A stretch of DNA of 50,012 nt, taken from Escherichia coli. GTDB taxonomy: Bacteria > Pseudomonadota > Gammaproteobacteria > Enterobacterales > Enterobacteriaceae. The DNA lies in NCBI RefSeq assembly GCF_003334315.1, contig NZ_QOWR01000033.1, one strand, 5' to 3'. How positions within the stretch are numbered: the first letter of the stretch is position 1; each line of letters begins with the position of its first letter. The notes beneath the pieces are model-generated. The model was given only the letters and a program-made list of their open reading frames with translations. It ran no database searches and was not told the origin of the DNA. The position numbers were made by a program, and so were the translations under genes. Positions 1 through 50,012 of the stretch are shown here, piece by piece.

Positions 1-438
1 AGGCCGCAGTCGGTAACCTCGCGCATACAGCCGGGCAGTGACGTCATCGTCTGCGCGGAAATGGACGAACAGTGGGGCTATGTCGGGGCTAAATCGCGCC
101 AGCGCTGGCTGTTTTACGCGTATGACAGTCTCCGGAAGACGGTTGTTGCGCACGTATTCGGTGAACGCACTATGGCGACGCTGGGGCGTCTTATGAGCCT
201 GCTGTCACCCTTTGACGTGGTGATATGGATGACGGATGGCTGGCCGCTGTATGAATCCCGCCTGAAGGGAAAGCTGCACGTAATCAGCAAGCGATATACG
301 CAGCGAATTGAGCGGCATAACCTGAATCTGAGGCAGCACCTGGCACGGCTGGGACGGAAGTCGCTGTCGTTCTCAAAATCGGTGGAGCTGCATGACAAAG
401 TCATCGGGCATTATCTGAACATAAAACACTATCAATAA
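1..438 (+). CDS. insB: IS1 transposase InsB, 5'-truncated by the window edge
   Basis: Frame 1 is open from position 1 and reads ...[31 protein letters not shown]..., continuous with the 61..438 ORF. Confidence 0.9.
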
Positions 439-453
439 GTTGGAGTCATTACC
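1..453 (+). mobile_element. IS1, 3' portion ending at the right inverted repeat (...caataagttggagtcattacc); element continues beyond the window start
   Basis: Terminal sequence matches the IS1 right end from memory; InsB reading frame runs in from the window edge. Confidence 0.9.
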
Positions 454-855
454 GACGAAGATTTAAAAGCGCTGCCGGAAAAAGGCGGTTATTTGTGCCT
501 GTTTGACGTCGATAAATTCAAAAACATTAACGACACCTTCGGTCATTTGCTGGGCGATGAAGTGTTGATGAAAGTGGTGAAAATCCTTAAATCACAGATC
601 CCGGTAGATAAAGGTAAAGTCTACCGCTTCGGCGGTGACGAATTTGCGGTGATTTATACGGGTGGAACGCTGGAAGAGTTGCTATCGATTCTAAAAGAAA
701 TCGTTCATTTCCAGGTGGGAAGCATTAATTTAAGTACCAGTATCGGTGTAGCACATTCAAATGAATGTCCTACCGTCGAACGCTTGAAAATGCTGGTGGA
801 TGAGCGGCTGTATAAGAGTAAGAAAAACGGCAGGGCACAGATTAGCTGGCAGTAA
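454..855 (+). pseudogene. dgcI: 3' fragment of a diguanylate cyclase gene (GGDEF domain, RFGGDEF motif), 5' end replaced by IS1
   Basis: Frame is open from the IS1 junction at 454 with no upstream start; GGDEF motif in the translation; position next to rimO matches E. coli yliF/dgcI. Confidence 0.7.
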
Positions 856-865
856 TCATTATTCG

Positions 866-895
866 CAGGCCGGACAAATGATTTTGCCCGGCCTG
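866..895. terminator. Hairpin between convergent dgcI fragment and rimO (caggccgg...ccggcctg)
   Basis: Inverted repeat read directly from the sequence. Confidence 0.5.
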
Positions 896-901
896 AATTA
901 A

Positions 902-2227
902 TTAAACCCGGCTACCCCACAAATCGTACTCATCGGCGTGCTCGACTTTCACACGCAGGATATCACCCGGCTTAACGTTGGTTTCACCATTGAGATAAAC
1001 CGCGCCGTCGATTTCCGGTGCATCTGCCATGCTGCGACCAATTGCGCCTTCTTCGTCCACTTCGTCGATAATCACCAGAATTTCACGGCCCACTTTCTCT
1101 TGCAGGCGCTCGGCGGAAATCTGCTGCTGCAGCTGCATGAAACGGTTCCAGCGTTCTTCTTTCACTTCTTCCGGAACCTGGTCAGGCAGGGCATTGGCGT
1201 CTGCACCTTCAACCGGGCTGTATTTAAAGCAGCCAACGCGATCCAGACGCGCTTCTTTCAGGAAGTCGAGTAGCATCTGGAAATCTTCTTCCGTCTCGCC
1301 AGGGAAGCCGACAATAAAGGTTGAGCGTAGGGTCAGTTCCGGGCAGATTTCGCGCCACTGTTTGATGCGCGCCAGTTGGCGATCTACAGAACCCGGACGC
1401 TTCATCAGTTTGAGAATGCGCGGGCTGGCGTGCTGCAACGGAATGTCCAGATACGGCAGGATTTTGCCTTCTGCCATCAGTGGGATGACGTCGTCCACAT
1501 GCGGATAAGGGTAAACGTAGTGCAGACGTGTCCAGATCCCCAGTTTCGATAACTGTTCGCACAGGCTGACCATGCTGGTTTTTACCGGCTCGCCGTTGTG
1601 GAAGCCAGTACGATGTTTAACATCAACGCCATAGGCGGAAGTATCCTGCGAGATCACCAGAATCTCTTTAACGCCCGCATCTACCAGACGTTTCGCTTCA
1701 CTTAACACTTCGCCAATCGGACGGCTCACCAGGTCGCCGCGCATAGACGGAATAATGCAGAAGGTGCAGCGGTGATTACAGCCTTCAGAAATTTTCAGAT
1801 AGGCATAATGACGCGGCGTCAGTTTCACACCTTGTTCTGGCACCAGGCTCAGGAATGGGTTGTGTTTCGGTTTCGGCACGTAGTGATGAACGTGCTCCAG
1901 AACCTGCTCATAGCTATGAGGCCCGGTGATTTCCAGCACTTTCGGGTGGACTTCGCGGATCTGATCTTCTTTTGCCCCCAGACAACCGGTCACAATAACC
2001 TTGCCGTTTTCATTCAACGCTTCACCAATGGCTTCCAGTGATTCTTGTACCGCGCTGTCAATAAAGCCGCAGGTGTTGACGATCACCATGTCCGCATCGT
2101 CATAGCTCGGTACCACGTCATAACCTTCAGTGCGGAGTTCGGTGAGAATACGCTCTGAATCAACAAGGTTTTTCGGACAGCCAAGGGAAACAAAGCCGAT
2201 TTTCGGCTGGGGAGTTACTTTGCTCAT
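902..2227 (-). CDS. rimO: Ribosomal protein S12 methylthiotransferase RimO (radical [11 protein letters not shown] motif)
   Basis: 441 aa ORF; N-terminus [21 protein letters not shown] and radical-SAM cysteine motif. Confidence 0.95.
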
Positions 2228-2439
2228 AGCTTAAAAAATATTCAGTTACAGGAAAGGTCAGGGCAGGGATTCTACAGAGTTCTGGATAAAATTTGTATCG
2301 CAATCTCATTCGCTGGCGGAGGCGAAGGAAATGTAAATTTTGTTAATTCGGCGTGAAGAATTGATCCTGGACAGCATTTTGCTCAAAAAATAGCCATACT
2401 ATTTAATTGCAACAAGGCTGGAAAGAGGAGGATCGAAGT

Positions 2440-2823
2440 ATGTTCGTTGACAGACAGCGAATCGATCTGCTGAACCGGTTGATCGACGCACGCGTTGACC
2501 TCGCCGCATACGTGCAACTGAGGAAGGCAAAAGGATACATGTCCGTCAGCGAAAGCAATCATCTACGAGATAACTTTTTTAAACTGAATCGCGAACTGCA
2601 CGATAAATCGCTGCGGTTGAATCTTCATCTGGATCAGGAAGAGTGGAGTGCTCTTCATCATGCTGAAGAAGCATTAGCGACAGCCGCAGTATGTTTGATG
2701 AGTGGGCACCATGATTGCCCGACTGTTATTACCGTCAACGCCGATAAGCTTGAAAATTGTCTGATGAGCTTAACGCTGAGTATCCAGAGCCTGCAGAAGC
2801 ACGCCATGCTTGAGAAGGCCTGA
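2440..2823 (+). CDS. bssR: Biofilm regulator BssR
   Basis: Start taken at the internal ATG (MFVDRQRIDLL...) preceded by gaggagg; matches BssR from memory. Confidence 0.85.
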   Translation: MFVDRQRIDLLNRLIDARVDLAAYVQLRKAKGYMSVSESNHLRDNFFKLNRELHDKSLRLNLHLDQEEWSALHHAEEALATAAVCLMSGHHDCPTVITVNADKLENCLMSLTLSIQSLQKHAMLEKA

Positions 2824-2830
2824 AAACTAA

Positions 2831-2860
2831 GGGGGAGAAAGCGTCTCCCCCTTCATGTTT
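2831..2860 (+). terminator. Rho-independent terminator after bssR (gggggaga...tctccccc followed by T-rich run)
   Basis: Hairpin and T tract read directly. Confidence 0.6.
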
Positions 2861-2933
2861 AAGTTTTTGTAAAAATGAATTTGTTATCTCCTCCACTGAC
2901 TACGCTTTAAGCCAGAGTCAATCCGGAGGCGTT

Positions 2934-4049
2934 ATGCATCGACCATTCTTTTTCCTTGTGCCCCTTATTTGTCTTTCTTCCGCTCTCTGGGCGGCTCCTG
3001 CAACGGTAAATGTCGAAGTACTGCAAGACAAACTCGACCATCCCTGGTCACTGGCCTTTTTACCCGATAATCACGGTATGTTAATCACTCTGCGCGGCGG
3101 CGAGTTGCGTCACTGGCAAGCAGGAAAAGGATTATCTGCGCCGCTTTCCGGAGTGCCGGACGTTTGGGCGCACGGGCAGGGCGGCCTGCTGGACGTGGTT
3201 TTAGCGCCTGATTTTGCTCAGTCTCGCCGCATCTGGTTAAGTTATTCCGAAGTTGGCGATGATGGCAAAGCCGGAACTGCTGTGGGTTATGGCCGCTTAA
3301 GTGATGATCTCTCAAAAGTGACCGACTTCCGCACCGTCTTTCGCCAGATGCCAAAACTGTCTACCGGCAACCATTTTGGCGGGCGGCTGGTATTCGACGG
3401 TAAAGGTTATCTTTTTATTGCTCTGGGCGAAAACAATCAGCGCCCGACGGCGCAGGATCTGGATAAATTACAGGGCAAACTGGTGCGTCTGACCGACCAG
3501 GGCGAAATCCCGGATGATAATCCTTTTATAAAGGAATCCGGTGCGCGCGCCGAGATCTGGTCTTATGGCATTCGTAATCCGCAAGGAATGGCGATGAATC
3601 CGTGGAGTAATGCACTGTGGCTGAATGAACATGGCCCGCGCGGTGGTGATGAAATTAATATCCCGCAAAAAGGCAAAAACTACGGCTGGCCGCTGGCAAC
3701 CTGGGGAATCAACTATTCAGGCTTTAAGATACCGGAAGCGAAAGGGGAGATCGTCGCCGGGACCGAGCAACCTGTTTTTTACTGGAAAGATTCGCCCGCT
3801 GTGAGCGGCATGGCCTTCTATAACAGCGATAAATTCCCCCAGTGGCAGCAAAAATTATTTATTGGCGCGCTGAAAGATAAAGATGTCATTGTGATGAGCG
3901 TCAACGGCGACAAAGTGACAGAAGATGGCCGTATTTTAACGGACAGAGGGCAGCGAATTCGTGATGTTCGCACTGGACCCGACGGTTATTTATACGTTCT
4001 CACCGACGAGTCCAGTGGGGAATTACTTAAAGTTAGCCCACGCAATTAG
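2934..4049 (+). CDS. yliI: Soluble aldose sugar dehydrogenase YliI, secreted
   Basis: 371 aa ORF with N-terminal signal peptide; synteny with bssR and gstB. Confidence 0.85.
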
Positions 4050-4672
4050 CTAACGGGAATCATCACCACTTTGCGCACTGCGGGGCGTTCAGTGAGTTGC
4101 TGATACCAGCGTTGCAGATTTGGACGCGGTGTCCAGGTCAGGCCAACGTTAAACAAATTGTAGATGAACGGTGCGATAGCGATATCGCCCACACCAAACT
4201 CGTCGCCAGAGAACCATTTTACTTTTGCCAGTTCCGCATCGAGCAGGGCAAACAGGGCGTCGCACTCTTTGCAACTGGCATCAATGGCGGCCTGATCGCG
4301 CTCTTCCGGTGGTGTTCTGACTAATCCCATCAGGATCCCGCGATGAGCATTACTGAGCGTCTGGTTTGCCCAGTCCATCCATTTTTCCGCTTCCGCACGA
4401 CGTGCCGGTGAGTCGATCCACAGACGTTTTTGCCCGTACTGTGCCGCCAGATAGCGGACAATGGCGTTTGATTCCCAAAGAATGAGATCACTTTCGTCGT
4501 CACGCAACAACGGCACCAGCCCGTTAGGGTTCATCGCCAGAAAATCAGCATCGTGATTTATCCCAAACTCACGGCCCGCGAGAATTTGCTCATAAGGTAG
4601 TTCCAGTTCTTCGAGCGTCAGCAATACTTTTTTTACGTTGGTTGAATTATTCCGACCCCACAGCGTAATCAT
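4046..4672 (-). CDS. gstB: Glutathione S-transferase GstB
   Basis: Start taken at MITLWGR...; synteny. Confidence 0.85.
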
Positions 4673-4918
4673 ACTCACCCCTTTTCCGACAGGCAGCCAC
4701 AGGCTGAACAGGACTCCGATGGTGAAGTAAAGTTAACTTTTAAGCAACAGCTGGCAAAAAAATGACACCAGAAGCAGCGAAGCGGCAGGATATTGCATAA
4801 ACTTTAAAAACTTTACCAACTTACGGTTTCTTTAAGTTTGTGTGTGCGTTATTAATCACCGAACTTATCATACGGCGATATAACGTATTTTTTTTGAATG
4901 GATACTCGGGTGGCATTT

Positions 4919-6121
4919 ATGACGCAATACTCCTCTCTCCTTCGTGGTCTTGCAGCAGGTTCTGCATTTTTATTCCTTTTTGCCCCAACGGCATTCGCGG
5001 CGGAACAAACCGTTGAAGCGCCGAGCGTGGATGCGCGTGCATGGATTTTAATGGATTACGCCAGCGGTAAAGTGCTGGCAGAAGGCAACGCGGATGAGAA
5101 ACTGGATCCCGCGAGCCTGACTAAAATCATGACCAGCTATGTGGTTGGGCAGGCGCTTAAGGCCGATAAGATTAAACTCACCGATATGGTGACGGTCGGT
5201 AAAGATGCCTGGGCGACGGGAAATCCGGCACTGCGTGGTTCATCGGTAATGTTCCTCAAACCGGGCGATCAGGTTTCGGTGGCAGACTTGAACAAAGGTG
5301 TGATTATCCAGTCCGGTAATGACGCCTGTATTGCGCTGGCCGATTACGTTGCCGGGAGCCAGGAGTCATTCATTGGTTTGATGAATGGTTATGCCAAAAA
5401 ACTGGGTCTGACCAACACTACCTTCCAGACGGTGCACGGTCTGGATGCGCCGGGGCAGTTCAGTACCGCGCGCGATATGGCATTGCTGGGTAAAGCATTG
5501 ATCCACGATGTGCCGGAAGAGTACGCCATTCATAAAGAGAAAGAGTTCACCTTCAACAAAATTCGTCAGCCTAACCGTAACCGTCTGCTGTGGAGCAGCA
5601 ATCTGAATGTTGATGGCATGAAGACAGGAACCACGGCAGGCGCGGGATATAATCTGGTTGCTTCGGCTACCCAGGGCGATATGCGTTTAATCTCCGTAGT
5701 GCTGGGGGCGAAAACTGACCGTATCCGTTTTAATGAGTCTGAGAAATTATTGACCTGGGGTTTCCGCTTCTTTGAAACCGTGACGCCAATTAAACCTGAT
5801 GCCACCTTTGTGACTCAGCGCGTCTGGTTTGGTGATAAGAGCGAAGTGAATCTCGGGGCAGGTGAAGCGGGCTCAGTGACCATACCGCGTGGGCAGCTGA
5901 AAAACCTGAAAGCGAGTTATACGTTAACGGAACCGCAGCTTACCGCACCGCTGAAAAAAGGTCAGGTTGTCGGGACCATTGATTTCCAGCTTAACGGTAA
6001 ATCCATTGAGCAGCGTCCGCTGATCGTGATGGAAAATGTGGAAGAGGGCGGATTCTTTGGTCGGATGTGGGATTTCGTGATGATGAAATTCCATCAGTGG
6101 TTCGGCAGCTGGTTCTCTTAA
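4919..6121 (+). CDS. dacC: D-alanyl-D-alanine carboxypeptidase PBP6 (DacC)
   Basis: Start at [11 protein letters not shown]... with signal peptide; carries the serine-peptidase SxxK (SLTK) and SGN motifs. Confidence 0.9.
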
Positions 6122-6167
6122 TCTTCTGATAACCGGATGGCGCGAAACGTCATCCGGTTATACGTCA

Positions 6168-6926
6168 TTAATACATCAACTTAATGCGCTGCGTCTGCGC
6201 GTACTTCACATACTCATCTTCCGGGCAACAATCGCTCACCACAATATCAAAGCGTTTCAGGTCACCCATGCGCGCCGGACGCACCTTGCCAAATTTACTG
6301 TGGTCGACAACCAGCACATGCTTTTGCGCCATCGACATGGCCCAGTGTTTTACCGGCAACTCTTCAAGATTAAAACAGGTAGCGCCTTTACTGACATGCA
6401 CGCCCGCCGCGGAATAAAAAGCGATATCCGGGCAAAAATTATTCAACGTTTGCTGAAAATCGATGGGTTTGAAAATGGCGTTGCTGGCGTGAAATTCACC
6501 ACCGCACAGAAATGCGCGGCAATGGGGTTTCTCTTTCAGCGCCAGAAAGGTATTTAGCGAATAACAAACGGCGGTAAAAGGGATTTCATTATCAATCGCT
6601 TCAATAATCCACGGCGTGGTGGTGCCACAGTCAAAAAAGAGGGTCTGATCGGGTTCTACCAGCGTCGCAGCCAGTTTTGCCGCCCGGCGTTTTTCTTCCA
6701 CCAGGCGGGATTTTTGATCGCTTAACAGGTAATGGCTGGCACTGCGCGGTTCCAGAACAATATAGCCGCCGAGCAAAACGACGGGCGCACTGTGGTTGTT
6801 CAGATCGCGACGAATCGTCATCTCCGAAACCCCAAGCAGGGCGGCGGCGTCTTTAAGATGTAACTTATCGCTGCGTTTTAATTCTTGCAGCAGCTGCCCG
6901 ATACGCTCTTCGCGACGTGTTTCCAT
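6168..6926 (-). CDS. deoR: DeoR transcriptional repressor
   Basis: 252 aa, N-terminal HTH, synteny. Confidence 0.9.
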   Translation of the reverse strand: METRREERIGQLLQELKRSDKLHLKDAAALLGVSEMTIRRDLNNHSAPVVLLGGYIVLEPRSASHYLLSDQKSRLVEEKRRAAKLAATLVEPDQTLFFDCGTTTPWIIEAIDNEIPFTAVCYSLNTFLALKEKPHCRAFLCGGEFHASNAIFKPIDFQQTLNNFCPDIAFYSAAGVHVSKGATCFNLEELPVKHWAMSMAQKHVLVVDHSKFGKVRPARMGDLKRFDIVVSDCCPEDEYVKYAQTQRIKLMY

Positions 6927-6983
6927 AATCCCTCTGAATAGTTATTGAAGCGAGCCGCTCAATACTACACTTTTTAGCAGAGA

Positions 6984-7580
6984 TCAGTCACGCACCCAGC
7001 CTTTGCGGATCGGTAATGCAAAACAGACGCGATACCACGATTGCAGACGTTGATAGAGTTTATGCCCCATCGCTTGCCAGATAATCTGGGCACTAAGGCA
7101 GCCAATCATACCTGCCAGCAATCCACCGAGCATATCCAGCGGCCAGTGGACGCCAAGATAAACGCGCGACCAGGCAATGACGACGGCCAGCACCATTAAA
7201 AGTGAGCCGGACCACAGGCGATGCCAGCATAAAAATGCCAGTGCAAAGGTGAAAATCACCGTACCGTGATCGCTTGGGAATGAGTCATCCGCCGCATGAT
7301 GCAGGAAGTTATAGCCGATATTTTCGACAAAGGGTCGGTCGTGCGGAAAAAGATGTCCCATCGTCCAGGACACAAACAGGCTGACCGCCAGCGCGATAGC
7401 GATTTTTATCACCAGTTGCCGTTGTGCTGTAAGCCCCCACAACCAAAGTACCACGGCCAGCAACGGCACCACGGTAATCAAATCTTTAGCAATAAAAATC
7501 GCCAACGAGATCATCCACGGAGCCGAGTCTGGCGTCGCGTTAATAAGAGAGAATAGAGAGAGATTCAAATTTTCCAGCAT
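6984..7580 (-). CDS. ybjG: Undecaprenyl-pyrophosphate phosphatase YbjG (PAP2 family membrane protein)
   Basis: Start taken at MLENLNLSLF...; hydrophobic membrane protein. Confidence 0.85.
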   Translation of the reverse strand: MLENLNLSLFSLINATPDSAPWMISLAIFIAKDLITVVPLLAVVLWLWGLTAQRQLVIKIAIALAVSLFVSWTMGHLFPHDRPFVENIGYNFLHHAADDSFPSDHGTVIFTFALAFLCWHRLWSGSLLMVLAVVIAWSRVYLGVHWPLDMLGGLLAGMIGCLSAQIIWQAMGHKLYQRLQSWYRVCFALPIRKGWVRD

Positions 7581-7864
7581 AACTTCCCGACGCAAAGTGA
7601 TTAAAAGGGAGCCAATACAGGCAAGTCGTTGAGAATAAAGTGCAGGTTAAACTGGGTAAAGCGGCATCGTCTTATTTCCCTCAAGCGGCCTGTTTACGGT
7701 GGGTGATTGTAACGGGCATAGGTTAAATAAAACTTAAAGAAAGCGTAGCTATACTCGCAATAATGTAAGAATGTGCTTAACCGTGGTTTCAGCTACAAAA
7801 TTCGCTTTCTCGTTAGCTGCGCTTTTATTAAACTCTGCGCGATTATTATTGGCGAAGAAATTGC

Positions 7865-9097
7865 ATGCAAAATAAATTAGCTTCCGGTGCCAGGCTTGGA
7901 CGTCAGGCGTTACTTTTCCCTCTCTGTCTGGTGCTTTACGAATTTTCAACCTATATCGGCAACGATATGATTCAACCCGGTATGTTGGCCGTGGTGGAAC
8001 AATATCAGGCGGGCATTGATTGGGTTCCTACTTCAATGACCGCATATCTGGCGGGCGGGATGTTTTTACAATGGCTCCTGGGGCCGCTGTCGGATCGTAT
8101 TGGTCGCCGTCCGGTGATGCTGGCGGGGGTGGTGTGGTTTATCATCACCTGTCTGGCAATATTGCTGGCGCAAAACATTGAACAATTCACCCTGTTGCGC
8201 TTCTTGCAGGGCATAAGCCTCTGTTTCATTGGCGCTGTGGGATACGCCGCAATTCAGGAATCCTTCGAAGAGGCGGTTTGTATCAAGATCACCGCGCTGA
8301 TGGCGAACGTGGCGCTGATTGCTCCGCTACTTGGTCCGCTGGTGGGCGCGGCGTGGATCCATGTGCTGCCCTGGGAGGGGATGTTTGTTTTGTTTGCCGC
8401 ATTGGCAGCGATCTCCTTTTTCGGTCTGCAACGAGCCATGCCTGAAACTGCCACGCGTATAGGCGAGAAACTGTCACTGAAAGAACTCGGTCGTGACTAT
8501 AAGCTGGTGCTGAAGAACGGCCGCTTTGTGGCGGGGGCGCTGGCGCTGGGATTCGTTAGCCTGCCATTGCTGGCGTGGATCGCCCAGTCGCCGATTATCA
8601 TCATTACCGGCGAGCAGTTGAGCAGCTATGAATATGGCTTGCTGCAAGTGCCTATTTTCGGGGCGTTAATTGCGGGTAACTTGCTGTTAGCGCGTTTGAC
8701 CTCGCGCCGCACCGTACGTTCGCTGATAATTATGGGCGGCTGGCCGATTATGATTGGTCTGTTGGTCGCTGCTGCGGCAACGGTTATCTCATCGCACGCG
8801 TATTTATGGATGACTGCCGGGTTAAGTATTTATGCTTTCGGTATTGGTCTGGCGAATGCGGGACTGGTGCGATTAACCCTGTTTGCCAGCGATATGAGTA
8901 AAGGTACGGTTTCTGCGGCGATGGGAATGCTGCAAATGCTGATCTTTACCGTTGGTATTGAAATCAGCAAACATGCCTGGCTGAACGGGGGCAACGGACA
9001 GTTTAATCTCTTCAACCTTGTCAACGGAATTTTGTGGCTGTCGCTGATGGTTATCTTTTTAAAAGATAAACAGATGGGAAATTCTCACGAAGGGTAA
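7865..9097 (+). CDS. mdfA: MFS multidrug efflux transporter MdfA (Cmr)
   Basis: 410 aa polytopic membrane protein; synteny. Confidence 0.9.
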
Positions 9098-9137
9098 AAA
9101 AATGCCTGACTGCTTTGTGCGATCAGGCATTCTCGAA

Positions 9138-9422
9138 TTAATGGTGATGGTCGTCAATCTGGTGTTCGATAACCATCCCTTCACCTACGCTGGCAAGATG
9201 GCGAGCATAAGGATGCGGGCGGTAAGCCGGAGCTGGCGCAGGAGCCACATAGACGGTTTGCGGCACAGTCGCGACGCTGACCGCTTGTGGAACGCTGACT
9301 GAATCAGGAACTACAACCACTTTGTATCCACTCGGCACATCGACGGTGACACTTTGCGCCATCGCCACACCAGTAAAGCCCATTAAAAGCGCGCCCAACA
9401 GTAGACAATTTTTCATAATCAT
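9138..9422 (-). CDS. ybjH: Small secreted protein YbjH
   Basis: 94 aa with signal peptide (LLLGALLMGFTGVAMA); synteny. Confidence 0.7.
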   Translation of the reverse strand: MIMKNCLLLGALLMGFTGVAMAQSVTVDVPSGYKVVVVPDSVSVPQAVSVATVPQTVYVAPAPAPAYRPHPYARHLASVGEGMVIEHQIDDHHH

Positions 9423-9507
9423 TTCGCCTGAAATAATGCAGCGGGTTAATTTCCGCGAATTATGCAGCCTTCATTCAAGTATTGTGTTGCCGGGCGTGCT
9501 GCCGTTT

Positions 9508-10326
9508 TTATTGGTCAAATGGCGCTTCGTGTTTAAGCACTTTATCGATCACATCCAGTACGCCTTCACGGTTATTGGAGCCTGCCCGGTATTTTGCCGC
9601 TGCGACGACCGCGCTGCCGGCATTTTCCATTGCAAAACTAAAGCCTGCCTGACGCAGCATCTCAATATCGTTACCGCCATCGCCAAAGACCACCACTTCG
9701 CTGTCGTCTATTCCCCATAATTTCTGCAGTTGGCGAAGGCCATTGGCTTTATGTACGCCGGGGATAATCAGATCGATGCTGCCGTTGCCGGTGTGGACTG
9801 GCACCATAATATCGCCGATGGCCTCATGTAATGCTTTTTGTACTTGTGGAATCAGTTCATCGGAAAGATTCAGGCCAAACTTAAAGAAAATATCTTCTAA
9901 GTTGTCAAAGTTATCGACGTATTCCAGACGGTGATAATACATTTCCGCCACCGTTTTCATGGCATCGTCATATTTTTTGAGCGTATAGGCGCTATTTTTT
10001 CCGCAGGCAATAATTTCCACTTCCGGGCGCGTCAGCAAATGTTCCACGACAGTAGTAAAGGCATCCTTCGACAGTTCGCCATTAAAAACATCTTTGCCTT
10101 CACTCACTACCCAGCCGCCGTTTTCAGCCACAAAGGCAATTTCATTCGCAATTTCAGGGAAGAAAGAGATCAACTGATAATATTGATTCCCGCTGGCGAC
10201 CACAAAGCGAATGCCTTGTGCTTTCATTTGCTGATACTGAGCCATAAACCGCTCACGGTTATAGGTTTTTTGATCGCTTAAGAAAGTACCATCCATGTCT
10301 ACCGCAATTAATTTAATGCTCATCAA
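9508..10326 (-). CDS. ybjI: HAD-family sugar phosphatase YbjI (Cof-like)
   Basis: N-terminal DMDGT motif; synteny. Confidence 0.85.
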
Positions 10327-11531
10327 CTATTCTCCATCGCCGTCTGCGTTTTGGTATCGGGTTTGGCGACGGCTTTCGCGACAATAGCCGCGAGAATAAC
10401 CAGCGCCAGTACAACCAGCATTGCACTACGTAATCCATAATGTTCGCCGAGATAGCCCAGCAGCGGCGGCCCGACGAGGAAAGCCAGATAACCGGTCGTT
10501 GCTACCACACTGACGCGGGTTGGTGCATCGGGGCCGGTATCGCTGGCGGCAGAAATGGTCAGCGGGAAGCCCAGCGAGGCACCCAGTCCCCAAAGTACAA
10601 CAGACACTCCTGCGACCCAGGCGCTATCGACAAAAATAATCAGCCCAATACCCAACGCCCCCATTAGTGCACTGGCCCGAACCACGGCAACGCGACTGTA
10701 ACGGTCGATGAACCAACCGCCGGTGAAGCGTCCAACGGTCATCCCCAGGGTAAAACCGGCATAAATCAGCGAGCCGGAAGTAGGGCTAAAACCGTGACCG
10801 TCAACCATTAATAAGGGTAACCAGTCGTTGGCAGAACCTTCGGCAAAGGCCATCGCCAGCACTACAACACCAATCAACAGCAACTGGATATCGCGATAAA
10901 AAGGAATGCCTTTTTCGCCATGCTGGGTGCCATCGGCAGCATTTTTGCCCGTACCGTCAGGGATTGCCTGAATGGCGATATAAATAGGCGCGATACCTAC
11001 CAGCGCCGCCAATGAAATGTGCACCGTTGCCGGAACGCCAAAGGCCGTCAGTGCCATCCCGACACCAGCGCCTGCCAGCGTGCCCAGGCTATAAAAACCG
11101 TGCATCATCGGCAAAACCGTTTTATTCATTTCTCGCTCAACGGCGGCACCTTCAACGTTTATCGCCACTTCCGCAGAACCAAAACTTGCCCCAAAGACGC
11201 CGAGACCAACGGCAAAGAGCAGGGGCGATTTCAGCCAGAGTGCCAGACTTAATATCATCATCCCGATCAATGCGCAGGACATCGTGACCAGGATGACATT
11301 ACGTGTCCCAAAGCGTTTCACTAACCACGCCGAGCAGAGAATACCGCTCATCGAACCGATCGACAGACCAAAGAGAACACCGCCCATTTCAGCGATCGAG
11401 ACAGAGAGAATATCGCGGATAGCAGGCGTACGGGTTGCCCAGGACGCCATTAACAGGCCTGGCAAAAAGAAGAACATAAACAGCGCCCAGGTTCGGCGTT
11501 TCAATGCATTACGTGAAGAATTTACGGTCAT
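10323..11531 (-). CDS. ybjJ: MFS-type inner membrane transporter YbjJ
   Basis: 402 aa polytopic protein; synteny. Confidence 0.85.
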
Positions 11532-11614
11532 AGATCACGTCAAAATAAGAAGAGGGAAGACAACATTAGCAAGGTTGTGTACATTTGTACACAATTGCAG
11601 AGAGAGGAAATGAT

Positions 11615-12151
11615 ATGCGTCGCGCTAACGATCCGCAACGGCGAGAAAAAATTATCCAGGCCACGCTGGAGGCGGTGAAACTTTACGGAATACATGCTGT
11701 TACGCACCGCAAAATTGCTACCCTTGCCGGGGTACCGTTGGGATCGATGACCTACTATTTTTCAGGAATTGATGAGTTGTTACTGGAGGCGTTCAGCAGT
11801 TTTACTGAGATCATGTCCCGGCAATATCAGGCATTTTTTAGCGATGTTAGTGATGCTCCGGGCGCATGCCAGGCTATCACCGATATGATCTACAGCTCAC
11901 AGGTTGCAACGCCGGATAACATGGAGCTGATGTACCAGCTCTACGCGCTGGCTAGCCGAAAACCGCTATTAAAAACGGTAATGCAAAACTGGATGCAGCG
12001 CAGTCAGCAAACGCTCGAACAATGGTTTGAACCCGGAACCGCCCGCGCGCTTGATGCGTTTATTGAGGGGATGACGCTGCATTTTGTCACCGACCGTAAG
12101 CCGCTATCGCGCGAGGAGATTTTGAGGATGGTTGAGAGGGTTGCAGGGTAG
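11615..12151 (+). CDS. rcdA: TetR-family regulator RcdA (YbjK)
   Basis: Start taken at [15 protein letters not shown]...; TetR-type HTH. Confidence 0.85.
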
Positions 12152-12167
12152 TAGATAAGTTTTAGAT

Positions 12168-12181
12168 AACAAAAAACCCAT
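12168..12181. repeat. Candidate attL core (aacaaaaaacccat)
   Basis: Identical 14-mer recurs at 46891..46904 just outside the last prophage gene. Confidence 0.4.
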
Positions 12182-12255
12182 TTATGTAAATGGGTTAGTG
12201 AAAACAACGACTTGCAAGATAATCAATAAGTTAGGTTGGTGGTCAGTGGTGGTTA

Positions 12256-22648: not shown

Positions 22649-22738
22649 CGCGCGCTTGATGTCATATTTCACTACTAAGCATAATGCGCCTCCATTCTTG
22701 CAAAGGAACAATGATTTACTTATCTTGTCCATAGGATT

Positions 22739-23836
22739 TTGCCGAGAAAGATCAGGTTAAGGGGATGTATTGTGGCTGAGAACGGACCGATAGAAGAATT
22801 AGCAAAGATAGTATCATCGAAGATTTTTGAGCGCTTTAAATGGAGCATATCAGGGCCGTGTGATCAGGACTTTGGATGTATTGACGAAGAAAATCATAAA
22901 CCACTCGAAAAAAAGCAGGCTCATACACACCCTGTCGATGTGGTTTTTAGCTATAAAGACCCTTATTTAAATAAAACTATTTTATTGAATACTGACCTAA
23001 AAAGTTACTCTAAGGGTTCTATTAATCCTGACATGATAGAAAAAGCGCTGACATCCCTAGGGTATACAATTTCCTGTGCTCAATATAGTCCGGAGTGGAG
23101 AGAGAAATATAATATATGCGTTGGGGATAGTGAGGTTAGAGGGTTATTGTTTGTTTATAATCATGATAACGATTTTGAGCATAACTTTTATGATTTCTTC
23201 GATCCTCCCAAACCTGCAGGAAGAAAAAGAAAGCCGAAGGCAGTTAAATTAGATAATATAAAAGTGTCTGATGGGCAACAAATACATATAATTGAGCCTA
23301 AGTCGATTAGCTATATGTTATCTATAATCGCAGATATGAATGAATTAATCAGAGATAATCAATTCCCGAGAGATGAGTATGGTTTTTATTACCCTCAACT
23401 TACATATCATAAGGTAATTGTCACCGATGATTATTTACCTGCAACGATAGAGTCTTTGACTGCTCCATTTTTAATTATTAAACATGATGCAGTTTACTCG
23501 TATGATCGCGAGCTACAAAGAGAAGTTGAAGTTTATCCTGCAGGGTATGTTGTATATTATAATCGTCCGGGCTCCACAGATATGGAGTTTTATTATCTCT
23601 TTGATCTTTTAACTAACTACCAGATTCTGAATGGAAAAAACAACATAAGAATACGTATCGCGACAAAAGATCGGAATGATTCAATAAGATCGCATTTTAA
23701 ACGGGCACTTCAGAAGTATGCTTTTGATTGGAATTATGATGATAGTGCAAAGGAAAAACTACTTTCTATGGATATTTATTTAGTTCCTACAGTTAAAGAG
23801 TTTTATAGTACTGAATCAACATCTTGGGATTATTGA
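22739..23836 (+). CDS. Hypothetical protein 1 of a three-gene cargo operon (possible start at in-frame GTG 22772 after aagggga)
   Basis: 365 aa ORF, AT-rich; no recognisable motif beyond a weak D...D-x-K pattern. Confidence 0.6.
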   Translation: MPRKIRLRGCIVAENGPIEELAKIVSSKIFERFKWSISGPCDQDFGCIDEENHKPLEKKQAHTHPVDVVFSYKDPYLNKTILLNTDLKSYSKGSINPDMIEKALTSLGYTISCAQYSPEWREKYNICVGDSEVRGLLFVYNHDNDFEHNFYDFFDPPKPAGRKRKPKAVKLDNIKVSDGQQIHIIEPKSISYMLSIIADMNELIRDNQFPRDEYGFYYPQLTYHKVIVTDDYLPATIESLTAPFLIIKHDAVYSYDRELQREVEVYPAGYVVYYNRPGSTDMEFYYLFDLLTNYQILNGKNNIRIRIATKDRNDSIRSHFKRALQKYAFDWNYDDSAKEKLLSMDIYLVPTVKEFYSTESTSWDY

Positions 23837-23837
23837 T

Positions 23838-24962
23838 ATGAGCAATATTTATAGTGTGACGGATAAGGTTTTATGTGATGCTCTTAACCAGTCACAAGTA
23901 ACTCAAAATGAGATGAGAGAGCTTTATCTTTCAAGAGGTATAATTATTTCAAAAAACACCGATAGAAAATTATTAGCTAAAAACTTCTCAAAGTTCACTC
24001 ATGATTACTATGATCATCAGAAAATTGCAGAGATATTAGGAAGTGAGCCTCGGAGGGAGCGTTCTACTTCAAGATTAGTATCTAATATGCCTGAAAAAAC
24101 AATTTTATTAAAAGCGGCGGATTCGCTAAAAAAAGAGCTAACAGACCAAAAAGACCTCTGCCATATAGTTGCTGATAAAAGTGGCATGATAAATATTCAT
24201 ATAACTTATATGTCAACAAATTTTTCAAAAAGTGATTTCAAACAAGTCGTTAAAAAGCAAGCTGTCATAGAGGTAGAGCCAACAGAAGCTGGTTATGTGA
24301 TTCGCCGTCCAGATAATGAGCAAACTGAGGTTTATGAGAATCAGTTACTTGCTATCGTTGAAAGATTATCAAAGGAAAGAGCGATTGAGGAAGGAAAACC
24401 AATTTCGGACGCTACTCTCGATATCCAAGAAATAAGTCTAGAAAACATTGATTCCCCTCAGTCCAGAACTGATTTCTTTACGAAATTAATAAATGGGCTT
24501 GAAGGTTATGAACTCGATGATGTAACAGATGCTTATGTTTATCACCCAAAACCAGAAGAGATTGAAGAGGAAGACGGCGAAACAGATTTAGGAGTACATG
24601 TTAGTAAGGCATCGTTGAAAGGGGAAGGGGTGCTCAAATCTGAAGAAATCAACTCACTTTATGAGCGTGGCTTTTATATATGTAAAATTAAATGGCGAGT
24701 TAAAGAGAAAGGTGCGGATCCAAATATTTTTGAGTTTGAAGCGCAATTTAACGACGCTCAAAATTTTAAGGGGTTTTCATATATAGCTAAAGGTATTAAA
24801 AAATACAAAGGGGGTGGCGAGTATAATAAGTCAACAGTCCAGTTGAAAGATAGTCAGAAGTTATTTTTTAGTCGTATGATTGAAAAGGCAGCCCGTTCCA
24901 TTATAATTGAACTAAATAAACAGGCTCAGGGGAAGAAAGATGGAAAGTCTGATCAGAGTTAA
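23838..24962 (+). CDS. Hypothetical protein 2 of the three-gene cargo operon
   Basis: 374 aa; ATG 2 nt after the upstream stop; acidic, Lys/Glu-rich, no nucleotide-binding motif. Confidence 0.6.
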   Translation: MSNIYSVTDKVLCDALNQSQVTQNEMRELYLSRGIIISKNTDRKLLAKNFSKFTHDYYDHQKIAEILGSEPRRERSTSRLVSNMPEKTILLKAADSLKKELTDQKDLCHIVADKSGMINIHITYMSTNFSKSDFKQVVKKQAVIEVEPTEAGYVIRRPDNEQTEVYENQLLAIVERLSKERAIEEGKPISDATLDIQEISLENIDSPQSRTDFFTKLINGLEGYELDDVTDAYVYHPKPEEIEEEDGETDLGVHVSKASLKGEGVLKSEEINSLYERGFYICKIKWRVKEKGADPNIFEFEAQFNDAQNFKGFSYIAKGIKKYKGGGEYNKSTVQLKDSQKLFFSRMIEKAARSIIIELNKQAQGKKDGKSDQS

Positions 24963-25641
24963 ATGGAATAGATTGAAGTCTAATCTTACATTAAGTGAGA
25001 TTGCTTTTTATATAAAGAGTAACAAATACTCTGAAGAACTTGGCTATGGTTATTCTGACTTTGAAGTTTCATCTGACGTACTATCAGCTACGTATACTGA
25101 AGCTAAGTTGAATAAACAGACTTCAGTTGATCCTTTGGGTAACGAAAATGAACAAGAGTTCATTACTTATGAGTCAATTCAGTTCTCTATATCTAAACTC
25201 ATAGGTAGGTTATATTTATTATCAGTTTACAATCCACCAAAATCAATAAAGGCTTTGACAGAGCGACTTAGTGCGGATTCAGGTTATAAAATAGGGTTTG
25301 GCATCGTTGATATTAAACTGTCTGAGTATTTGGATTCGCTGCATAAAAAATATGATTTGGAACTTGTTAGTATCAAGAAGGTTAAGGTTAGTAATTTGAT
25401 AGTTAATGATAACTCTAAGGCAACCGTAGAGGTTACATCTAAGAAAAATGCATTTGATGATGTGAAGGATATTATTGGGGATAAAGCATATTCTCTTGAT
25501 AAGGTCAGGGCGGCAGGATATGTTCTAGGACATCGTTGTGAATTTGAGATATCGAAGAATGGTTCTGTCTGTGCTAACGAGGGTATGGTTAAATATTTAA
25601 CTGAGACAATAGTTTCTCATATTCTTGAAAGGGAAATTTAA
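24940..25641 (+). CDS. Hypothetical protein 3 of the three-gene cargo operon
   Basis: 233 aa; overlaps the upstream gene by 23 nt; followed by a terminator hairpin. Confidence 0.55.
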   Translation: MESLIRVKWNRLKSNLTLSEIAFYIKSNKYSEELGYGYSDFEVSSDVLSATYTEAKLNKQTSVDPLGNENEQEFITYESIQFSISKLIGRLYLLSVYNPPKSIKALTERLSADSGYKIGFGIVDIKLSEYLDSLHKKYDLELVSIKKVKVSNLIVNDNSKATVEVTSKKNAFDDVKDIIGDKAYSLDKVRAAGYVLGHRCEFEISKNGSVCANEGMVKYLTETIVSHILEREI

Positions 25642-25646
25642 TAGTT

Positions 25647-25675
25647 GGCGGTATTCATACCGCCGCCTCTATTTT
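25647..25675. terminator. Hairpin between the convergent cargo operon and Q (ggcggtat..ataccgcc plus T-rich run)
   Basis: Inverted repeat read directly. Confidence 0.5.
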
Positions 25676-25684
25676 CTCTGAAAC

Positions 25685-26719
25685 TCAAAGAGTTAGTTCA
25701 TATTTTTCAAAACGCATAATTTTCTCCCCTAACCATTCATTGAGCCCCTCGAGTTGTTTTTGTAGAGGCATCAGTTCGTTACGGACAAAGACGCAACTGG
25801 CCTTCTCCACATCCCCAAACCCGCCAACATTACTTGGCATAATCCCCATCATCTGTGGTGGCACGCGGTGCGCAGCCATCATGTCATCACGGCTCACGTT
25901 CTTGATATTCAGAAACTCATCCTTCGCTGCGACTTCTGACAACGGGATAATCTGAAGTCCGTCCTTTTTGCCGTTAGGCGAGTACATAAACAGATTGCGG
26001 AAGTTGCCAGGGCCTTTGGCGCTTTTCATCGCGTTGCGGAGGTTGTTCACATCCTCCTGGTTCTGCGCGGCATCGGTCATATACATGATGAAGCCTGCAT
26101 GGCTGCCGTTGATGTAATACTTACGGCGGAACAGCGTGGCGGACTCGTTGAGCAGGGCTGACGGAATGGCAGAAAGATAACCGGGCAGGCCGTAGATCTC
26201 CTGATTAATATCCGGTTCCATCAGATGAAAAATGCTGCCTTTCGTGAACTGATACGGCTGGGTTGTCATACCGTATTGCACAAACCAGTAGGTATCCAGG
26301 TCTAATCCGCGTCGGGTGTATTTTGCCAGCGCAGGTTCAAGGGCGATCACTTCACCGAAGCGGTTCGTGCGTTTCTCCAGATAGGCATTGCCAAATACCA
26401 GATAGTCCTGCACAAAACGCGAAAAAGCCTGCTGGCTGAGCAGAGGATGAGGGATATAGGTACTGGTCAGAATGTTACACTTTACTGCAATCGGGGAACT
26501 GTGATGCACGGCAGCGCGGAAGGTGCGCGCCAGTCCGTCAAAGCTGACGGGAGGCTCATACCAGCGGTCCATCTGTACGCATTCCACATAGTCCAGCAGT
26601 TCACGGCGGTCCAGAACAGGAACGGGATCGCCGAAGCTGAATGCTTCGGCTGTAGTTTGACTTTTAAGCTGGATCTGTTTCGTCGCCGCAGCTCGGTTCT
26701 TCTTACTCTTTCCCATCAA
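25685..26719 (-). CDS. Q: Portal protein (P2 gpQ)
   Basis: 344 aa; convergent with cos and adjacent to terminase, as in P2. Confidence 0.9.
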   Translation of the reverse strand: MMGKSKKNRAAATKQIQLKSQTTAEAFSFGDPVPVLDRRELLDYVECVQMDRWYEPPVSFDGLARTFRAAVHHSSPIAVKCNILTSTYIPHPLLSQQAFSRFVQDYLVFGNAYLEKRTNRFGEVIALEPALAKYTRRGLDLDTYWFVQYGMTTQPYQFTKGSIFHLMEPDINQEIYGLPGYLSAIPSALLNESATLFRRKYYINGSHAGFIMYMTDAAQNQEDVNNLRNAMKSAKGPGNFRNLFMYSPNGKKDGLQIIPLSEVAAKDEFLNIKNVSRDDMMAAHRVPPQMMGIMPSNVGGFGDVEKASCVFVRNELMPLQKQLEGLNEWLGEKIMRFEKYELTL

Positions 26720-28482
26720 AAAATCTCCACAATATTGCTGGTATTGGCGGATTCGCCCTGCAGCGGTTCGTTAAACAGTGCGTGCATCGTTGCCCATGCC
26801 AGATCGGCGTGGCTGGCTTCTTCGCTGCGGCTGGCTTCATAGGTCGGGCGGTTGCCACTGGCGGTGGTGGCGCGACGGATTGCCATAAAGGACTGCGCTA
26901 TGTCGGTGTGTCCGGCGTCAAACTCCAGACGGCGGTGGCTGATAATGTCGTAGGCCTTGAGTACCAGAGCGTTTTTAACGTTGGGGTTGTAGACAAACTC
27001 CCGGACGGCAGGAAAGAACGCTTTCACGTTCTCATAAACCCCGTGACCGACGCCTGTCGAGTCGATGCCGATATAGGTCACGTTGTACTGCTCGGTCAGT
27101 TTTTTGATTGCATCAGCCTGGGCGCGGAAGTCCATCCCGCGCCACTGGTGACGCTCAAGAATGCGAAACTTACCGCCTGGCACGGCTGGCGGTGCCACCA
27201 CCACGCATCCGGCGCTGTCGCCGTTCTGCGTACCTTTTGCCGGGTCATAACCGATCCACACCTCGCGCCAGCCAAACGGGCGCAGGGCCAGTGCATGAAA
27301 ATCGGTCCAGACTTCCCAACTGTCCACCATGCACGCCTGCAGTTCGCTGAGCGGGAACACGGACGCGAGATCGTCCACGAACTCGCACATCAGCAGGTTC
27401 TGATATTCGTCCGGGCTGTACTCCATGCGTAGCTGGTCGAGGTCGAACAGGTTACAGCCGCCGCGCACCGCATCTTCCACGGTGACTATCTGGCGGTATT
27501 GCCCGTCTGCGCACAGCAGGCCGGGGGCCAGATTGTTGTGGGACAGGTCGATGTCCACCTTATCGGCTTTGTTGCGCCCACGGTTAAACAGCGCACCGGA
27601 CCAGAACGGATAAGCACTGTGTGTCAGGCTGGATGGTGTGGAAAAATAGGTTTGTCGCCATTTCTTGTGAATAGCCATACCGGAAGCCACTTTGCGCAGC
27701 TCCTGGAATTTCGGTATCCAGAAGTATTCATCCAGATACAGGTTGCCGTGGTAACTCTGGGCCGTGCGGGCATTGGTGCCGAGGAAGTAAAGCGTGGCCC
27801 CGTTGGGAAGCACCATCGGATCGCCTTTCAGCTCCGCCTCCACTTCTTTGGCGAAGTCGATGATGTACTGTTTAAAGACGTGGGCCTGTGCCTTACTGGC
27901 AGAAAGGAAAATCTGGTTACGTCCGGTAAGCAGGGCGTCAATCAGGGCTTCACGGGCAAAATAGAAGGTCGCGCCGATCTGGCGTGACTTCAGCAGGTTG
28001 CGGATGCGGTTGGTTTTTCCGGCTTCCCACCAGTGGCGCTGGTAGTTGAACATGGAGGAATGGAAAATTTCTTCCAGCTTCTCAATCTGTTCATCGGTGA
28101 AAACATTCTTTTCCGGCTGACGGCGCGGGCCTTTGTTGCGGTTGGCGACGTTTGGGTTTAAGTCGGCTTCGTTGCCGCCATTGTTAAACTTGCCGATCCG
28201 CGCGTGGCGTTCCGACTGGCGCGCCAGCAGGTCAATCTCTTTGAAATCTTTCCCTTCTTTGTGCTCCTTCATAATGAGCTGGCAGTAGCGTGCGGCGGTG
28301 GTGAGCTGCATCTGATCCAGCGGCCCATAGTCACCCCACTTGTCGCGTTTTTTCCAGCTGTGAACGGTTGCAACTTTCTCGCCCAGCATTTCAGCAATGC
28401 GGGCTACGCGATATCCCTGAAAGTACAGCAGCATGGCCTGCCGACGGGGATCGAGATCTGCGGGTGTCAGTGTGGTGTTCAT
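26716..28482 (-). CDS. P: Terminase large subunit (P2 gpP)
   Basis: 588 aa; overlaps Q stop; P2 order. Confidence 0.9.
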   Translation of the reverse strand: MNTTLTPADLDPRRQAMLLYFQGYRVARIAEMLGEKVATVHSWKKRDKWGDYGPLDQMQLTTAARYCQLIMKEHKEGKDFKEIDLLARQSERHARIGKFNNGGNEADLNPNVANRNKGPRRQPEKNVFTDEQIEKLEEIFHSSMFNYQRHWWEAGKTNRIRNLLKSRQIGATFYFAREALIDALLTGRNQIFLSASKAQAHVFKQYIIDFAKEVEAELKGDPMVLPNGATLYFLGTNARTAQSYHGNLYLDEYFWIPKFQELRKVASGMAIHKKWRQTYFSTPSSLTHSAYPFWSGALFNRGRNKADKVDIDLSHNNLAPGLLCADGQYRQIVTVEDAVRGGCNLFDLDQLRMEYSPDEYQNLLMCEFVDDLASVFPLSELQACMVDSWEVWTDFHALALRPFGWREVWIGYDPAKGTQNGDSAGCVVVAPPAVPGGKFRILERHQWRGMDFRAQADAIKKLTEQYNVTYIGIDSTGVGHGVYENVKAFFPAVREFVYNPNVKNALVLKAYDIISHRRLEFDAGHTDIAQSFMAIRRATTASGNRPTYEASRSEEASHADLAWATMHALFNEPLQGESANTSNIVEIF

Positions 28483-28624
28483 GGCACAAAACTACAGCCT
28501 TGAATGAAGGCTTTCCCCGCCTGCGGTTTGTGTGGTTGTCGGTACAAATACCCCGCATTGTTTCACTGCCCCTATCACCGCAACCATAAGGCTCCAGTAA
28601 GTTTTTTCTAACGGAGCACGGCTC

Positions 28625-29458
28625 ATGACAGTGAAAGCAAAGCGTTTTCGCATCGGGGTGGAAGGTGCCACCACCGACGGACGCGAAATCCAGCGTGAAT
28701 GGCTGGAACAGATGGCAGCCAGCTACAACCCGGCGGTGTACACCGCGCTGATTAACCTTGAGCACATCAAGTCTTATCTGCCGGACAGCACCTTTAACCG
28801 CTACGGCAAGGTGACGGCGCTGTTTGCTGAAGAAATCACGGAAGGCCCGCTGGCGGGCAAGATGGCACTGTATGCCGACGTTGAGCCAACGGAGTCCCTG
28901 GTGGAACTGGTGAAAAAAGGCCAGAAATTATTCACCTCTATGGAAGTCAGCCCGAAGTTTGCAGATACGGGCAAAGCCTACCTGGTCGGCCTGGCTGCTA
29001 CAGATGATCCCGCCAGTCTGGGTACGGAAATGCTGACATTCAGCGCCAGTGCAGCCCATAACCCGCTGGCAAACCGCAAGCAGAATCCCGCCAATCTTTT
29101 TACCGCTGCAGAGGAAACGGTGATCGAACTGGAAGAAATCCAGGATGACAAACCGTCCCTGTTTGCCCGTGTCACGGCGCTGTTCACCAAAAAAGAGCAG
29201 TCCGATGATGCCCGGTTCTCTGATGTGCATAAGGCCGTGGAGCTGGTCGCCACTGAGCAGCAAAACCTGAGTGCGCGCACCGAAAAATCCCTGTCTGAAC
29301 AGGAAGAACGCCTGTCTGAGCTGGAGACAGCCATGCAGGCACAGTTGACCGCCTTTAACGAACTGGTGGACAAGCTGAGCCATGAAGACAGCCGCCAGGA
29401 CTACCGCCAGCGTGCAACAGGCGGTAACGCCCCCGCTGACACTCTGACCAATTGCTGA
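28625..29458 (+). CDS. O: Capsid scaffolding protein (P2 gpO)
   Basis: 277 aa; divergent from P; coiled-coil-rich C-terminal half. Confidence 0.85.
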   Translation: MTVKAKRFRIGVEGATTDGREIQREWLEQMAASYNPAVYTALINLEHIKSYLPDSTFNRYGKVTALFAEEITEGPLAGKMALYADVEPTESLVELVKKGQKLFTSMEVSPKFADTGKAYLVGLAATDDPASLGTEMLTFSASAAHNPLANRKQNPANLFTAAEETVIELEEIQDDKPSLFARVTALFTKKEQSDDARFSDVHKAVELVATEQQNLSARTEKSLSEQEERLSELETAMQAQLTAFNELVDKLSHEDSRQDYRQRATGGNAPADTLTNC

Positions 29459-29474
29459 TGGAGCACAAAACCTG

Positions 29475-30533
29475 ATGAAGAAGAATACCCGCTTTGCTTT
29501 TAACGCTTACCTGCAGCAGCTGGCGCGTCTGAACGGTGTGGCAGTTGAAGAACTGTCCAGCAAGTTCACCGTAGAGCCGTCCGTGCAGCAGACGCTGGAA
29601 GACCAGATCCAGCAGTCCGCCGCATTCCTGACGCTGATTAACGTCACGCCAGTGACTGAGCAGTCCGGTCAGCTGCTTGGATTGGGTGTTGGCAGCACCA
29701 TTGCCGGAACCACTGATACCACCGCGAAAGAGCGTGAGCCTGTCGATCCGACGCTGATGGTCGATGTGGAATATAAATGCGAGCAGACCAACTTTGACAC
29801 GGTGCTGACCTACGCGAAGCTGGATCTGTGGGCGAAGTTTCAGGATTTCCAGGTGCGCATCCGTGACGCCATCGTGAAACGTCAGGCACTGGACCGCATC
29901 ATGATCGGCTTTAACGGCGTGAAGCGTGCGAAAACCTCCAACCGTAGCGAAAACCCGCTGCTGCAGGATGTGAACAAAGGCTGGCTGCAGAAAATCCGTG
30001 AGGATGCACCGGATCACGTCATGGGCAGCACCACCACGGGCGGTGAAACCACTCCGGGGGCGGTGAAAGTCGGGAAAGGTGGCGAATATGCCAACCTGGA
30101 CGCCGTGGTGATGGATGCCGTTAATGAGCTTATCGACGTGGTCTACCAGGACGATGACGATCTGGTGGTGATTTGTGGTCGTGAACTGCTGTCTGACAAG
30201 TATTTCCCGCTGGTCAACAAAGAGCAGGAAAACAGTGAAAAACTGGCTGCCGATATGATCATCAGCCAGAAACGCATGGGTGGCCTGCAGGCAGTGCGTG
30301 CGCCATTCTTCCCGCCGAATGCGCTGCTGATCACCCGTCTGGATAACCTGTCCATCTACTGGCAGGAAGACACCCGCCGCCGTTCAGTTATCGACAACCC
30401 GAAACGTGACCGGATTGAAAACTTTGAATCCGTTAACGAAGCCTATGTGGTTGAGGACTACCGCTGCGCCGCACTGGTGGAAAACATCCAGATTGGCGAC
30501 TTCAGCGCCGCCGCAGCAGAAACCGGAGCGTAA
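29475..30533 (+). CDS. N: Major capsid protein (P2 gpN)
   Basis: 352 aa; follows scaffold. Confidence 0.9.
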   Translation: MKKNTRFAFNAYLQQLARLNGVAVEELSSKFTVEPSVQQTLEDQIQQSAAFLTLINVTPVTEQSGQLLGLGVGSTIAGTTDTTAKEREPVDPTLMVDVEYKCEQTNFDTVLTYAKLDLWAKFQDFQVRIRDAIVKRQALDRIMIGFNGVKRAKTSNRSENPLLQDVNKGWLQKIREDAPDHVMGSTTTGGETTPGAVKVGKGGEYANLDAVVMDAVNELIDVVYQDDDDLVVICGRELLSDKYFPLVNKEQENSEKLAADMIISQKRMGGLQAVRAPFFPPNALLITRLDNLSIYWQEDTRRRSVIDNPKRDRIENFESVNEAYVVEDYRCAALVENIQIGDFSAAAAETGA

Positions 30534-30536
30534 TCC

Positions 30537-31187
30537 ATGAGCCTGAGTCCCGCACGGCAGCATCGCCTGCGCGTTCAGGCTGAACAGGCCGCCCGTGAGG
30601 GTGGCAGTGTTCGCCACGCGTCGGGCTATGACCTGATGCTGCTGCAACTGGCAGAAGACCGCCGCCGTCTCAAGGGCGTTCAGTCCACGGTGAAAAAAGC
30701 GGAAATCAAGGTGGAGCTGCTGCCTAAATATGCCGCCTGGGCGGAGGGCGTCCTGGCTGCCGGAGGCGCTCAACAGGATGACGTGCTGATGTACGTGATG
30801 CTGTGGCGCATTGATGCCGGAGATTATGCCGGGGCGCTGGAGATCGGGCGTCATGCCCTGCGTCATGGCTGGGTGATGCCGCTGGGTAACCGCAACGTGC
30901 AGACCGTGCTGGCAGAGGAAATGGCAGACGCGGCGCAGAGCGCAATGCTTGCCGCCACCGGCTTTGATGCCGATCTGTTGCTGCAGACGCTGGAGCTGAC
31001 AGACGGTCTGGATATGCCGGACCAGTCACGGGCGCGTCTGCATAAAGCGATTGGCGCTGTCCTGAGTGAAAGTAACCCGGCTTCCGCCCTTAATCATCTC
31101 AACCATGCATTACAGCTCGATCCCCGCTGTGGCGTGAAAAAAGACAAACAGCAGCTGGAGCGCAGACTGCGCAATGACAGCCGCTGA
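30537..31187 (+). CDS. M: Terminase small subunit (P2 gpM)
   Basis: 216 aa; position. Confidence 0.85.
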   Translation: MSLSPARQHRLRVQAEQAAREGGSVRHASGYDLMLLQLAEDRRRLKGVQSTVKKAEIKVELLPKYAAWAEGVLAAGGAQQDDVLMYVMLWRIDAGDYAGALEIGRHALRHGWVMPLGNRNVQTVLAEEMADAAQSAMLAATGFDADLLLQTLELTDGLDMPDQSRARLHKAIGAVLSESNPASALNHLNHALQLDPRCGVKKDKQQLERRLRNDSR

Positions 31188-31282
31188 CAGAACGTGCCCC
31201 CGCGCACGGGCGGCACGGGGTGGCGAAAGGCACTACCACATCAAAACCCCGTCCACCGCCCTTTATTTCAGGAGAAAGCAGC

Positions 31283-31747
31283 ATGAAGTTTGTTGCGCCA
31301 GAACAGGCACCGGAACAGGCGGAAATCATCAGGAATACGCCGTTCTGGCCTGATGTGGACTTGTCGGAGTTTCGCAGTGTCATGCGTACTGACGGCACGG
31401 TGACGCAGCCGCGTTTAAAGCAGGTTGCGCTGTCGGCAATTTCGGAGGTCAACGCAGAGCTGTATGAGTTTCGCAGACGTCAGCAGATGCTGGGGTATGC
31501 GTCGCTGGCTGAGGTCCCGGCGGAACAGCTGGACGGCAAAAGTGAGCGCATTCAGCATTATTTCAACGCGGTTTACTGCTGGGCACGCGCCATGCTCAAC
31601 GAACGTTACCAGGACTATGACGCCACGGCGTCCGGTGTGAAGCGGGGCGAGGAACTGGCGGAAGCAAGCGGTGATTTGTGGCGTGACGCCCGCTGGGCCA
31701 TCAGCCGGGTGCAGGATGCGCCGCACTGCACAGTGGAGCTTATCTGA
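31283..31747 (+). CDS. L: Head completion protein (P2 gpL)
   Basis: Start at MKFVAPEQ... preceded by aggaga. Confidence 0.85.
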   Translation: MKFVAPEQAPEQAEIIRNTPFWPDVDLSEFRSVMRTDGTVTQPRLKQVALSAISEVNAELYEFRRRQQMLGYASLAEVPAEQLDGKSERIQHYFNAVYCWARAMLNERYQDYDATASGVKRGEELAEASGDLWRDARWAISRVQDAPHCTVELI

Positions 31748-31950
31748 TGAAAGTGCGTGCGCATCAGTATGACACGGTGGACGCGCTTTGCTGGCGTCAT
31801 TACGGGCGCACGCAGGGTGTCACGGAGCAGGTACTGAAGGCAAATCCGGGGCTTGCCGAATACGGCCCCTTTTTACCTCACGGGCTGCAGGTGGAGCTAC
31901 CGGACATTCCGACCACCACCACCGTGCAGACCGTCCAGCTATGGGACTGA
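31747..31950 (+). CDS. X: Tail protein X (P2 gpX)
   Basis: 67 aa; position. Confidence 0.7.
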   Translation: MKVRAHQYDTVDALCWRHYGRTQGVTEQVLKANPGLAEYGPFLPHGLQVELPDIPTTTTVQTVQLWD

Positions 31951-31953
31951 ATT

Positions 31954-32169
31954 ATGACGCTTGAGCGAATCAGCGCCTTTATCACGTATTGCATCGCCGT
32001 CGTGCTGGCCTGGCTGGGCGATTTGTCCATCAAGGATGCCTCAACGCTGGGCGGCCTGATGATTGGTGTGCTGATGCTGGCTATCAACTGGTACTACAAA
32101 CACAAAGCCTACCAACTTCTGCGCGACGGGCAGATCTCGCGGGAGGACTATGAATCCATCAATCGTTAA
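31954..32169 (+). CDS. Putative holin
   Basis: 71 aa with two hydrophobic segments, immediately before the endolysin. Confidence 0.55.
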   Translation: MTLERISAFITYCIAVVLAWLGDLSIKDASTLGGLMIGVLMLAINWYYKHKAYQLLRDGQISREDYESINR

Positions 32170-32662
32170 ACGCTGCCTTGTCGGGGCCGTGCTGGCTATT
32201 GCTGCCACGCTGCCGGGTTTTCAGCAGCTTCACACCTCCGTGGAAGGGCTGAAACTGATTGCCGATTACGAAGGTTGTCGTCTGCAGCCGTATCAGTGCA
32301 GCGCGGGTGTCTGGACCGACGGCATTGGTAATACGTCGGGCGTCATTCCCGGCAAAACCATTACGGAGCGACAGGCAGCAGAAGGGCTGATCTCCAACGT
32401 GCTGCGTGTGGAGCGGGCGCTGGAAAGGTGTGTGAAGCAACAGCCGCCGCAGAAGGTGTATGACGCTGCGGTGTCGTTTGCCTTCAACGTGGGAACGGGC
32501 AATGCCTGCAGTTCCACACTGGTGAAATTACTCAATCAGCGGCGCTGGGCGGATGCGTGCCGACAGTTGCCGCGCTGGGTTTATGTGAAAGGTGTTTTTA
32601 ATCAGGGGCTGGATAACCGCCGTGCGCGGGAGATGGCCTGGTGCTTACAGGGAGCAAACTGA
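32150..32662 (+). CDS. K: Endolysin (lysozyme-type, P2 gpK)
   Basis: 170 aa; GVWTDGIGNT motif typical of phage lysozymes. Confidence 0.85.
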   Translation: MNPSIVKRCLVGAVLAIAATLPGFQQLHTSVEGLKLIADYEGCRLQPYQCSAGVWTDGIGNTSGVIPGKTITERQAAEGLISNVLRVERALERCVKQQPPQKVYDAAVSFAFNVGTGNACSSTLVKLLNQRRWADACRQLPRWVYVKGVFNQGLDNRRAREMAWCLQGAN

Positions 32663-32663
32663 A

Positions 32664-50012: not shown

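Follow-up and report, generated by a model that had tools for sequence, protein, structure and literature searches.

The three-gene operon between cos and the portal gene Q in this window, a 50,012-nt stretch of Escherichia coli contig NZ_QOWR01000033.1, is well supported by sequence comparison as a divergent allele of the 3HP system (Rst_3HP) that a P2-like prophage carries as cargo in its cos-proximal hotspot. We now put forward, as the most likely mechanism, that an RdgC-like clamp or sensor licenses a PD-(D/E)xK nuclease, and we give the 3HP identity and this mechanism, taken together as one explanation, somewhat better than an even chance. The family is already catalogued, as 3HP in PADLOC and as Rst_3HP in DefenseFinder, and one member has been validated; the operon is an additional member and not the uncharacterised system that the first-pass annotation took it to be. 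The name 3HP can be given to the locus in annotation, and hp1 can be marked as a nuclease gene. The allele is rare, being found in 3 of 5426 complete E. coli genomes.

The three genes lie tightly packed on the + strand. The first, hp1 (22772..23836, 354 aa), ends with TGA at 23834-23836, and after one spacer base the ATG of hp2 (23838..24962, 374 aa) follows at 23838; hp3 (24940..25641, 233 aa) overlaps hp2 by 23 nt (24940-24962). The first-pass annotation had described three coupled open reading frames in this arrangement, and the hp2 ATG and the overlap were borne out, while for the first gene the reading frame stands and the start and length do not. The TTG at 22739 that it had used (365 aa) was rejected because the homologues all begin with MAENGP or MxGET at GTG 22772. 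This GTG has AGGGGA upstream, most of the closest homologues are 352-358 aa long, and PGAP likewise annotates hp1 as a 1065-nt gene in NZ_CP062855. The operon is also AT-rich, as had been noted, with a GC content of 0.31-0.37 versus 0.52-0.61 for the flanking phage genes Q and P. It is closed by an intrinsic-terminator-like hairpin (25646-25665) with a T-run (together 25646..25675, + strand), which lies 20 nt from the end of Q (25685-26719, - strand) and is convergent with it, again in agreement with the first description. Upstream of hp1, a consensus scan gave a weak candidate sigma-70 promoter, TTGATG-18-CATAAT (22656..22685, + strand, 9/12 matches), which is a positional candidate only, since such sites are no more numerous than in shuffled sequence. 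An Rfam search of 22000-25800 gave no match.

The cos-type 19-mer GGCGTGGCGGGGATACGAG (22630..22648, in direct reading, no strand being assigned) divides the operon from DarT and DarG, which match PADLOC models at 1e-36 and 1e-80. The prophage bears two defence cassettes, DarTG and 3HP, one on either side of cos. About 65 nt around the 19-mer match about 1250 E. coli records, and in a megablast search against phage records the cos flank alone was matched. In the record of phage P2, cosL occupies 1-19 and Q 187-1221 with nothing coded in between, so P2 is indeed geneless at this site. Three further alleles of the operon occupy the same cos-Q site in P2-like prophages of E. coli and Klebsiella, and homology to structural or lysis genes, which would speak against a defence role, was looked for and not found.

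The identity of the operon rests on matches of all three proteins. PADLOC assigned them to PDLC03004 (Hp1, 7e-64), PDLC03005 (Hp2, 2e-47) and PDLC03006 (Hp3, 1.5e-8), each over nearly the full length, and the genes are adjacent on one strand in the order hp1-hp2-hp3 that defines the layout of 3HP. BLASTP against the proteins of the validated system from E. coli E1114 gave collinear, full-length alignments at 39% (7e-69), 32% (7e-49) and 20% (9e-12) identity for Hp1, Hp2 and Hp3. That system, the 'hp + hp + hp' insert of pFR109, was cloned from the cos-proximal P2 hotspot, and on a plasmid it protects against P1, one of 8 phages (Rousset et al. 2022, PMC9122126). The likeness to the 'three hypothetical proteins' systems suspected from the operon layout is thereby upheld by profile and alignment, and an anti-phage role of the present allele is predicted from its validated homologue.

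Hp1 carries the clearest functional signature. The first reading had seen a weak D...D-x-K pattern in this protein and no recognisable motif in any of the three; for Hp1 neither judgement holds, as the putative catalytic core H53-P-V-D56 ... N73-T-D75-L-K77-S-Y79 (22928..23008, + strand) is 100% conserved among 80 orthologues, with H-P-x-D...D-L-K invariant in 80/80. Hp1 matches phrog_7059 at 3e-145, PF26115 is found on 120/120 Hp1 homologues among the matches listed, and UniRef names several homologues 'GAPS4 PD-(D/E)XK nuclease domain-containing protein'. Our own Pfam-A scan of Hp1, Hp2 and Hp3 gave nothing significant, the release used for the scans evidently being older than PF26115, and searching PDB sequences with profiles of the three families likewise returned nothing. 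In hhalign, Hp1 aligns to GAPS4a-RiKo (probability 93%, E 2.7e-7) with D56 opposite the Asp that is D49 in RiKo and D59 in MAVP-R. Replacement of this catalytic Asp by Ala abolishes GAPS4 defence in both (bioRxiv 10.1101/2025.09.07.674715). The NCBIfam GapS4a model (NF047933) scores Hp1 at 36.4 bits (E 3e-9), far under its 270-bit cut-off, and also matches 5 of 8 further Hp1 orthologues; when GAPS4a-RiKo was searched with phmmer against 3731 ORFs, the best 15 of 16 matches were Hp1 ORFs. Hp1 is thus homologous to GapS4a yet lies outside that NCBIfam family, and the invariant D56...D75-L-K77 together with the alignment to a functional GAPS4a places it, as judged from sequence, in the PD-(D/E)xK superfamily as a predicted GAPS4a-related nuclease.

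Hp2 and Hp3 are related to known proteins through predicted structure. Both AF2 models are confident, and in them the two proteins share the RdgC three-dimensional fold. Hp2 is modelled with an N-terminal four-helix domain ahead of the RdgC-like body and with a long helix at the C-terminus; its acidic loop at residues 236-256 (HPKPEEIEEEDGETDLGVHVS; 24543..24605, + strand) is of low confidence, with pLDDT falling to about 60, and across 74 orthologues the net charge of the aligned segment has a median of -7 and is -3 or below in 90%. Neither protein is basic overall (pI 5.8 and 6.0). A Pfam-A scan of the 74 Hp2 and 71 Hp3 alignment members gave no significant match in any of them, to Pfam RdgC or to any other model, profiles of the two families found no solved RdgC chains among PDB sequences, and hhalign of Hp2 against Hp3 gave a probability of 0.3%. 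Hp2 and the fast-evolving Hp3 are therefore alike in fold only and are not detectable paralogues by sequence. The link between Hp2 and GapS4b is weak. The GapS4b model (NF047934) matches six Hp2 orthologues at 20-36 bits against a 300-bit cut-off, collinearly along the N-terminal two thirds, and gives no match to the Hp2 of this operon; hhalign of Hp2 with a single GAPS4b sequence gave E 0.004 at a probability of 8%, and a phmmer search with GAPS4b returned nothing among the ORFs of the 80 loci. Hp3 gave no hhalign match to GAPS4b and is without a detectable GAPS4 relative. The best 50 Foldseek matches of Hp2 in AFDB50 are all uncharacterised orthologues, none named GAPS4b. The names 'WYL domain-containing protein' and 'Transcriptional regulator' that some Foldseek matches carry were set aside because Pfam did not reproduce such domains.

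We propose that Hp1 is the effector, a DNase homologous to GAPS4a, and that Hp2 and Hp3 probably form a DNA-encircling or DNA-gripping module, either as a hetero-ring resembling the Iml3-Chl4 or CENP-L-N pair or as a GAPS4b-like ring of Hp2 that is regulated by Hp3. The docking site of Hp1 would probably be the N-terminal helical domain of Hp2. If 3HP works as GAPS4 does, the clamp would recognise free or broken DNA arising in infection, and this recognition would license Hp1 to degrade DNA, so that the phage genome would be lost, and probably the infected cell with it (abortive infection). GAPS4 itself is described as an a2b2 complex with a predicted GAPS4b ring and a DNase triggered by DNA breaks, acting abortively (Mahata et al., bioRxiv 10.1101/2025.09.07.674715). 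The trigger may differ in 3HP, since the validated system stops P1 only while GAPS4 defends broadly. A closed Hp2/Hp3 ring around dsDNA is what we infer from the models, and RdgC provides the precedent: it is a toroidal dimer with a basic 30 Å pore that can slide onto DNA ends, and it requires its finger domain for loading on circles (PMC2965237). Without a loader, such a ring could be threaded only from a free end of DNA, which would make it the sensor of linear or broken DNA; RdgC itself can load on circular DNA, and therefore the fold alone is no proof of end sensing. Our more specific proposal, that 3HP branched off the GAPS4 lineage as a three-component system whose DNA-encircling ring of Hp2 and Hp3 is itself the sensor that switches on docked Hp1, is offered as tentative, with a chance clearly short of even.

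The alternative that survives best, although we consider it unlikely, is direct immunity, in which the clamp would load selectively on incoming phage DNA, such as linear P1 DNA not yet circularised, and Hp1 would degrade that DNA alone so that the cell survives. P1 DNA enters the cell linear and terminally redundant, and rings of the RdgC type can slide on from ends, which suits both this reading and the narrow, P1-only spectrum of the validated 3HP. GAPS4 points in two directions here, as it degrades incoming lambda DNA and also host DNA, with viability dropping at high MOI (bioRxiv 10.1101/2025.09.07.674715). Moreover, PADLOC and profile scans found in the three proteins no self/non-self feature, neither a methyltransferase nor a specificity subunit, which argues against degradation confined to phage DNA.

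It is less probable still, and in our view quite unlikely, that Hp2 and Hp3 act as RdgC proper does, coating DNA and blocking RecA- or recombination-dependent phage steps (P1 circularisation or recombination-dependent replication, for example), with Hp1 as an accessory or processing nuclease. P1 can circularise through recombination of its terminal redundancy, and the predicted RdgC folds of both proteins would be compatible with such a block. RdgC does inhibit RecA strand exchange (PMC2965237). Against this stand the invariance of the Hp1 motif in all 80 orthologues, the need of GAPS4 defence for the catalytic Asp, and the lack of sequence similarity of Hp2 and Hp3 to RdgC.

The distribution of the trio bears on whether it serves its host prophage. 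In loci from species-representative genomes, spread over many phyla, the order hp1-hp2-hp3 is kept with abutting or overlapping genes in 72/80; in the other 8 the contig is short or cut, or one gene is broken, so that all 72 uncut loci are intact, and hp3 is always present in them. A P2 portal lies near only 1 of the 80 loci, and the module is therefore autonomous; the idea of a P2-specific operon was rejected on the remaining 79. The cassette is also carried by a Pf-like filamentous phage and occurs in defence islands, and when 10 of the nearest neighbours were sampled, 5 had matches among defence models: Septu PtuB, a type I R-M S subunit, a methyltransferase, an Mrr-like nuclease and, weakly, a PglW-like kinase. 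That the operon serves the prophage rather than phage exclusion, for instance by protecting cos or the DNA ends, by controlling lysogeny (a role proposed for lambda RexA) or by maintenance/addiction, is very improbable: it adjoins cos immediately and the RdgC-like RexA biases the lysis-lysogeny switch (PMC11077077), but nearly all related loci are without P2 portals, P2 itself does without the operon, the cassette travels on other vehicles, and a homologue on a plasmid, outside any prophage, gives phage resistance.

In a survey from 2024, 3HP is listed among the systems without a known domain family. Within the limits of a restricted literature search we found no mechanism for 3HP and no paper that links RdgC, 3HP and GAPS4, and in the GAPS4 preprint there is no mention of RdgC or of 3HP (bioRxiv 10.1101/2025.09.07.674715). 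If true, our proposal would be the first mechanism for 3HP and would make the RdgC fold a DNA-sensing module that phage exclusion has used repeatedly, in RexA, GAPS4b, Hp2 and Hp3. The testable leads are a GAPS4a-type nuclease in Hp1 with D56, D75 and K77 as its predicted catalytic residues, the RdgC ring fold of Hp2 and Hp3, and the distant kinship of 3HP with GAPS4.

Among known systems, the E1114 3HP is alike in its three co-oriented genes of equal sizes and order, its cos-proximal P2-like hotspot and its cos 19-mer, which the cloned fragment (Rousset et al.) contains in identical form as the reverse complement; it differs in sequence, with the low identities given above, and in that here cos separates the operon, which lies towards Q, from DarTG. 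With GAPS4 there is homology of Hp1 to GAPS4a along ~200 residues, among which are the catalytic His/Asp and a common Cys/His set, and the predicted GAPS4b ring has its parallel in the ring-protein fold modelled for Hp2, whose orthologues weakly match GapS4b. GAPS4 differs in having two genes, or a fused one, so that three-gene 3HP does not share its architecture; in its motif, HGxD...SxK rather than HPxD...DxK; in its defence, which is much broader than that of the validated 3HP; and in offering no counterpart of Hp3. E. coli RdgC (PDB 2OWL), a housekeeping modulator of RecA, is a homodimer, whereas 3HP has two distinct subunits and a nuclease; Hp3 is 70 residues shorter, and Hp2 adds the N-terminal helical domain, the acidic loop and the C-terminal helix. 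Lambda RexA (of RexAB) and the Iml3-Chl4 and CENP-L-CENP-N pairs are also among the closest known systems. Shedu and Hachiman, whose sensor architectures are unrelated and for which PADLOC detected no homology to the operon proteins, are functional analogues: in these defence systems DNA ends or aberrant DNA switch on a PD-(D/E)xK nuclease, a common theme for which the GAPS4 authors also cite them (bioRxiv 10.1101/2025.09.07.674715).

The three genes between cos and the portal gene Q form a plus-strand operon which is, judging from the sequences of its products, a diverged allele of 3HP (Rst_3HP), an already known anti-phage system. We assign it to 3HP because the window proteins match PADLOC profiles (Hp1, 7e-64; Hp2, 2e-47; Hp3, 1.5e-8), they align over their full length with the E. 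coli E1114 proteins (39, 32, and 20% identity for Hp1, Hp2, and Hp3), and the cloned E1114 fragment contains the same cos-type 19-mer as the window (22630-22648). That fragment and its three proteins are given for pFR109, entered as 'hp + hp + hp' in Table S2A of a screen of the cos-proximal hotspot in E. coli P2-like prophages (Rousset et al., 2022; PMC9122126), and the first-pass annotation, which had likened the layout to 'three hypothetical proteins' systems from P2 hotspots, is borne out by these profile matches and alignments. The window proteins also match three PHROG families of unknown function. The family is already catalogued, with one validated member, and its occurrence at the P2 hotspot would not surprise a specialist. 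The earlier description of an AT-rich, terminator-closed operon at a site that is gene-free in P2 was likewise correct: GC content is 0.31-0.37 versus 0.52-0.61 in the adjoining portal and terminase genes, a single base separates the TGA of hp1 (23834-23836) from the ATG of hp2 (23838..24962), hp2 and hp3 (24940..25641) overlap by 23 nt, a GC-rich hairpin (25646-25665) followed by a T-run lies 20 nt away from where Q, on the minus strand, ends, and the gap from cosL to Q in phage P2 is only ~170 bp and contains no gene. Its one error was the start of hp1, called as 22739..23836 to give 365 aa. The GTG at 22772 (MAENGP..., with AGGGGA 5' of it) is the start position in every homologue, the closest homologues are mostly 352-358 aa, and PGAP places the start of an identical copy at the same position; because these agree, hp1 is 22772..23836 and its product 354 aa.

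Together, hp1, hp2, and hp3 make up a conserved module that is autonomous. When one genome was scanned per species, 80 loci were obtained, from Proteobacteria, Acidobacteriota, Verrucomicrobiota, Desulfobacterota, and MAGs placed in other phyla. Iterative searches of their ORFs found the gene order kept, with genes abutting or overlapping, in 72; in the other eight the contig is short or cut, or one of the genes is broken. A P2 portal is nearby in only one of the 80, and five of ten sampled nearest neighbors match defense models (Septu PtuB, a type I R-M specificity subunit, a DNA methyltransferase, an Mrr-like nuclease, and, weakly, a PglW-like kinase). Hp3 alone gave 1153 clusters at 50% identity, and the best 150 listed are 200-242 aa. 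A P. aeruginosa phage provides a vehicle very different from the P2-like myoviruses: Pseudomonas phage 99-2 (OR621024.1), filamentous, Pf-like (Tubulavirales), and 13.5 kb long, has a complete cassette (4492-7389; genes of 1080, 1095, and 690 nt) at its end, adjoining the repressor and excisionase. At two distant loci, L009 (9861-11192) and L076 (9794-10531), an ORF that begins one base past hp3 may be an occasional fourth gene; neither had a match in PADLOC or NCBIfam.

In the window, cos is flanked by this allele (22772-25641) and, on the far side of the 19-mer, by DarT and DarG (20520-22077; PADLOC, 1e-36 and 1e-80). The exact allele is rare, being present in 3 of 5426 complete E. coli genomes, always in P2-like prophages, and no complete E. 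coli genome of the collection has it together with DarT/DarG. Other E. coli prophages carry another 3HP allele at the same site, in one instance again with DarTG, and a Klebsiella P2-like phage has yet another in this hotspot. Because each half of the hotspot recurs at at least 99% identity with other partners, recombination at or near cos is suggested to shuffle the two sides independently. Small ORFs also occur here: a DinI-like ORF upstream of DarT (19747-20052), annotated as such in near-identical prophages; an unassigned 67-aa GTG ORF between DarG and cos (22159-22362); and, in the other E. coli allele, a 65-aa ORF between cos and hp1 (L083, 5923-6120, and L082, 5622-5819; NZ_CP182383 and NZ_CM168017) that is a pseudogene in one strain and has no counterpart in the window.

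Hp1 has an intact, conserved motif of the PD-(D/E)XK type and is predicted to be a nuclease. Pfam PF26115 is assigned to all 120 homologues listed, several have the UniRef title 'GAPS4 PD-(D/E)XK nuclease domain-containing protein', PGAP names Hp1 of another E. coli 3HP allele a PD-(D/E)XK nuclease, and H53-P-x-D56, D75-L-K77-S-Y, N130, D132, E227, and D278 do not vary among 80 orthologues. The NCBIfam GapS4a model matches window Hp1 at 3e-9, far below the family cut-off, and also five of eight other orthologues. The E. coli RiKo sequences of GAPS4a and GAPS4b were taken from the AF3 model file that accompanies the GAPS4 preprint. The Hp1 profile aligned to this GAPS4a at 93% probability over 202 columns, placing HTHPVD on KTHGID, where the Asp is needed for defense (bioRxiv 10.1101/2025.09.07.674715), and a GAPS4a search of the 3731 ORFs of the 80 loci gave 16 matches, the top 15 of them Hp1. 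A Cys/His tetrad (C36, H42, H53, C102; window 22877-23077), fully conserved in the 80 orthologues and resembled in spacing by GAPS4a (CC36-37, H41, H46, C97), may form a metal site beside the active center.

Hp2 and Hp3 are RdgC-fold proteins in confident AlphaFold2 models built from alignments of 74 and 71 orthologues (pLDDT 91.9 and 95.9, pTM 0.85 and 0.89), and no sequence similarity was found between the two or to RdgC or any Pfam family. The next structural matches are CENP-L and Iml3, with CENP-N and Chl4 ranked lower, all of them previously recognized as RdgC-like and gripping DNA as heterodimeric pairs; the fold also occurs in the prophage exclusion protein RexA of lambda (PMC11077077). 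The homodimer of RdgC itself is a torus whose basic pore measures 30 Å; it slides onto DNA ends and requires its finger domain for loading on circles (PMC2965237). The NCBIfam GapS4b model matches six Hp2 orthologues (2e-9 to 2e-4), in each case collinearly and across the first two thirds of the protein, and the Hp2 profile aligns weakly and collinearly with GAPS4b. Residues 236-256 of the otherwise well-folded Hp2 (window 24543-24605) form a conserved, strongly acidic, disordered loop of low model confidence (median net charge -7) within a fold of the DNA-binding kind, and it is pure speculation that this is an autoinhibitory DNA mimic. AFDB entry A0A2A2K5T7, 722 aa long and attributed to the nematode Diploscapter pachys, matches Hp2 over half its length (rank 25) and is as long as Hp1 and Hp2 combined. 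Contaminating bacterial DNA in which two genes were merged is the probable source, although a genuine Hp1-Hp2 fusion, of the kind known for GAPS4a-b, could also account for it.

The finding has moderate value for its mechanistic leads: the kinship of 3HP with GAPS4, the RdgC folds of Hp2 and Hp3, and the catalytic residues named for Hp1. These leads are apparently absent from the literature within a limited search: RdgC and 3HP both go unmentioned in the GAPS4 preprint, and a 2024 survey places Rst_3HP among systems without a known domain family. Membership of the 3HP family, the intact nuclease motif of Hp1, and the RdgC fold of Hp2 and Hp3 are shown by these data, and the mechanism is a proposal that goes beyond them. 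By analogy with GAPS4, which degrades phage and host DNA upon DNA breaks or linear DNA and is abortive (bioRxiv 10.1101/2025.09.07.674715), we propose that Hp2 and Hp3 would build a DNA-encircling sensor, the ring being either Hp2-Hp3 or Hp2-Hp2, that licenses Hp1 as the DNase, with a free DNA end as the candidate trigger and an abortive candidate outcome. Unlike GAPS4, however, the validated 3HP system has a narrow spectrum, protecting against P1 only, and its trigger may therefore differ from that of GAPS4.
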